60,799 nt of DNA from a virus (taxonomy: Duplodnaviria > Caudoviricetes): positions 1 through 60,799 of the IMG/VR virus record IMGVR_UViG_3300031851_006073, one strand, 5' to 3'. The translations under genes and the position numbers were made by a program. Positions 1 to 60,799 of the stretch are shown here, one piece after another. The notes below the pieces were generated by a model, which saw only the letters and a program-made list of their open reading frames with translations, ran no database searches and had not been told where the DNA came from. The first letter of the stretch is position 1, and every line of letters starts with the position of its first letter.

Positions 1-3000
1 TGTTACCAGCGGTGGGAAAATTAGTGTTGTAACTATTAATGACACCATCTGAATAGATATCCAATGATCTATTACCAGTATTGGACGGCTGTAAAGAAAC
101 TTTAGATCTTGTATTAGCCGCTTGACCACTAGTAAGGCTGCCGGCGACTTCAAGCTTTAGATCAGGATCTATAGTACCAATACCTACGTTGCCGCTGGAG
201 ACGATGCGCATCTTCTCATCCCCTCTGATGTTTAGGCGGATGTCTGAACCTAATCCTCCTGAACTGTCTTCATCTGCACCTATATACAGGCCATCACCAT
301 TAGGGCGAATCATGTGATAATAACTCTGTGAATCAACCGCTAACCGCAAGCCATCTAATCCTGTTGTGGAAAGATGAAGCTTAGAATCAGGATCCGTAAT
401 ACCAATACCGACGTTGCCGTCGGAGTCGCATGTGAGGGGAATATTTTTCAGAGAGCTGTCGTCATTAAGGTTGATTAATTGAAATTTCCCATCCCTAGCT
501 CTAAGAGCCTTGTATTTCTCATCAGCTGGAGCGTCTGCCTCCACCATAATTAAAGTTGCCTGAGTAGAACTACCAATAGCTAAGGAAGCTGCGCCATCAT
601 CATTATCAATATGAACTATTTTTCCTCCAAAATCAATAATTGGATCTAGGCTAGATCCGCCAGCATTAGAACCAGGACTTGCAGTACCAATACCGACATT
701 CCCGTCGGTATCTACAGTAATACCCTTTGGGCCTGAAACATTATTCCCAGATCCATATGCCCCTACTCCTAAATGGAATCCATTGCTATCTGCGCCCATC
801 CATGCAGAGCCTGAATTGCTTACGCTTCTACCCATTTGTAGTTGAACTCCAACATCTTTTTTAACTATGTCTAACGGAAAATCAGGAGTCGCAGTACCAA
901 TACCTACGTTGCCGTTTCCAGCAATAACCATAACTTCTTCAACATTTGAATTTGAAGCGAGATCATTATTGGCAGTTAAGAACGCTAACCCAACATCCTC
1001 TCCATCGCCAGAGAATTGTTTAGCTGCAATCGCCGCTTTTCTTCTTTGTGAAGAGCCATCTAAACGTGTAAAGCTTATAGCCCCACCATAAGCGCCATCG
1101 CTTGATGAATCGCTTGACTCAATAAAAATAGCTCCAGAATTATTTGTTTTACTGAAACTATCATTTTGCACAATATGTAAGCTTCCAACAGGACTCGTGG
1201 TACCAATACCTACGTTGCCGTCTCGATCAATACGCATAGCTTCATCAAGCGTTTCATCTTGTTGAGATACTTCAAAAACTAGCTCTGTACTTGTAGCGTT
1301 TTCTGTACCACCCTCTTTAACCGCTGCTATTCTTGCGCCTATTGCAGATGTTTCATAGTTGCCTACAGGAACTTTAAATAATATACCAAGCCCGTCTCCA
1401 GCTTGTAAGTCTTGCCCGCTTTTTTCTACCGCTTCTAAGGTCAATAAATTATCAATTGAATTCGTATCAGAATGAGTAGCTGTTATATGTAATTTGCTAG
1501 ATGGACTCGTAGTACCAATACCTACGTTGCCGTTGGAGTGCTTAATTGTTAATCTATTTGCGACAAAAGAATCTTCATCTGTCACTGTATCAATCTGGAA
1601 AAGAGAACCATTATTCCTTATTAGAGTGTTTAAATCTGTTTGATCATTTTCACTCAAAAATACTCTTGGTTGTGTACCCTCAAGCTTCATCGACGGAGTT
1701 CCACCAGCAATATGTAATTTAACATCAGGATTATCCGTGCCAATTCCTACATTGCCACCTTCAAATGCAAAACCCTTGTTCGACTGATATGTCAAACTAA
1801 CAGGTGACGCCGCACCAGCATCTCCAGTACCCCAAAGTATACCGGCATATGCACCACCAGCTCCAGGATATTCAGCGGTCAATTGATTGTGCCCTGTATT
1901 CGCCGCGATAACCAAATTGTGGTCTTCGATCTCCACAGTTTCTGTGTTGACAATAGTTTGCGTGCCATTGACAGTGAGATTTCCGCCAATAGTTAGATTG
2001 TCTACAGAAACATCGTCACCATCATAATAAATTGAGTTGCCGCCAGCACCAGTTTGCCAATAAACCTCTTTACCTCCAAAAGTGGTATGAATTTTATAAT
2101 TGTTAGCGGTAGGAATTGGATCGGAAAATACTGCATAATATCCGGTTGTAGAAACTCCAGATATAGCATAAGGAATAATATCCCCCTCAATAATCTCTAC
2201 GTCTGTAGAAATTGAAGGAACTGATTGGTAACCACCTTCAGGAGCATCAATAAATGAAATTGCTTGAATTGCAGATCCTTGATTCAACCAAGTATCAAAT
2301 GCACTTGGCACCTCACTTGATGAAGTAGCTCCACCACCACCAGGAGCGCTACCAGCAATCCATTTTGTTCCGTCCCATTTGATTACTTCATTAAAATCTG
2401 GACTTTGTCCACCAACTGCACCCAATGTAGAAACATTAAATTTATTGGCGACATTGATTCCTCCGTTTTCATTGTAAATTGTTCCATTTACATGTAAGCT
2501 ATAAGCGGGATCATTTGTGCCAATACCTACATTTCCGCTATTATAATAAATTTCTCCAGCGGTTAACGCATCCTCCCATTTTCCGGTTAACGCGGAACCT
2601 CCTTGTTCAGTCCCACCAAAAACAGTATGTATCTTGTAATTATTGTTTGGGATTTTTTTTGAAAAGATAAGATTGTATCCTGTTGTGGATACGCCAGAAA
2701 TAACATACGGAATGATTGATCCTTCGCCATCAATTTCCAATTCTGTAGCGATACGCGGTGCAGTATTATATGCATCAAGAAATGCAATTGATTGAATTGA
2801 TTGTCCGCTAATCAAGCTATTAATTAAAGAACTTGAAACTCCGCCACCACCAGCGCCATCACCAGCGCCACCACCACCAGGATTTTCACCAGCAACCCAT
2901 TTTGCGCCATCCCACTTTATGATATCATCAACCGAAGCAGGAGCAATTCCTCCAACAGCACCATTACTACCAAAATCAAATTCATCACGAATAGTAAAAC

Positions 3001-4012
3001 TGCCCTCAACATTTAACGAACCATTTACATCAAGCGCTGTGGCTGGATCTGTAGTTCCAATCCCCACATTTCCTTCCATATAATAAATTTCTCCAGCTTC
3101 TGAACTATCTTCCCATTTTCCCAAATCAGAAGAGGTTCCAGTTAATACAGGATTACCAGAAACGTAAAGACCTTTAGTAAAATTACCTTCTCCCAAAACA
3201 TCTAAGTCGAAAGAAGGATTGTTTGTGCCTATACCAACATAACCGTAATTATAAGATATTTCCTCATAGTTATAGACGTTAATCTCACCCTGCATAGAGC
3301 TAGGGTGACTTTCGCAATAATAAGTGTAAAGCCCCGTAGAAGTAGGAATAAAATTTGTTTCGCCGTTGGATTCATTAGCTACATCATTACCCTCAGAGTC
3401 TTTGATTGCTAAAGTGTGACCCCCTCCAATATTATCAAAAATTACAGCTTCTCCCAAAAAAACTTTCAAGGTGGGGTCTGCCCCGATAAAATCTTCAGAA
3501 AATACATAATTGTTGCCGTCTCCAGATATACTGACATTATAAATATTATTGACAGACTTAGGGCTTGATACCCAAATACTTCGGGAAATTTGAGATCTAA
3601 GAGCTACAGGCTCCCCATTAATAAAAACACCGCTTCCGAAAAGCCCGCTTCCATCTGCGCTAAGGTTGGTATTAAAATTCCAAGCATTATTAGAAGTTCG
3701 CCAATTAATTGTTTTATCGGTTAAACCTTTTAAAGAGATTCCTCCGCCGTCAACATCTTGATCAGAAACAGCTCCAACACCAAGTTCTATATTTTTATCA
3801 TCAATTTCAATAGTCGTTTGATTAAGTGTCCTGAAGTCTCCTTTGACGGTTAAGTTTCCATCTATTTGAGTATCTCCAGTCACATGAAAGTAAGATTGAG
3901 GAGTCGAAGTTCCGAACCCTATATTGCCTCCGCTAACACTAAGCAAAACTCCCGTTTCCTCGACAAATGAATTTTGCCCGCTTTTAATTAAATATAATTG
4001 ATTGATTGCCAT
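1..4012 (-). CDS. Long tail-fibre/receptor-binding protein, partial (>1337 aa, 3' end outside window)
   Basis: ATG at 4012 (MAINQLYLIKSGQNSF...). Frame spot-checked in phase at 3418, 3316, 193 and the window edge; absent from the ORF track because it has no stop in the window. About 11 GNVGIGT-type repeats, duplicated WDGxKWxAG and ...GVSTTGY modules, and an embedded cupredoxin-like motif. Confidence 0.85.
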   Translation of the reverse strand, partial: MAINQLYLIKSGQNSFVEETGVLLSVSGGNIGFGTSTPQSYFHVTGDTQIDGNLTVKGDFRTLNQTTIEIDDKNIELGVGAVSDQDVDGGGISLKGLTDKTINWRTSNNAWNFNTNLSADGSGLFGSGVFINGEPVALRSQISRSIWVSSPKSVNNIYNVSISGDGNNYVFSEDFIGADPTLKVFLGEAVIFDNIGGGHTLAIKDSEGNDVANESNGETNFIPTSTGLYTYYCESHPSSMQGEINVYNYEEISYNYGYVGIGTNNPSFDLDVLGEGNFTKGLYVSGNPVLTGTSSDLGKWEDSSEAGEIYYMEGNVGIGTTDPATALDVNGSLNVEGSFTIRDEFDFGSNGAVGGIAPASVDDIIKWDGAKWVAGENPGGGGAGDGAGGGGVSSSLINSLISGQSIQSIAFLDAYNTAPRIATELEIDGEGSIIPYVISGVSTTGYNLIFSKKIPNNNYKIHTVFGGTEQGGSALTGKWEDALTAGEIYYNSGNVGIGTNDPAYSLHVNGTIYNENGGINVANKFNVSTLGAVGGQSPDFNEVIKWDGTKWIAGSAPGGGGATSSSEVPSAFDTWLNQGSAIQAISFIDAPEGGYQSVPSISTDVEIIEGDIIPYAISGVSTTGYYAVFSDPIPTANNYKIHTTFGGKEVYWQTGAGGNSIYYDGDDVSVDNLTIGGNLTVNGTQTIVNTETVEIEDHNLVIAANTGHNQLTAEYPGAGGAYAGILWGTGDAGAASPVSLTYQSNKGFAFEGGNVGIGTDNPDVKLHIAGGTPSMKLEGTQPRVFLSENDQTDLNTLIRNNGSLFQIDTVTDEDSFVANRLTIKHSNGNVGIGTTSPSSKLHITATHSDTNSIDNLLTLEAVEKSGQDLQAGDGLGILFKVPVGNYETSAIGARIAAVKEGGTENATSTELVFEVSQQDETLDEAMRIDRDGNVGIGTTSPVGSLHIVQNDSFSKTNNSGAIFIESSDSSSDGAYGGAISFTRLDGSSQRRKAAIAAKQFSGDGEDVGLAFLTANNDLASNSNVEEVMVIAGNGNVGIGTATPDFPLDIVKKDVGVQLQMGRSVSNSGSAWMGADSNGFHLGVGAYGSGNNVSGPKGITVDTDGNVGIGTASPGSNAGGSSLDPIIDFGGKIVHIDNDDGAASLAIGSSTQATLIMVEADAPADEKYKALRARDGKFQLINLNDDSSLKNIPLTCDSDGNVGIGITDPDSKLHLSTTGLDGLRLAVDSQSYYHMIRPNGDGLYIGADEDSSGGLGSDIRLNIRGDEKMRIVSSGNVGIGTIDPDLKLEVAGSLTSGQAANTRSKVSLQPSNTGNRSLDIYSDGVINSYNTNFPTAGN

Positions 4013-4041
4013 TTTACCTAAAGTTTAACTTTGTTAGTTTA

Positions 4042-4046
4042 TACAC
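4042..4046 (-). promoter_or_regulatory. GTGTA phage promoter motif (tail fibre)
   Basis: tacac on + strand, 29 nt upstream of ATG 4012; same motif precedes ~17 genes. Confidence 0.5.
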
Positions 4047-4052
4047 CGTCAT

Positions 4053-4532
4053 TTAGTCTTTATGAATAGAAATATCTAAATGATTTCCTGTTTCTGATAT
4101 TCGATCTGAAAATGCTATATAAAACCCAGTTGTAGTTACATTGTACGTTGAATATGCATAAAAGTATTCTGAATCTTCTCCAACCCGCATAGAAGCTAAT
4201 ACTTGAGGCGGTGTAGAATAATTATTACTATTCCCGATGGATTGATAAGTGTAAGAGAGAGCGTTCATTCCGCTAGGTATGCTAAGTGATGTAGAAAAAG
4301 GTCTTTCGCTATTGACTACGTCACCTATAGTCTCTCCCAAGCTTCTAATTTTTACCCAATCTGTAGAATTATTTTCACCTGTTTTTTCGTAAATAAAACT
4401 CGTATCAGAATCTATATACTGAGAACCAACTACTCCCGCAGCTTTTGCGCTGCCAGAAGGATGGCCAAAGTCAGTAATTAAAGGCTTCCGTATACCTAAA
4501 TTGGCATTAACAAAAGTTTCGAACGCTCCCAT
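4053..4532 (-). CDS. Virion/fibre-associated protein with C-terminal H-type-lectin-like module
   Basis: C-terminus YSTPPQV...NVTTTGFYIAFSDRI resembles two modules inside the adjacent tail fibre. Confidence 0.55.
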   Translation of the reverse strand: MGAFETFVNANLGIRKPLITDFGHPSGSAKAAGVVGSQYIDSDTSFIYEKTGENNSTDWVKIRSLGETIGDVVNSERPFSTSLSIPSGMNALSYTYQSIGNSNNYSTPPQVLASMRVGEDSEYFYAYSTYNVTTTGFYIAFSDRISETGNHLDISIHKD

Positions 4533-4534
4533 TC

Positions 4535-6523
4535 TTAGCTCCCCTTATTACTATGAAATAAAATAGCTGAAGAATATAAATCTAAATTATGCTCGACAGA
4601 CAATTCTTGTATTTTATTAAAAACACCCAAAAACTCTATCTTCTCAGGACTAGATATACAATCCTCAAGCTTCTGGCTCCACTCTTTTTGATTAGAAGAT
4701 AAAACTACTGACTCGCAAAGCTCGTCAATCATATCAGATTCGCTTTTCTTAAGCTTGTTTTTCTTAAGTTTCTTTCGCATTTGTTTGTAACCCTCGTTCC
4801 TCAACTCCTCTGTTGCATAAATAATTTCTTGCAAATCTTTTCTAGAAAATAGCTCTCGACTTACGCTTTTATTTTGCTGCGGAACGCCAGAAGTACCAAC
4901 AGGCCTACCGACCTCTTGTTTAGGTTTCGCATCTTCATTTTCTACACCGAATTCAGGAGAAACCATGGGTACTCCACCAACAATAGGATTATACATACCT
5001 TTTTTTCTTTCTTGAATATATTTTTCCTGAGACAAAGACATTTCCTCTGGCCTCGGATAAGTCCCTTTTTCTAAAACATGCATTCCTTGCTCAGGAGTAA
5101 TTATACCAAGCTCCATTAATCGAGTCGCAACTCTTTGAAGCTGAACTTCATCCTTGATATCTGTTTGTTCAAACTTAACAGTAGGGTACTTTCTGAAGCC
5201 TAAATTTTGACAAATCATTTTTACTTGAGGCTGCAAAAAGTCATATATAAACGCATTTCTAGACTCCTCTAGTCTTTCCAGAAATATCTTAGCTTTTACC
5301 TGAGTATTGCTATATCTCTCATCGCCGACAATAACATTCTGTAAACCGTCCTTAATATCGTTATTAATAACTTCATATTTTGCAGGTCCCACAACCTTAC
5401 CAATATCAGGTATAACAAATTGAGCTTTGGTTGTATAATCGCTAACGAGAACCCGCCCAACGCTTTCGTTTTTAAACAAATTTTGCATAGCCTCCATATT
5501 GCGAGGATTAATACCTCCCTTATCTGGTTCGGCTCCCATGGTTATCAAAAGAATTACATTTTCAATCGTTCTGCATATAGCTTGATCAATCTGTTTTAAT
5601 TCTAGCTTGAAATTTATATCATCCAAAACTGGATAACCAAAAGGAACAGCGAAAGGCTCATAATCTTGTTTTTTATAAAATGAGTATACTAAATGCCCAG
5701 GATCTAATTTTATCCTTATTCCATCTGAATTATATTTACCATTTTTAATTTTCTCCTTAGTATCAGCGTCTAGAGCTTCATACACTTGTTGATCATATTC
5801 AGTCTTTGGATTTTTTAGTCTCTCAATATCATATTCAGACAATATTTTTTCATATAGCCCCGTTTCAAAAGAAGATCCTTTCGTCGCGACAATATCGTAA
5901 GGGTTTAATAAAATATATTTAACAGGTAATTTGCCAGGTTTTAGAGCTAATGAAGACCCATAAATTTTTGTCAGCTTATCGAAATCAGACTTAGAAAAAC
6001 TTCCATCTACTCGATATAAAAATATATTCCCACTCCTGTAATATTCTCTAAAATACTGATCTTTTAAATTCCACAAGTTAATTCTCTCAAACCATTTATA
6101 TACAAAATCTCGAGAGTTTTGAGTTCCGCCCTCTAAGTAAATGTTTGAATTTGCAAACTCTGACATAACATCAATTGCATTCCTGAACACAGCGATGTTT
6201 GCATAAGCTTTCTGACATAACTCTATAGTATCTCTTACATTAACTCCATCACTACCATAAACATATGGAAGCATCCCTCCTGATATATTTGAAAACCTAA
6301 ACTTTTTATCCGACTTATGAACTTTATTTCTTCTTGAAGCAAATTCGCCAGAAGGAGACTGGGTTCTGCTATAATCAGCAAAAGACTCCATATAATAAGG
6401 TTCTCCCGCTGAAGACGGAGAAACTGCATCTTTTTGCAAAAAGTCACTCAAATTACCCGAAGAAGCTTTGTCGAATTTTTTCCAATAATCAGAACGTTTT
6501 ACGTATTTTCTTTTGCTCATCAT
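4535..6523 (-). CDS. Probable portal protein
   Basis: 662 aa; portal-like helical N-terminal motifs (AVFRNAIDVMSEFA, FREYYRSGN) and stem helix (RNAFIYDFLQPQVKMIC); no other portal candidate in the window. Confidence 0.6.
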   Translation of the reverse strand: MMSKRKYVKRSDYWKKFDKASSGNLSDFLQKDAVSPSSAGEPYYMESFADYSRTQSPSGEFASRRNKVHKSDKKFRFSNISGGMLPYVYGSDGVNVRDTIELCQKAYANIAVFRNAIDVMSEFANSNIYLEGGTQNSRDFVYKWFERINLWNLKDQYFREYYRSGNIFLYRVDGSFSKSDFDKLTKIYGSSLALKPGKLPVKYILLNPYDIVATKGSSFETGLYEKILSEYDIERLKNPKTEYDQQVYEALDADTKEKIKNGKYNSDGIRIKLDPGHLVYSFYKKQDYEPFAVPFGYPVLDDINFKLELKQIDQAICRTIENVILLITMGAEPDKGGINPRNMEAMQNLFKNESVGRVLVSDYTTKAQFVIPDIGKVVGPAKYEVINNDIKDGLQNVIVGDERYSNTQVKAKIFLERLEESRNAFIYDFLQPQVKMICQNLGFRKYPTVKFEQTDIKDEVQLQRVATRLMELGIITPEQGMHVLEKGTYPRPEEMSLSQEKYIQERKKGMYNPIVGGVPMVSPEFGVENEDAKPKQEVGRPVGTSGVPQQNKSVSRELFSRKDLQEIIYATEELRNEGYKQMRKKLKKNKLKKSESDMIDELCESVVLSSNQKEWSQKLEDCISSPEKIEFLGVFNKIQELSVEHNLDLYSSAILFHSNKGS

Positions 6524-6529
6524 TTATGG

Positions 6530-6534
6530 TACAC
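6530..6534 (-). promoter_or_regulatory. GTGTA motif (portal)
   Basis: GTGTACCATAAATGATG on minus strand. Confidence 0.6.
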
Positions 6535-6599
6535 AAAAGTTAAAGTAAAGTCTACTAAAAGCCTAAAGTTAACTTTTAACTTTCAATAAAATAGGAACT

Positions 6600-6604
6600 G
6601 TGTA
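6600..6604 (+). promoter_or_regulatory. GTGTA motif
   Basis: 9 nt before ATG 6614. Confidence 0.6.
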
Positions 6605-6613
6605 TATATCAAT

Positions 6614-6790
6614 ATGTCTAAAGAGAAAAAGAAAATCTGCATCGTTTCTTCCGAAAATGGAGAAATGTCCGGGGAGGTCTTGAACCAATACGAAGAAATA
6701 GGAGGGCCAGAGGACGGCGCTATATTCGCAATTATAAGTTTGGAAAACGGGCAAACCCTTACTGTAAAAATACAAGAGCGCATAGACTAA
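6614..6790 (+). CDS. Small hypothetical protein (58 aa)
   Basis: MSKEKKKICIVSSENGEMSG...IQERID; below the ORF-track cutoff; preceded by GTGTA, so preferred over the overlapping antisense ORFs. Confidence 0.65.
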   Translation: MSKEKKKICIVSSENGEMSGEVLNQYEEIGGPEDGAIFAIISLENGQTLTVKIQERID

Positions 6791-6795
6791 TAACA

Positions 6796-6800
6796 GTGTA
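6796..6800 (+). promoter_or_regulatory. GTGTA motif
   Basis: 13 nt before ATG 6814. Confidence 0.55.
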
Positions 6801-6813
6801 ACATAAAGAACGC

Positions 6814-7038
6814 ATGAACGACCACTTAAATAATAAAAACTTTAGATACTCCAATGATAACAGAGAATTGGACTTCGCAGACCATGATTATCCATCCCAG
6901 CAATCAATAGATTCATTCTCCCAAAAAGGAGAAATGCAATTTTACTCAAATGACAATGGAGGGTATTACCCAAATTCAAATAGAGTAAATACCAATTATA
7001 TTGATCCCAAATCAAACACCAACTTTATAAAATTATGA
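6814..7038 (+). CDS. Hypothetical protein
   Basis: GTGTA upstream; ATGA overlap with next gene. Confidence 0.6.
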   Translation: MNDHLNNKNFRYSNDNRELDFADHDYPSQQSIDSFSQKGEMQFYSNDNGGYYPNSNRVNTNYIDPKSNTNFIKL

Positions 7039-9158
7039 TTTTCGCAATAACAACTTTAATTTCAGCTTTAAGCATATCTTTAATCGCAGCCTACTTCAGT
7101 ATAATTGGGCTTGCGACTATTTTTCCAGGATCCATAGAGGCTGTAATAGCTATGGGGGCAGCCCTAGAGATTGGAAAAATCGTCGCCGCAATCTGGCTTC
7201 ATAAAAACTGGAAATCCGCTCCTACCTCACTAAAGATATATTTATTTTCTGCGATTCTAGTCTTAATGGGCATCACAAGCATGGGGATATTTGGCTTCTT
7301 ATCTAAGTCACATATAGAGCACGAACAAAATAGCGTGAAAGCTAAAGCTCTCTCAGAACAAGTTGAAACAAAAATCAATAGAGAGCAAGAGTACATTCAG
7401 AGACAAAAAGAGCTTATCACTCGAAGCGAACAAAAGAATCAAAACCTATCAAACAAAAGCTCGGAAAATATAGATTTAGAACAGAAAAAAATTGAACAAC
7501 TAACTAAGCAACTCGAAAAAGACATAGAGCTTGATAATAAAATGCTCCTCCCAATTCAATCTAGAATAGATAAATTAAACGAAGAGCTAAACATGGTTAA
7601 AAACAAATCCGGTGGACTTTTCTCGAATAAGAAAAAGGAAATTGAGCAAATGGCCGCAGATCAATCGGAAGAGAGATTAGAGCTAAGCAAAAAGAAGACC
7701 GAAATACAAACTCGCATATCTAAGTTTAGAAACGAAACATCCACATTAATTTCTGAAATCAGAAAAAGAATACAAGATTATCAATCTATTGGATTTGAAA
7801 GTCCAGAAGATGTAGATTTAAAAATTGAAAAATTAAACCAAAACATATCTGAAGCCCTAAATAGAATAGATGAACTAGAGAGGCAAAAGTTTGATCTCGA
7901 TGACGGGTCGAGGCAGTTAGAGGCGGAAGTTGGGCCGGTGAAATATGTTGCAGAGTTAATAGCTGATTTCACAGGTATGGAGTTCGATATGGGCAAGGCC
8001 GTAAGGATAGTAATTATCATACTTATTTTTGTTTTTGACCCGCTCGCAGTATTATTAGTTCTAGCCGCACACATTAGCTTAAGTAAAAAATTCCCGAAAG
8101 CAATGGCGGACGATACAATTATTCTTGAAAAAATCGCCGAAGTAGAAGCTCAAAAAAAAGCGATTGAAAGCGAAGAAAATCAAATTTCTGAAAGAAAAAA
8201 AGACTTAGACCAAGAATTAAAAATAATAGAGCTAAAAGAAAACCAAGCAAAAAAATATCAAGAAGAAATATCTCAAAATAAAGAGGTTCTACGCAAACTC
8301 AAAATAGAGTCCCAGAAAGAGCTTCTCAAAAAAGAAGATACATCCCAGATAACAGAAGATCTTGAAGAGCTTATACGGCAAAAAGCCTGCGCAGAAAAAG
8401 AAATTGAAGAAATCAAAACAAAAAAACAAAACCTTCTTAATCGCGCAGACGAAACAATTAAAAGTGCAAAAGAAATAAAAACTGTATTAGGAAATCATAA
8501 AGAAAATAAAGAAAAAATAGAAGAGTTAAAATCAGAAATCTACTTAAATATAGAACAGTTCGAGAAAATAAAATTAAAAGCATCGTTAATGGAGAATGAA
8601 AATAAAGAGCTTTTATCTAAAAATAAAAAATTAACAGAAGATGATTTAAAATTAAAATCCAAAACAGAATCCATTAATATAGAAATAAAAGATTTAAAAT
8701 TAAAGTTAACAGAAACAGACTTCTTAAATAGTAAGCTAAATTCTGAAAACAAAGAACTTAAAAACAGAAAACTTCCTGACCCAAGCGAAAAACTTAAGCA
8801 AAAGTTAAATCAATTGATAGACTCAAAAAATAAATTGCTAGAAGAAAATTTGTTTATTAAAAAAGAAAAAACAAGAATAATAAAAGCGACATCAAAAGAC
8901 GGAATTTCTTTTGAACTCACAGCAAGCTCCTCAATGGGGGGAGACCACCAACTCCTTCAATCAAGAGAGTTTACAAAAAAAGAGGTCTCAACCTATTCAA
9001 ATATTTTCTTTGAGATTGATTTGGAGCATAAAGAAAAAGGGGCGACCCATTTAGAAAAGATTTTTGAGCAAAAAATAAGCAAGCTAATAAACCCAATGAC
9101 GAGCAACAAAAACTTCAATCAATTAAGGCCTAAATACAAGTTTATTCTTGACTCTTGA
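7035..9158 (+). CDS. Membrane-anchored long coiled-coil protein
   Basis: 3 N-terminal TM helices, E/K-rich coil, EAEVGPVKY motif, 4th TM (FVFDPLAV), second long coil. Confidence 0.75.
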   Translation: MIFAITTLISALSISLIAAYFSIIGLATIFPGSIEAVIAMGAALEIGKIVAAIWLHKNWKSAPTSLKIYLFSAILVLMGITSMGIFGFLSKSHIEHEQNSVKAKALSEQVETKINREQEYIQRQKELITRSEQKNQNLSNKSSENIDLEQKKIEQLTKQLEKDIELDNKMLLPIQSRIDKLNEELNMVKNKSGGLFSNKKKEIEQMAADQSEERLELSKKKTEIQTRISKFRNETSTLISEIRKRIQDYQSIGFESPEDVDLKIEKLNQNISEALNRIDELERQKFDLDDGSRQLEAEVGPVKYVAELIADFTGMEFDMGKAVRIVIIILIFVFDPLAVLLVLAAHISLSKKFPKAMADDTIILEKIAEVEAQKKAIESEENQISERKKDLDQELKIIELKENQAKKYQEEISQNKEVLRKLKIESQKELLKKEDTSQITEDLEELIRQKACAEKEIEEIKTKKQNLLNRADETIKSAKEIKTVLGNHKENKEKIEELKSEIYLNIEQFEKIKLKASLMENENKELLSKNKKLTEDDLKLKSKTESINIEIKDLKLKLTETDFLNSKLNSENKELKNRKLPDPSEKLKQKLNQLIDSKNKLLEENLFIKKEKTRIIKATSKDGISFELTASSSMGGDHQLLQSREFTKKEVSTYSNIFFEIDLEHKEKGATHLEKIFEQKISKLINPMTSNKNFNQLRPKYKFILDS

Positions 9159-9176
9159 TAAAAAATTCATTACTAT
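9148..9176 (+). promoter_or_regulatory. sigma70-type promoter (leaderless)
   Basis: TTGACT-N17-TACTAT; GTG start 6 nt after the -10. Confidence 0.65.
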
Positions 9177-9182
9177 GCTTAA

Positions 9183-9521
9183 GTGGCAAAGTTAAATAAA
9201 CGAAATTTAATTAAGAAGTTAGTAATCGAACCAAGCGGCCAAAAGCGCATGTTTTGGGCTAAAGAAATGAAGCTCCTCAATGATTTAATCGAGATTTTTC
9301 CCAAAGAGGTTTTTTGGGAGAGAATGAGCTTTGAAAAAGTCCCATCCCTTGCTGTTTTAAGGTCTGAACACGGACTTGTTAAATTAAAAAAACTATATAT
9401 GGAATTTAATTATATCATTCCGGAAAAAATAGAAATTCCCCTTGGAAATAAAACGGGAAAAGACAAAATTATCTCGAAAAAAACAAAAACAATACGACAA
9501 TTTATAGATGAGCAAAACTAA
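9183..9521 (+). CDS. Hypothetical protein (replication block)
   Basis: 112-aa ORF overlapping the start of recA. Confidence 0.7.
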   Translation: MAKLNKRNLIKKLVIEPSGQKRMFWAKEMKLLNDLIEIFPKEVFWERMSFEKVPSLAVLRSEHGLVKLKKLYMEFNYIIPEKIEIPLGNKTGKDKIISKKTKTIRQFIDEQN

Positions 9522-10614
9522 AGATATTCAAACGACAGATCAGATAGCGAAATTTTTATCCGACAAAGATAACCAAAAGTACCACTACAATTTTCATCAT
9601 GCTGACGATTATAAAATACCAAGCGGCAGCCTTAATTTAGATATTGCGCTAGGCGGAGGATTACCTAGTGGTGCGCACAGATTCACAGGGATCAACGAGG
9701 GGGGCAAAACTAGTTGCGCTATGGCATTCGCAAGAAACTTTCAGAAATATTTTGGAAAAAAAGGCATGATTATATACATAAAAAGCGAAGGTAGATTTAG
9801 CGCAGAAATGATCGAGAGGTCTGGCATAGATACTGATCCTGAAAAATTCTTTTGCTTCGATTGTAATATTTTTGAAAAAGTTTTTGAATTAATCAGGGAG
9901 CTCGTCTTCGAAAATAAAGATGATAAAAAATACATGTTCATTATTGATAGCGTTGATGCTTTATGCAGGATTGGAGACATAGATAAACCTTTTGCAGAGT
10001 CAGAGCAGGTAGCGGGAGGAGCCTTAATCACGTCTGTCTTCTTAAAAAAAATGGTCCTCCCAATCTCAAAAATGGGACATACAATGATTTTAACAAGTCA
10101 AGTTCGTGTTGAAGTTGCAACAAACCCATACGCAGCTAGAGGCGGACCAAAAGTCAAGCAGGCAGGCGGCAACGCCATCAAACATTATGCCAACTTCATT
10201 CTCGAGTTTGAAGAAAGGTATACTTCAGACTTAATATTTAAAAATCCTACAGCCACAAAATTAGACGATAAAGGAGAACCTATTGGGCATTATTGCAAAA
10301 TAAAATTCAGGAAAAGCGTGAACGAAAAAACAGGATCTACTGCAAGGTACCCTATTAAATACGGACAAAAAAACGGCAGGTCTGTTTGGAGAGCTAGGGA
10401 AATTTTGGACATGTTATATCTATTTAACCTAATAGAAAAAAAAGGTGCATGGATATCTATATCTGAAGACTTAATTAAAGAACTTTTAGATAAAAAATTA
10501 GAAATAAATGAAAAATTTCAGGGAGAGCAAAGGCTAATAGATTTCCTGGAAGAAAGTGAAAAGCTTTCTGATTTTCTGTATGAAGACTTTAAAAATTTAA
10601 CCAATGCGCTTTAA
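9508..10614 (+). CDS. recA: RecA/UvsX-like recombinase
   Basis: IPSGSLNLDIALGGGLP, Walker A GINEGGKT, Walker B FIIDS, GGNAIKHYA. Confidence 0.92.
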   Translation: MSKTKDIQTTDQIAKFLSDKDNQKYHYNFHHADDYKIPSGSLNLDIALGGGLPSGAHRFTGINEGGKTSCAMAFARNFQKYFGKKGMIIYIKSEGRFSAEMIERSGIDTDPEKFFCFDCNIFEKVFELIRELVFENKDDKKYMFIIDSVDALCRIGDIDKPFAESEQVAGGALITSVFLKKMVLPISKMGHTMILTSQVRVEVATNPYAARGGPKVKQAGGNAIKHYANFILEFEERYTSDLIFKNPTATKLDDKGEPIGHYCKIKFRKSVNEKTGSTARYPIKYGQKNGRSVWRAREILDMLYLFNLIEKKGAWISISEDLIKELLDKKLEINEKFQGEQRLIDFLEESEKLSDFLYEDFKNLTNAL

Positions 10615-11014
10615 GACTTTAAGCGGAGCAGAAAGAACAGTCAAAAAAGCTAAAAACTACTTGATAGACTGGGATAAGCCAAGCCGCAGTAAAATACAAT
10701 TTAACGTTAAAAAATTTCTATACAAGTACTGGAAAAACTATATCGTCTTCGAGGAATTTCCTGTTGCAGGAACGAGGCTTTCTTTAGATTTTTATAATGC
10801 AAATAAAAAAATAGCGATAGAAGTTCAAGGTAAGCAACATACAAAATACGTGCCATTCTTTCATGGTAAAAATAAAATTAATTATATCAATCAACTACAG
10901 CGAGATAGAGATAAATTAAAGTTTTGCGAAATAAATAAAGTTCAACTTATAGAAATTTACGATGGAGACTCTGTAGACGAAAAACTTTTTAAAAGTTTTG
11001 GCGTTCACCTGTAG
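10604..11014 (+). CDS. PD-(D/E)XK endonuclease (Vsr/DUF559-like)
   Basis: LDFY...IAIEVQGKQH...RDRDK motif. Confidence 0.75.
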   Translation: MRFKTLSGAERTVKKAKNYLIDWDKPSRSKIQFNVKKFLYKYWKNYIVFEEFPVAGTRLSLDFYNANKKIAIEVQGKQHTKYVPFFHGKNKINYINQLQRDRDKLKFCEINKVQLIEIYDGDSVDEKLFKSFGVHL

Positions 11015-11017
11015 TTG

Positions 11018-11022
11018 GTGTA
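11018..11022 (+). promoter_or_regulatory. GTGTA motif
   Basis: 11 nt before ATG 11034. Confidence 0.55.
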
Positions 11023-11033
11023 CTATATATAGT

Positions 11034-11315
11034 ATGAGTGACGAATTTATCGATCCGGATAATTTATCAAAATTTAATTTACCGGAAAACATTATCAGTC
11101 AATTATTTGAATTTTCTGGTTCAAACGGAGGAGATAGCGGCTTTATATTATCCTACGTAAACCAAGAAGGCCTGCCAGCTATCATCACTAAAGCTAATTC
11201 CCCAATAATAGAAATGGGATTAAGAAAAGCTCTAGAAGAATATTTAGACCAAATTTCCGCGCAAAACATTGAACTTAATCTCCCTCCTGATTTAGGCGAC
11301 GAAGAAACTCCTTGA
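11034..11315 (+). CDS. Acidic hypothetical protein (93 aa)
   Basis: Start moved from 10998 to ATG 11034 (MSDEFID) because of the GTGTA motif and to remove the overlap. Confidence 0.65.
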   Translation: MSDEFIDPDNLSKFNLPENIISQLFEFSGSNGGDSGFILSYVNQEGLPAIITKANSPIIEMGLRKALEEYLDQISAQNIELNLPPDLGDEETP

Positions 11316-11340
11316 CTTTAGTTATTTCGTGTGATACCAT
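11312..11340 (+). promoter_or_regulatory. sigma70-type promoter (leaderless dnaB)
   Basis: TTGACT-N17-TACCAT with TG extension; ATG 6 nt later. Confidence 0.7.
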
Positions 11341-11346
11341 AGAGTT

Positions 11347-12861
11347 ATGGTATATTCATATGAATTAGAACAACACTTGATCGCAGGCTTAATAAAGCAT
11401 CCGGAAACATATCCGTTAATAGCTTCCTTTATAGACGCCTCAGATTTTTTTGATCAAAACACAATCGTAAATAAAACAATATTTTCTGTGCTAAGGCAAA
11501 ACCTTGAAAAAGGAGATTCCATAGACGAAGTTATTCTTACTCAAAAAGTTCAATCCTTAAACATATCTTTTGAAGATAATATAAATATATCTGATTATAT
11601 AAAAGCCTTATCTCTTAGGCAAATTTCAAAAGACGGAGTATTGAAAGTTTCTCAAGAATTAAAAAAGATTACCGTAAGAAGAGAGATTCACAACTCCTCT
11701 TTGGAAGTAGCAAAAAGTATGAAATCTCTACCTGGCGACGCCTCATTTGACGATATCGTGAGCCAAGCGGATAAAATATATAATGATAAAATAAATCTAT
11801 ATGAAATGGGATCGAATAAGCCCGAAAATCTTTTTGACGGAATGGAAGACTTTATTGAGGACCGAGGAAATAACCCGATCGACGAGTTTGGCCTAATGGG
11901 GCCTCACCAAAGGGTAAATGATCTTTACGGCTCTTTGCTTCGCCCAGGAAACATAACCGTTGTTGTCGCAAGGGCGGGTGTAGGCAAAACGCAATTCTGT
12001 ATGGACTTTTGCACCAAAGTTTCAGAAATGAATAATCACATACCCGTTTTGCATTTCGACAACGGAGAAATGAGCAAGGAAGAACTTATAATAAGGCAAT
12101 GCTCCGCCCTTTCAGGCGTCCCCATGCATTTGCTAGAAACTGGCAGATGGAGACAAGCTGGCGAAGAAATCGTGAACAAAGTAAGAAAAACTTGGAACAA
12201 AATCAAAAATTTTAAATTTTATTATTACAATGTAGCCGGGCACAGCATAGATAGCATGCTAAATATAATAAGAAGATTCTACTTTTCAGAAATAGGTAGA
12301 GGCAATAAAATGATATTTAGTTTCGACTATATTAAAACAACATACGAGAGACAAAACGGCGCAACCTCATGGGAAACGGTTGGAAGAATGGTTGATAAAT
12401 TTAAGCAATTAATTCAAAAAGAGCTTTGCTTCAATGATGCTCCTGCAGTAGCTATGCTTACCAGCGTTCAAAGCAACAGGTTGGGAATAACAAATAATCG
12501 TAGAGCTGAAAATGTAGTTGACGACGAAAGCATTGTTTCTCTATCAGATCAAATAACCCAATTTTGCTCGCACCTTTTCTTGCTGAGGCAAAAAACAATG
12601 GATGAAATCCAATCCGAGCCAGAAGATTTCGGAACTCATAAATTGATATGCCTTAAGTATCGCTGGTTAGGGAAAGATGTTCATAGAGCTCTTCAACCCG
12701 TAGAAATGCCGGACGGAAGTAAAAGAAAAAATTATATCAATTTACACATGGAGAACTTCGCCCTAGAAGAAAAGGGGGATCTTCAAGATTTAGTTGACCA
12801 TATGGATTCGGAGGGAGTAGAGGCTCTTGAAGGGTTCGCGGATGACCTTCCAAATATTTAA
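11347..12861 (+). CDS. dnaB: DnaB-family replicative helicase
   Basis: N-terminal DnaB domain (ELEQHLIAGLI), ARAGVGKT, GEM, FDYI, QSNR motifs. Confidence 0.9.
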   Translation: MVYSYELEQHLIAGLIKHPETYPLIASFIDASDFFDQNTIVNKTIFSVLRQNLEKGDSIDEVILTQKVQSLNISFEDNINISDYIKALSLRQISKDGVLKVSQELKKITVRREIHNSSLEVAKSMKSLPGDASFDDIVSQADKIYNDKINLYEMGSNKPENLFDGMEDFIEDRGNNPIDEFGLMGPHQRVNDLYGSLLRPGNITVVVARAGVGKTQFCMDFCTKVSEMNNHIPVLHFDNGEMSKEELIIRQCSALSGVPMHLLETGRWRQAGEEIVNKVRKTWNKIKNFKFYYYNVAGHSIDSMLNIIRRFYFSEIGRGNKMIFSFDYIKTTYERQNGATSWETVGRMVDKFKQLIQKELCFNDAPAVAMLTSVQSNRLGITNNRRAENVVDDESIVSLSDQITQFCSHLFLLRQKTMDEIQSEPEDFGTHKLICLKYRWLGKDVHRALQPVEMPDGSKRKNYINLHMENFALEEKGDLQDLVDHMDSEGVEALEGFADDLPNI

Positions 12862-12863
12862 AA

Positions 12864-13898
12864 ATGTCTCCAGAAAAAATAAAAGAATCCCTAATAAGTT
12901 TAGGATATAAACTCGCAGACAGAGGTCCATATTGGCAGACAAACGCTGTTTTCAGAAACGGAGACAATAAGACTGCGATCCAAATCTATAAAAACACAGG
13001 GGTATGGAAAGATCATGTCCAAAATAGTTCCTTTTCGCCCTTTAAGCGCCTGGTAGAAATAACCTTAGGAACAAATGACTTGACTCAAGTCAAACAATAT
13101 ATCAACGAAGAGGATATTGGCTCAAATTACAACAAAATAACATTTTCAGAAAAATTAGAAATGGAAGAAATATACGAAGATAACTGCCTTGAAAGACTGC
13201 TGCCTCATTATAAGTTTTATAACGATAAAGGCGTATCAACTAAAAACCTGCAAAACCTAAAAGGTGGACTAGCAACAACGGGAAAACTAAACAAAAGGTT
13301 TGTTTTTCCTATATATAACGAACACAAACAGATACACGGCTTTTCCGGAAGAGATATGACGCAATCTTCGGATAGGCCGAAATGGAAACATATTGGCAGA
13401 AAAAAAAGCTGGATATACCCACTTTATGTAAATGAAGAAACAAGAGCCTCTATTGAAGAAAATCAGTCAGTTATTTTAGTAGAAAGCATTGGGGATATGC
13501 TTAATTTACACGAGTATGGGCACAAAAACGTTTTAGTAACATTCGGATTAGATGTGTCCTCCAAACTCGTCTGCTCCACCTTATCTTTAAATCCTCAAAA
13601 GATTGTAATATCTTTAAATAATGATTTTAACTCGAGTCAAAATAGGGGTCTTAACGCAAGTATAAAAAATTATTTAAAATTACTAAATTATTATAACCCA
13701 AATCAAATTTCAATATGCTTGCCGAATAAAAAAGATTTCGGAGAAATGGCCGACGAAGACTTTAATTCGTGGAACAATAAGTTATTATCTACAGAGCCAG
13801 AAAAACAAAGATCTTTCATCTTAGATAAAATAAATGAAATACATAAATCATTGCCCAAAACTTTATTAAAAAATAAAAAAATTATAGACAATGAGTGA
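12864..13898 (+). CDS. DnaG-like Toprim primase
   Basis: RFVFPI...GFSGR...PKW, VESIGD, KKDFGE; the N-terminal Zn-finger region lacks Cys. Confidence 0.8.
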   Translation: MSPEKIKESLISLGYKLADRGPYWQTNAVFRNGDNKTAIQIYKNTGVWKDHVQNSSFSPFKRLVEITLGTNDLTQVKQYINEEDIGSNYNKITFSEKLEMEEIYEDNCLERLLPHYKFYNDKGVSTKNLQNLKGGLATTGKLNKRFVFPIYNEHKQIHGFSGRDMTQSSDRPKWKHIGRKKSWIYPLYVNEETRASIEENQSVILVESIGDMLNLHEYGHKNVLVTFGLDVSSKLVCSTLSLNPQKIVISLNNDFNSSQNRGLNASIKNYLKLLNYYNPNQISICLPNKKDFGEMADEDFNSWNNKLLSTEPEKQRSFILDKINEIHKSLPKTLLKNKKIIDNE

Positions 13899-14967
13899 GT
13901 TAACAAAATTATCAGCTAGCAGAATAAAAACCGCACAAACCTGCAGTTGGACCTATTGGTGCAACTACAAACTCAAACTCCCCGATTCTGGAAATGATGG
14001 ATCAAGTCGAGGGACTATTTGTCATAATGTTTTTGAGTTGCTAGGAACAAAGCATAAGAGAGAATTTAATAAAATAGTAAAAGAGGGAACTATCTGGAAT
14101 ACAGAAGCTGTAGCGACGCAGGTTAAAAAAGAAGCTGAAGAGCTTTCTGTGAATGACTCAGAAAACCTTGATCTTATGGATGAAATGATAGTCAACGGTT
14201 TACGCTGCGACTTCTTTGGGGATAGTGAGCAGAAGCCCATAAAAGCGGAATCAGAACAATTTTTTGATTTAGAAATACACAAAGAAGAACAGGGTATTAG
14301 ATATGCAATTCGTGGATATATAGATAAACTTTTTGTATATAAAGATAACTCTGTAATTATTCGAGACTTTAAAAGCAGCAAGTCGGTATTCAAAGGTAAA
14401 GAGATCACTGATAATTTGCAAAACTTAATTTATTGTCTCGCAGTAAAACATTTAATGCCAGAGACAGATCCTCAAAGCGAATTTTTGTTCCTGAGGTTTG
14501 ATTTGGATAAAGATTTACTAGGAAACTATGGAAAAGGTTATATTCGTATGGATAAGATCACCCAAGAAGAACTGGAAGGTTTTGAACATCAATTAACGCA
14601 ATTCCAACAATACTTAGATAACTTCGATAAAAGTTCGGCAACAAGTAATTTTGCTGCAACGCAAGATTTTCCAAGAGATGGAACTTTTGGTGGGCCATTG
14701 GCTTGCGGTAAAGATGGATATAAAATGTCAAAAGGAGAACCTATTCTTGATAAAAACGGAGAACCTATTAAAGCTTTTATTTGTCCCTATCGAAAACCAA
14801 TGGAATATTATGCCTTAAAAGACTCTGAAGGAAAAATTAAAAAAACCGCTTTTATAGACAATAAACACGAATTAAAAATAGAAGATGGAGATGAAATAGT
14901 TAAAATGAATTATGAAGGATGCCCGCATTGGCAAAACAAACAGAAACTAGATGACTTCCTTGAATAA
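13891..14967 (+). CDS. Cas4/AddB-like PD-(D/E)XK exonuclease
   Basis: LSASRI...C, RGYIDKL, RDFKS, C-terminal Cys cluster (LACG, ICPY, GCP). Confidence 0.8.
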   Translation: MSELTKLSASRIKTAQTCSWTYWCNYKLKLPDSGNDGSSRGTICHNVFELLGTKHKREFNKIVKEGTIWNTEAVATQVKKEAEELSVNDSENLDLMDEMIVNGLRCDFFGDSEQKPIKAESEQFFDLEIHKEEQGIRYAIRGYIDKLFVYKDNSVIIRDFKSSKSVFKGKEITDNLQNLIYCLAVKHLMPETDPQSEFLFLRFDLDKDLLGNYGKGYIRMDKITQEELEGFEHQLTQFQQYLDNFDKSSATSNFAATQDFPRDGTFGGPLACGKDGYKMSKGEPILDKNGEPIKAFICPYRKPMEYYALKDSEGKIKKTAFIDNKHELKIEDGDEIVKMNYEGCPHWQNKQKLDDFLE

Positions 14968-15361
14968 AGGATATCATGCTGCAGGCATAGCAGTTAAGCT
15001 CAACAAACTAGTCCTCCTTGGAAGAAGAGCCGCAATTTGCCAAAACCTTGCAGGTTACTGGTCTGTTCCTTGCGGTTTGATAGAAAAAGGAGAAACTCCA
15101 GAAAATGCAGCTCGAAGAGAGTTCTTTGAAGAAACCGGAATTTGTGCCAAAAAAAATATTTCATTCATTGGCGATTTTGAAATCGCGACCCATAAATATT
15201 TCGCACTATTTTCTTTTGAGGTTAAAAATTTAATTTTTCCATCGATGTCCGCCCAAGACGCTTTTGAGCATGACGAGTGGGGCTTTTTTAAAATCGGAAA
15301 AAAAACGTTACCCAACCCAATGACGACCGAACTCATTGATTTAATAGTTAAATTAAAATGA
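14951..15361 (+). CDS. Nudix hydrolase
   Basis: Canonical box GLIEKGETPENAARREFFEETGI. Confidence 0.9.
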   Translation: MTSLNKGYHAAGIAVKLNKLVLLGRRAAICQNLAGYWSVPCGLIEKGETPENAARREFFEETGICAKKNISFIGDFEIATHKYFALFSFEVKNLIFPSMSAQDAFEHDEWGFFKIGKKTLPNPMTTELIDLIVKLK

Positions 15362-16203
15362 AAGTATTATTTGTTAGCGATTTTAATTTATCTCAAAATT
15401 ATGGCGGCGCACAGGTCAGTAACCAAGCTATAATCGACGCAGGCAAAAGCGCAGGGCACAATATAAAGCTACATACATTTGATAGTGATTATACAGATTT
15501 TTTTTGTAGCTACGACTTAATCATAAGCTCCAACTTAGAAGTGATATCCAAAAAAGATCCGGATAAATTAAATTTAATATGTAACCACAACAACCATATT
15601 AGATTAGAGCACGACTCTTGTTTTTATCTAGACAAGCAAGTTAGAAAAAATTTATTTTTATCTACGCAAAAAACTTTCTTCTTATCTGACTTTCACGCGA
15701 GTTTTTTTAAATCTTTATACGGAAATATTTTTAATAACATCGAAATTGTACCAGACCCAATAGATGAAGAGATATTCTTCGCTAAAGAAGAGGAAAAAAC
15801 ATATGACATAATTTATTGTGGATTTCTTCATGAATTAAAAGGCCTGAATAATTTAATTAAATTTGCCACAGACAATCCATCTAGAAAAATTGATGTTTTT
15901 GGTTGGGGCACAATTAACCTAGAGTCATTTTTTTTAAACTTTGACAATATAAACTTCCATGGAAGAGTTTCTCACCAAGAAACTGCAAGTATTTACAGAA
16001 AAAGTAAAGCGATATTCCACAACCCTATTGTTAATGAGCCGTTTTGCAGAATGATCGCAGAATCAATATTATGTGGAGTTAAAGAGTTTCATGGCGACAT
16101 GGCGAGAATTGGTTCTCATTTAGATTTTAAAGAAAAAGGGTTAGAACAATTTTCTGAAGAATGCAAAAACGCTCAAAATATTTTCTGGGAAAAAGTCTTA
16201 TGA
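15358..16203 (+). CDS. GT-B glycosyltransferase (GT4-like)
   Basis: MKVLFVSD...GGAQ, LHELKG, NEPFCRMIAE. Confidence 0.8.
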   Translation: MKVLFVSDFNLSQNYGGAQVSNQAIIDAGKSAGHNIKLHTFDSDYTDFFCSYDLIISSNLEVISKKDPDKLNLICNHNNHIRLEHDSCFYLDKQVRKNLFLSTQKTFFLSDFHASFFKSLYGNIFNNIEIVPDPIDEEIFFAKEEEKTYDIIYCGFLHELKGLNNLIKFATDNPSRKIDVFGWGTINLESFFLNFDNINFHGRVSHQETASIYRKSKAIFHNPIVNEPFCRMIAESILCGVKEFHGDMARIGSHLDFKEKGLEQFSEECKNAQNIFWEKVL

Positions 16204-16883
16204 TTTCAGTAATTGTGTCAGTATATAATTCGGAAAAGTTCTTGCCTGAATATTTGAAATTTGTTAATGAACAGTTTTGCGAAAACTTTGAAATTATTTT
16301 TGTTGACGCAAATTCTACAGATTCTTCGCTGGAGATAATTAAAAATTTTAACTTCAGGAGGGGTATTAGTTCTCAGGTTTTACCCGAAAAATCTAAAATC
16401 TCTATATATCAAGCGTGGAATATAGCGATTAGAGCGTCCAGAAGTAAATATATAGTAAACTGGAATACAGACGATATTCTATTTCCTTCTGCCTTGCAAA
16501 CCTATAAAGCCTACTGCACTAAATTCCCTGATGTAGATTTGTTTTATGGAGGCTGCTTTCTATGCAGAGAGCAAAATATCTCTTCCATAAATAACATTTT
16601 CATGTGGCCCGAATATAGCCACCAAACATTACTTCAAAGATGCATTTGCGGCCCTTTCCCTTTAGTTAAAAAAAGCGCAATAAAAAATGTTGGATTGTTT
16701 GACGAAAATTACATTTCAAGCGGCGATTATGATATGTGGCTCAGTTTATCAAAAAATAATTATAAATTCAAGAGAATACCAGAAATCGTTGGAAGTTTCC
16801 TTGATAGGCCCGACTCGGTATCAAAAGACAAAATAGAATTAGCCAGACAAGAAGATATTGAAATTCAAAAAAAATATGAGTAG
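16200..16883 (+). CDS. GT2 glycosyltransferase
   Basis: MISVIVSVYN, VDANSTD, NTDD, SGDYD; start at 16200 from ATGA overlap. Confidence 0.88.
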   Translation: MISVIVSVYNSEKFLPEYLKFVNEQFCENFEIIFVDANSTDSSLEIIKNFNFRRGISSQVLPEKSKISIYQAWNIAIRASRSKYIVNWNTDDILFPSALQTYKAYCTKFPDVDLFYGGCFLCREQNISSINNIFMWPEYSHQTLLQRCICGPFPLVKKSAIKNVGLFDENYISSGDYDMWLSLSKNNYKFKRIPEIVGSFLDRPDSVSKDKIELARQEDIEIQKKYE

Positions 16884-17574
16884 ACTTGGAATCATTCAAC
16901 CGGGCAGATTAGGAGACATCATTATATGTCTGCCTATAGCAAAGTATTATTTTGATCGAGGTTACCAAATATTATGGCCAGTTCTTTGCGACTATATTGA
17001 TATATTTAGAGACATAGATTATGTCGAGACGATTAATTTAAAATGTAGTATAAACAATTCGGTTCTTCGCGCGAAAGAAATATGTAAGCAAGCTCAATAT
17101 AAGGAGCTAGACCTGTCCTTCGGTTTTTTTGGGAGCTCGGCTGAGCAATACTATTCAAATACTAATTTTGCAAAAAACTTCGTTGAAGCAAAATATAAAC
17201 TATCAAATGTTCCGATTGAAGAAAGATGGAAGCTTGACTTCAAAAGAGACTATTCTCGAGAAAATTCCTTATTTAAAAAAATGATTAAGAGCTCAAGTTA
17301 TGTACTTGCTCACGAAAATTCGTCACAAGGAAACCATGTTTTTATAGATGGAGACAATATAATAAAAGCCATGCCAATTAAAGGCTACAATATTTTTAAT
17401 TGGATGCAAATCATTGAAGGGGCTGAAGAAATATATTGCATTGATAGCTCTTTTTGTAACCTGATTGAATCTCAAAAACACTTAAAAGATAAAATTAAAA
17501 AATACATCCCCGCAAAGCAATTCGCTGCAGGCTGGGGCAGAACAACCTTGGACAATAATTGGCAGATATTATGA
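16876..17574 (+). CDS. GT9/heptosyltransferase-like protein
   Basis: GRLGDIIICLP at N-terminus and CIDSS motif. Confidence 0.6.
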   Translation: MSRLGIIQPGRLGDIIICLPIAKYYFDRGYQILWPVLCDYIDIFRDIDYVETINLKCSINNSVLRAKEICKQAQYKELDLSFGFFGSSAEQYYSNTNFAKNFVEAKYKLSNVPIEERWKLDFKRDYSRENSLFKKMIKSSSYVLAHENSSQGNHVFIDGDNIIKAMPIKGYNIFNWMQIIEGAEEIYCIDSSFCNLIESQKHLKDKIKKYIPAKQFAAGWGRTTLDNNWQIL

Positions 17575-18548
17575 AATGGTTAATTTTTTCAACAATTGGT
17601 AAAAATCCTGGAGATGAATTTATAAGAGTAGGCGTAGAATACCTAATAAGCAAAATTGATGAAAACGCAATAATTAAAGTCCTCGATAAAGAAACTAGCG
17701 ATATCTATAACAGTTCTAATTTTGACAAATGCATATGGGCAGGGATGCCTGTTTTTTGGAGTTTATATTCAAACAATAACTGGGCTATTCAATGGTGGAA
17801 AAATATGACAGGACAATGGCCCTCTCAAAATAAAAATAATTTCTGCGTACTTGGTGCAGGCAGCTTTCAAGACTGGGAAAATATATATCGAGGAGCAGAC
17901 ATCGATGGATTATCTAGAAGTGCGCGGCAATTAAAAGATCATTCATTCGAGGTTGTCGCTAGAGATCCTGTAGTTAATGATATATGTAAATCAAGCTTTA
18001 AAGTATTAACTTGCCCTGCTATTTTTTCTTGCCAAAACAAACCAAAAACACAATCAATTAAAGCCTGCAACCTGATGCCAGGAGGCTCGCACTACAGAGA
18101 CTTTAACCCGAATCAATCTCAAATCTGGGACTCAATACAGAAACCTGTAGCAGATTCACTAATTAAAAATAATTTTGTTTTCTTTGCTCACAGTAATAAA
18201 GAATACCAACTTGCGCAACAGCTTGGCTGGAATCAAAAATCAATTATAAATTACAGTGGTAATACAAATTTGGTTTTAGAAAATTATAGAAATGTAGATA
18301 AGTTTTTTGGCAATCGAGTACATGGCTGCATAGTTTCTCGAGGCAATGGCGCAGATGTAATTTCGTGCGGTTACGACTCAAGGCAAGAGGCTGTCAAATT
18401 ATCTGGGGCAAAAACATTCTTACCTTCGCAGATTGATGTTCAAAAAATTTCGCAATGGGCGCAATCAGATCCTATTTTAGACAAACCAGATCTTGCTAGT
18501 CTAGAGCTTGAATATATAGACATATTAAAATCTTTTAAATATATATAA
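17571..18548 (+). CDS. Polysaccharide pyruvyl-transferase-like protein
   Basis: NPGD, VARD and NRVHG motifs; ATGA-coupled start. Confidence 0.6.
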   Translation: MKWLIFSTIGKNPGDEFIRVGVEYLISKIDENAIIKVLDKETSDIYNSSNFDKCIWAGMPVFWSLYSNNNWAIQWWKNMTGQWPSQNKNNFCVLGAGSFQDWENIYRGADIDGLSRSARQLKDHSFEVVARDPVVNDICKSSFKVLTCPAIFSCQNKPKTQSIKACNLMPGGSHYRDFNPNQSQIWDSIQKPVADSLIKNNFVFFAHSNKEYQLAQQLGWNQKSIINYSGNTNLVLENYRNVDKFFGNRVHGCIVSRGNGADVISCGYDSRQEAVKLSGAKTFLPSQIDVQKISQWAQSDPILDKPDLASLELEYIDILKSFKYI

Positions 18549-18577
18549 ATATCTACTATTCTAATTATTATCATACA

Positions 18578-19609
18578 ATGAAAAAAATTATAGTAACAGG
18601 AGTAACGGGTCAAGACGGCAGCCATATGGTTGACTATCTTCTAAAAAATACAGATTATAAAATATACGGCGCAGCGCGACGCTTAAGCGTAAAAAACCAT
18701 GAAAATATTCTGCATTTAGAAAATGAATCACGATTTGAATTGATTAATATGGACCTGAATGATGCGCATAGTATTAGAGATGTCGTTATTGATATTCAGC
18801 CAGATTATTTCATTAATTTTGCTGCACAGTCATTTGTGGCCGGAAGTTGGGATTATCCAATTCAAACATGGGACACAGATGCTGATGCAGTTTTACATAT
18901 TTTAGAGTCAATTCGTAGGTTTGCCCCAAACTGTAAATTTTATAATGCAGGTTCTTCAGAGGAATTTGGAGATGTAATTTGTAGCCCTCAAGACGAAAAC
19001 CACCCTCTCAGACCGCAAAGTCCATATGGCGCCGCGAAATGCGCAGCTAGGCATATTGTCAGGGTTTACAGGGAATCTTACAACCTGTACGCAGTTCAAG
19101 GTTGGCTATTTAATCATGAAGGATCAAGAAGGGGCTTGGATTTTGTAACAAGAAAAATTAGCCATACGGTAGCCAAAATAAAATTAGCTATAGAAGACAA
19201 AAAACAAACACCTGTTTTAAAACTCGGAAACCTAGAAGCTAAAAGAGATTGGAGCGACGCAGAAGATTTCATGGAAGGCGTTTGGCTCATGCTTAATCAA
19301 GAAGAACCTAAAAATTATGTTCTAGGCAGTGGCGAAATGCATACCGTGAGAGAGTTTTTAAATGAAACTTTAAAATGTGCAGGAATTGAATTTAAATCTT
19401 CTGGATCTGAAGATAATGAAAAATATTATACCTTAGATGGTCAATTAATTTTTGAGGTAAGCCCTAAATTCTACCGACCTGCAGAAGTTCATGAGTTATG
19501 CGGAGACTGTAATTTAGCCGAAAAAGAAATGGGGTGGATTAGGAAGACTGACTTTAAGGGTTTAGTAAAAAAAATGTATCAGAATGACTACATGCAATTA
19601 AGTCGATGA
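18578..19609 (+). CDS. gmd: GDP-mannose 4,6-dehydratase
   Basis: TGVTGQDG, AAQSFV, SPYGAAK, LFNHE, RDW, RPAEV. Confidence 0.95.
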   Translation: MKKIIVTGVTGQDGSHMVDYLLKNTDYKIYGAARRLSVKNHENILHLENESRFELINMDLNDAHSIRDVVIDIQPDYFINFAAQSFVAGSWDYPIQTWDTDADAVLHILESIRRFAPNCKFYNAGSSEEFGDVICSPQDENHPLRPQSPYGAAKCAARHIVRVYRESYNLYAVQGWLFNHEGSRRGLDFVTRKISHTVAKIKLAIEDKKQTPVLKLGNLEAKRDWSDAEDFMEGVWLMLNQEEPKNYVLGSGEMHTVREFLNETLKCAGIEFKSSGSEDNEKYYTLDGQLIFEVSPKFYRPAEVHELCGDCNLAEKEMGWIRKTDFKGLVKKMYQNDYMQLSR

Positions 19610-20562
19610 AAAGTAAAAAAGTTTTTGTAGCCGGCCACAAAGGAATGGTTGGGTCATCGGTTTTAAATAATTTAATCAAAAATGGTTATAAAAATCTACT
19701 AACCAAAACTCGCAGAGAATTAGATTTAACAAAACAAAAAGAAGTTGAATCTTTTTTTTGCAAAGAAAGACCCGAAGCTGTTGTTATATGCGCAGCAAAA
19801 GTTGGCGGTATTTTAGCGAACAGCAATTATCGCGCAGATTTTATATATCAAAATTTACAAATTGCATCTAATATAATATATGCTTCTCACAAATTTAATG
19901 TGAGTAAGTTAATTAATTTAGGCAGCTCATGCATATACCCCAAGAATGCAGACATTCCGATTAAAGAAGAAAGCTTACTAACAGATGTATTGGAAAAAAC
20001 AAATGAGCCATATGCGATCGCTAAGATAGCGGCGATTAAATTATGCGAAAGTTTTTACGATCAATATAAAAATAATTTTTATTCAGTCATGCCCTGCAAT
20101 ATGTACGGCCCTAGAGATAACTTTAACTTAAAAAGTTCTCACGTATTACCAGCTCTTATTAGAAAAGTTCATGAAGCAAAAGAAAATAATGCAAAAAATA
20201 TTGAAGTATGGGGCACAGGCAAACCCCTTCGTGAATTTTTGTATGTTGATGATTTAGCTAATGCGATAACATATTGCCTTGAATATGTCGATGCTAAGAA
20301 TATATATGATGAAAAAATTTCTCATATTAATTGTGGTTCTGAAGATGAAGTATCTATTCTTGAATTAGCGAATATAATACAAGACATAATCGGCTATCAA
20401 GGTGATATATTATTTGACTCATCTAAACCAGATGGAACTTATCGTAAAAAAATGGATAATAATAAATTATTAAAAATGGGATATAAGCCTACAACACCAC
20501 TTACAGACGGCATTAAAAAAACATGCTCTTGGTATATAGAAAATAAGCAAAAATTCGTGTAA
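19606..20562 (+). CDS. fcl: GDP-L-fucose synthase
   Basis: AGHKGMVG, AAKVGGI, LGSSCIYP, YAIAK, SHVLPAL, WGTGKPLREF. Confidence 0.95.
   Translation: MKSKKVFVAGHKGMVGSSVLNNLIKNGYKNLLTKTRRELDLTKQKEVESFFCKERPEAVVICAAKVGGILANSNYRADFIYQNLQIASNIIYASHKFNVSKLINLGSSCIYPKNADIPIKEESLLTDVLEKTNEPYAIAKIAAIKLCESFYDQYKNNFYSVMPCNMYGPRDNFNLKSSHVLPALIRKVHEAKENNAKNIEVWGTGKPLREFLYVDDLANAITYCLEYVDAKNIYDEKISHINCGSEDEVSILELANIIQDIIGYQGDILFDSSKPDGTYRKKMDNNKLLKMGYKPTTPLTDGIKKTCSWYIENKQKFV
20557..20561 (+). promoter_or_regulatory. GTGTA motif
   Basis: 10 nt before ATG 20572. Confidence 0.6.
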
Positions 20563-20571
20563 TAAATAACT

Positions 20572-21972
20572 ATGGAAAATGAATCTCACTCAGCTAAACG
20601 TCCTGGACCAAAGAGTTCAGCGCAAACACCCGCAAAAAAATCAGAAAAACGCAAAGGTTCAGATAAAAATAAGCCAGGTAGCGCAGGAGAAAAAGGCGGA
20701 AAAATTACCTTTTCAGAAAAAGTTCTAGAGTCCCTAAAATCTAAGGTAAAAGAACATAATGCTAAATACAGCAAAAAGGTTACACTTTCTCAATTAAAGA
20801 AAGTTTATCGCAGAGGCTCAGGAGCATTTTCTTCTAGCCATAGGCCAGGAAAAAGCAGAGGTCAATGGGCTATGGCTCGAGTGAATACATTCCTAAAAAT
20901 GGTTAGAGGCGGGAAAGTTAAAGATTCATACAGAAAAGCAGATCAAGATATCGCAAAAGCTTCTGCAAACGTTCTTATCGATGATGGCATAAGAGAAGAA
21001 AACTTTTTCACAGAAGAAGATTTTATTCAAGCAAAGTTAGATATTTACAATCATCAACTTCAAGAAGACCCAGAGTTTACAGATGAAATGTGGAGTACAA
21101 TTTTTATTGATGTTGATGAATTAGGTTTCGAAGAATATGTTAGCGAAGAAAGTTGGGCAGCAGAAGCTAATAAAGGGAAAAAGCTAAACAAACCTTTTAG
21201 AACGCCAAAAGGGCCAAAAAAGTTTTCTGTTTATGTTAAAAATGAAAAAGGCAATGTCGTTAAAGTAAATTTTGGTGATCCAAATATGGAAATAAAACGT
21301 GATAACCCTGGTCGCCGCAAAAATTTTAGAGCTCGTCATAACTGCTCTAATCCTGGTCCAAAAACAAAAGCTCGTTATTGGAGTTGTAAAATGTGGAGCA
21401 AAAAAAGTGTTACTAAAGTAACTAAAGGAGAAGAAGAAAACTTAGAAGAGTCCGAAGAATCTTCTGAAGCTGCTGAAGATTACATGAAAAAACCATTTAT
21501 GGATCATTGCGCAGGTTATGATAAAGATTTAGTAAATACAGCTGGAATGGATAAGGATAAAACATATGCTGCATGCGCTATGCAATACGATAAAATGAAA
21601 AGCTCTTTATACGAAAAAGGAGAGGCGGGTTTAACTGAAAAGCAAAAAAAATTACCTAAACCCCTACAAGATGCAATCCTCAAAAAACAAGGAAAAACTT
21701 CTGATGCAGGTCTCTGGGAAAACATTCAAAAAAAGAAAAAAAGAATGGGCAAAAACTATAAAACTGCAAAACCAGGAGATAAAGACTATCCTTCAAAAGA
21801 AGCCATCAAAAAAGCTCAATCTAAAAAAATGAAAAAAGATTATGCTAAAGAAGATTTCGAACCACATATGATGTATGACCCAAAAACAGGGAAAGGCTAT
21901 AAAGCAAAAACCTTAGAAGATCATCTTAAAATGAAAAAAATGGGCTATACCCACGAAAAACCTGAAAAATAA
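20572..21972 (+). CDS. Modular Lys-rich protein, possible internal head protein
   Basis: String of basic micro-domains (LKKVYRRG..SHRPG; FRARHNC..ARYWSC; GLWENIQ; PHMMYDP) separated by acidic linkers. Confidence 0.6.
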   Translation: MENESHSAKRPGPKSSAQTPAKKSEKRKGSDKNKPGSAGEKGGKITFSEKVLESLKSKVKEHNAKYSKKVTLSQLKKVYRRGSGAFSSSHRPGKSRGQWAMARVNTFLKMVRGGKVKDSYRKADQDIAKASANVLIDDGIREENFFTEEDFIQAKLDIYNHQLQEDPEFTDEMWSTIFIDVDELGFEEYVSEESWAAEANKGKKLNKPFRTPKGPKKFSVYVKNEKGNVVKVNFGDPNMEIKRDNPGRRKNFRARHNCSNPGPKTKARYWSCKMWSKKSVTKVTKGEEENLEESEESSEAAEDYMKKPFMDHCAGYDKDLVNTAGMDKDKTYAACAMQYDKMKSSLYEKGEAGLTEKQKKLPKPLQDAILKKQGKTSDAGLWENIQKKKKRMGKNYKTAKPGDKDYPSKEAIKKAQSKKMKKDYAKEDFEPHMMYDPKTGKGYKAKTLEDHLKMKKMGYTHEKPEK

Positions 21973-21975
21973 ATA

Positions 21976-22572
21976 TTGGACCTTATACAAGGAAAAGATA
22001 GAGTTGTTTTAATACTCTCTCACTTCTGGACTCCAATTAATATTACCACAGCGAAAGAAGGGATTCGAAAACTAATATCTTGCGGATCAATATCTGATAA
22101 AAATTCTTCTATCAAAGTTTTATCGCAATCAGGAGAGCCTCTATACTGGGAAGAATGGGTAGATGAAGAGCGGGCTACTTACTATAAAAATCAGCCATTT
22201 ATATCTTCATCAAATAAGCTATACCCAGTTCCTACTATATTGCTAACTACTGCAAAATGGGTTCACCAAACAAAGCAAAAACCTAATTTAAGATATTTAT
22301 ATAAAAGATATAAAGGTTGCTGCCAAATCTGTGGAGATAAGTTTGAAATAAAAGATACGACCATTGAACATATCTATCCCAAAAGCAAAGGAGGCACAAA
22401 AGAGAGTCATAATGTCACACTCACCTGTCAACCATGCAACTCGAAAAAGGCAGCGATATATCCATACAAAAACTATAGAGGCGAAGATTTAAAGCCTTCC
22501 TACCCTTACCCTTTCTTTCATCCCTTTCAAAAAGAGCGCGCTGAATGGAGAAATTTTCTTTTTAAAAAATAA
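21976..22572 (+). CDS. HNH endonuclease
   Basis: CQIC...EHIYPKSKGG...NVTLTCQPCN. Confidence 0.88.
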   Translation: MDLIQGKDRVVLILSHFWTPINITTAKEGIRKLISCGSISDKNSSIKVLSQSGEPLYWEEWVDEERATYYKNQPFISSSNKLYPVPTILLTTAKWVHQTKQKPNLRYLYKRYKGCCQICGDKFEIKDTTIEHIYPKSKGGTKESHNVTLTCQPCNSKKAAIYPYKNYRGEDLKPSYPYPFFHPFQKERAEWRNFLFKK

Positions 22573-22589
22573 TTGGCATAACTTTTGCA
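22573..22589 (+). promoter_or_regulatory. sigma54 (RpoN) -24/-12 promoter
   Basis: TTGGCATAACTTTTGCA = GG-N10-GC, in the intergenic space before hsp20. Confidence 0.65.
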
Positions 22590-22631
22590 AATATAATTTT
22601 ATTATACCTTAACCCCTAACAAATACATATT

Positions 22632-23084
22632 ATGTCATATTACTTCAAAAAAAATTCTAGACCAGATTCAAATAAAACAAAAACAACAATGAATCATCTA
22701 TTAAATGATTTATTCCTTAACTTCTCATCACCCGAAGAAACAGATCATTTTAATGATTTAGATGATTATCCAGTTCAAGCTAATGTTATTGCGAGAGAAA
22801 AAGAAACCGTAATAGAACTACTAACTCCAGGAATACCCAAGGAAGACATCAACATCGAATGCGACAACGGAAAGCTCTCTGTCTCTTATAAAACCCCAAA
22901 AGAAGAATCTATTGAAGGAGAGTATATTCAGCAACAAATCTTTAAAGATGGATTCAAGAATACATTTAAGCTTACGTCAGAATTGGATTCTGATAAAATA
23001 TCTGCATCAATGAACAACGGTATATTGCAAATTAAAATCCCTCGCAAAAAAGGAAAGTTATCAAATAAAATAAAAATTGATTGA
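22632..23084 (+). CDS. Small heat-shock protein (Hsp20/IbpA family)
   Basis: PGIPKEDINI...ASMNNGILQIKIP alpha-crystallin motifs. Confidence 0.9.
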   Translation: MSYYFKKNSRPDSNKTKTTMNHLLNDLFLNFSSPEETDHFNDLDDYPVQANVIAREKETVIELLTPGIPKEDINIECDNGKLSVSYKTPKEESIEGEYIQQQIFKDGFKNTFKLTSELDSDKISASMNNGILQIKIPRKKGKLSNKIKID

Positions 23085-23108
23085 CATTTCTGATATATTA
23101 TATATAAT
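23081..23108 (+). promoter_or_regulatory. sigma70-type promoter
   Basis: TTGACA-N16-TATAAT upstream of ATG 23121. Confidence 0.7.
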
Positions 23109-23120
23109 CTTACTTTAATT

Positions 23121-23771
23121 ATGAAAAAATTATTAATTACTGCTACCGCCATTACGGCGCTTTTTATTAACGCAGCTTACGCTGGATCAGGCTCTGTATC
23201 TCTTGGATATGGAAGCGACACATTCAACAAAGGTTCCTTACTAACAGAAGAAAGTTTCTCTGCTTCAGTGGGTTACAGTCAAGAAATTGAAAGTCTAACT
23301 CTTGAAGGTTCGGCATCTTCTTTTGACGAACTATCTGACGGACAAAGTGTTTATGTTTTTTCTGTAGGAGCTTCTTCCGAATTTGCAGATTTACTTAAAG
23401 TTTATGTGGGTCTTGAGCACGAAGAAGTTGTAAGCGGTCAAAGTCAACTCGATGCAGTTGTGAAATTGAGCTTAAATACTGTATTGTCGCCTTATGTATT
23501 AATTCAAAGAGATACAAGTGACAATAACTATGTGTTCGAAGGAGGAATGTCGCATGGCTTTGATTTGCAATTCGCAAACCTAACCATTGTCGGATCAGTC
23601 GGCAATGCAGATAGGTATGGGGTTGAAAATAATGATTATTATCAAGTCGGAGCAACTCTTTCAAAAAATCTAACTAATTCTATTGAAGGTTCTTTAGGGT
23701 ATGCGAGAGTTGACTCTGAATCTATGAATGGAGAGGATTTATTGTCCGCAGCATTTAACTTTTCTTTTTAA
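23121..23771 (+). CDS. Outer-membrane beta-barrel protein
   Basis: Sec signal ending AYA, amphipathic beta strands, C-terminal FNFSF BamA-type signal. Confidence 0.75.
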   Translation: MKKLLITATAITALFINAAYAGSGSVSLGYGSDTFNKGSLLTEESFSASVGYSQEIESLTLEGSASSFDELSDGQSVYVFSVGASSEFADLLKVYVGLEHEEVVSGQSQLDAVVKLSLNTVLSPYVLIQRDTSDNNYVFEGGMSHGFDLQFANLTIVGSVGNADRYGVENNDYYQVGATLSKNLTNSIEGSLGYARVDSESMNGEDLLSAAFNFSF

Positions 23772-23794
23772 GAAATCTAGTAAATGTTCCATAG

Positions 23795-23820
23795 GCCACC
23801 CAGAAATGGGTGGCTTTTTT
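23795..23820 (+). terminator. Rho-independent terminator
   Basis: GCCACCCA-GAAA-TGGGTGGC followed by T6. Confidence 0.88.
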
Positions 23821-23825
23821 GTGTA
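23821..23825 (+). promoter_or_regulatory. GTGTA motif
   Basis: Immediately after the terminator, 30 nt before ATG 23856. Confidence 0.5.
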
Positions 23826-23855
23826 ATTATAGTCTCTAAATATTATAATCCTACA

Positions 23856-26126
23856 ATGAAAAAACTAATTTTATTATTCCTATCATCAATCTATTGCTTC
23901 GGCGATAAACTTTACTTTAACAACGGAAAAGGTCTAAAAGGAGATGTTCTTGAGGCGAATGCGACTCACGCTCTAATAAAAAGATCAAGCGATTTGCAAC
24001 TATTCAAAATAGCAATAGATTCTTTAACAGAAGATAATCAGGCTTATATTAAAAACAACTTCCCGCCCAGTCACACAGCTTTGCCTAAATTCAAGAAACC
24101 TCTATCAGATAATGATTTAAATACTCATGCGAGGTACATCGACAGTTTAATTGAAGCAAAATTAAGATCATATAATCTAAGACCAAATAAAGAGGTTAAC
24201 GATGCTACGTTTTTACGTAGATCATATTTAAAAGTTATCGGACGAACACCATCCTTAATCGAAGTAGAAGCTTTTTTAAATAATAAGGATAAAAATAAAA
24301 GATCTCAGCTAATTGATCAACTTTTAGGGAGCGAAGGGTATGTAAGTCATTGGTTTAATTTCTGGGCGGATATCTTAAGAATAAAAGACAGGTTAAATAA
24401 TAGAGTCTCAGGAATACCATACAAAAATTATGTAAAAGAATTTATATCAAATAATAGACCATACGACGAATGGGTTAGAGAAATGCTTTCTTCGTCCGGA
24501 GCTCTTTGGGTAAAAGGGAACGAAGGGGTTAGTTATTTCGCTCGAGACGTAAACATGCCTCTCGACAACATGGCAAACACAGTGCGGGTTTTTCTTGGAA
24601 CTAGTCTTGAGTGCGCTCAATGCCACGATCACCCTTTTGATCGCTGGACACAAAAGCAGTTCTATGAAATGGCGGCATTTACCAGCGGATCAACAAACTT
24701 AAGAAGAAGAGGTGTCGACAATTTGGGTCAATTCAACAGGCTAGTTGGAGCCGAACAACGAAGGCTTGAAAAAGCAGGTGAACCGCAAAAATCCAGGCAA
24801 CTAAGAAATGAATCTAGATCTATTCAAGATGTCCTTCAAACAGGTCTTGATAGTTTAGGTTCTGGCAAAATTAATTTGCCAAATGATTATCAATACGATA
24901 ATGCAAAACCAAGCGAAGTACTTTCAGGAAAAACAATTTTTGGTCAAGAAATTAACATAAAAACTAAAACTCCAGAAGCAGGTTCTAGGGAAATTTACGC
25001 TAATTGGTTAGCGTCAGACTCTAATCCAAGATTTACTGCGGTAATTGTAAATCGCCTATGGAAAGAGGTTTTCGGCTTAGCTTTAATCGAGCCTCTAGAT
25101 AATATGTTTGATGATACATTAGCTACAGATGCAAAGCTGCAGCTTCATTTAGAAAAAGTTATAGTTGCGCTAGACTATGACTTGAAAGAGTTTCTCAGGA
25201 TACTTTATAATACAAAAACTTTTCAAAGACAATCTGTCATTAGAGATGTTATCCCAAAAGATAATAAAGATCAATCTATACCTATTGAGGTAAAATGGAT
25301 TGTAGCTGGCCCAGACCCAGAAAAACAATCAAAAAATGCAATACCTTATTTTTACCAAGGCCCAATACTTGAAAGAATGAGTGGCGAACAAATTTGGGAT
25401 TCATTAGTAAATTTAACGTTTAACGATATAGACTCCAGAAAGTTAGAGCAAAACACAAAAGGTTACGAACAGTTTGAAAATTTCTCACCTATGACTGGAG
25501 AAGAATTATTTCAAGATCTTATGGCCAAAATTAATAAAACAGAAAGGCCAAAAATGGCAAGCGAAACAAAGTTTTCGGAACCAATAAATACCGATTGCCC
25601 AATCAAACCTGGAAGAGCTATTGATCCAACCTTATTAGCTCTCAACGAAAATGGAGAAACAATTGCATTTTGCTGTGAATCTTGTGTTGATAAATTCAAA
25701 TCTCAACAACAATCCAAGCAAGATGAATATAAACAAAATCACGTGAAAGACCGCAACTCCGTAAGAGCTTCTGAATTACCCTCCCCCGCGCCCGTAGGGC
25801 ACCTTATTCGCGAGTTTGGCGGTTCAGACAGAGAGCAGATAGAAAACTCAAATAAAAGCGCTTCTGCAACGCAGGTGCTAAACCTACTCAATGGTTTTGT
25901 GGAAACTAGATTATTAAAAAATAAAAACTTTGAAATTATTAAAGCGATTGAATCTCAAAAATCGTTAAACGATAAAGTTAAAGTAGGATATAAATATATA
26001 TTGAACAGAGAACCTTCTTCAAAAGAAATGAAAATATTTACTGACAATATTAAAGATAAAAAAGAGGCATATAAGGAAATAATATGGACGTTAATCAATA
26101 CTCATGAATTTATATTTGTGAAATAG
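23856..26126 (+). CDS. DUF1549/DUF1553 (PSCyt2/PSD1) planctomycete-type cytochrome protein with SHD1-like and YHS-like domains
   Basis: Signal peptide MKKLILLF (start moved to 23856); FLRRSYL..GRTP, heme motif CAQCHDHP, VNRLW, CPIK...AFCCESC, terminal NTHEF. Confidence 0.85.
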   Translation: MKKLILLFLSSIYCFGDKLYFNNGKGLKGDVLEANATHALIKRSSDLQLFKIAIDSLTEDNQAYIKNNFPPSHTALPKFKKPLSDNDLNTHARYIDSLIEAKLRSYNLRPNKEVNDATFLRRSYLKVIGRTPSLIEVEAFLNNKDKNKRSQLIDQLLGSEGYVSHWFNFWADILRIKDRLNNRVSGIPYKNYVKEFISNNRPYDEWVREMLSSSGALWVKGNEGVSYFARDVNMPLDNMANTVRVFLGTSLECAQCHDHPFDRWTQKQFYEMAAFTSGSTNLRRRGVDNLGQFNRLVGAEQRRLEKAGEPQKSRQLRNESRSIQDVLQTGLDSLGSGKINLPNDYQYDNAKPSEVLSGKTIFGQEINIKTKTPEAGSREIYANWLASDSNPRFTAVIVNRLWKEVFGLALIEPLDNMFDDTLATDAKLQLHLEKVIVALDYDLKEFLRILYNTKTFQRQSVIRDVIPKDNKDQSIPIEVKWIVAGPDPEKQSKNAIPYFYQGPILERMSGEQIWDSLVNLTFNDIDSRKLEQNTKGYEQFENFSPMTGEELFQDLMAKINKTERPKMASETKFSEPINTDCPIKPGRAIDPTLLALNENGETIAFCCESCVDKFKSQQQSKQDEYKQNHVKDRNSVRASELPSPAPVGHLIREFGGSDREQIENSNKSASATQVLNLLNGFVETRLLKNKNFEIIKAIESQKSLNDKVKVGYKYILNREPSSKEMKIFTDNIKDKKEAYKEIIWTLINTHEFIFVK

Positions 26127-26488
26127 CCCCACTTCTTCTCTCTAAAAAAATATACCATATTTTTCTTCATATATAACCAACCAAATTTATCGGTATATAT
26201 GTAATCTTCATGCTCCGGAGTATTATATATCCAACCCAGTCTCTGAGAATACATCCAACACATAGAAGTCTTCTCTTTGTACGTTCCGTATACTTTGCCG
26301 ATATTTCTATAATTAAACCAAATGGGCTTAGGCTTTCTTTGACACATCCTTCTCCATTCTCCCAGATTTAAAGGTTGAGTATACTTGGCTTGCTCTTTGC
26401 ACCAATCACAATTATCTAAAAAATCTTGCCTTTGTAATCTAGCCCATAAAATACTGGGTATAACGAACATAAGTAATAAAAACCTCAT
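26102..26488 (-). CDS. Secreted protein with Trp/Gly (xGWxY) repeats
   Basis: Signal-like N-terminus, CDWC, repeats WMYSQRLGWIY / YIYTDKFGWLY; own GTGTA at 26498-26502. Confidence 0.65.
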   Translation of the reverse strand: MRFLLLMFVIPSILWARLQRQDFLDNCDWCKEQAKYTQPLNLGEWRRMCQRKPKPIWFNYRNIGKVYGTYKEKTSMCWMYSQRLGWIYNTPEHEDYIYTDKFGWLYMKKNMVYFFREKKWGYFTNINS

Positions 26489-26497
26489 TATATATGA

Positions 26498-26531
26498 TAC
26501 ACTTTCTGTTGACTTTTCTCAAAATTGTGTA
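26498..26531. promoter_or_regulatory. Back-to-back divergent GTGTA motifs
   Basis: tacac 26498-26502 (9 nt to ATG 26488) and gtgta 26527-26531 (10 nt to ATG 26542). Confidence 0.6.
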
Positions 26532-26541
26532 ATAATCTATT

Positions 26542-27834
26542 ATGAACTTTAATACAATAGATGAATTAGGAAGAAGAGAATTTATAGCTCATGCAGCTAA
26601 AGCGTGTTTCGGCGTGGGATTGATGCCGATGGCAGGAGCATATATACATAACAATGTTAGCGCTTTGAACCCTGGAGCAAGAGTTCCGACAGCAAGGCAC
26701 GTTATTTACTTAAACATGGGGGGAGCCATGTCTCACCTTGATACATTTGGACCAAAGCCAGATGCGCCAGATATCCAAGGCCCTACTAAATCTATTTCAA
26801 CAAGCGCAGACGGGGTAATTCTTTCTGAAAACTTGCCAAAAACTGCAGAACTCATGCATCACGCAGCAATAATTAAAACGATGAACACAAGCCAAGGGGC
26901 TCACGAACAAGCAAGTTATTTAATGCATACAAGCTACCTTAAACGAGGTACAATTGTTCACCCTACATTTGGTAGCTGGGTATCTAAACTTTCTGGCTCA
27001 ATTAATAGAACGATACCTAGTAACGTTAAAATAGGTGGGGGCGGAGGCGGCGCGGGCTTTTTAGAATCAAAATATGGAGCGTTACCAATTAACAATCCAA
27101 ACTCGGGATTAGCTAACAGCAAAATGGCTTCATACTTAGATCACGAGCATTTTCAAAGCAGAATATCTATTGCAGAAGCTTTGAATGAAAATTTCTCCAC
27201 TCAGTTTCCGCAGAAAAAAGTAAGAGCTTATTCCGACTTATATAAAGATGCAATTAAATTAATGAATAGCAATGATCTAAATGCTTTTGACATTACAAAA
27301 GAGCCAGAGTCAACAAGCAATCTTTATGGTCAAACTAATTTTGCAAAAGGATGCTTATTAGCAAGAAGGCTCGTAGAGCATGGCGTAAGATATGTTGAGG
27401 TAACAAGAGGGGGATGGGATACGCATGATAATAACTTTGATAGAGTAGCAGCAAATTGTACCGATATCGATCAAGCTCTAAGCGGTCTGTTAATTGATTT
27501 AAACCGAAGAGGTATGCTTTCTAACACCTTAGTAGTTTTAACTTCTGAATTTGGAAGAACTCCAAACATCAATGGAAGAGACGGAAGAGATCACTGGCCT
27601 TATTGTTTTACGGCTTTTTTGGCAGGAGGAGGAGTTAAGGGAGGAATGACTTATGGAGAAACCGACAAAACAGGCCGCACCCCCGTAGAAGGCAAGCCTG
27701 TTAAGCCTGAAGACTTGAATGCAACTATTGCACATACTTTGGGCTTATCATTAAATGATTACCAATACTCTCCTTCCGGAAGACCGTTTACAATAGCCCA
27801 TAAAGGCGAGCCTTTGCTTGATATCTTGGCATAA
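26542..27834 (+). CDS. DUF1501 family protein, Tat-exported
   Basis: GRREFI twin-arginine signal; GGAMSHLDTF, LLARRLVEHGV, GWDTH, SEFGRTP, GRDHW. Confidence 0.9.
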   Translation: MNFNTIDELGRREFIAHAAKACFGVGLMPMAGAYIHNNVSALNPGARVPTARHVIYLNMGGAMSHLDTFGPKPDAPDIQGPTKSISTSADGVILSENLPKTAELMHHAAIIKTMNTSQGAHEQASYLMHTSYLKRGTIVHPTFGSWVSKLSGSINRTIPSNVKIGGGGGGAGFLESKYGALPINNPNSGLANSKMASYLDHEHFQSRISIAEALNENFSTQFPQKKVRAYSDLYKDAIKLMNSNDLNAFDITKEPESTSNLYGQTNFAKGCLLARRLVEHGVRYVEVTRGGWDTHDNNFDRVAANCTDIDQALSGLLIDLNRRGMLSNTLVVLTSEFGRTPNINGRDGRDHWPYCFTAFLAGGGVKGGMTYGETDKTGRTPVEGKPVKPEDLNATIAHTLGLSLNDYQYSPSGRPFTIAHKGEPLLDILA

Positions 27835-27855
27835 AAAAGCCCCCTTACGGGGGCT
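27833..27855 (-). terminator. Rho-independent terminator between convergent genes
   Basis: AGCCCCC-GTAA-GGGGGCT followed by a T run on the minus strand. Confidence 0.85.
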
Positions 27856-27883
27856 AGAACATTTCTTTTGGAGTCGTTTGAAA

Positions 27884-28897
27884 TTAAAAGTCGTCTTCTA
27901 AAGCTCCGCTTTGTTGATATTCTCTAACTCTTCTCTCAAAGAAGTTTCCCATAGCTTGAACGTCCACAACTTCACTTAACCAAGGAAAAGGGTTTTTATC
28001 GCTTGGGAAACGATAATCTAAGCCAATAGCTTCTAACCGGCGATTACCAATGTAGTACATATAATCTACAAACATATCTGCATTTAAACCAAGAATACCC
28101 GTAGGTAATACATCATGCGCATAAGCTATCTCAAGCTCAACGGCTTTTTTCATATGGTCGACAAACTCATTTTGAATCTCTTTGGTCCAAATCTCTGGGT
28201 TTTGCTCTATTAAAGTATTAATTAGATACGTTCCAAAAGCGATGTGAGAGCTTTCATCCCTTAAGGTGTATTTAATTTGATCTGATATTCCTTGAAGTTT
28301 GTTTTGGCGACCTAAAGCCAATAACATTGCAAAGCCGCTGAAGAAAAATGTACCCTCGCAAACAATCCAAAAAGTTAGGAAATTGCGAAGAATTTCTTGC
28401 TTGCCTTCTATAGTATGAGCGCTAAAATCTGGTCGACTAATATCATTAGTGATAGTCATCAAAAAGTCATCTTTTGCTTTAATACTTGGTATTGTCTCGT
28501 AAGCCGCAAAAACCTCTTCTATATCCAAATCTAAACTATCGCAAACGTATACTACCGTAAGATTGTGAAGACTTTCTTCAAAAGCTTGACGAAGTATATA
28601 CTGACGACATTCAGCATCAGTAATAAACCTAAAAGCCGAAAGAAGCAGGTTATTGCCAACCAAAGACTCAGATCCCGCAAAGAACCCAAGACATCGTTTA
28701 ACGAGTAATTTTTCATCTTCTGTGATTTCATCGTTCTTCCATTGTTTAATGTCGTTCTGCATACTAATTTCAGTAGGCATCCAATTATTGGCGCAACTTT
28801 TTAAAAATAAATCCCACGCATATTTATGTTTATGAGGTAATATTCTATTTACCCCCGCGATATTTTCTGTTAATAATTCTCCTGTTTTATCATTCAT
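27884..28897 (-). CDS. nrdB: Ribonucleotide reductase beta subunit, class Ic-like
   Basis: FFAGSESLV, EESLHNLTV, RDESSH, NFFERRV; start moved to ATG 28897 after the promoter. Confidence 0.93.
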   Translation of the reverse strand: MNDKTGELLTENIAGVNRILPHKHKYAWDLFLKSCANNWMPTEISMQNDIKQWKNDEITEDEKLLVKRCLGFFAGSESLVGNNLLLSAFRFITDAECRQYILRQAFEESLHNLTVVYVCDSLDLDIEEVFAAYETIPSIKAKDDFLMTITNDISRPDFSAHTIEGKQEILRNFLTFWIVCEGTFFFSGFAMLLALGRQNKLQGISDQIKYTLRDESSHIAFGTYLINTLIEQNPEIWTKEIQNEFVDHMKKAVELEIAYAHDVLPTGILGLNADMFVDYMYYIGNRRLEAIGLDYRFPSDKNPFPWLSEVVDVQAMGNFFERRVREYQQSGALEDDF

Positions 28898-28903
28898 AGT
28901 TTT

Positions 28904-28932
28904 ATTGTATAATAAATAACGTTTCAAGTCAA
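28904..28932 (-). promoter_or_regulatory. sigma70-type promoter (leaderless nrdB)
   Basis: TTGACT-N17-TACAAT; ATG 6 nt later. Confidence 0.7.
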
Positions 28933-28940
28933 GATTAAGT

Positions 28941-29210
28941 TTACTCTAATTTGTTTAATAGATGTTGATATTTTTCTATATCTATCGCAACTCTTATGGA
29001 TTCATCAGCTTCAGGATTTAATGATAGATATTTTTTTCCCCTATCAATTATTTCTTCTAACGTTTGAATGTAAGCTGTTTCTGCATAATCTCTTTGCTTT
29101 CTGTAATTTATAGAATCTATATTAGAGTTAATTCTCCTAAGGTCTTTCCTGATTAACTTGCATCTAACTACAGCTTCCTTAAAGGACTTTAAATGCTTGA
29201 ATCTCGTCAT
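28941..29210 (-). CDS. Hypothetical protein between nrdA and nrdB
   Basis: 89 aa, TAATG-coupled to nrdA. Confidence 0.6.
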   Translation of the reverse strand: MTRFKHLKSFKEAVVRCKLIRKDLRRINSNIDSINYRKQRDYAETAYIQTLEEIIDRGKKYLSLNPEADESIRVAIDIEKYQHLLNKLE

Positions 29211-31627
29211 TATTGACAGCTTTCACATATCTCTCCATTTCTCATAGCTTCAATGCTGCAAGCAGAAGGGTCTTCTTTTTTAACCTCTTCTGCGTGAGAC
29301 TTTTCTACCTTGGAAGCCGCTCTGTTTCGGAGGTAATAAGTAGTTTTTAATCCAGCCTCCCAGCAAGCTACATAAACATCATTTAAATATTTCAATGAAG
29401 TAGATTTATTATAAAGATTAAAACTCACAGCTTGATCGATCCATTTTTGGCGAACTGAATTGCATTCAATTAATTTAAACATATCGCGGTCAAATGCGGT
29501 TTTATATTTTTCTTTTAATTCCGTTGGGATATCCCCATTTAATAAAGATAGGTCTCCGTCAACACTCTTCACGAGCTTGGCTATTTCGCTATTCCATAAT
29601 CCTGCAGATTTCATATCATTGATGAAATGTTGATTAGTAATAAAAAAATTGCCGCTTTTATTCTCATAAACAAATAACACAGAGAAATTAGGTTCTATAC
29701 TTTGTTCGACTCCATTTATATAACCAATTGTAGCTGTGGGGGCGATAGCCATAACATTACTATTTCGCATTCCATGGTTGCAAATATGCTCCCTAACTTC
29801 GTCCCAATTTAAACTTGTATTAATTTCAGGTCTCTTACCTTTATACTTCATTAACTCAGAATATGAATCGATAGGCAATTTATTTTGACTCCAAAGAGAG
29901 CCATTAAATGTAGCGTATTTTCCTTTTTCTTTTGCTAACTTAGAGCTGGCCAAAATTGCATGATAAGAATAAAACTCAAATAATTTATCATTAAACTCAA
30001 CGGCTTCATCACTATCAATATTAATATTCATTCTATGACAGACATCATGTAGAGCCATTATACCTAAACCAATAGGTCGATGCTTTAAATTACTATTTTC
30101 CGCCTCCTTAGTCGGATAAAAATTAAGATCCACAACACTATCTAGCGCTCTAATAGCGGTATGTATTGTATTCTCTAACTTGCCATAATCTAAAGCGTTA
30201 TCATCATTTAAATGATTAAGTAAATTTACCGAGCCTAAATTACAGACAGCAGTTTCTCCAACGCTAGTTTTTTCCCCCTTATCGTACTTAGAGGATTTAG
30301 TGTGAAGAGTAATCTCTGTACATAAATTGCTGCTATGAACAACGCCTTCGTGTTGATTTGTGTAACGTATATTACATGGATCCTTAAAAGTATTCCATGG
30401 GTGCGAAGTTTCGAATAAAACCTTGAGCATCTTTTTCCACAGCTCTTTTGCTGGAGTAACCCTATAGTTTTTTATTAAACCCTCTTCAGCTTTCTCGCAT
30501 AATTCGTTATATTTCTTATCGAACTCTTCCCCGAATAGATCATGCAGACCGGATTCTTTTGGGTCGAAGAAGTACCAAGCGTCTTTGCCCTGAACTCTGC
30601 GCATAAATTCATCAGGAATCCAAGAAGCTGTATTCATATCGTGGCACCTCAATCTGTCATCTCCAGTGTTTCTTCTTAGATTTAAAAAATCTTCAAAATC
30701 TAAATGCCAAGGTTCTAAATAAGCGCATCCAGCTCCAGGCCTTTTCCCTCCTTGATTTACTGCTACAAGAAGGTCGTTATAGATCTTAAGCCAAGGAACA
30801 AGTCCGCTAGAAACACCGTTGGTCCCCTTAATGTGTGAACCTGTTGATCTAAAAGGGGTGACATCAAGACCTAGACCTCCAGCGTATTTGCTCTTGCGAG
30901 CTTCTTGCCAAGCCCCATCAAAAATACCGTCAATACTGTCATCAAAAGTATTTAAATAACACGAACTTAATTGAGATTTGACCGTCCCACTATTAAAAAG
31001 AGTAGGAGTCGAAGAGGTGTATAAAAATTGGCTAAACATATCATAATACTTGATTGCCCACGCTTCCTTGTCTTCCTCGTTAAGAGCGAGCCCCATAGCT
31101 ACGCGCATCCAAAAAGACTGAGGGGCCTCCATAATTTTATCGTCTTCTCTGATAAAATACCTATCCGCAAGAATTTGTATTCCTAAATATTTAAACGAAA
31201 GATCTCTGCGTATCTTAATAGCTTCTGACAGCCTAGTTAAATCATACTCAAGCATTCTTGGGTTTAATTTTTCGCTTTTAACTAATTTTTTAACCCCTTG
31301 AACGAAACTTTTTCGGTATTGCAGCTTAAAAACATCTGAATCAACACCCTCTTTAAATACTTCTTTATATACTGTGTTCAACAGCAGCCTGCCTGCAGCG
31401 TAACCATAATTAGGTTCTTTTTCTATTTTTTCTCTCGCACTTAAGATAAGAGCTGTATCAATTTCCTTGGTTGTGATTTTATCGTATAATTGCAACTGAG
31501 CGTCTAGCACAATTTCACTCACAGACACGTCAGAAATGTCATCACATGCGCGTTCAACATTAGCATTAATTTTCTCGACATTAAAGTCTTGAAGCCTACC
31601 GTTTCGTTTTTTTACTTTTATATCCAT
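29210..31627 (-). CDS. nrdA: Ribonucleotide reductase class I alpha subunit
   Basis: ATP cone (VKKRNG), PTLFN, LSSCY, SNLCTE, APTA, TTYY, C-terminal CESC. Confidence 0.95.
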   Translation of the reverse strand: MDIKVKKRNGRLQDFNVEKINANVERACDDISDVSVSEIVLDAQLQLYDKITTKEIDTALILSAREKIEKEPNYGYAAGRLLLNTVYKEVFKEGVDSDVFKLQYRKSFVQGVKKLVKSEKLNPRMLEYDLTRLSEAIKIRRDLSFKYLGIQILADRYFIREDDKIMEAPQSFWMRVAMGLALNEEDKEAWAIKYYDMFSQFLYTSSTPTLFNSGTVKSQLSSCYLNTFDDSIDGIFDGAWQEARKSKYAGGLGLDVTPFRSTGSHIKGTNGVSSGLVPWLKIYNDLLVAVNQGGKRPGAGCAYLEPWHLDFEDFLNLRRNTGDDRLRCHDMNTASWIPDEFMRRVQGKDAWYFFDPKESGLHDLFGEEFDKKYNELCEKAEEGLIKNYRVTPAKELWKKMLKVLFETSHPWNTFKDPCNIRYTNQHEGVVHSSNLCTEITLHTKSSKYDKGEKTSVGETAVCNLGSVNLLNHLNDDNALDYGKLENTIHTAIRALDSVVDLNFYPTKEAENSNLKHRPIGLGIMALHDVCHRMNINIDSDEAVEFNDKLFEFYSYHAILASSKLAKEKGKYATFNGSLWSQNKLPIDSYSELMKYKGKRPEINTSLNWDEVREHICNHGMRNSNVMAIAPTATIGYINGVEQSIEPNFSVLFVYENKSGNFFITNQHFINDMKSAGLWNSEIAKLVKSVDGDLSLLNGDIPTELKEKYKTAFDRDMFKLIECNSVRQKWIDQAVSFNLYNKSTSLKYLNDVYVACWEAGLKTTYYLRNRAASKVEKSHAEEVKKEDPSACSIEAMRNGEICESCQ

Positions 31628-31639
31628 ATTGTGTTTAAA

Positions 31640-31730
31640 ATATTAACATTTAGAGGGGAAATTGTCAACAGGAATATAATAGTGTTAATAACTTTTCTGT
31701 CTTGACATTTAACTGTGTTTAGTATAGAAT
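31640..31730. promoter_or_regulatory. Divergent sigma70 promoters (nrdA / polymerase operon)
   Basis: Minus: TTGACA(31668-31663)-N17-TAATAT. Plus: TTGACA(31702)-N17-TAGAAT with ATG 7 nt later. Confidence 0.7.
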
Positions 31731-31737
31731 ATGTAGC

Positions 31738-32511
31738 ATGTTACCATTATTTAAAAGCCACTTTTCTATAGGCAAAAGCATATTAACGCTTGAAGATCCA
31801 ATTACACATAAAGAAGGCAAGTCGGACAGTGTTTTTTCAATTGCTATAGAAAATAACTTAAAAGAAGTAGTTCTTGTCGAAGATTCGTTAACTGGATTTT
31901 TGCAAGCCAAAAAACAAACAGACAACCTTGGATTGAAATTAATTTTTGGTTTAAGAATAAACATGAAAGAAGATGCAAAAACCAACCCAAAAGAAGAAAG
32001 CCAACAATCCTCTCATAAGATTATAATCTTTGCTAAAAATTCAAACGGTTGTAAATTGTTAAATAATATATCAAGCCTAGCTAATACGGAAAACTATAAT
32101 TGCGTCGATCGTAAAACTTTAAAAAAATACTGGGAAAATAAAGATTTATTATTAGCTGTTCCCTTTTATGATTCGTTTATATTTAATAATTTAATTAAAT
32201 TTTGCAACTGCACACCAAATTTTGACTTCTGCAAACCGATATTGTTTCTAGAAAGCAACTCTCTGCCTTTCGATAATTTTATAGGCGACAGAGTTAAGGA
32301 GTACGCGCAAAATAATAAACTTGAGACACAAACAACTAAAAGTATATATTATAAAAACAAAAAAGACGTAAAAGCCTTACAAACTTATAAGTGCATAACA
32401 GGCAGAAGCTTCGGCAATAAAACGTTATCAAAACCAAACTTAGATCACTTCGGTAGCAATGAATTTTGCTTCGAAAGCTGGAAGGAGAAAAATGAAAGAA
32501 TCACTACTTAG
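31738..32511 (+). CDS. Stand-alone PHP domain of DNA polymerase III alpha (degenerate metal site)
   Basis: FKSHFSIGKS in place of HxHS.YS, LKLIFGL, HKIIIFAKNSNG. Confidence 0.75.
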   Translation: MLPLFKSHFSIGKSILTLEDPITHKEGKSDSVFSIAIENNLKEVVLVEDSLTGFLQAKKQTDNLGLKLIFGLRINMKEDAKTNPKEESQQSSHKIIIFAKNSNGCKLLNNISSLANTENYNCVDRKTLKKYWENKDLLLAVPFYDSFIFNNLIKFCNCTPNFDFCKPILFLESNSLPFDNFIGDRVKEYAQNNKLETQTTKSIYYKNKKDVKALQTYKCITGRSFGNKTLSKPNLDHFGSNEFCFESWKEKNERITT

Positions 32512-33136
32512 ATTTCAAAAAAATAAAAAGTATTTACTGTTTGATTATGAAACATGTAATTTAAATCTTGTATCAAATAATAAACCATGGCAACTAGCGT
32601 TTCTTGTGATAGAAAATAATAAAATTGTAGAGCAAAAAGATTATTGGCTTAAGTGGGACGAACTAAACGTTTCTCCTGATGCGGCTAAGATCACAGGCTT
32701 TACAGAATCAAAGTACAAGAAAAAAGCTTCGTGCCCCAAAGTCGCGCTAGATCATTTAGAGAAGTATTTGTATGACGACTCCTATCTTAAGGTTGGGCAC
32801 AACTTACTAGGGTTTGATGTTTATATGCATAATGTTCACCGCAAATTAATTGATGAAAATGCAGAAACAGATTTTAGCTATACTGAGCACTTAGTAGATA
32901 CCTTATGCCTTGCAAAAGCTCTCAAAAAGAGAATAAAGCTAGATAAAGATGATAATTTTTTAGCGTGGCAATACCGACTTAACCACCTGATTGAAAGAGG
33001 CTTAAGTTGCAACTTAAGGCAGTGCTGCAAAGATTTTGATGTTGACTTTGATGAGAAAAAATTGCATGATGCCTTATACGACATTAAAGTTAACTACGAA
33101 GTATTTAAAAAAATGATATGGGAAATAGAAGTATAA
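32492..33136 (+). CDS. DEDDh 3'-5' exonuclease (DnaQ/epsilon-like)
   Basis: FDYET, GHNLLGFD, HDALYD; start at ATG 32492 after GGAG. Confidence 0.88.
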   Translation: MKESLLRFQKNKKYLLFDYETCNLNLVSNNKPWQLAFLVIENNKIVEQKDYWLKWDELNVSPDAAKITGFTESKYKKKASCPKVALDHLEKYLYDDSYLKVGHNLLGFDVYMHNVHRKLIDENAETDFSYTEHLVDTLCLAKALKKRIKLDKDDNFLAWQYRLNHLIERGLSCNLRQCCKDFDVDFDEKKLHDALYDIKVNYEVFKKMIWEIEV

Positions 33137-35694
33137 TGAATTTTACAGAACAATTCGAAAAGTATGAAGACTGCGCCCCTCCAGGAGTGAAGCTTCCTGA
33201 GATTAAAATTGAAAAAAAATATTATGAAATGCTTGAAGCGTCAGAAGATATTTCTAACTTCGACTTTCTTCGAAAGCTTTGCTATAAAGGGGTATACGAT
33301 AGAGGGGTAGATAAATTTAAAAACAAGAAAGATTACTTTGAAAGAGCAAAATCGGAATTAAAAATTTTAGATGAACTAGGATTTATAGATTATATTTTAT
33401 TAAACTGGGATATAATAAATTATTGCCACGAAAATGATATTCCGACTGGCCCAGGAAGAGGGTCAGCCGCAGGCTCTTTAGTATTATATCTAATTGGGGT
33501 TACAAATGTCGACCCCGTTAAGTATAGTTTGTTTTTTGAGCGCTTTGTGTCCAAGAGTAGGGCGAGAAAAATAGAAAAAGACGGAGAAACGTATCTTGAC
33601 GGCAGTCTTTTGGCGGATATTGATAATGATATCGCATATGAAAGACGAGCTGAAGTTATCGAGTATATTGAAAGAAAGCATCCCTCTCGTACAGCAAAAA
33701 TATTAACCCTTAACACTCTTAGCGGAAAACTTTGCGTGAAAGAATGCGGCAAAATTGTTGGAGAACTTTCTGAACAAGAAGTTAATGAAGTCAGTAGTAC
33801 TATTCCAAAAAAATTCGGTATTGTTATGCCTATTTCGTCCGCAACAGAAGAAAGTGAAAAATTTGCAGATTGGGCGGCAAATAATCCAGAAGTTTTCGAG
33901 ATCTCTCTCAAACTAGAAGGTTTAAATAAAAACTCTGGCGTCCACCCTAGTGGCATTGCGATTTCTTTTCAAAAAATCACAGACATTTGTCCAATTCAAA
34001 AATCGAATGACGGAGCTTTAGTTACGGGTTACGACATGAATTGGGTGGCGGAGCTGATGGTTAAATTTGATATCTTAGGATTAAGGACTTTAAGTGTGAT
34101 TTATGATGTATGCAGAAACCTAGATATTGACATCTCATCGGTAGACCTTAATAACGCGGACGTATACACGCCGCTACGCTCCCTCAGCACGCCTCACGGA
34201 CTCTTTCAATTAGAATCTGACACAAACTATAGAGTCTGCAAAAAGATCAAACCTAAAGACTTAGAGCAGCTTAGCGCAGTTGTAGCAATTGGAAGGCCTG
34301 GAGCCTTAGAATTTTTAGATGATTACGCAACATATTCTGAGACGGGGGAAGCTCAGGTTATTCATGAATTTTTTAGTGACGTTTTAGATTATACGGGAGG
34401 AATCCCCCTTTACCAAGAGCAGCTAATGCAAATGGCAGTTAAGGTTGGATTCACGCTTGATGAAGCGGAGCAGCTTAGAAGAATTGTAGGTAAGAAAAAA
34501 GTCGACCAAATGCCTGCTTGGAAAAAAAAGATTGAGGACAAAATCCAGCAAAATAATCTTCCTTCAGAAATCTCTCATATACTATGGAGCGTCGCAGAAG
34601 ATAGCGCAAATTATTCTTTTAATAAATCGCACTCTCTTGCATACGCAACTCTGTCTGCTTGGACAGCATATTTAAAATTCAATTACCCAAGAGAATTTTT
34701 TATATCCTTATTAAAAATGACCAAATACGAACCATCTCCGCAGGAAGAAATATCAAAAGTTTCTAAGGAATTGTCCAGTTTCGGCATTAAACTTTTATGC
34801 CCTGATCTAGCTAAGTCTAGTATGGATTTTTCTTTTGAAGAAAAGAATATTAGATTTGGGTTAAATAGTATTAAAGGCGTAAGTGAGAAATCACTTCAGT
34901 CTCTCAGAGACTTTCGTTCTACCGAGACTCCCACAAAATATGATATCTTTCTTGCGGCAAAGCAGGCTGGATTAAATATTGGAATCTTAAGTTCGTTAAT
35001 ACAAGCTGGAGCTTTAGAAAGTAAAGGCGAAAACAGGTCTTTAATGGCTCTTGAAGCTCAAGCGTTTAACCTTCTTACTGATAGAGAGAAGCGTAATTTT
35101 ATTTCTCTTGGAGAAAAATATGAATACAAACTTCTAAACTGCATAGCAGACGCCAAAAAAGGAGACTTGGTCGGAGATGACGGTAAACCATTAATGAAAG
35201 AGTCTAGATTCAAAACGTTCAAGAAGAAATATGATGTTTACAAATTAATTTATGACAAAAATAAAATGTATCAAGGTTTCGCGAATTGGTATTTTGAAAC
35301 AGAACTTCTTGGATATAGCCATAGCTCATCCCTTAAATCGTGTTTTATTGATTCTTATAAAGCTTTAAAAGATTCAAGGGATTTAAATCTCATGGATTCG
35401 GATGAAAAAGGTAAATTCATTGGAGTCGTGGAAGACTGTATTAAAAGAACTTCTCGCAACGGGAACAAATATATGAAGCTGTCAATTACAGATGAACACG
35501 GCAAATATGACGCCATGCTTTTAAATTCCAGAAGAGGCAATTTTTATGACAGATATTTCGAATCAAAGAAGAAAACTCCATCAAAAAAGAATATAATCGT
35601 AGTGTATGGAAGAAAAGGGGAAGACATAGTATTTCTGGACTCATTAAACATAATGGATGAAAAGATATACATGAAAATGTCTGATATTAAATGA
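33136..35694 (+). CDS. dnaE: DNA polymerase III alpha catalytic subunit lacking the PHP domain
   Basis: GPGRGSAAGS, FERF, ADIDND, HPSG, KFDILGL, LYQEQ, SFNKSH, C-terminal OB fold; TAATG-coupled start. Confidence 0.93.
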   Translation: MNFTEQFEKYEDCAPPGVKLPEIKIEKKYYEMLEASEDISNFDFLRKLCYKGVYDRGVDKFKNKKDYFERAKSELKILDELGFIDYILLNWDIINYCHENDIPTGPGRGSAAGSLVLYLIGVTNVDPVKYSLFFERFVSKSRARKIEKDGETYLDGSLLADIDNDIAYERRAEVIEYIERKHPSRTAKILTLNTLSGKLCVKECGKIVGELSEQEVNEVSSTIPKKFGIVMPISSATEESEKFADWAANNPEVFEISLKLEGLNKNSGVHPSGIAISFQKITDICPIQKSNDGALVTGYDMNWVAELMVKFDILGLRTLSVIYDVCRNLDIDISSVDLNNADVYTPLRSLSTPHGLFQLESDTNYRVCKKIKPKDLEQLSAVVAIGRPGALEFLDDYATYSETGEAQVIHEFFSDVLDYTGGIPLYQEQLMQMAVKVGFTLDEAEQLRRIVGKKKVDQMPAWKKKIEDKIQQNNLPSEISHILWSVAEDSANYSFNKSHSLAYATLSAWTAYLKFNYPREFFISLLKMTKYEPSPQEEISKVSKELSSFGIKLLCPDLAKSSMDFSFEEKNIRFGLNSIKGVSEKSLQSLRDFRSTETPTKYDIFLAAKQAGLNIGILSSLIQAGALESKGENRSLMALEAQAFNLLTDREKRNFISLGEKYEYKLLNCIADAKKGDLVGDDGKPLMKESRFKTFKKKYDVYKLIYDKNKMYQGFANWYFETELLGYSHSSSLKSCFIDSYKALKDSRDLNLMDSDEKGKFIGVVEDCIKRTSRNGNKYMKLSITDEHGKYDAMLLNSRRGNFYDRYFESKKKTPSKKNIIVVYGRKGEDIVFLDSLNIMDEKIYMKMSDIK

Positions 35695-35700
35695 TTTACA

Positions 35701-35705
35701 GTGTA
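35701..35705 (+). promoter_or_regulatory. GTGTA motif
   Basis: 5 or 11 nt before ATG 35711/35717. Confidence 0.55.
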
Positions 35706-35710
35706 ATTAA

Positions 35711-38188
35711 ATGAAAATGACTCCAAAACCTAACTTTACGCCTCGAGCGCAACAAGCTATAAATGAAGCCAAAAAAGTTGCTAAAAAATATTTCAACGAG
35801 TATATCGCACTAGATCATCTATTTTTCGGCATGGTAAATTTAAATGCTGGTATTTTGAGTGAGATTTTGTTTTTATTGCAAATTGACCAAGCGCAATTAA
35901 AAGAAAAAATCGAAGACGCTATTTTTGCAGCATCTTCACAAGATGAATTTAATGCAGATCCAGAAGAAGTACGACCTGTTTATGACGAACATTTCCATTT
36001 AGTATTAAAGGTTGCGGCCTCTATTAGCGAAAAGCTTGGCCATGAATATGTAGGTATAGAACATATGCTATTAGCTTTGCTTAAATACGAAGAGTCAAAT
36101 ATACCAGAGTATTTTGATTCATTTAATGCCTCGGAAACCGATATTATTGCTGAAGTAAGAGAATACCTTCATTTATCAAAAGAGCATCAACCTGCCGAAA
36201 AAAGAAAGGAAAAACGCTTTATCCAGGCAGCTCCGGTGAAGGATGTGAAACTTCAAAATCTAGAGAAGTTTGCAACCAATTTAAATTCGCTAGCTTCTCA
36301 GGGAAAATTTGATACCATAATAGGGAAAAATGAAGAAATATCTGAAGTCTGCGAGATTTTATGCAGAAGAACCAAGAATAACCCAGTTCTTTTAGGCGAT
36401 CCAGGAGTAGGTAAAACCGCCATAGTTGAAGGCTTAGCTCAAGAAATCACTAACGGATCCTGCTCTGATTTCTTGTTGAATAAAACAATTTACTCGCTCG
36501 ACCTAGGTTCTTTAATTGCCGGAACAAAATATAGAGGGCAATTTGAAGAAAGGTTGAAAGGAATTATTGAAGACGCGAGAAAAAATAAAGATATAATATT
36601 ATTTATTGATGAAATACATACTTTAGTAGGGGCGGGTAGCGCCGAAGGAAGTATGGATGCAGCAAACCTGCTAAAGCCATTACTGGCGAGAGGTGAGTTA
36701 AAATGTATCGGGGCAACTACGCAAGAAGAATATAAAAAATCTATATTAAAAGATGGAGCTCTAGACAGGAGGTTTCAAGGTGTAAAGGTGATCGAACCAA
36801 CCAAAGAGGAAGCCAAACAAATAATTTACGGAATAAAAACCAAATACGAGCAATTCCACAGTATTCACTATCCAGATGAAGTGCTAGATTTAGTTGTAAA
36901 CCTTTCGGCGAGATATATTGTAGATAAACAATTTCCTGATAAAGCTATTGACATTCTTGACCAAGTGGGCTCGAAGGTCAAAATCAAAAACATCGAAAGG
37001 CCTCAGGAAGCTAAAGATATAGAGAGAGAGCTAGAAGATTTGGCGGTTGAGGAATCAAAAGTCCACTTAACTGGCGCAAGATCTATTGAATTAGAAGATC
37101 AGCAGCTAAACCTACTTGAGAGATATGACGAAGTTATTTCTAAATGGGCAAAAAAAACCATAAAATCTAAAATCTCAGTAAGAAAAAAGGATATATACGA
37201 AGTCATTTCTTCCAGAACAGGAATCCCTATGTCAGAAATTTCTAAAAAAGATTCAGAAAAAATGCTGGGACTCTTCAAGCAGTTAAATAAAAAAATAATC
37301 GGACAACACGAAGCCATTAAAGAAATTTCAGAATGCGTATTAAGGTCTAAATCTGGCTTGCAAGACCCGAGCAAGCCTGTAGGAAGCTTCTTGCTTGTAG
37401 GTTCAAGCGGCACAGGGAAAACATATACAGCAAAATGTATTGCTGAATTTATATATGGAAGCAAAGATAAGTTGATTCAGTTAGATATGAGCGAGTTTTC
37501 TGAAAAGATTTCTTCTAGTCGCCTTATAGGCGCTTCCCCAGGATATGTTGGCTATGAAGAAGGTGGAGAATTAACTGAAAAAGTCCGCAAAAACCCGTAT
37601 AGCGTTGTTTTGTTTGATGAAGTAGAAAAAGCGCATCCAGAGGTTTTAAATATTTTATTGCAAATCCTCGAAGAAGGTTTTGTTACAGACAATTCTGGTA
37701 GAAAAATCAACTTTTCTAATTGCACCATTATCTTAACAGGTAATATAGGTAGCGAAAAGATTAGCAAGCCCTCGATAGGCTTTGGCTCACCAATAGGAGA
37801 AACCGAAGCTATGAATAAGCTAAAGGATGAGTTAAAGACATTTTTTAGGCCAGAATTCTTAAACCGCTTAAATGAAATAATTTTATTTAAAAACTTCGAA
37901 GCAAAAGATATATCTAAAATTGTAAAGCTAGAATCTGACAAACTATCTTACAAATTAAAAGATAAAAATATCAAAATATCAATCACGCCCAAAGTATCAT
38001 CTTTTATCGCAGAAAATGCCGCTTTAGAGAAAATGGGGGCCAGGCCAGTAAAAAGGTTAATTCAAAAATATATAGAGAATAAATTATCAAAACTCATTCT
38101 AAGCAAAGAGTTAAGAGATAATCAAAACATTAAATTTAGTTTTATTAAAAACGAAATAATTTACAAAATTACGGAAGCAGAGGCTTAA
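35711..38188 (+). CDS. ClpA/ClpC-type Hsp100 ATPase
   Basis: Clp-N repeats, GDPGVGKT/IDEIH, GSSGTGKT/FDEVEK, PPGYVG-like SPGYVGY loop, IGF motif. Confidence 0.92.
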   Translation: MKMTPKPNFTPRAQQAINEAKKVAKKYFNEYIALDHLFFGMVNLNAGILSEILFLLQIDQAQLKEKIEDAIFAASSQDEFNADPEEVRPVYDEHFHLVLKVAASISEKLGHEYVGIEHMLLALLKYEESNIPEYFDSFNASETDIIAEVREYLHLSKEHQPAEKRKEKRFIQAAPVKDVKLQNLEKFATNLNSLASQGKFDTIIGKNEEISEVCEILCRRTKNNPVLLGDPGVGKTAIVEGLAQEITNGSCSDFLLNKTIYSLDLGSLIAGTKYRGQFEERLKGIIEDARKNKDIILFIDEIHTLVGAGSAEGSMDAANLLKPLLARGELKCIGATTQEEYKKSILKDGALDRRFQGVKVIEPTKEEAKQIIYGIKTKYEQFHSIHYPDEVLDLVVNLSARYIVDKQFPDKAIDILDQVGSKVKIKNIERPQEAKDIERELEDLAVEESKVHLTGARSIELEDQQLNLLERYDEVISKWAKKTIKSKISVRKKDIYEVISSRTGIPMSEISKKDSEKMLGLFKQLNKKIIGQHEAIKEISECVLRSKSGLQDPSKPVGSFLLVGSSGTGKTYTAKCIAEFIYGSKDKLIQLDMSEFSEKISSSRLIGASPGYVGYEEGGELTEKVRKNPYSVVLFDEVEKAHPEVLNILLQILEEGFVTDNSGRKINFSNCTIILTGNIGSEKISKPSIGFGSPIGETEAMNKLKDELKTFFRPEFLNRLNEIILFKNFEAKDISKIVKLESDKLSYKLKDKNIKISITPKVSSFIAENAALEKMGARPVKRLIQKYIENKLSKLILSKELRDNQNIKFSFIKNEIIYKITEAEA

Positions 38189-38669
38189 CAGGATCGATTT
38201 GATCAGGCTCCTTAACTTCCATAGGGTCTTCGAATTTTTCTCCAGGATTTATTGGTGCTTCATCTTTTTTCTCGTTAAAAATAGACATACAGGCTGCAAA
38301 TCTATCCCCCTGAACTGGATATCTCTTTTTCATGTTAGCGTCAAGTATGCACCTTGTCATAAATTGATCCCCAGTTTCTTGAGATACGGGAGTTGGGTAC
38401 CTTTTGTCTTCATTGCTGAGGTAATTATTTTTTTCTTTATCTCCAAGCTCTTTTAGGTCTTCTTGATTGGGGAATATTTTTTCATATTCTGCATATTGCA
38501 GCGCTTGGTCTATATTTTCATAAGCATCGAAAATACTCTTTTTAACCCAATCCTCTAAAATGGTTTCATCCTTTACCATATCATACATTAACCTAGCTTT
38601 CTTCCAGATATGAAATAATTGAGATTTAACTATTTTATTTGAATTATTACCCTCAGACATGTTGTTCAT
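38169..38669 (-). CDS. Hypothetical head-region protein
   Basis: GTGTA at 38679-38683; FMTRC...FAAC motif also seen in the 466-aa protein. Confidence 0.65.
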   Translation of the reverse strand: MNNMSEGNNSNKIVKSQLFHIWKKARLMYDMVKDETILEDWVKKSIFDAYENIDQALQYAEYEKIFPNQEDLKELGDKEKNNYLSNEDKRYPTPVSQETGDQFMTRCILDANMKKRYPVQGDRFAACMSIFNEKKDEAPINPGEKFEDPMEVKEPDQIDPVKPLLP

Positions 38670-38686
38670 ATATTATATTACACCTT

Positions 38687-39196
38687 TTATTTATAATATG
38701 AATCCAGAGAAGTGTTTTGTCCGGTAGAGGGGGCGTCCGCTCCATAAACCTGATTTGGTTTTGCACTGTATAAATTATAAGAATAAACTAAATCTTTTAA
38801 TCGATCTTGGGAAGAATCGTATGCGTCCTGAAAGCTTTTCGCTATTAAGTTTTGATTCGGTTTCTGAATCATGGAATCGCCTTCTTTAATAACAAGGAAG
38901 TCAGTTCCATTTGCTGAACCATTTAAAACTTTTCTTTGAGATTTTCGATTATAGTCAGAGATATACATTTCTCTCATAATAGACTGTTCTTCAAGATTCA
39001 GTCCTTCTGGATTATTTCCGCTAAAACAAGTATAAATTAAATTATTTAATTCCCCTAAATGACCTTCTAGCCATCCAGATATTAAACCAATCTCTTTATT
39101 TCTCGCTTCACCATGCTCCTCTTCTCCAATATCCTGATCATATATGCCAACAGCGAGCTTTCCTAAGTTAGTATCTGGGGATAAATCGTGGGCCAT
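38687..39196 (-). CDS. Probable head-tail connector/virion protein
   Basis: 169 aa, helical, downstream of the capsid gene; function from position only. Confidence 0.45.
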   Translation of the reverse strand: MAHDLSPDTNLGKLAVGIYDQDIGEEEHGEARNKEIGLISGWLEGHLGELNNLIYTCFSGNNPEGLNLEEQSIMREMYISDYNRKSQRKVLNGSANGTDFLVIKEGDSMIQKPNQNLIAKSFQDAYDSSQDRLKDLVYSYNLYSAKPNQVYGADAPSTGQNTSLDSYYK

Positions 39197-39197
39197 G

Positions 39198-39617
39198 TTA
39201 ATTCTTTAGGTAATCAATTAATTCTTTATGCTTTGGATTATTTGGGTCTAATTTCATTGGTTCGCCGATCACCTGCACACTTCCTTTGCCGTGTAGACTA
39301 GAGTCGAATGCCCTTTTTATCTTGTTCCTTAATACAGTTTTGTTTCCCGAAGGAAAAACTCCAACTTTTACCGCAAAAGACTGAAGGTCAGTTAAATTCA
39401 TTTCTTGAATCATTTCTTCAAATATTCTTTTATCGTTTGTCTTAAATGGGTTTATTTTAGCGACGCCAAGAATATCCTCTAGTTCTCGCGCGCGAGCGAC
39501 TTGATCTTCGTAACTTTTGCCGTTTGTTTGCTGCAAACTGTCAAGGTTTGATTTCTTTTTTTTAGCGAGCTTCCCAGAGCTCGTAGATTTACTCGTTTTT
39601 GTTTTTTTATTTGTCAT
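39198..39617 (-). CDS. Hypothetical protein
   Basis: 139 aa; GTGTA at 39645-39649 plus purine-rich RBS. Confidence 0.65.
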   Translation of the reverse strand: MTNKKTKTSKSTSSGKLAKKKKSNLDSLQQTNGKSYEDQVARARELEDILGVAKINPFKTNDKRIFEEMIQEMNLTDLQSFAVKVGVFPSGNKTVLRNKIKRAFDSSLHGKGSVQVIGEPMKLDPNNPKHKELIDYLKN

Positions 39618-39673
39618 AATTTTACCTTTTCCTTTGTGAATTAATACACTAATATATTATAAATTAATAAAAT

Positions 39674-39708
39674 AAAAAATCCACCCCAGTCGCCTGAGGT
39701 GGACTTTT
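39674..39708 (-). terminator. Terminator after the major capsid gene (possibly bidirectional)
   Basis: TCCACC.CAG-loop-CTG.GGTGGA stem flanked by A and T runs. Confidence 0.75.
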
Positions 39709-39734
39709 ATAAAACGTTAATTTTATTTTAAAAA

Positions 39735-40859
39735 TTAAACGATGAGACCAAGTAGTACGCGGTCATCTATGATCATGCGACCTTCCTCAAGAGAGCCGTA
39801 GTAACCAATTTTAGATTGACGTGTAGCGAATTGATCATCAGAAACAAGACTAAACTCGTCTCCAGACTCGGAATCTGTAGCTACTGCACGAATCATTGAT
39901 TCGCGGCTAAGATCTACTCCAACAAGAATTTCTTCTGTAGAAGTGTCAAAAGCGGAAGCCGCATCAGAGGTCGTGTAATTACCTTCCCAGCTTGTGCTGC
40001 CTGCAGCTACACCAAACGTAGTATTCCATTTTTGACCATTACCCATTTCATTGTACTCTTGGATAGATACGCCGTAAAATTCGGGGATACCAGCGCTGTT
40101 AAAGATGGCATCACGCATACTATCAGTACCAGCGATATCAGTGTTATCACCTTTAGTATTGATTGGGTTGTAAGCTAAACCACGAATTTCTTCTACGATT
40201 TCAGGAGAAACAAGAAGATCTGTAATTCCGCGTCCACGACGCTCAGCAGGAGTACCGCCAGTCCAAGAAGTATTAATTCTTTTAGCGAGCGTAAACAACT
40301 TGTTCAGGTCGGAGAGTAAAAATCGACCTGCTTGAGCCGAACGAATAACATGGTTTTCAGACGCAGAATTAGTTTTTGCGTTTGCCAATGCAGTCATGAT
40401 CATAGTTGCAGAAGTCTTTTCTTGTTTAAGAAGGATTTCTTGCGCCATACGAGTAAACGTTTTACTTACAACGTCAAGCCTTGAACGAGAAGCGTAACGC
40501 TTATCGAAGCTTAATGCGCTATCGAGAGTATAAGTTGTGAACTTAAGCTCGCTTTGCGAAGGGGCAACTTGATTAGTTGGGAGACCTCCAGGAACGGATT
40601 GACTCCAAACCTGAATATAGTCTTCATCAGTAAGATCATGATAGAGATCTAAAGGAATGCTTGGACTCTCGTCAGAATTAAACTGAAGAGAATTAAACAT
40701 GTTACTGACCGTAGGGGCAGTATTAACGACTTCTGCTAATACTGGGCCAATAAACTCAGCAAGAGCAGTTTGCGCTTCGTAGGCAACCTCTCTATTTTTT
40801 GAAGCCATAGCTTTAACAAGCTCGACTTGCTCGGGTGTTCTTTCTAAAGTAATTTTCAT
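39735..40859 (-). CDS. Major capsid protein (probably HK97 fold)
   Basis: 374 aa; follows protease/scaffold and decoration genes; own terminator; DLLVSPE and EEGRMI motifs. Confidence 0.75.
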   Translation of the reverse strand: MKITLERTPEQVELVKAMASKNREVAYEAQTALAEFIGPVLAEVVNTAPTVSNMFNSLQFNSDESPSIPLDLYHDLTDEDYIQVWSQSVPGGLPTNQVAPSQSELKFTTYTLDSALSFDKRYASRSRLDVVSKTFTRMAQEILLKQEKTSATMIMTALANAKTNSASENHVIRSAQAGRFLLSDLNKLFTLAKRINTSWTGGTPAERRGRGITDLLVSPEIVEEIRGLAYNPINTKGDNTDIAGTDSMRDAIFNSAGIPEFYGVSIQEYNEMGNGQKWNTTFGVAAGSTSWEGNYTTSDAASAFDTSTEEILVGVDLSRESMIRAVATDSESGDEFSLVSDDQFATRQSKIGYYGSLEEGRMIIDDRVLLGLIV

Positions 40860-40877
40860 TATTTTTAAATTCCTTTC

Positions 40878-41501
40878 TTAGAAGCTAACTTTGCAGAGAT
40901 ATTTCTTTGCAGACGAATCGTTACTTTCTTCACCGATAGCGATTACAGAACCGACTACTGAGCCAGAAGACTGCGACCCTAATTTGCCATCAGCTTTAAT
41001 TTCTAGGTCATCACCAACAGATGGAGTTCCGTCAATTGAACCAGCAGAAAGAAGGACTAATCCACGGGTCAAAACAGGGACTGTTTGACCAGGAAGTACT
41101 CCTTGGGCTTCATCAAGTTTTTGTTTGTAATAGAGTAATTTTTCTCCATTCTCGTCGAAAGCTAAGGTTTCACGAAGAGTGATTCCAAGCCCTCGACCGC
41201 CAGCTGCAGCAGGAGCAACAGTCATACCTGTGTTAGCGGGGTATCCGTTGAATCCAATATGCGCGCCACTAAAACTAGCACCAAGATAATCTCTAAGATT
41301 ATCTGGAGTTTCTGCGCGCAATTCGGAAACCTCACCAGGTAGAGCTCCCGCACTTACAGAAACAACAACGCCTGAGTCCCACTTTCCGCTGCTAGCTTCG
41401 ACCCACCCAGAGAGTGAGTCACCGCTTTCAACCTTAAGTGAGAACATATTAACGACATCATGTTCACTGTAGTCTCGGTATGGTAGTATTCTTTTTGCCA
41501 T
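40878..41501 (-). CDS. Capsid decoration/cement protein
   Basis: G/S/A-rich beta protein, GQTVPVLTRG, between scaffold and MCP. Confidence 0.6.
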   Translation of the reverse strand: MAKRILPYRDYSEHDVVNMFSLKVESGDSLSGWVEASSGKWDSGVVVSVSAGALPGEVSELRAETPDNLRDYLGASFSGAHIGFNGYPANTGMTVAPAAAGGRGLGITLRETLAFDENGEKLLYYKQKLDEAQGVLPGQTVPVLTRGLVLLSAGSIDGTPSVGDDLEIKADGKLGSQSSGSVVGSVIAIGEESNDSSAKKYLCKVSF

Positions 41502-41522
41502 AATTTATTTTTTCCTATATTA

Positions 41523-43133
41523 TTAGTATGAAATTTTAACAGATTCTTTAAAAGTCTTCGCGAAACGATCTCGAAGAGAATTTCCTTCAGAAGAGCTTTC
41601 GTTATTATTAATTACAGCAGCTTCTTCAACTTCAAGAGAATCAAGAGCTTCAGAGATTTCATCTGATGCTTCACTTTCTTCTTGACTTGCAGACGCTTCT
41701 ACAACTTCAACTTTTTCTGTAACGCTTTCCAAAGCTTCGGAGGTTTGAGATAAACGTTTCTCAACTTCTTGAGCTACGCGATCTTCAAACGCTTTTTGTT
41801 CTGTAGCGATAAATTCTTTATTTTTGTGTTTCCAAACCTTAGCCAATTTTTCTTGATAACCAGCAAAACTTTCTTCAGTTTCCCCTAAGTTAGCAAGCTC
41901 AGAGGCTACGATTTTAGAATCATCTTCATCAAGCTCATAAATTTCATTTAGCGCCTCCATTCGAGAATTAAAGCGAACTTCTGCTTCTCGAGCAGCGTTC
42001 TCTTCCTCGAGGGCTGAAAGTTTTTCTTGAGTCGATTGTAATTGTTGTTCTACATTTCCCATTTTCTCTTGAAGAGAGTTTTGAGCCTGAACAGCTTCTT
42101 CTTTTTCAGCTTTAGCTTTTTCAAGGTCGGCGACATATTGTTCGCCTTTCTCGCGGATAGCTTCTATAAATACTTTTGAGATGCTAGCAACGCTTTCTTC
42201 AGAAAAGTCTTGGTTGCCAAGCTTTTCATCTAAAGCTGCTCGGAATTCGTTTATGATTATATCTTTGTCCATAATAGTATTATTATTGGTTTCTTTGTTT
42301 AGTACATCTTCTTCCATGGAATGGGAAGTTTTTTCGGTTTTTGTTATTAATTGATTAATTGGTTCACTTTTTCGCTGTTTAGGTTCGGGCGATTCTGTTT
42401 TTTCTGCAATAAGACCTTTTACGTCTGCGGCAGGATTAGATGTAAAACCAATACCAAGAGGGTAAATATCTCCAATTATTAGTCGATTAACTTTCCTACC
42501 GTCTTTCAGCATACCTTTTCCACCTAAAGATTTTAAATAAGGGGAGTAGGCTTTAATTTCTTGGGGGTCGGAGATAATAGTGGATCCATATAAATCATCT
42601 CCACCGACAGAAATCACATATTCATTAAACCCGACTTCCCAACTAGCAGAGACAGTTGCATAATAATCGCTTTCTTCATCAGTAGAATTAAGGACCAGAT
42701 CTGCAAATTCTTTGCTTGCAGTTTTATAAACTACAGCTGCAAGGGCAATATTATAAGCGTTATCCTCAATCAAAGCCTCTTCTTCCGACATTAGCTCGGA
42801 CGAATTATCGTATTTTGAGAAACCCGCGGATACAATATGCCCGACAATCTTATCTCTATCGTGCTCGATATTTGTTGGTTTATGAATAAAGAAATCTTTA
42901 ATGGCGACAGCTGCTTCGCTGTCAATACCGTCTCCATTTTTATTAAACTTATTAACTACCGCCGCGTTAAATGCGACGCCCAGTAAATCAATATTTCTGT
43001 CTAAATTGATATCTTTTGGAATTAACGGCCTGAGAGGCTCGAGAGAAGCTTTACTTATATTAGACCCCTCAATATCGCTCGAAGCAAAAACTGTGCTGTC
43101 AAAAGTTGTTGTATATTTATATTTTTTAGGCAT
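41523..43133 (-). CDS. Prohead protease-scaffold fusion
   Basis: NKNGD, NIEHD...IVGH, SASWE, NPAAD protease motifs followed by an acidic coiled-coil scaffold; GTGTA at 43146-43150. Confidence 0.75.
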   Translation of the reverse strand: MPKKYKYTTTFDSTVFASSDIEGSNISKASLEPLRPLIPKDINLDRNIDLLGVAFNAAVVNKFNKNGDGIDSEAAVAIKDFFIHKPTNIEHDRDKIVGHIVSAGFSKYDNSSELMSEEEALIEDNAYNIALAAVVYKTASKEFADLVLNSTDEESDYYATVSASWEVGFNEYVISVGGDDLYGSTIISDPQEIKAYSPYLKSLGGKGMLKDGRKVNRLIIGDIYPLGIGFTSNPAADVKGLIAEKTESPEPKQRKSEPINQLITKTEKTSHSMEEDVLNKETNNNTIMDKDIIINEFRAALDEKLGNQDFSEESVASISKVFIEAIREKGEQYVADLEKAKAEKEEAVQAQNSLQEKMGNVEQQLQSTQEKLSALEEENAAREAEVRFNSRMEALNEIYELDEDDSKIVASELANLGETEESFAGYQEKLAKVWKHKNKEFIATEQKAFEDRVAQEVEKRLSQTSEALESVTEKVEVVEASASQEESEASDEISEALDSLEVEEAAVINNNESSSEGNSLRDRFAKTFKESVKISY

Positions 43134-43150
43134 TTACGAAAAAGGTACAC

Positions 43151-45022
43151 CTAGTTTATAAACATGGGAGTAAAAGTGTGATTCGTGTTTTCAGCCTTAA
43201 CATTCATCATGTCATAATAAAGCTTAACCATCCAATTTCCTAAGATTAATGCGGAGTAAGAATCCTTTCTTGCTTTTTCTGGTCCGGTTTGCCTTTTTAA
43301 GCTTGAAGGTAAATCAAAAGTTTGCGTCCCGCCCGCAGAAGTTGATATTTTAATCAAAGAGCACTGAGATTTAATTAAGTTCATCATATCAAATTGATGC
43401 TCCACAAAATCAATCATCTTAGCGTCATTGGTTTGTCTTTCTAAACTTTGAGAGGTTCTTAGGAATTTTATATCCTGTATCGGTATTTTTTTCTTTCTTT
43501 GTTCGTTGTATACATCGTCTATCGCTCTACTTGCGAAGTATATTCTATGATGATCGAAATTAGCCTGAAGCAATTCGTTCGCCAATCTAATCCACTGACT
43601 AGTTGGTTTACGTAAATAACAGATAGTCGTGTCTTGTAAATTGTATTCTTTTTTTCCTTCTATTAATTTTTTCTGGTAATGCTCTATGTCATCAAAGTTT
43701 GTATTCATACATCCAATATTTAATTTATTCTTTTTGAATAATGAACTTTCATTACAAGCATTAATAAACTGCACTCCTCCATTATAGTCGCCAATAATAG
43801 ATACAATATTAAAATGAGTGAGTAAATAATAAAAATAAAATATATGTTGTTTTAAATTTGTTCCAGATAACGCATAGCTATGGACTACGGTTCCAATTTT
43901 TTTATCGTCATTTAACTTTAAAACCATCATGGCAAAATCGTCACTACTCTCATTCTCTGCCCAACTTGGGTCAAAAGCTAATATATATTTCGAACCAACT
44001 TCCCCGCAAACTTCTACATGGGGATTTTCTCCGTCTTTGAGTGTGCATGATGCCATTTTAGAGGTTTTAAAATACCCGCTACTATCATCTGTAAATATAG
44101 ACCCAAACTCCCGATCGAACTGACTTTGACTCATGGTAGATTTAGCTTGATCTAGAAGATTTTGATCGTATAACTGCTTCGGGGCACAATCGTAGCTAAA
44201 TTGCATGATAACTCTGTGAGCATCACTTTGTTTTGAGCTCCCGGTGCGGATTAAATCTTCAAATTGTTCGTACGCTTTATACATATATTCAAACTTATAA
44301 CTAGCAGAAGAAAGTGCGATGAGTTTATTGTTTCTCCAAACATGCCGATCATCTTCTGACATTTCGCCTTTATCTATCAAACTTGTTTCTAGGTTATATA
44401 ACTGCTCTCTTTGAGTGGGATTTTCAACCACACTAAGGAAGGGTATTATAACCTCATTATAAATTCTTTCAGGCATAAGGGCGAACTCGTCAATAATGAT
44501 TCTGTGAAAACGAAACCCGCGTAATTTCTCACCGTCCCCAAGAGGCAAGGCTCGTATCCTACTACTACCTATTTCAAGAAGCCATTCATCATTACTTTTT
44601 GATTTATGCGTAATGCATTGAGCCAGATAAGTCGCTCCAGGCTTGGATGCTATATCCTCAATTTTTTTAAATATCATTTTTGCTTGACGAAACGACTTAG
44701 AAAGTATACCAATCTCAACTCCTTGATTAAGTATTGCGTCTAGATACGCATATATTGCTGTAGTAAATGATTTACTCATTCCTCGAGACCAAACTCCCAT
44801 AAAATAATCTGTACTAAACATAGCCTTAATCGCCATATGCTGAAAAGGGAACAGTTGAACCCCGCTAACCAAATCCGCGGTAAATGTAATATTTTCTCTT
44901 AAAAATTTATACAATAAAATCTTAGCTTCCTTTTCCTCGATAAAACCCTTGACTTCCTCAAGTTGTTCATTGAAATTCATTTCTGAATTCCTAGATAGTT
45001 GGTTTCCTGTTTCCCAAGCCAT
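43151..45022 (-). CDS. Terminase large subunit
   Basis: FPFQ, SRGMSKS Walker A, LRGFRFHRIIIDE Walker B, LAFDPS nuclease, KDSYSA. Confidence 0.9.
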   Translation of the reverse strand: MAWETGNQLSRNSEMNFNEQLEEVKGFIEEKEAKILLYKFLRENITFTADLVSGVQLFPFQHMAIKAMFSTDYFMGVWSRGMSKSFTTAIYAYLDAILNQGVEIGILSKSFRQAKMIFKKIEDIASKPGATYLAQCITHKSKSNDEWLLEIGSSRIRALPLGDGEKLRGFRFHRIIIDEFALMPERIYNEVIIPFLSVVENPTQREQLYNLETSLIDKGEMSEDDRHVWRNNKLIALSSASYKFEYMYKAYEQFEDLIRTGSSKQSDAHRVIMQFSYDCAPKQLYDQNLLDQAKSTMSQSQFDREFGSIFTDDSSGYFKTSKMASCTLKDGENPHVEVCGEVGSKYILAFDPSWAENESSDDFAMMVLKLNDDKKIGTVVHSYALSGTNLKQHIFYFYYLLTHFNIVSIIGDYNGGVQFINACNESSLFKKNKLNIGCMNTNFDDIEHYQKKLIEGKKEYNLQDTTICYLRKPTSQWIRLANELLQANFDHHRIYFASRAIDDVYNEQRKKKIPIQDIKFLRTSQSLERQTNDAKMIDFVEHQFDMMNLIKSQCSLIKISTSAGGTQTFDLPSSLKRQTGPEKARKDSYSALILGNWMVKLYYDMMNVKAENTNHTFTPMFIN

Positions 45023-45981
45023 TATATTAAATTGTTATCGATATAATATTGTAGATCTACATCCCAAAGCTTTTGGCCTAAAATTAATAATTTTGGAATT
45101 ATTCTTTCAGACTCTTTCCTGCTTCCGGTGAAAATAAATTGGCAGTTACCTGCGAATTCATGAGTTAACACCCTCATGTTGTGATAAATATATTTCATAT
45201 TAGACATATGCGGCGACCAACGGTTATGTTTTTCTATACTCGATATACTACCTTCGGTCACGACAAATAAATAACTATCGAAATCTCTAGCTCTCTGCAG
45301 TTCTTTTTTAAATCTTTCTAAGTTATTTTTGCTTAAAGTAGACTTAAAGTCCTGCTCCCCTTTTCTATCTACATAAGTATAATCATAATGTTCTTTACCT
45401 ACAGCATAATCTCCGAAGTCTAGTTTCAATAGTTCTGAACTAGAAAACTCTAAAGGTTGCTGTTCTCTTGTGTCTATGAAAATTTTAATAGAAGGGTCAA
45501 CCTCTGACCCCCAATCATCTGGCAGTCTAGACCCAAACATAGGCCTAACTTTAGCTTCCTTGCAGGCTGCAGAATACGACCCAAAATGTTTTTGATAAAG
45601 CTCTATGGTGGGCATCTCATTCACAGCGAGCTCTAAGTGAGAAGGGGCGCGCTTTAGATTTTTTTCTGACACTCTTTTTTTTAATAACTTTAGCATATAA
45701 GGTTTAACAATATCGCTTGATTGACTTTCGCACCACTTTATTAATTGATCCCTTGTAGAGAAATCTTTCGAGAAATATTGGTCTTTATTTTTGAAAGGAA
45801 GCAGCTCCTCTTTTCCTATTGATTGTGAATATAAATTATATCTAGGGTAGTATTTTATATAATACTCCGCTAGAGTTACCTTATGCGATCGCAGATGCAT
45901 GTGAAGTTTTTTCTCGCTCTCAAATCCTAGAGAGCAAATTTTGCATATATAATTAGATGACATCTTCTTTTGAAATCCCAA
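45022..45981 (-). CDS. C2H2 zinc finger + ERCC4/XPF-type nuclease
   Basis: CKIC...HLRSH; IDTREQ, FGDY, VDRKGEQD. Confidence 0.75.
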   Translation of the reverse strand: MGFQKKMSSNYICKICSLGFESEKKLHMHLRSHKVTLAEYYIKYYPRYNLYSQSIGKEELLPFKNKDQYFSKDFSTRDQLIKWCESQSSDIVKPYMLKLLKKRVSEKNLKRAPSHLELAVNEMPTIELYQKHFGSYSAACKEAKVRPMFGSRLPDDWGSEVDPSIKIFIDTREQQPLEFSSSELLKLDFGDYAVGKEHYDYTYVDRKGEQDFKSTLSKNNLERFKKELQRARDFDSYLFVVTEGSISSIEKHNRWSPHMSNMKYIYHNMRVLTHEFAGNCQFIFTGSRKESERIIPKLLILGQKLWDVDLQYYIDNNLI

Positions 45982-47005
45982 GCACCCTTGCTTTCCAGTT
46001 AGGCATAGACTCTAATCGATCAGCATCTTCTTTTGCAGCTCGCTTTTGTAATTCTGCAATTTTCAGCATAACCCCTCGCTCTTCTTCCTCCTGAAAAAGT
46101 TGAACTAGAGCTAATATGTTTGCATTCTGTTGCTGCTTAGAAGATATCCTCTTTGATCTATCTCCCTGCAATTTTTGAATTAAGGATTCCATTCTTTTTT
46201 CGCATTGATTATATTCTTCGCTTTTTGTTTTTAATAACTCCGCAAGTCTAACAGTTAAATCTTGCTGGTCTTCCGCTTCATCAAACATTCTATTTAATTT
46301 GTTAATCGCGCTTTGAATATTTTTTAAATGTATGTAATCCATGCAAACATTAATGTATAAATTAATTTCGTCACTAGTAAGGTCAGGTTTATCCCATGTT
46401 GCTCTTACGAATTCCGCTTCAAATAAGTCTCTATCGGCCTGCGCATCGTATGTATTTATTACCTGAATGAATCTGGGAGAAGAAAGAAAAGCTCCAAGGG
46501 ACTCAATACTTCTTTTCTCTGCCATCGTTAACTTGTCTTCGTTAATATTTGTTTGAGCGGAGTCGTTTATTTTTTTAATTATTTTACTTGTAGCTTTTGG
46601 CGAAGAATATCTCCTATTAATAGCGTCCTCTGAAGCTGGGGTTTTGATTTTTTCATTTGAATCTACGTAACCAAAAACCGCTTGATATTCCTTAGTGTTA
46701 TGAGTCACCCTAATTTCTGGAAACAGTACGGTAGCAACCTGCGCACAGGTCATGCCGTTTGACACAGATTGATCTACGAAATCTTTTTGCTCTTCAGATA
46801 ACGAAATATCTTCTTTAGGGTAAATATGCTTTGTTTCGTAATCGATTTCGTTGGTCAATAAAAACTCTCTAACAGCTCTTCCTTGTTTACTTCTTCCGTC
46901 AATTTTTTCTACCTCAGGAAAAGCCAGCTTAGTTAATTGCGTAAGGTCAGATACTTTTTTTGCATTTTCTCTAACGATCTGTTTTTGATCTTCCGTCAAA
47001 TCCAT
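45953..47005 (-). CDS. Helical/coiled-coil protein, candidate terminase small subunit
   Basis: Two HTH-like N-terminal repeats, C-terminal coil, upstream of TerL. Confidence 0.4.
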   Translation of the reverse strand: MDLTEDQKQIVRENAKKVSDLTQLTKLAFPEVEKIDGRSKQGRAVREFLLTNEIDYETKHIYPKEDISLSEEQKDFVDQSVSNGMTCAQVATVLFPEIRVTHNTKEYQAVFGYVDSNEKIKTPASEDAINRRYSSPKATSKIIKKINDSAQTNINEDKLTMAEKRSIESLGAFLSSPRFIQVINTYDAQADRDLFEAEFVRATWDKPDLTSDEINLYINVCMDYIHLKNIQSAINKLNRMFDEAEDQQDLTVRLAELLKTKSEEYNQCEKRMESLIQKLQGDRSKRISSKQQQNANILALVQLFQEEEERGVMLKIAELQKRAAKEDADRLESMPNWKARVLGISKEDVI

Positions 47006-47739
47006 AATATTGTTGGCCTAACAGAGATGATATCCTCTCTCTTTAAAATTTCTTGAGCTTTTTGTTTAAATGTTTTCTTGAGATTCTTAATTTGTTTATA
47101 TCCAGCTTTTCTCCCTTTTTCGGAGGTTTTATACCCCATCTTCTTAGCGACTTCTTCTTCATCTAGATGTTTCACGAATAACAATTCATATACTTTATAC
47201 TGCTTAGCAGACAACTCTTTTTCCATATGTTTATTCAATTTATCTTGAGATTCCAGAAGGTCAAAATTCTGGTCATGCATCGATGAAATTTCATGGGTGT
47301 GATTTTCCAAAGCTAATGCCATTTTGATTCCATACGCAGGTTTTTTAGTTCTCTCCCATTTAGCGTATAAAGGGCAAGAGGAGTCTTGCGCACCGCTTTT
47401 AGTAAAGCCGCAAAGAGACGACTCTCCTCCGTCCTTAGTGGCGCACGATTGATTGAAGGGGCAGTTTAAGCACGGTCTTACAAAATTACTGTAGTTGTTT
47501 CGCAAGATGTTTTTCATTTGATTAGTAATAATTTTATTAACCCAAGGTTTTAAAGATCTAGATTGATCCCATTGGTGCCATTTTTTATGTATGTGAGCCT
47601 TTATTATTTGCTGAACGTCATCAAAGTCAAACCAGGCTAATGAATCCAAGAACCATTTACCTTTTCTCTTTTTTATCTCTAAGTCAATTTCTTCCGCCTT
47701 GTCCTCGTAAGAGAAATTAAGACTTTCTTGAGTTTCCAC
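46996..47739 (-). CDS. Phage sigma70-family factor with Cys-rich insert
   Basis: Region 2 (FDDVQQ...LKPWVNKIITN) and region 4 (LSAKQYKVYEL...EEEVAKKMG) joined by CLNC..C..C..C. Confidence 0.75.
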   Translation of the reverse strand: METQESLNFSYEDKAEEIDLEIKKRKGKWFLDSLAWFDFDDVQQIIKAHIHKKWHQWDQSRSLKPWVNKIITNQMKNILRNNYSNFVRPCLNCPFNQSCATKDGGESSLCGFTKSGAQDSSCPLYAKWERTKKPAYGIKMALALENHTHEISSMHDQNFDLLESQDKLNKHMEKELSAKQYKVYELLFVKHLDEEEVAKKMGYKTSEKGRKAGYKQIKNLKKTFKQKAQEILKREDIISVRPTILWI

Positions 47740-48061
47740 GTTTTTTAGTTTTCTTTGCAGGTTTATTATCTTCTTCGAAATTTTCGAAAGCTTCTAGTGG
47801 AACAAGATCTTTTAAATCAAATTTATTTTTGTCGCTTTCAATAGAGTACGATAGTTTTGAAATATGAGGTACTTCATAAATATCTACTCCATCAGGATCA
47901 TCAATCATTTCCGCTCTCCTTGGAGCGGATTTGCGCGGAGCAGCTTTTGTTTTTGCTGCAGATAATATATTTAAACTCTCTCCGCATCCACCACAGAATT
48001 TTGGAGCAAGAACAGAGTACATATTTTTAAATCCACAATGCGGACAGTAAGAAAAGGCCAT
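47717..48061 (-). CDS. Zinc-ribbon protein
   Basis: YCPHCG...FCGGCG. Confidence 0.75.
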   Translation of the reverse strand: MAFSYCPHCGFKNMYSVLAPKFCGGCGESLNILSAAKTKAAPRKSAPRRAEMIDDPDGVDIYEVPHISKLSYSIESDKNKFDLKDLVPLEAFENFEEDNKPAKKTKKRGNSRKS

Positions 48062-48088
48062 AATAATATATTATAGCTAAAAAAAAAA

Positions 48089-48679
48089 TTATATCAAATA
48101 CCCTGAGATAACTATAGCTTGTTTTTCTGTAAATTCTTCTGCATCAGAACCCCATTCCCTTTTCTCCTTTACATACTCAAGACAAATAACTCCCAGTATT
48201 TTTCCATTTAAAGTTTTAACGGGTCTAGAGAATAAACTTTTAACACCTTTTTTTTCTAGGAAAGATTTAAAACTTATATCTTCTCTATAATTCGCTACAT
48301 CTTTACATACGAAAGTTTTTTCCTCAGCGATAGATTTTGTTAAATCGTGAAGATTAGAAACTCTAATGTTTTGCATGTTCTGACATTCCGAGCTTATTCC
48401 CTCACTAATAACTTCGTATGTACAACTCAATTTCTGCTGACTTCTTCCAGAGAAATAGTGCTCTCCGTTATGAAATTCCAAAATGTAAACTCTATCAGCT
48501 TCTGTTTTTTGCATAATAAAATTTAATGCAGAAACGACATTACTATGAGCCCTAGGGTCATAATTTAATTCCTTACTTTTTTTTTCGTCGTATTTTATTT
48601 TCAACCACATTCCAATAACAGCTGTTGCTGCGGAGACTACAGCTGTTAGCACGCTTATAATATCAAGTCCACTATTCAT
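48089..48679 (-). CDS. TM + GAF-like protein, candidate T4 T-type holin
   Basis: One N-terminal TM, then DRVYILEFHNG...ILGVICLEY. Confidence 0.55.
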   Translation of the reverse strand: MNSGLDIISVLTAVVSAATAVIGMWLKIKYDEKKSKELNYDPRAHSNVVSALNFIMQKTEADRVYILEFHNGEHYFSGRSQQKLSCTYEVISEGISSECQNMQNIRVSNLHDLTKSIAEEKTFVCKDVANYREDISFKSFLEKKGVKSLFSRPVKTLNGKILGVICLEYVKEKREWGSDAEEFTEKQAIVISGYLI

Positions 48680-48903
48680 TTTTTAAAAATTAAAGGTATA
48701 ATTGTCGATAATAAAACTATTAATATAATCACCCCGAACCAAATTAAAGGGTCTTGATGGTTATATATTTCATCGGTTTTTATAATATTAAGTACATTTG
48801 ATTTTTCTTGAAGAGAATCAGTATTTGGTTTTCTGCTTAAAAGTTTTGCAGTTTTGTTTGTGCATGCATTAAAAAAGAAGGTCGTAAACAATAAAAACCT
48901 CAT
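48676..48903 (-). CDS. Lipoprotein with C-terminal TM, candidate u-spanin
   Basis: Lipobox-like FNA|C at residue 14 and a C-terminal hydrophobic helix ending FKK. Confidence 0.45.
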   Translation of the reverse strand: MRFLLFTTFFFNACTNKTAKLLSRKPNTDSLQEKSNVLNIIKTDEIYNHQDPLIWFGVIILIVLLSTIIPLIFKK

Positions 48904-49334
48904 CTACGCTTACTGGGGATTGCATAAAAACCGATAACCATAAAACATAAATCCATAAACGACGCAAGCATCAACCCTCCGGTCATTTGAACTAATTCCC
49001 AATCTTTTCCTCCAAAAATCCATCCAAAAAATCCCCATTTTGCATTATCTCCTTTTGGGACGATTAAGTCGTATGATATATGAGGATTCATTGCGTAATA
49101 AATCATTAAAAAGCACATAGTGAAAGTTATGCTCATAAATAAAATTCTTCTGGTTATCTTGACAAACGGATCTCTTGCATTAGCTTCCTGGCTTGCGATT
49201 AGAGCGTTCAACATTTTCTCGTCCCTTGCGGCAAGCGCCAGCTGATCTTGCCTTTTTTGCTCTAGCCATGCATTAATTAAATTACATGCTAGTTTTATTC
49301 CGGCTCCTATAATAGTATTTAATATTGGCCCCAT
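48900..49334 (-). CDS. Multi-TM holin-like protein
   Basis: Amphipathic N-terminus, DPFVKITRR, 2 TM helices, basic tail; GTGTA at 49346-49350. Confidence 0.5.
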   Translation of the reverse strand: MGPILNTIIGAGIKLACNLINAWLEQKRQDQLALAARDEKMLNALIASQEANARDPFVKITRRILFMSITFTMCFLMIYYAMNPHISYDLIVPKGDNAKWGFFGWIFGGKDWELVQMTGGLMLASFMDLCFMVIGFYAIPSKRR

Positions 49335-49390
49335 AGGTCATATGTTACACCTTCTAGTTAAAAAAATATAAAAAACGTGTAATATATTAC

Positions 49391-49585
49391 ATGTCACAAA
49401 AGTCAATTCTTGAAACATTAAGTAAAAATTTAAATTCGTATCAATCTACCTGTTGGTTAAAAACAGAAAATGCAAAATTAAACGGTTCAACTCCGGCAGA
49501 GTTAATGATGGAAAATCAAACAGATAAAGTTGTTAGAATTTTACCAGATGAAATAAAAAGAATTAAAAGTAAAAAAAATGACTAA
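49391..49585 (+). CDS. Stand-alone Xre/MbcA/ParS antitoxin C-terminal domain (DUF2384-like)
   Basis: WLKTENAKLNGSTPAELM matches the WLxxxNxxLxGxxPxxLL pattern; GTGTA at 49377-49381. Confidence 0.6.
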   Translation: MSQKSILETLSKNLNSYQSTCWLKTENAKLNGSTPAELMMENQTDKVVRILPDEIKRIKSKKND

Positions 49586-50293
49586 TTATTCTTGAGGGAA
49601 GTCAACCAATAAAAAACGCTTCCACGTATTGGTGTCTATGCAAAAATACATGTAATTTTGATCATACCCAAATTGACCTGGAACTCCGTAAGAATTACTC
49701 CCAGCGGGAACATATTTTACTGCGTCTTCTACTGTTGGAGAATCATAATCTGTTGAAATCGTCGCTAATATAGCTGCATTCAAAGGTTGAGAAGCGAGAG
49801 CGTTTAACGAAGGATATACACTTGAATTTCCAGTAATCTCATAATATATGTTTTCCAGCGATACTCGATCATTTACGAGGTCATAATTAATATCAGCATA
49901 TAATACAAAATTTATTGTTTTAATAATTTCTTGATTTGACAGGTACGAAGGAATGATGTTATCTACTCCATTTACAGAAAAAGATCCCGTCGGCTTAATG
50001 AGGTTAACCGAATTCCCTCCCCATGCAATATTAATTGAAAATGTACTATTTCTAGAAAGTAAGTTATCTGACTGAAAAATAATGTTATTTGCTGCGTTTG
50101 GGTTTGCATTAACGCTTATATTTTTTTGATCTAAATACTGCCTCAATTTTAATGATTCTTGCACGAACGTGCTACCTGCCATTTTATATGTGCCGCCCGC
50201 AGGTTTTTGGACTAGAATATAATCTAAATTAGGTTCGAATGATGTATCTAAACTCGGAAGAGTTGGTAAGTTTTCTATTCTTTGAGAAGTCAT
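49586..50293 (-). CDS. Probable tail/virion structural protein
   Basis: C-terminal G..GQFGYDQNYMYFCIDTNTWKR fibre-type motif; GTGTA at 50306-50310. Confidence 0.55.
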   Translation of the reverse strand: MTSQRIENLPTLPSLDTSFEPNLDYILVQKPAGGTYKMAGSTFVQESLKLRQYLDQKNISVNANPNAANNIIFQSDNLLSRNSTFSINIAWGGNSVNLIKPTGSFSVNGVDNIIPSYLSNQEIIKTINFVLYADINYDLVNDRVSLENIYYEITGNSSVYPSLNALASQPLNAAILATISTDYDSPTVEDAVKYVPAGSNSYGVPGQFGYDQNYMYFCIDTNTWKRFLLVDFPQE

Positions 50294-50453
50294 TGTTATA
50301 ATTACTACACTTAATTTTGAAAGAGATCTTCCTAAAAAGATGGTTGCAAATCATTTGCACATTCTTATTTTATCGATTATATATTATATTTTCTATATAT
50401 ACTAAACAAAAATAATTTATTGATAATCTTATATTTTACACTACTATAACTTA

Positions 50454-50648
50454 ATGAATGATCATTTAACTATCGTGAGCTTACTATTAGCTTTATTTTT
50501 TATGATGTGGTTTGCATGGGATCAAAATGAATTGGTAAACAATCAAAATCAAGAAATTAGAACATTACAACAACAAGTAATATTTCATAATTTATTCACT
50601 CAAAGAATATATAACAATCAAAACCCAACATACAATAATACAGATTAA
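50454..50648 (+). CDS. Small membrane protein
   Basis: N-terminal TM helix plus short Q/N-rich coil. Confidence 0.55.
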   Translation: MNDHLTIVSLLLALFFMMWFAWDQNELVNNQNQEIRTLQQQVIFHNLFTQRIYNNQNPTYNNTD

Positions 50649-50684
50649 TACTTTAAAAAAAATCAAAACTATATAATATAAAAC

Positions 50685-50990
50685 ATGACAGATCAAAACA
50701 CTCAAAATACAGATAATCAAGTATCACAAGAACGCGAGGACGCAGTAGTTGCTCTAGCTAACGAATTTCTAGGGCGAGCAACGCTAGCAGAAGCCCTCTC
50801 TCAAGTCTCTCTTAACGCAGTGCTTCAATTAGTGCAAAACCAAGCTGTAGCTCAAGGACGTAAACAAGTTGAAGAAATGAATGACGATGAAGTTAAATCG
50901 TTGCTTGAAATTGCCGCGAAAAGCAAAACAGAAAATGCCGCAAATGAAGCGGTCGAGCAGGTTAGCGAAGAAACTGCTGCAGCGAGTTAA
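50685..50990 (+). CDS. Acidic helical hypothetical protein
   Basis: 101-aa ORF with protein-like composition. Confidence 0.65.
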   Translation: MTDQNTQNTDNQVSQEREDAVVALANEFLGRATLAEALSQVSLNAVLQLVQNQAVAQGRKQVEEMNDDEVKSLLEIAAKSKTENAANEAVEQVSEETAAAS

Positions 50991-51279
50991 TAATTTCGCT
51001 TAGATTATAGCAGGCGATACGGTCTGTAACAATATTATAACCCGGGGTAGTTCCAATACTATACCCGGGTTCTTTTTGGTCTGTAAGAATTAACTCTGAG
51101 ATAAAATCATGAGCCCCCTTACTCTTTAACCAATTCCAGTAGATTGATCGAGTGCCAGGTTCGCACTCGAGTAGCACATCTTCAAAAATATAAGTTTTTG
51201 CGTATAATGTAACATCGCGAAAACAGGATATCTCGCTAGGAGGTTCGCTCAGGATCGATTGAATTATCAGTTTCTTCAT
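50962..51279 (-). CDS. Hypothetical protein
   Basis: 105 aa, overlaps the end of the 1888-aa gene. Confidence 0.55.
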   Translation of the reverse strand: MKKLIIQSILSEPPSEISCFRDVTLYAKTYIFEDVLLECEPGTRSIYWNWLKSKGAHDFISELILTDQKEPGYSIGTTPGYNIVTDRIACYNLSEIINSLQQFLR

Positions 51280-54200
51280 TTAAATTTATATCTGCATGAT
51301 AATGCCCGCAAGAAGTGCATACCCTTTTGTTATTATAGCCTTCGGTTAAATAAGAAGATGCCTCTTGAACTCCGTATGCTGGATTACTTAAATATTCTTC
51401 CAAGCTTACGCTGTTTCTAAAATCAGGATCTTTCACCTTATAATATATATGAGTAAAATATTCTATACCTGTATATATTATAATTGGATCATCGATATCA
51501 TTTTCGAAAGATGTTTTAATTAGTTTTGATCCATCTTTGGCTACCGCATTATAATCAACGGAATACCCAAGATCCTCTAACATTCCAATGCCCACTGAAG
51601 TCATTGGGGATTCCTTGACATCATAAATTGCACTAATCATCTCTGTAAAAGTTGGCCTTATAGTATTACCAGATTTTCTTGCATATTCCGCAAAATGACC
51701 GCCTTTTTTACCTTCAGTTATTTCTATCTCCAATCCATAGCCCTGGGTAGGCACAGCGTTAGTGTCGAAAGGGGCTAATATACCTTGATTTTTTAAAGAC
51801 TGAATCGAATCAGTTTCAATATTATAATTAGTTTTGTTTATATATTTTGCATATTTAGCGGCATCAACCATCTCTTTATATTTCTGCAAAGCTTTCTGCC
51901 CGACATATTCCGATCCGAAAAGCCCATTTTTTAGAATATATGAGTACTGATTTACACTTCTCCAGTTTGGGCCAGCTCCAAACCCATGCCATAATTCATG
52001 AATCATGATTGCGCATAATTGAGTCACACCGTTCAACATACCATGTTTTCCTCTTGTATCGATTAGTTCTCGACCAGTACCCTCATATATATCAAAAGGG
52101 TCAAGATTTACCTGTATTGTTGTTATTTGTGGATGCGCCCCCAGAAAAGTATTCGAACTTGATTCGTCCATTTCTCTTGGACCTGCAGAAGCTAAAGTTC
52201 CTCCAACACCCCCTCCACTCATTAATGTTATATTTACGTCTATCTCCATATCTGTGGTGATAATTGACTCCCAGTATTCTCGAGCAATCTCTAATTGCAA
52301 TTTATCTTTATCTTCCAAATCTACAAAGTAATGATAATTTAATTTCAACCCAGAGGACCTTTCTCTTGGGAGATATAAATGAGGCATTGTCGCCCCATTT
52401 ATTGATCCATCATCAGAAGGTCCAGATAAAAATTCTACAATATTTTTTTGTGTTCCTTCTGCAAACAAAACAGGGTCTGTCCAATATATATGGCCAACAT
52501 TTTTAGTCCTATATCTATAAGGTCGACCATCTTCTGTAGGATACATCTCTTCAGTTACTCTATCGCTTACAAGATTTCCATCGTCGTCATATATTTTTAC
52601 CGAATAATTTTCGTCAAAAGAAGGGCTTCTTTCTCCATATCTAAATATTCCGACAGACATATAGATCTTATCAGATGGAGCTTGAATGCTTGGAATTTCT
52701 TTCGACCAACCATTCCAGTCCCAAACAACCCCTGTTTTAGTAGCAGGTTTTGGTATATAAGCTTGTCTATCTGACCATGTTTTTCCGTCCTTGTTAAGCT
52801 CCCAAACAATATCCTCCTTAGTCTTAATTGCCCAAACATATCTTGGATCATTTGGGATTGCGTCTGCATCGTATTGTCTTTGGTTTTCATTTATAGAAAA
52901 AGTTTGATTATTTTTTCTAAAAACAATGACGGCTTCAACAAATGAATATGAAGAATTTGGATATCCAAAATTAGTCCAAACAGATTTTTGATCTCTATAA
53001 TCTTCTGCTTGGTTATATTTTGAAGCGCCAACAGTTATGTAATGATCTCTACCAAAAAGTTTAAAAACAAATTTTTCAAATGGGTTAGCCCTTGGAAAAG
53101 ACCCTTGTTGTCGACGCCCCCATGTAATATTGCCATTCGTATCTCTTGTTCCTATGATGTAATTCATATATCCATCCCAATTTATTCTGTCAATTTTGTA
53201 ATCGTTTAGTAGTGTATTTTGGTCGGTGGGCATATCCCCATGTTCGTTTGTGTCCGAATTATATACTAAATCTACGGGTATATCACTCCATCCGTTCCCA
53301 TCTTTTCCGTCTGCAGGAGGCATTACAGTATCATTAATCGTCCTAACAGGATCCTTCTGTTCTGTCGAGTATGCATCATTACGAGGTAAAAAACCGCCCA
53401 TCGACATTTTGAATTTTATAACTGCACTTGATTTGTTAATAATTGCTGGAGCACCGCGTTCAACAAAAGATCGTCTAAACGCTTCAAACCTTAAAAATGA
53501 TAATGTGCTTTTAGCTTTCGTTGAAAAAGGTCCGTGCAAAGATTCTCCAGCAATATAACTTTCGGAATTAAGGTCTCCAGAATAATGATTATATGGTCGA
53601 TAATTTAATTCGCTTAAATTGCCGCTTGAATCCTCGCCCTTAACCCTTAAATTATGCATTAAAGCCCAAGATGATCTAGTTATTTTTTTATTATCTGGCT
53701 GAATATCTTTTTCGTTAAATTCATTATTATTATTTGTGCTTAAACTTTCAAGATTCAATAGAGATTCCCCTTTATCTTTTAAGATTTCTTGCTCAATATT
53801 AAAGCCAAAATTTACCGCGTTTCCCTGAGAGTCCTCTTCGTTCAACGAAGAGATGTCTTTCTGATACTCCAATGCTTCGCCTCCTGCAAAACAATATACC
53901 GCCCTATGATATTCGTCTTCAAAAAACAAAGCTGCATACCCTTGGTTCGTCTGCTTAAGAACGAGAGTTGATGCAGCAATAGCGTCTTGATCAGTAGTAA
54001 ATATATCAAAATCAGGTTCCACAGCAAAAAGCACTAGCTCATTTTTATTTAATTTATTAACTGCAACAAAACGTAATATTTTATATGCTAAAACAGTTCC
54101 TTGGAAAAATGGTCCTTCATTTGAATTCGAAATATAAGATAATCTAAAATAATAATAATTATGACTAGAAGGTTTCGGGAAATACTTACTCGCTTTATTT

Positions 54201-56902
54201 ACGTAAAATTTACCGCTATCAGCCCCATCGTTGCCATATCCTGCGGCGAAATCATACATATCTATTTCATGCAAACCCGAAGAGTTTATTGTTAATCTAT
54301 CTCCCGAGCTTGACACAAAGTAACAATTTGATGGGTCATTCACAGGTTCCCAATTTGATCCATCTGTAGAATATTCTACCTTTAAAGCGGGAAGAATTTT
54401 TGAATGAGAAATACTATTGCCGTATCTAAGCCAATAACTAATTGATTGACCAATAACTATTTCTTTCATCTCGAATTGGGCTGATACGCTTTGTGTTTGC
54501 GTCTGTTGTTTAGTGTCGTACTGAACATAAGCCGCATCTGTCTCAGAATTGTTTATCGTAGAAAAACATTTAGACTTAATAAAAGGCAGTCCGGGTCGCG
54601 AAATTGTTGAGCCAGGGTTATTGTATTCTCCCCCTAAAAAAGAATGAATTCTTATATTTAATAGAGCGTAAGTATTAATTTTATTATCACTATCTCCTCG
54701 AAAAACCGCGTAAGCATTTAGTTTAATTTGAAACGCACTTCTTTCTAAAAATGAGCCATCTATCAAAACATAAGTATTTATTTTTGGTGTGTTTCTGCCA
54801 TCAACAGCTGTTCGATTCAAAAGAACAAAAATAAAACCAAGAATATCTTCCTGTATATATGACGAGGAATTATAAGCGTAGTTTGCCAGCATGTAGTGCT
54901 TTTTCTTCCATTCTTCTAGGGCGTCTTCTTTTGAGTTGAAGCTTTGAACTAATTCCGCTTCTTGTTGACATTCAATAAAATCAACTGCAGCTCCAGACCC
55001 ACCATTCCAGTAAACAGGAGGATTTTCTAAACCAATAGAGATCTTGCAAGAAACCTTTCCATCTTCATCTAAACCTTGTGGATGACTAGAGGATGGAATA
55101 AATGAAAAAGAACCGTATTTAATCTCTTTTCTATCGGAAGAGCTAACGAAAACTGGTTGCTCATTAATATAAATTATTAAATTTCTAGAGTATTTTAAAT
55201 ATTTAAACGACAGAATAGTTTTTCTCCCTGGCGCCAGCTTCAAATCCCAAAAACATTGATCATGGGGCAAGACATTTCCAGAAACTGTTGAAATATAAAG
55301 TCTATTTATTATTTTTAACCCAGAATATAGTAGGGCCGAATCGTAACCTGAACCCAGAGGATCTGCGAAATCAATTTTTCTGCCCCCTTTTTCGTAAAGC
55401 CTATATTGATTTTGAACTTTTTTAATATAATAATCTAAAGTTGTTCCTGCATCAAATTGAAAATATCCATGACCATGATCTCCCGCTCGCAGGAATACGT
55501 CAGGAATATATGGGCTTTCAGAAATTTGCTCCATGCATGTTTGAGAAGATACTCCATCATATTTTGATGAGACATATTGGCCAAATTGATAGTTTTCACT
55601 TTCAATTAATATCCTCGACTCCGTATCTGAAACTGAAGCGCCGGGATCAACTAATTTTAATTTAGAATTTTCTATATTTGGTCGACCGAAGCCATTTGGA
55701 GAGGAATCTGTATTTTTAAATCTTGCGAAATAATCTTCTGCGATTTCAGTTGTACTACCATCAGACATAGCAGAATCGTATCGAAGCAAAATGTTAATTG
55801 GGTCATTTGTCCAAAAATCTTTATCATGTATTTTTTCGTATAAAGATGGTAAATGATAATAGATCTCATTAACTTTAATAAAGGGCATCCATGCCCATGA
55901 TCTGGTATCAGAATTATCTATTCCATTATCAAAAAATTGTGTTCCTACAGATATATAGTTGTTATTTCTTGTGCTTGGATATCCGTGATTACCAATTTGC
56001 GTATGATACCACCAATGCTGATGATTTGTATTCGCAACATTCAGTCCGGGAGGTATAATCGTTCGCACTGGTATATAAATAGTAACCCACTGAGATCCAG
56101 TATAAAATGTATTAGAAGTATGAATAACTTGTTCTGGTACTGCATAGCCCCATAAAGCTCCATAACCTCCTCCCGGTGTTTTACCAATTCTATAATCCCC
56201 GTCTACAGCATTATATATAGTATAATACAATCCTCCTCTTTGATATCGGACTTCTTTTGGCCAAACGATATAACTAATTTCATCAGAAAAATATGTTCTA
56301 GCGGTATATGTAATCCAAGGATTTAATATACTTCTGTAATCTTGGCTACTAGAATATTCTATGTGCGCAAGATTCTGTTGGAATCCTACTGGAGGACTGT
56401 TCTTTTCCAGCTTACTGTTAAAAACACATTGATCGTGAAATAGCCTGCAATTAATTTTCCGATATTTTGTTTGTTCATCTATAGTTGAAGTCTTAGTCCC
56501 ATTATATGTATCAGTCTGAGCTATATCATAAATGTGATTTTGATAAGCTAATGGAGTTTTAAATTTCGAACCATTTAAATCCATAAACCAAGAAATCTCT
56601 GATAAAAAATGACCTCCGGCGAAATATTCTCCAATTTTAGATCCAGCTTTATAAAGCAATGGATTGTCCCCACGATTTCTTTGAAAATATTCGCTTCCTA
56701 TTTTGAAATTATGCAACTCCGACAAACCATAAGGCGCGATATCATCTCCAAAAGGCAATTCTCCGTCTGCATTAATAATTCCTTCTGTAAGGCCTTTTAC
56801 ATTTGTAGGAAAAGTAGCGTTCACATGAGATGTCGCAAATAAATAAGCGTCCCTTATGCTTACGGGGTCCAAGTCTGACCTATCTGAATAAAATTCAGGC
56901 AT
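51236..56902 (-). CDS. 1888-aa probable virion protein with C-terminal zincin (M8/leishmanolysin-like) protease domain
   Basis: TLASAGP...IHELWHGFG...GGHFAE...EMIS...GMLEDLGYSVDY; aromatic beta-rich N-terminal part. Confidence 0.65.
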   Translation of the reverse strand: MPEFYSDRSDLDPVSIRDAYLFATSHVNATFPTNVKGLTEGIINADGELPFGDDIAPYGLSELHNFKIGSEYFQRNRGDNPLLYKAGSKIGEYFAGGHFLSEISWFMDLNGSKFKTPLAYQNHIYDIAQTDTYNGTKTSTIDEQTKYRKINCRLFHDQCVFNSKLEKNSPPVGFQQNLAHIEYSSSQDYRSILNPWITYTARTYFSDEISYIVWPKEVRYQRGGLYYTIYNAVDGDYRIGKTPGGGYGALWGYAVPEQVIHTSNTFYTGSQWVTIYIPVRTIIPPGLNVANTNHQHWWYHTQIGNHGYPSTRNNNYISVGTQFFDNGIDNSDTRSWAWMPFIKVNEIYYHLPSLYEKIHDKDFWTNDPINILLRYDSAMSDGSTTEIAEDYFARFKNTDSSPNGFGRPNIENSKLKLVDPGASVSDTESRILIESENYQFGQYVSSKYDGVSSQTCMEQISESPYIPDVFLRAGDHGHGYFQFDAGTTLDYYIKKVQNQYRLYEKGGRKIDFADPLGSGYDSALLYSGLKIINRLYISTVSGNVLPHDQCFWDLKLAPGRKTILSFKYLKYSRNLIIYINEQPVFVSSSDRKEIKYGSFSFIPSSSHPQGLDEDGKVSCKISIGLENPPVYWNGGSGAAVDFIECQQEAELVQSFNSKEDALEEWKKKHYMLANYAYNSSSYIQEDILGFIFVLLNRTAVDGRNTPKINTYVLIDGSFLERSAFQIKLNAYAVFRGDSDNKINTYALLNIRIHSFLGGEYNNPGSTISRPGLPFIKSKCFSTINNSETDAAYVQYDTKQQTQTQSVSAQFEMKEIVIGQSISYWLRYGNSISHSKILPALKVEYSTDGSNWEPVNDPSNCYFVSSSGDRLTINSSGLHEIDMYDFAAGYGNDGADSGKFYVNKASKYFPKPSSHNYYYFRLSYISNSNEGPFFQGTVLAYKILRFVAVNKLNKNELVLFAVEPDFDIFTTDQDAIAASTLVLKQTNQGYAALFFEDEYHRAVYCFAGGEALEYQKDISSLNEEDSQGNAVNFGFNIEQEILKDKGESLLNLESLSTNNNNEFNEKDIQPDNKKITRSSWALMHNLRVKGEDSSGNLSELNYRPYNHYSGDLNSESYIAGESLHGPFSTKAKSTLSFLRFEAFRRSFVERGAPAIINKSSAVIKFKMSMGGFLPRNDAYSTEQKDPVRTINDTVMPPADGKDGNGWSDIPVDLVYNSDTNEHGDMPTDQNTLLNDYKIDRINWDGYMNYIIGTRDTNGNITWGRRQQGSFPRANPFEKFVFKLFGRDHYITVGASKYNQAEDYRDQKSVWTNFGYPNSSYSFVEAVIVFRKNNQTFSINENQRQYDADAIPNDPRYVWAIKTKEDIVWELNKDGKTWSDRQAYIPKPATKTGVVWDWNGWSKEIPSIQAPSDKIYMSVGIFRYGERSPSFDENYSVKIYDDDGNLVSDRVTEEMYPTEDGRPYRYRTKNVGHIYWTDPVLFAEGTQKNIVEFLSGPSDDGSINGATMPHLYLPRERSSGLKLNYHYFVDLEDKDKLQLEIAREYWESIITTDMEIDVNITLMSGGGVGGTLASAGPREMDESSSNTFLGAHPQITTIQVNLDPFDIYEGTGRELIDTRGKHGMLNGVTQLCAIMIHELWHGFGAGPNWRSVNQYSYILKNGLFGSEYVGQKALQKYKEMVDAAKYAKYINKTNYNIETDSIQSLKNQGILAPFDTNAVPTQGYGLEIEITEGKKGGHFAEYARKSGNTIRPTFTEMISAIYDVKESPMTSVGIGMLEDLGYSVDYNAVAKDGSKLIKTSFENDIDDPIIIYTGIEYFTHIYYKVKDPDFRNSVSLEEYLSNPAYGVQEASSYLTEGYNNKRVCTSCGHYHADINLNEETDNSIDPERTS

Positions 56903-57629
56903 TCTTTTTTTGTATTTTATTTATTACAAATTTTAATATTTCACTTCTTTGAATATCTTCTGCACCAAAATGAAACGTATGTATTCCTTTTTCGCGACTT
57001 TCTTCGTCATTAAATACAGAATACATGTCTGAAAAACCGCTTTTTCCATTGATGTCGCTTTGCATCGGATCGCCACAAATAATTAATTTGCTTCCTTTGC
57101 CTAATCGCGTCATTAACGTAGTTAATTCTTTAAATGTGAAATTTTGAGACTCATCCGCGATCACCACTTCGTCCCTCCAACTTGCGCCTCGTAAATAGTT
57201 GATGGGCATGCCTTTAACGATATCCTTTTCTTTGATTGTTCTGGCTTCCCCAGGAATTAATAACTCATCTAATTTTTCATTCATAGGCATCATGTACGGA
57301 TTTATCTTTTCCGCCATTTCGCCAGGTAATGCTCCAAGACTCTTTTCGCCACTTTCTGCAATGGTTCGAACATAAGTAATTCCGCGCTCATTATTCATAT
57401 TATAAAGCTGTAAAGCTCCATAAATCGCAACATATGTCTTACTTGTTCCCGCAGGACCACTTATAAATATTATTTTCGAATCATTATCAAAGATGATTTT
57501 TAATAATTGTTTTTGTTTATCCGTTAAACTTATTTTTTTAAGTTTTATATTTATTTTGGTTAATGAGACACGAATTCTTTCGATTTCCTCCTCATTCACG
57601 ATTTCAGGTTGTTTCTTGCGTCGAGGCAT
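56895..57629 (-). CDS. phoH: PhoH-family ATPase
   Basis: GPAGTSKT, LGALPG, YLRGASW, DESQN, TRLG, GDPMQSD; start moved to ATG 57629 with GTGTA at 57655-57659. Confidence 0.92.
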   Translation of the reverse strand: MPRRKKQPEIVNEEEIERIRVSLTKINIKLKKISLTDKQKQLLKIIFDNDSKIIFISGPAGTSKTYVAIYGALQLYNMNNERGITYVRTIAESGEKSLGALPGEMAEKINPYMMPMNEKLDELLIPGEARTIKEKDIVKGMPINYLRGASWRDEVVIADESQNFTFKELTTLMTRLGKGSKLIICGDPMQSDINGKSGFSDMYSVFNDEESREKGIHTFHFGAEDIQRSEILKFVINKIQKKNA

Positions 57630-57873
57630 TTTATATATTATATTAACCATAAAGTACACGTTTTTTTAGTTTTTAGTAAAGGCGCGCGATTTTCTGATTT
57701 TATATATAAATTGGTTATTTTTAAAATAGGCGCCGATTTTTTTTAGCCCTAACATATGTTATAATTAAATGTATTGTATTTCATATTGAGAAAACCCACC
57801 CCCGGCTGTTTTTGCACAATTCGATTGCAAAATGAATCCATTTAATGGGTAGGGTTCACTCTCTACGCTGTAG

Positions 57874-57933
57874 AATAATGCAATAAAATAGTTGAATTTT
57901 AGGCTTGTGTTTTCTGCTGTGGTATGCTACTTT
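57874..57933 (+). repeat. Promoter-bearing direct repeat, copy 1
   Basis: AATAATGCAATAAAATAGTT.AATTTTA.GCTTGTGTTTT near-identical to 58993-59052; TTGTGT-N17-TACTTT with ATG 6 nt later. Confidence 0.8.
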
Positions 57934-57939
57934 AAATAT

Positions 57940-58131
57940 ATGATTAAGACAAATAATAAAGTAAACGGCTTCATTGCTAAAGTAAATATAATTGACCGTA
58001 AGACCGGCGAACTAATAAGCGAAAATGTCATGATGAAATGCGAGCATCATGCGTCAATTGAAGACTTAAACAAAGATCTCGCAAAGTTTGGACTGCCTAG
58101 AAAGTTTGAGCTTGTCGAATGGATAGCGTAA
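57940..58131 (+). CDS. Small early-type protein
   Basis: Leaderless start MIKTNNKV behind the promoter repeat. Confidence 0.65.
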   Translation: MIKTNNKVNGFIAKVNIIDRKTGELISENVMMKCEHHASIEDLNKDLAKFGLPRKFELVEWIA

Positions 58132-58194
58132 AAAAAACTTAAAAAAACTTTCTTTTTTCTTGCAATTGCACAAAAATTTTTATAGATTAGTATC

Positions 58195-58377
58195 ATGATT
58201 AAGATAATACAAAACCCAAACTTTTCCGAATGGTTCAACATCTTGCTTAATGGCGAGCTTGTTAACAACGCAAAATCTCATGCGCAAGCGTTAATAATCG
58301 CAAACCAAATTAGAAAAGATCTTCGTAAGCAAATCAAAACAGGAGCTCGCATCATCTCATCAATAGAAAGCGTTTAA
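58195..58377 (+). CDS. Small early-type protein, paralog A
   Basis: Promoter TTGCAA(58160)-N17-TAGATT; NPNF..WFN..NG.LV motif shared with 59437. Confidence 0.7.
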   Translation: MIKIIQNPNFSEWFNILLNGELVNNAKSHAQALIIANQIRKDLRKQIKTGARIISSIESV

Positions 58378-58381
58378 TACC

Positions 58382-58585
58382 ATGACAGATCAAAAAAAAT
58401 TCATCGAACTAGAGCTTGGACTCGCTCTTTCTAAAGCTGAAGGTAACCTGAATTTCCTTGCTACTGCAGAAATGAAAACATTCACACAAGGCGAAGCCGT
58501 CTTGGATGCGTTGCACGCAATACAGGAAGCAAGAAAACAATTGCAAGTAATTCTTCACAAAAATAGGCTTGACTCAACAAAGTAA
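58382..58585 (+). CDS. Small helical hypothetical protein
   Basis: 67 aa, 4 nt after the previous stop. Confidence 0.65.
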   Translation: MTDQKKFIELELGLALSKAEGNLNFLATAEMKTFTQGEAVLDALHAIQEARKQLQVILHKNRLDSTK

Positions 58586-58602
58586 ATTGCTAGAATAAAA
58601 TT

Positions 58603-58911
58603 ATGCGAAAAGTAACACAGCAAATTAAAAACGCCTTCGAGCAAGGCACATCTTTAAAAGTCGGCAATACTAAAACAGACGGCAAAACCGTTTGGCTACA
58701 TGGTAACGCGATTGTCAAACGCGATCCTGACGGGCTTGTTAGATGGTCGCTTGCGGGATGGAATACACCCACCACACGCGAACGCGTCAACGGCATAGCT
58801 AACGCGGGCGTTTATCAGTACAAATTCGAGCCTGTACTAAATGGTCAAGAAATTGATTCATCCGATTGGTTCGCTTCTAATACTTCACAGCCCGATCTTC
58901 TAGTGTTCTAA
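58603..58911 (+). CDS. Phage early-type hypothetical protein
   Basis: Promoter TTGACT(58569)-N16-TAGAAT; LHGNAI...GWNTPTTRERVN motif. Confidence 0.75.
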   Translation: MRKVTQQIKNAFEQGTSLKVGNTKTDGKTVWLHGNAIVKRDPDGLVRWSLAGWNTPTTRERVNGIANAGVYQYKFEPVLNGQEIDSSDWFASNTSQPDLLVF

Positions 58912-58982
58912 GTAGCTAAGCAGTAAGGACTTAGGGCTCCGGCCCTAGGTTGTTGCATAACTCGTTGAGTTACAGATAGTTA
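58909..58982. repeat. 74-bp dyad-hairpin-dyad element, copy 1
   Basis: TAAGT-N15-ACTTA / TAGGGC-TCCG-GCCCTA / TAACT-N15-AGTTA. Confidence 0.85.
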
Positions 58983-58992
58983 CATGCGATAC

Positions 58993-59052
58993 AATAATGC
59001 AATAAAATAGTTTAATTTTATGCTTGTGTTTTTACTGTTTTATGCTTATGTT
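58993..59052 (+). repeat. Promoter-bearing direct repeat, copy 2
   Basis: Matches 57874-57933; TTGTGT-N17-TATGTT with ATG 5 nt later. Confidence 0.8.
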
Positions 59053-59057
59053 TAGGT

Positions 59058-59147
59058 ATGAATCAAAAAGATAGACAACCACTCACGGAAAGAGAAAAAA
59101 TACTCCTCGCCTTCAAACTTAAAAAAACTCAAAAAAAAGTAAAGTAA
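59058..59147 (+). CDS. 29-aa basic peptide
   Basis: MNQKDRQPLTEREKILLAFKLKKTQKKVK directly behind promoter copy 2. Confidence 0.45.
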   Translation: MNQKDRQPLTEREKILLAFKLKKTQKKVK

Positions 59148-59184
59148 AGTTTGACATTAGCTAAAAAATAAACGATAGTAAGAT

Positions 59185-59379
59185 ATGACAGAAGAACAAA
59201 TACAAAGACAAATTAGACTAGACAAAGCTCAACTTGAAATGTTTAAAGGTCAAATGGATCAAGAGGAGATTAATTGGATTAAAGCAAGAATTTCTGAATT
59301 TCAATTTATGTTGCCACAAGCTCGCTACCAAGATAAGATAAAAGCTTTCGGGTGGAAATCAGTTGAAAGAAACGCTTGA
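59185..59379 (+). CDS. Small early-type protein
   Basis: Promoter TTGACA(59151)-N17-GATAGT. Confidence 0.65.
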   Translation: MTEEQIQRQIRLDKAQLEMFKGQMDQEEINWIKARISEFQFMLPQARYQDKIKAFGWKSVERNA

Positions 59380-59436
59380 CAGGTTGCTTGAACTAGGTTA
59401 GTCTTTACTAATAACATCTAAAAACAAATTGCAAAA

Positions 59437-59595
59437 ATGATAAATGTATTCAGAAACCCAAACTTCCAAAATTGGTTCAATGTTCTTTACAACGGCAAGC
59501 TAGTAGATAGTGCAAAAAGTTACGCACAAGCTATGGAAATTGCAAAACGCTTGAGTAAATCAAAAAAAGCTCCTATTCTCTCAAACAATAAATAA
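59437..59595 (+). CDS. Small early-type protein, paralog B (52 aa)
   Basis: MINVFRNPNFQNWFNVLYNGKLVDSAKSYAQAMEIA; promoter TTGACA(59376)-N17-TAGTCT. Confidence 0.7.
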   Translation: MINVFRNPNFQNWFNVLYNGKLVDSAKSYAQAMEIAKRLSKSKKAPILSNNK

Positions 59596-59597
59596 TC

Positions 59598-59675
59598 ATG
59601 ATTCTAGAAATAATCTTCCTCTCTTCGTTCTCTTTTGTCTTTTATGTTATGTGGTCTGACCTGCTAAAAGATTAA
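59598..59675 (+). CDS. 25-aa single-TM peptide
   Basis: MILEIIFLSSFSFVFYVMWSDLLKD, 2 nt after the previous stop. Confidence 0.4.
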   Translation: MILEIIFLSSFSFVFYVMWSDLLKD

Positions 59676-59745
59676 AAAAAGTTTGACACAGAAAAAAAAT
59701 TATATAATATCTTTACTTATAAACTAATTGCTAAAATATAAAATT

Positions 59746-60369
59746 ATGAAAATTGCAGAAAATCAACTCAACTCTCTTCGGTCATATGTTAACGAATCCC
59801 TTCGCGACATTAGAAACGGAATGGTTCACTCTCAAGGATCAGCTAATAAACAACACGGTAAAGCAGGTGAAATCGCAGTAGCAAGGCTCTTTAACTTCAG
59901 AAATCAGAACGGCAACCTTTTCGACCAAAATGGACACGCTTGCGATATCCCAAAATCTATTGCCGAGCGTAGCAACTTGCCAAAAGAATTCCATCAAGAC
60001 ATCGAAATAAAATTCTACGAAAAAAATCGTAAAACCTTTTTAATGGGCGACGCAATGAAGAAAATGAATAAAATAAAAAACGGACTTGTTTTGATTGTTG
60101 TCTTTTACGATAAAGTTCCTTGTAATGTCTGTGACTTGCAGGTAATAAAAGTCGAGCCTTGCACTAATAAATCTGACTTTGACCGCATGGAAAAAATTGC
60201 ATCTTTTGTGAAGGATAAATCAAACCCAATCAAAGGCTTTGGAGGTACAAGAGAAAAGGTTAAAGAAGAAAACAAAAAGTTAACTAGTAACCGATTCTAC
60301 TTAAATGATAACTCAAACTCTAAATCCAATGCTCGGCAGGTTCAACTTTGCTTTACGCCAAGTCCTTAA
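59746..60369 (+). CDS. Restriction-endonuclease-like PD-(D/E)XK protein
   Basis: QHGKAGEIAV...CDIP...DIEIK; TTGACA at 59683; alternative TTG start at 59728. Confidence 0.5.
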   Translation: MKIAENQLNSLRSYVNESLRDIRNGMVHSQGSANKQHGKAGEIAVARLFNFRNQNGNLFDQNGHACDIPKSIAERSNLPKEFHQDIEIKFYEKNRKTFLMGDAMKKMNKIKNGLVLIVVFYDKVPCNVCDLQVIKVEPCTNKSDFDRMEKIASFVKDKSNPIKGFGGTREKVKEENKKLTSNRFYLNDNSNSKSNARQVQLCFTPSP

Positions 60370-60432
60370 GTATCAACGACTTAGGGCTTCGGCCCTAGGC
60401 TTTTGCATAACTCATTGGAAAGCAATAGCTTA
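60359..60432. repeat. 74-bp dyad-hairpin-dyad element, copy 2
   Basis: CAAGT-N15-ACTTA / TAGGGC-TTCG-GCCCTA / TAACT-N15-GCTTA; colinear with copy 1 at +1450 bp. Confidence 0.85.
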
Positions 60433-60493
60433 CAATATAAAAAAAATTAAAATAATCCTTGACTTTTACTTCCAATTATACTAGATTACTATC

Positions 60494-60721
60494 ATGACAG
60501 ATACAACATACAACGGATGGAAAAATTGGGCAACTTGGAATGTAGCTCTTTGGTTAGGAAATGACGAATCTCTTTATAAGCTTTCTCGCAGATTTGTGCA
60601 TTACAAAGATCTTGCAAACAAGCTTGAAGAGATGGACGCACTCACAACCCCGGACGGAGCGAGGTTCAAAGATCCAGAGCTTGACACCTATGCACTTGAT
60701 GAGTGGTTAATGGATGAATAA
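60494..60721 (+). CDS. Phage early-type hypothetical protein
   Basis: YNGWKNWATWNVALW motif; promoter TTGACT(60459)-N17-TAGATT, leaderless. Confidence 0.75.
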   Translation: MTDTTYNGWKNWATWNVALWLGNDESLYKLSRRFVHYKDLANKLEEMDALTTPDGARFKDPELDTYALDEWLMDE

Positions 60722-60762
60722 AAAGCTTGCAATTACTTTTTTACTTTGCTAAAATTACTTTT

Positions 60763-60799
60763 ATGACCAAAAACGAAATGCAAAAAGAAATCTTCGAAC
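60763..60799 (+). CDS. Partial ORF (MTKNEMQKEIFE...)
   Basis: Promoter TTGCAA(60727)-N17-TAAAAT; runs off the window. Confidence 0.5.
   Translation, partial: MTKNEMQKEIFE

Follow-up and report, generated by a model that had tools for sequence, protein, structure and literature searches.

A DUF1549/DUF1553–DUF1501 gene pair captured from marine Opitutales by large phages and its putative role as a periplasmic ester hydrolase complex

The window analyzed here is the whole 60,799-nucleotide stretch of an IMG/VR virus record (IMGVR_UViG_3300031851_006073), which is linear and approximately 43% complete. Matches in PHROG to a tail fibre, UvsX, DnaB, primase, exonuclease, DNA polymerase, and large terminase identified it as a real phage fragment, and phage genes were found on both sides of a block encoding a PSCyt2 (DUF1549)–PSD1 (DUF1553) protein and a DUF1501 protein. 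The block contains the following features.

23793–23816, + strand: terminator-like, a 10-pair hairpin ending in a T run, downstream of the preceding OMP-like gene; bounds the block on its 5′ side
23819–23827, + strand: promoter-like phage motif TTGTGTAAT, 35 nt before the PSCyt2-PSD1 start and followed by a TATAAT-like box
23856–26126, + strand: PSCyt2 (DUF1549) + PSD1 (DUF1553) protein, 756 aa; model pLDDT 85.8
24612–24626, + strand: CAQCH, a CxxCH haem-c-type motif (aa 253–257), with an invariant His two residues on
25596–25685, + strand: single TRASH-like Cys module in PSD1, C-x24-CC-x2-C (aa 581–610)
26085–26117, + strand: conserved PSD1 C-terminal W-x-L-x-N-x-x-E-F-x-F helix, centre of the predicted DUF1501 interface
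26102–26488, − strand: 128-aa ORF that separates the genes of the pair; N-terminus signal-like
26525–26533, + strand: second copy of TTGTGTAAT, 15 nt ahead of the DUF1501 start; TTGACT lies 15–16 nt upstream
26542–27834, + strand: DUF1501 protein, 430 aa; full Pfam match, model pLDDT 87.5
27838–27855, no strand assigned: GC-rich hairpin where the DUF1501 and nrdB genes converge; bounds the block on its 3′ side

The PSCyt2-PSD1 protein is read from an ATG at 23856 within an ORF at 23784–26126 (+). This start was preferred because the terminator hairpin lies inside the longer frame and the relatives begin at the equivalent methionine. The protein comprises a Sec-type signal (aa 1–17), a small beta-barrel (aa 17–70), a helical core, and C-terminal helices. 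The PSCyt2 domain (PF07583) was matched at aa 95–277 (E = 2.2e-45; 155.6 bits against a cut-off of 29.8), and the PSD1 domain (PF07587) at aa 378–729 (profile positions 2–241 of 244; E = 5.4e-24; 85.4 bits against 28.5), the latter match being split by an insert. The CxxCH motif was present in all 103 full-length relatives and invariant in both alignments, and from it we infer that the protein binds haem. The N-domain had no Pfam match, SHD1 included, in the profile search. Its top fold match was the Sla1 SHD1 domain (2hbp; Z = 7.0, rmsd 2.7, 60 residues aligned), tied with Hfq/Sm barrels (Z = 6.0–6.4), and a small SH3-like barrel is the most fitting name for its predicted fold.

The insert had been described from the sequence alone as a YHS/TRASH-like domain. 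Its Cys module was indeed located, but the Pfam scores were all sub-threshold: TRASH_HVO_1752_C (E = 8.6e-4; 19.9 bits against 27), zf-FCS (E = 0.005; 17.0 against 22.4), and YHS (E = 0.011; 16.2 against 30.3). We therefore name the insert TRASH-like only. The TRASH match of a host copy (L057) reached 24.7 bits against the same cut-off of 27. The TRASH-type Cys signature is C ... C-x3-C, and the spacing C-x24-CC-x2-C, conserved in one phage clade (clade A, below) and in the hosts, is near to this signature, though not identical. This motif suggests that the insert binds metal.

The DUF1501 protein matched PF07394 over its full length (profile positions 1–390 of 390; E = 7.3e-111; 371.5 bits against 27). 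Its twin-arginine signal, RREF, lies at aa 11–14, and the arginine pair was invariant in all 77 aligned relatives; such a signal is usual in the DUF1501 family, though not family-defining. The motifs GWDTHDNNF (aa 291–299), TSEFGRTP (aa 334–341), and GRDHWP (aa 348–353) were also located, and aa ~159–241 (nt 27016–27264) form a helical cap. In these respects the sequence-only reading proved accurate: it had named a Sec-exported 756-aa protein with CAQCH and a Tat-exported DUF1501 protein with GWDTH, EFGRTP, and GRDHW motifs, and in the Pfam search that it proposed, DUF1549, DUF1553, and DUF1501 all scored above their gathering cut-offs.

The same reading had placed DUF1501 in the alkaline-phosphatase/sulfatase-like superfamily, and the predicted fold agrees. 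A Foldseek search with the model yielded 199 PDB matches at E ≤ 0.001, and the Z scores to nucleotide pyrophosphatase/phosphodiesterases (NPPs), PafA, sulfatases, and LtaS/EptA ranged from 20.5 to 15.5. In the VIA-align comparison, the highest values were for ENPP6 (5ege; Z = 20.5, rmsd 3.0, 244 residues aligned), ENPP7 (5udy; 20.3), PafA (5too; 20.3), and Xac NPP (7mw8; 19.6), with rmsd 3.0–4.2 and 241–268 aligned residues across the four but an identity of only 11–16%. These NPP/PafA-type enzymes use a Ser/Thr-type nucleophile rather than formylglycine, and we know of no cytochrome-like partner for them. The S1 formylglycine sulfatases share the superfamily fold (Z = 17–19) and a local similarity at the TSEFG/SDNG strand, and they were the only sequence-level PDB matches (E = 0.0013 or weaker). 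Unlike them, the window protein lacks the [CS]xPxR motif, which was found in 3 of 130 relatives, and had no match to Pfam Sulfatase at E ≤ 10. Its score against Pfam Phosphodiest (PF01663) was also below the cut-off (12.7 bits against 23; E = 0.098), whereas host orthologue L057 scored 24.2 bits (E = 3e-5); the likeness of the window protein to NPPs is at the level of the predicted fold only. Structural neighbours did not separate phosphodiesterases (Z of about 20) from sulfatases (Z = 17–19), the gap being 1–3 units.

The two products were also predicted to bind each other, in a multimer prediction of the kind proposed in the sequence-only reading. The prediction was made for an orthologous phage pair (L026; 48% and 72% identical to the window pair), using partner aa 97–714 and DUF1501 aa 52–432 with our own alignments. 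The complex scored 0.85 (runs: 0.85, 0.85, and 0.84), against 0.00 for the best of three controls; of 80 solved complexes 58 reach the mark that it passed, as do 2 of 110 mismatched pairs, counts that are only rough here because our own alignments were used. At least 90% of contacts agreed among runs, and the partner pLDDT was at least 86. Since sequence searches found no solved structure for either family, this result does not stem from a similar complex already known to the predictor. In the model, the PSD1 C-terminus (contacts at residues 699–714 of L026) meets the DUF1501 helical cap. Against this stands that the predicted DUF1501 interface residues were no better conserved than the rest of the protein (for example, L026 versus L035: 30 of 50 interface positions, 232 of 330 others). 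The modelling, with its controls, supports a heterodimer in which conserved PSD1 C-terminal helices clamp the DUF1501 cap.

Both genes are preceded by the phage motif GTGTA and the block is bounded by terminator-like hairpins, as had been noted at the outset. TTGTGTAAT occurred exactly twice in the window (chance expectation 0.72; at least two in 16 of 100 shuffles), and GTGTAAT was not enriched across the window (8 found, 6.3 expected). GTGTA lay at −45 to −1 of 12 of the 52 ORF starts in the window, including that of the tail fibre gene, where approximately 0.8 would be expected from its window-wide density. Among distinct 60-mers upstream of the partner gene, 20 of the 23 from phages contained it, but only 1 of the 26 from hosts. 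These distributions mark GTGTA(A/T) upstream of the pair as a phage-specific, promoter-like motif, which may be an extended −10 element of ordinary promoters. The earlier claim of late expression was too strong, as it rests on the sharing of this motif with the tail-fibre and structural-module genes. The 128-aa ORF between the two genes had no family match in the profile search; copies 50–74% identical to it occurred in nine related loci, and in most relatives it does not accompany the pair.

A survey of IMG/VR, also suggested by the sequence-only reading, recovered this DUF1501 gene, with the same phage neighbours, in at least 49 contigs of up to 213,830 bp, with DUF1501 identities of 61–99% among the 49 loci. 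The partner was directly upstream in 33 of them, in a shared HSP20/OMP/nrdAB/DnaE neighbourhood, and two 100%-complete phage records (194 and 203 kb) each had one PSD1 and one DUF1501 match. The remaining 16 loci carried DUF1501 without PSCyt2-PSD1, and no PSCyt2/PSD1 was found genome-wide in five of five such phage genomes that were 90–100% complete; the pair is therefore not obligatory for the phage. The carriers form an uncultured lineage of large (about 120–214 kb) marine phages, with Opitutales (Verrucomicrobiota) as their likely hosts. The pair was described in phages in no paper of the literature searched, in line with the earlier statement that it was not known as an auxiliary system.

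The closest cellular DUF1501 proteins were encoded in marine Opitutia/Opitutales/Puniceicoccaceae genomes, at 66–81% identity (next best, 53% and 50%); the partner was 46–63% identical to its Opitutales orthologues. In the closest cellular loci the two genes follow the same order, and phage markers are absent. Each of five such Opitutales genomes had 18–28 DUF1501 matches, and the comparison traces the phage genes to one particular PSCyt2-PSD1/DUF1501 operon among the host's roughly 20 DUF1501 paralogues. In the DUF1501 tree (75 rows), phage clade A (22 rows, support 97) was sister to one Opitutales group, and clade B was nested (support 100) inside another group, of orthologous marine Opitutales loci; in the partner tree (57 rows), clade A had support of 100, and clade B was sister to a Puniceicoccaceae row (support 95). 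The proposed comparison with host copies thus gave the same answer for both genes: the closest relatives are cellular, and the phage copies are nested among them or sister to them, as in an auxiliary gene. Clades A and B occupy different places in the phage map, and the trees indicate that related phages captured the host operon at least twice. By the Nei–Gojobori method, the median dN/dS among phages was 0.036 for DUF1501 (29 of 66 pairs usable) and 0.056 for the partner (21 of 55), indicating that both genes are under strong purifying selection. The view that the phage keeps the pair was therefore upheld, and relaxed selection, named in the sequence-only reading as a possible refutation, was rejected.

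The host loci (L051–L082, L087, and L093) have the order and orientation of the phage pair, but comprise four genes; the extra ones are a divergent multihaem cytochrome-TPR gene, present at 18 of 33 loci, and, downstream, a PSCyt1 cytochrome gene, present at 31 of 33. Neither flanking cytochrome occurred in any of the 49 phage loci. The host partner is approximately 840 aa long, and 20 of 28 such proteins have two TRASH-like modules, whereas phage partners have 714–760 aa and one module (26 of 33) or none (7 of 33). The phages trim the system, with no flanking cytochromes, fewer TRASH modules, and, in a third of a set of 49 loci (16/49), DUF1501 only. The proposal that the phage keeps a complete machine is doubtful, because the host locus has two cytochrome genes that no phage locus carries and because of the loci without a partner. 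The abundance of c-type cytochromes in the host locus agrees with a redox role no less well than with simple hydrolysis.

The families themselves are known from a "conserved genetic module" of DUF1501 with PSCyt1/PSCyt2/PSD1 in Planctomycetes, Verrucomicrobia, and Lentisphaerae, and in the parts of the two reports that treat this module its function is likewise unknown (PMC3542564; PMC5615132). As described there, the module shares with the phage pair its Pfam families, gene adjacency, DUF1501 twin-arginine signal, and a partner with a signal peptide and CxxCH. The phage pair differs from that described module in lying in a phage genome, in single copy and under a phage motif; in lacking PSCyt1, Big_2, WD40, and carbohydrate-binding domains; and in having the TRASH-like insert, specific to the Opitutales orthologue group.

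Our preferred reading, of moderate confidence, is that this host-derived auxiliary pair forms a periplasmic ester hydrolase complex that tops up the host enzyme; a phospho- or sulfo-ester hydrolase is the best guess. PSCyt2-PSD1 would leave by Sec, with haem attached by the host, and DUF1501 by Tat, folded and metal-loaded, and in the infected cell's periplasm the complex would act as an ester hydrolase of the alkaline phosphatase superfamily, metal-dependent and with a Ser/Thr nucleophile. Phosphoesterase would be its most likely activity, sulfoesterase a less likely one. By supplementing the host's own orthologous enzyme, it could keep a supply step, for example of phosphate for the adjacent nucleotide/DNA synthesis module, from becoming limiting during infection; DUF1501-only phages would probably borrow the host's PSCyt2-PSD1 partner. 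Cyanophage pstS and phoA are phage auxiliary genes for nutrient supply, and the pair resembles them in being host-derived, exported, periplasmic, selected in marine phages, and beside nucleotide-metabolism genes. It differs in its families and in that a predicted two-subunit complex has been copied, and copied repeatedly.

Among the alternatives, the pair might instead be a redox module, PSCyt2-PSD1 being a true c-type cytochrome that links DUF1501 to the host's periplasmic electron-transfer chain so that the phage sustains a respiratory or metal/sulfur redox step. Electron transport was proposed for the module by Kamneva et al. 2012 (PMC3542564, in the part concerned), and the invariant CxxCH with its second His, the cytochrome genes on either side of the Opitutales pair, and the TRASH-like metal module as a further hint all point this way. 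However, those flanking genes are missing from every phage locus, many phages retain DUF1501 without any cytochrome-like partner, CxxCH lies outside the confident predicted interface residues, and the DUF1501 fold is that of a hydrolase/transferase, with no known redox members among the top matches; we consider this reading unlikely. Somewhat less probable still is envelope remodelling or superinfection exclusion, in which DUF1501 would act like the phosphoethanolamine/glycerophosphate transferases of its superfamily, altering an envelope glycan or lipid to block further phage adsorption or ease release. EptA, MCR-1, LtaS, and PbgA are among its structural matches (Z = 15.5–16.5), and the OMP-like barrel (23121–23771) and the 128-aa secreted-type ORF are other exported products nearby. 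However, these transferases score lower than NPPs and sulfatases, and they are anchored in the membrane, unlike DUF1501 as a soluble Tat substrate; moreover, the phage gene is no diverged effector but orthologous to a conserved, housekeeping-like host locus with 72–81% identity across Opitutales.

Desulfation of algal polysaccharide fragments in the periplasm, keeping carbon and sulfur flowing during infection, seems similarly improbable: the absence of the formylglycine motif and of a Pfam Sulfatase match, together with the lack of a carbohydrate-binding module in this paralogue, weighs against the sulfatase-only PDB matches at the sequence level, the Z scores of 17–19, a sulfatase gene three genes downstream in the host locus, and the PSCyt genes near sulfatases noted in the relevant part of He et al. 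2017 (PMC5615132). That the block is an artefact of host DNA joined to phage DNA in a chimeric assembly, the other refutation foreseen by the sequence-only reading, or a neutral hitch-hiker in decay was rejected as extremely improbable. The window is incomplete and linear, and the GC content of the DUF1501 region (0.396) is slightly above the window average; however, the same junctions, with phage genes on either side, recur in 49 independent contigs, the frames are intact, dN/dS is 0.04–0.06, and a phage motif has been acquired upstream.

Present in single copy and with products predicted to bind each other, the phage pair offers a small handle on an orphan gene family that is very large in bacteria.

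The PSCyt2-PSD1 and DUF1501 genes of the window are a host-derived pair, which was repeatedly captured from marine Opitutales, is under selection, and is wired into the phage. The two genes were called as follows:

23784–26126, + strand, PSCyt2-PSD1 open reading frame, with an ATG at 23856 that gives a partner protein of 756 aa (ORF call)
26542–27834, + strand, DUF1501 open reading frame, 430 aa (ORF call)

The start at 23856 was preferred because a terminator-like hairpin (23793–23816) falls inside the longer frame and because the proteins of the relatives start at the corresponding Met and open with a Sec-type signal. The three Pfam families proposed in the sequence-only reading were all recovered: PSCyt2/DUF1549 (2.2e-45) and PSD1/DUF1553 (5.4e-24) in the 756-aa protein, and DUF1501 over the full length of the 430-aa protein (7.3e-111). 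The PSD1 match extends over aa 378–729 on a profile of 244 positions, and PSD1 therefore contains an insert. The motifs named in that reading were also located, namely CAQCH at aa 253–257 of the partner and GWDTHDNNF, TSEFGRTP, and GRDHWP in the DUF1501 protein, which in addition has RREF at aa 11–14. The inserted metal domain described as YHS/TRASH-like is present as a Cys module (aa 581–610), but it scores below the TRASH, zf-FCS, and YHS cut-offs and is therefore called only TRASH-like here. The SHD1-like N-terminal domain is a small beta-barrel whose best fold match is Sla1 SHD1 (Z 7.0, rmsd 2.7, 60 aligned), tied with Hfq/Sm barrels. Across 77 DUF1501 relatives, S64, T87, H121, D293, H295, and H351 were among the invariant residues, and E336 and D350 were conserved in at least 90%.

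Between the two genes, a 128-aa ORF with a signal-like N-terminus (26102–26488, − strand) shares 25 nt with the 3′ end of PSCyt2-PSD1 and is preceded by a separate GTGTA at −14. It had no Pfam match, and copies with 50–74% identity were found only in nine related loci (L002–5, L009, L011, L012, L014, and L015). Neither PHROGs v4 nor NCBIfam contained a family for this ORF, the partner, or the DUF1501 protein.

The window is a linear IMG/VR virus record, approximately 43% complete, and its PHROG matches include a tail fibre, a UvsX-like recombinase, DnaB, a primase, an exonuclease, a DNA polymerase, and a large terminase. The pair is flanked by HNH, HSP20, and OMP-like genes on one side and by nrdB/nrdA on the other. 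When compared with 50,697 GenBank phage records (INPHARED), the DnaE-like polymerase was <34% and the terminase <27% identical to anything in the set, and neither protein of the pair was matched by tblastn in these records, from which the window's own genome is possibly missing. In IMG/VR, DUF1501 was found at 61–99% identity in at least 49 loci, on contigs of up to 213,830 bp, and these 49 loci share one phage-gene neighbourhood. A chimeric assembly with host DNA, which the sequence-only reading had named among the results that would overturn it, was excluded because DUF1501 lies among like phage genes in all 49. A wider, profile-derived scan of IMG/VR gave 63 loci, 14 of them new; a partner-like gene lay upstream in two of the 14, and none was found within the 4-kb flanks of the other 12.

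Several other features of these phages were observed. In 33118–38188 (+), the window encodes a DnaE-like Pol III alpha as its replicative polymerase and, directly downstream, an 825-aa ClpB-like ATP-dependent protease/chaperone (phrog_4871, 1e-244). In most related phages, the pair is accompanied by two further genes (22632–23771, + in the window), one for HSP20 and one for a beta-barrel-like protein of 216 aa with a signal peptide; the beta-barrel-like protein weakly matched Phage_OMP (E 0.009) and a PEP-CTERM-associated OMP family (E 0.001), so several envelope-directed proteins are encoded in this part of the phage. More distant viral DUF1501 genes (34–44% identity) occur on other IMG/VR contigs (loci L184, L185, and L189–L192), and two of these genes are preceded by a PSCyt2/PSD1-like gene, so further paralogues have been taken up by other lineages of phages.

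For the origin of the pair, one genome per prokaryote species was scanned, which yielded 370 stretches encoding relatives, and the best 80 were kept. Among these best 80 of 370, the top 32 matches (66–81% identity) came from marine Opitutia/Opitutales/Puniceicoccaceae genomes with one exception, and the cellular matches that followed fell to 53% and 50%. The exception, L080 (JAYQMT010000004.1; 210,818 bp), is labelled Cellvibrionales but is probably an entire phage genome placed in a bacterial MAG by mis-binning, because its GC content is 0.35, it carries the phage OMP-like gene, and its DUF1501 falls inside a phage clade (clade C). In the Opitutales loci, the partner gene lies directly upstream of DUF1501, without phage markers. 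All five such Opitutales genomes contained 18–28 DUF1501 matches each, and the phages therefore carry one particular paralogue.

In a quick IQ-TREE phylogeny of DUF1501 (75 rows, with six partial rows, 12 identical rows, and the rows beyond L092 left out), the Opitutales and phage sequences formed one group (support 100). Phage clade A, to which the window belongs, comprised 22 rows with a support of 97 and was sister to one Opitutales group (support 86). The 5 rows of clade B fell inside another Opitutales group (support 100). Clade C, which comprises phages with DUF1501 only, and the phage locus L041 branched apart. The tree of the partner (57 rows, with five partial or masked rows and the rows beyond L086 left out) agreed with that of DUF1501, with clade A supported at 100 and clade B sister to a Puniceicoccaceae row (support 95). 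The map position differs between clades A and B as well, the pair lying between the OMP-like gene and nrdB in one clade and after nrdB in the other. The two trees and the differing map sites therefore indicate at least two joint captures of both genes. In six DUF1501-only phage loci (L036–L040 and L048), DUF1501 is preceded at a distance of approximately 60 nt by a string resembling a tRNA 3′ end (T-arm, acceptor stem, and CCA), which is possibly left over from an attachment or capture site; ARAGORN detected no whole tRNA in L036, L039, or L040.

Of 33 host loci, 18 have a divergent multihaem cytochrome-TPR gene on one side of the pair and 31 have a PSCyt1 cytochrome gene on the other, the remaining two loci ending before it, and the host locus continues with an aminotransferase-class-V gene and a sulfatase gene. 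None of the 49 phage loci carries any of these four flanking genes. Host partner proteins are approximately 840 aa long and contain two TRASH-like modules in 20 of 28 cases, one in six, and none in two (one of which is X-masked), whereas the phage partners contain one module in 26 of 33 cases (clade A, including the window) or none (7 of 33, clade B). In the survey of co-occurrence in IMG/VR suggested with the sequence-only reading, 33 of the 49 phage loci had the partner gene immediately before DUF1501 and 16 lacked it; one of these 16, L041, has no upstream sequence. In five DUF1501-only phage genomes (90–100% complete, 121–214 kb), no PSCyt2 or PSD1 match was found anywhere, and the same search was positive in both of two complete pair-carrying genomes used as a control. 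The phage version is a single-copy, trimmed pair (714–760 aa plus approximately 430 aa) that has clearly been kept by selection.

Within clade A, the median dN/dS (Nei–Gojobori) was 0.036 for DUF1501, from 29 usable pairs out of 66, and 0.056 for the partner, from 21 out of 55; the pairs outside the usable sets were saturated at synonymous sites. The DUF1501 protein of the window was 98% identical to that of phage locus L004 and 92% to that of L006, whereas the partner was 87% and 90% identical, respectively; this mosaic of identities suggests that related phages have recombined within 23856–27834. Of 23 distinct phage sequences, 20 have GTGTA in the 60 nt before the partner gene, with both independent phage clades represented, compared with one of 26 Opitutales sequences. 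Where a gap separates the two phage genes, the motif also precedes DUF1501; this applies to 10 of 33 phage sequences, and one of 30 host sequences has the motif there. In the window as a whole, GTGTA lies at −45 to −1 of 12 of the 52 ORFs, where approximately 0.8 would be expected, the tail fibre gene and several structural-module genes being among the 12; TTGAC-type boxes, not GTGTA, precede the replication genes. TTGAC(A/T/T) boxes were seen upstream of the starts at 9183, 11347, 23121, 29210 (−), 31738, 58603, and 59728. Judging from these motifs, the phage seems to have two promoter classes, TTGAC for replication and early-type genes and GTGTA for the tail-fibre and structural genes together with the pair, and GTGTA may be part of an extended −10 element.

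The DUF1501 model (pLDDT 87.5) has an alkaline-phosphatase-superfamily fold. Its closest neighbours in VIA-align were ENPP6 (Z 20.5), ENPP7 and PafA (both 20.3), and Xac NPP and ENPP4 (both 19.6), followed by sulfatases (Z 17–19) and by LtaS, EptA, and MCR-1 (Z 15.5–16.5). By sequence, the PDB returned only sulfatases for DUF1501, with E values of 0.0013 or weaker; the sulfatase C/S-x-P-x-R motif is absent from the window protein, and hhalign of the DUF1501 profile against a host S1 sulfatase gave a local match of 44 columns with a probability of 3%. For the partner, a sequence search of the PDB gave nothing meaningful, and its model (pLDDT 85.8) had no PDB match at a Foldseek E of ≤0.001 or a VIA-align Z of ≥8, the 756 aa having been queried whole, in which case single-domain matches may be missed.

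Modelling of the complex, another check suggested with the sequence-only reading, was performed with the pair of a clade B phage locus (L026) in place of the window pair, using partner aa 97–714 and DUF1501 aa 52–432, each with a separate alignment of our own. The score was 0.85 (runs of 0.85, 0.85, and 0.84), compared with 0.00 for the best of three controls. The mark used is reached by 58 of 80 solved complexes and by two of 110 mismatched pairs, rates that are approximate here because the alignments were our own. Contact agreement between the runs was at least 90%, and the pLDDT of the partner was at least 86. The confident contacts join the PSD1 C-terminal helices (mainly residues 603–714) to the DUF1501 helical cap (residues 161–243; aa 159–241 in the window), centred on the PSD1 side on the family-wide motif W-x-L-x-N-x-x-E-F; CxxCH and the DUF1501 motif residues are not among them. 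At the interface, DUF1501 residues show about the same degree of conservation as elsewhere in the protein, in the DUF1501-only phages too, which speaks neither for nor against binding. This controlled model supports binding between the orthologues and the view that the two products form a heterodimer, and it offers a concrete predicted interface for both families.

Their Sec and Tat signals suggest that the partner and the DUF1501 protein both act in the periplasm. Catalysis would fall to DUF1501 as the metal-dependent subunit, using a Ser/Thr nucleophile on a phospho- or sulfo-ester, and the phage copy would top up the host orthologue during infection. As to the role of such an enzyme, phosphate supply is tentatively favoured because DUF1501 most closely resembles phosphodiesterases and phosphatases in structure, lacks the sulfatase motif, and is encoded beside nrdAB and the replication genes; the main rival, a redox role, is kept alive by the richness of the host locus in cytochromes. 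A more specific scheme is conceivable, although we consider it rather unlikely. The phages would have picked one rate-limiting paralogue among approximately 20 host DUF1501 systems, a haem-/metal-dependent heterodimeric periplasmic esterase whose subunits are replaced in infection, with the pair-carrying phages supplying both subunits and the DUF1501-only phages docking the catalytic subunit into the host PSCyt2-PSD1 scaffold via the conserved interface of the cap and C-terminal helices. Cyanophages replace the D1 protein during infection, and the subunit replacement proposed for the Opitutales phages would resemble this.

In Planctomycetota and Verrucomicrobiota, where each genome encodes tens of paralogues, few protein families of unknown function are as large as DUF1501 and PSCyt/PSD. 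No function for DUF1501 was reported in the titles and abstracts of the literature searched. The DUF1501-PSCyt/PSD module has been described in PVC bacteria, its function being given as unknown by Kamneva et al. 2012 (PMC3542564) and He et al. 2017 (PMC5615132), and it also appears in a further source (PMC2754498); the Opitutales-type subgroup is possibly already visible in the family tree and locus figures (S13/S14) of Kamneva et al. In phages, a 61-aa ORF of a Pseudomonas phage is reported to have a weak CDD match to DUF1501. The sequence-only reading knew of no account of the pair in phages, and in agreement with this, no description was found among the main texts of non-subscription papers that were searched.

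The pair adds to the range of exported functions borrowed by marine phages from their hosts, and it is a host-linkage marker that ties an uncultured lineage of ~200-kb marine phages to Opitutales. Its repeated capture points to the physiological importance of one specific paralogue. If the scheme of subunit replacement is true, the predicted interface would be a general docking rule for thousands of PSCyt/PSD-DUF1501 pairs in Planctomycetota and Verrucomicrobiota.
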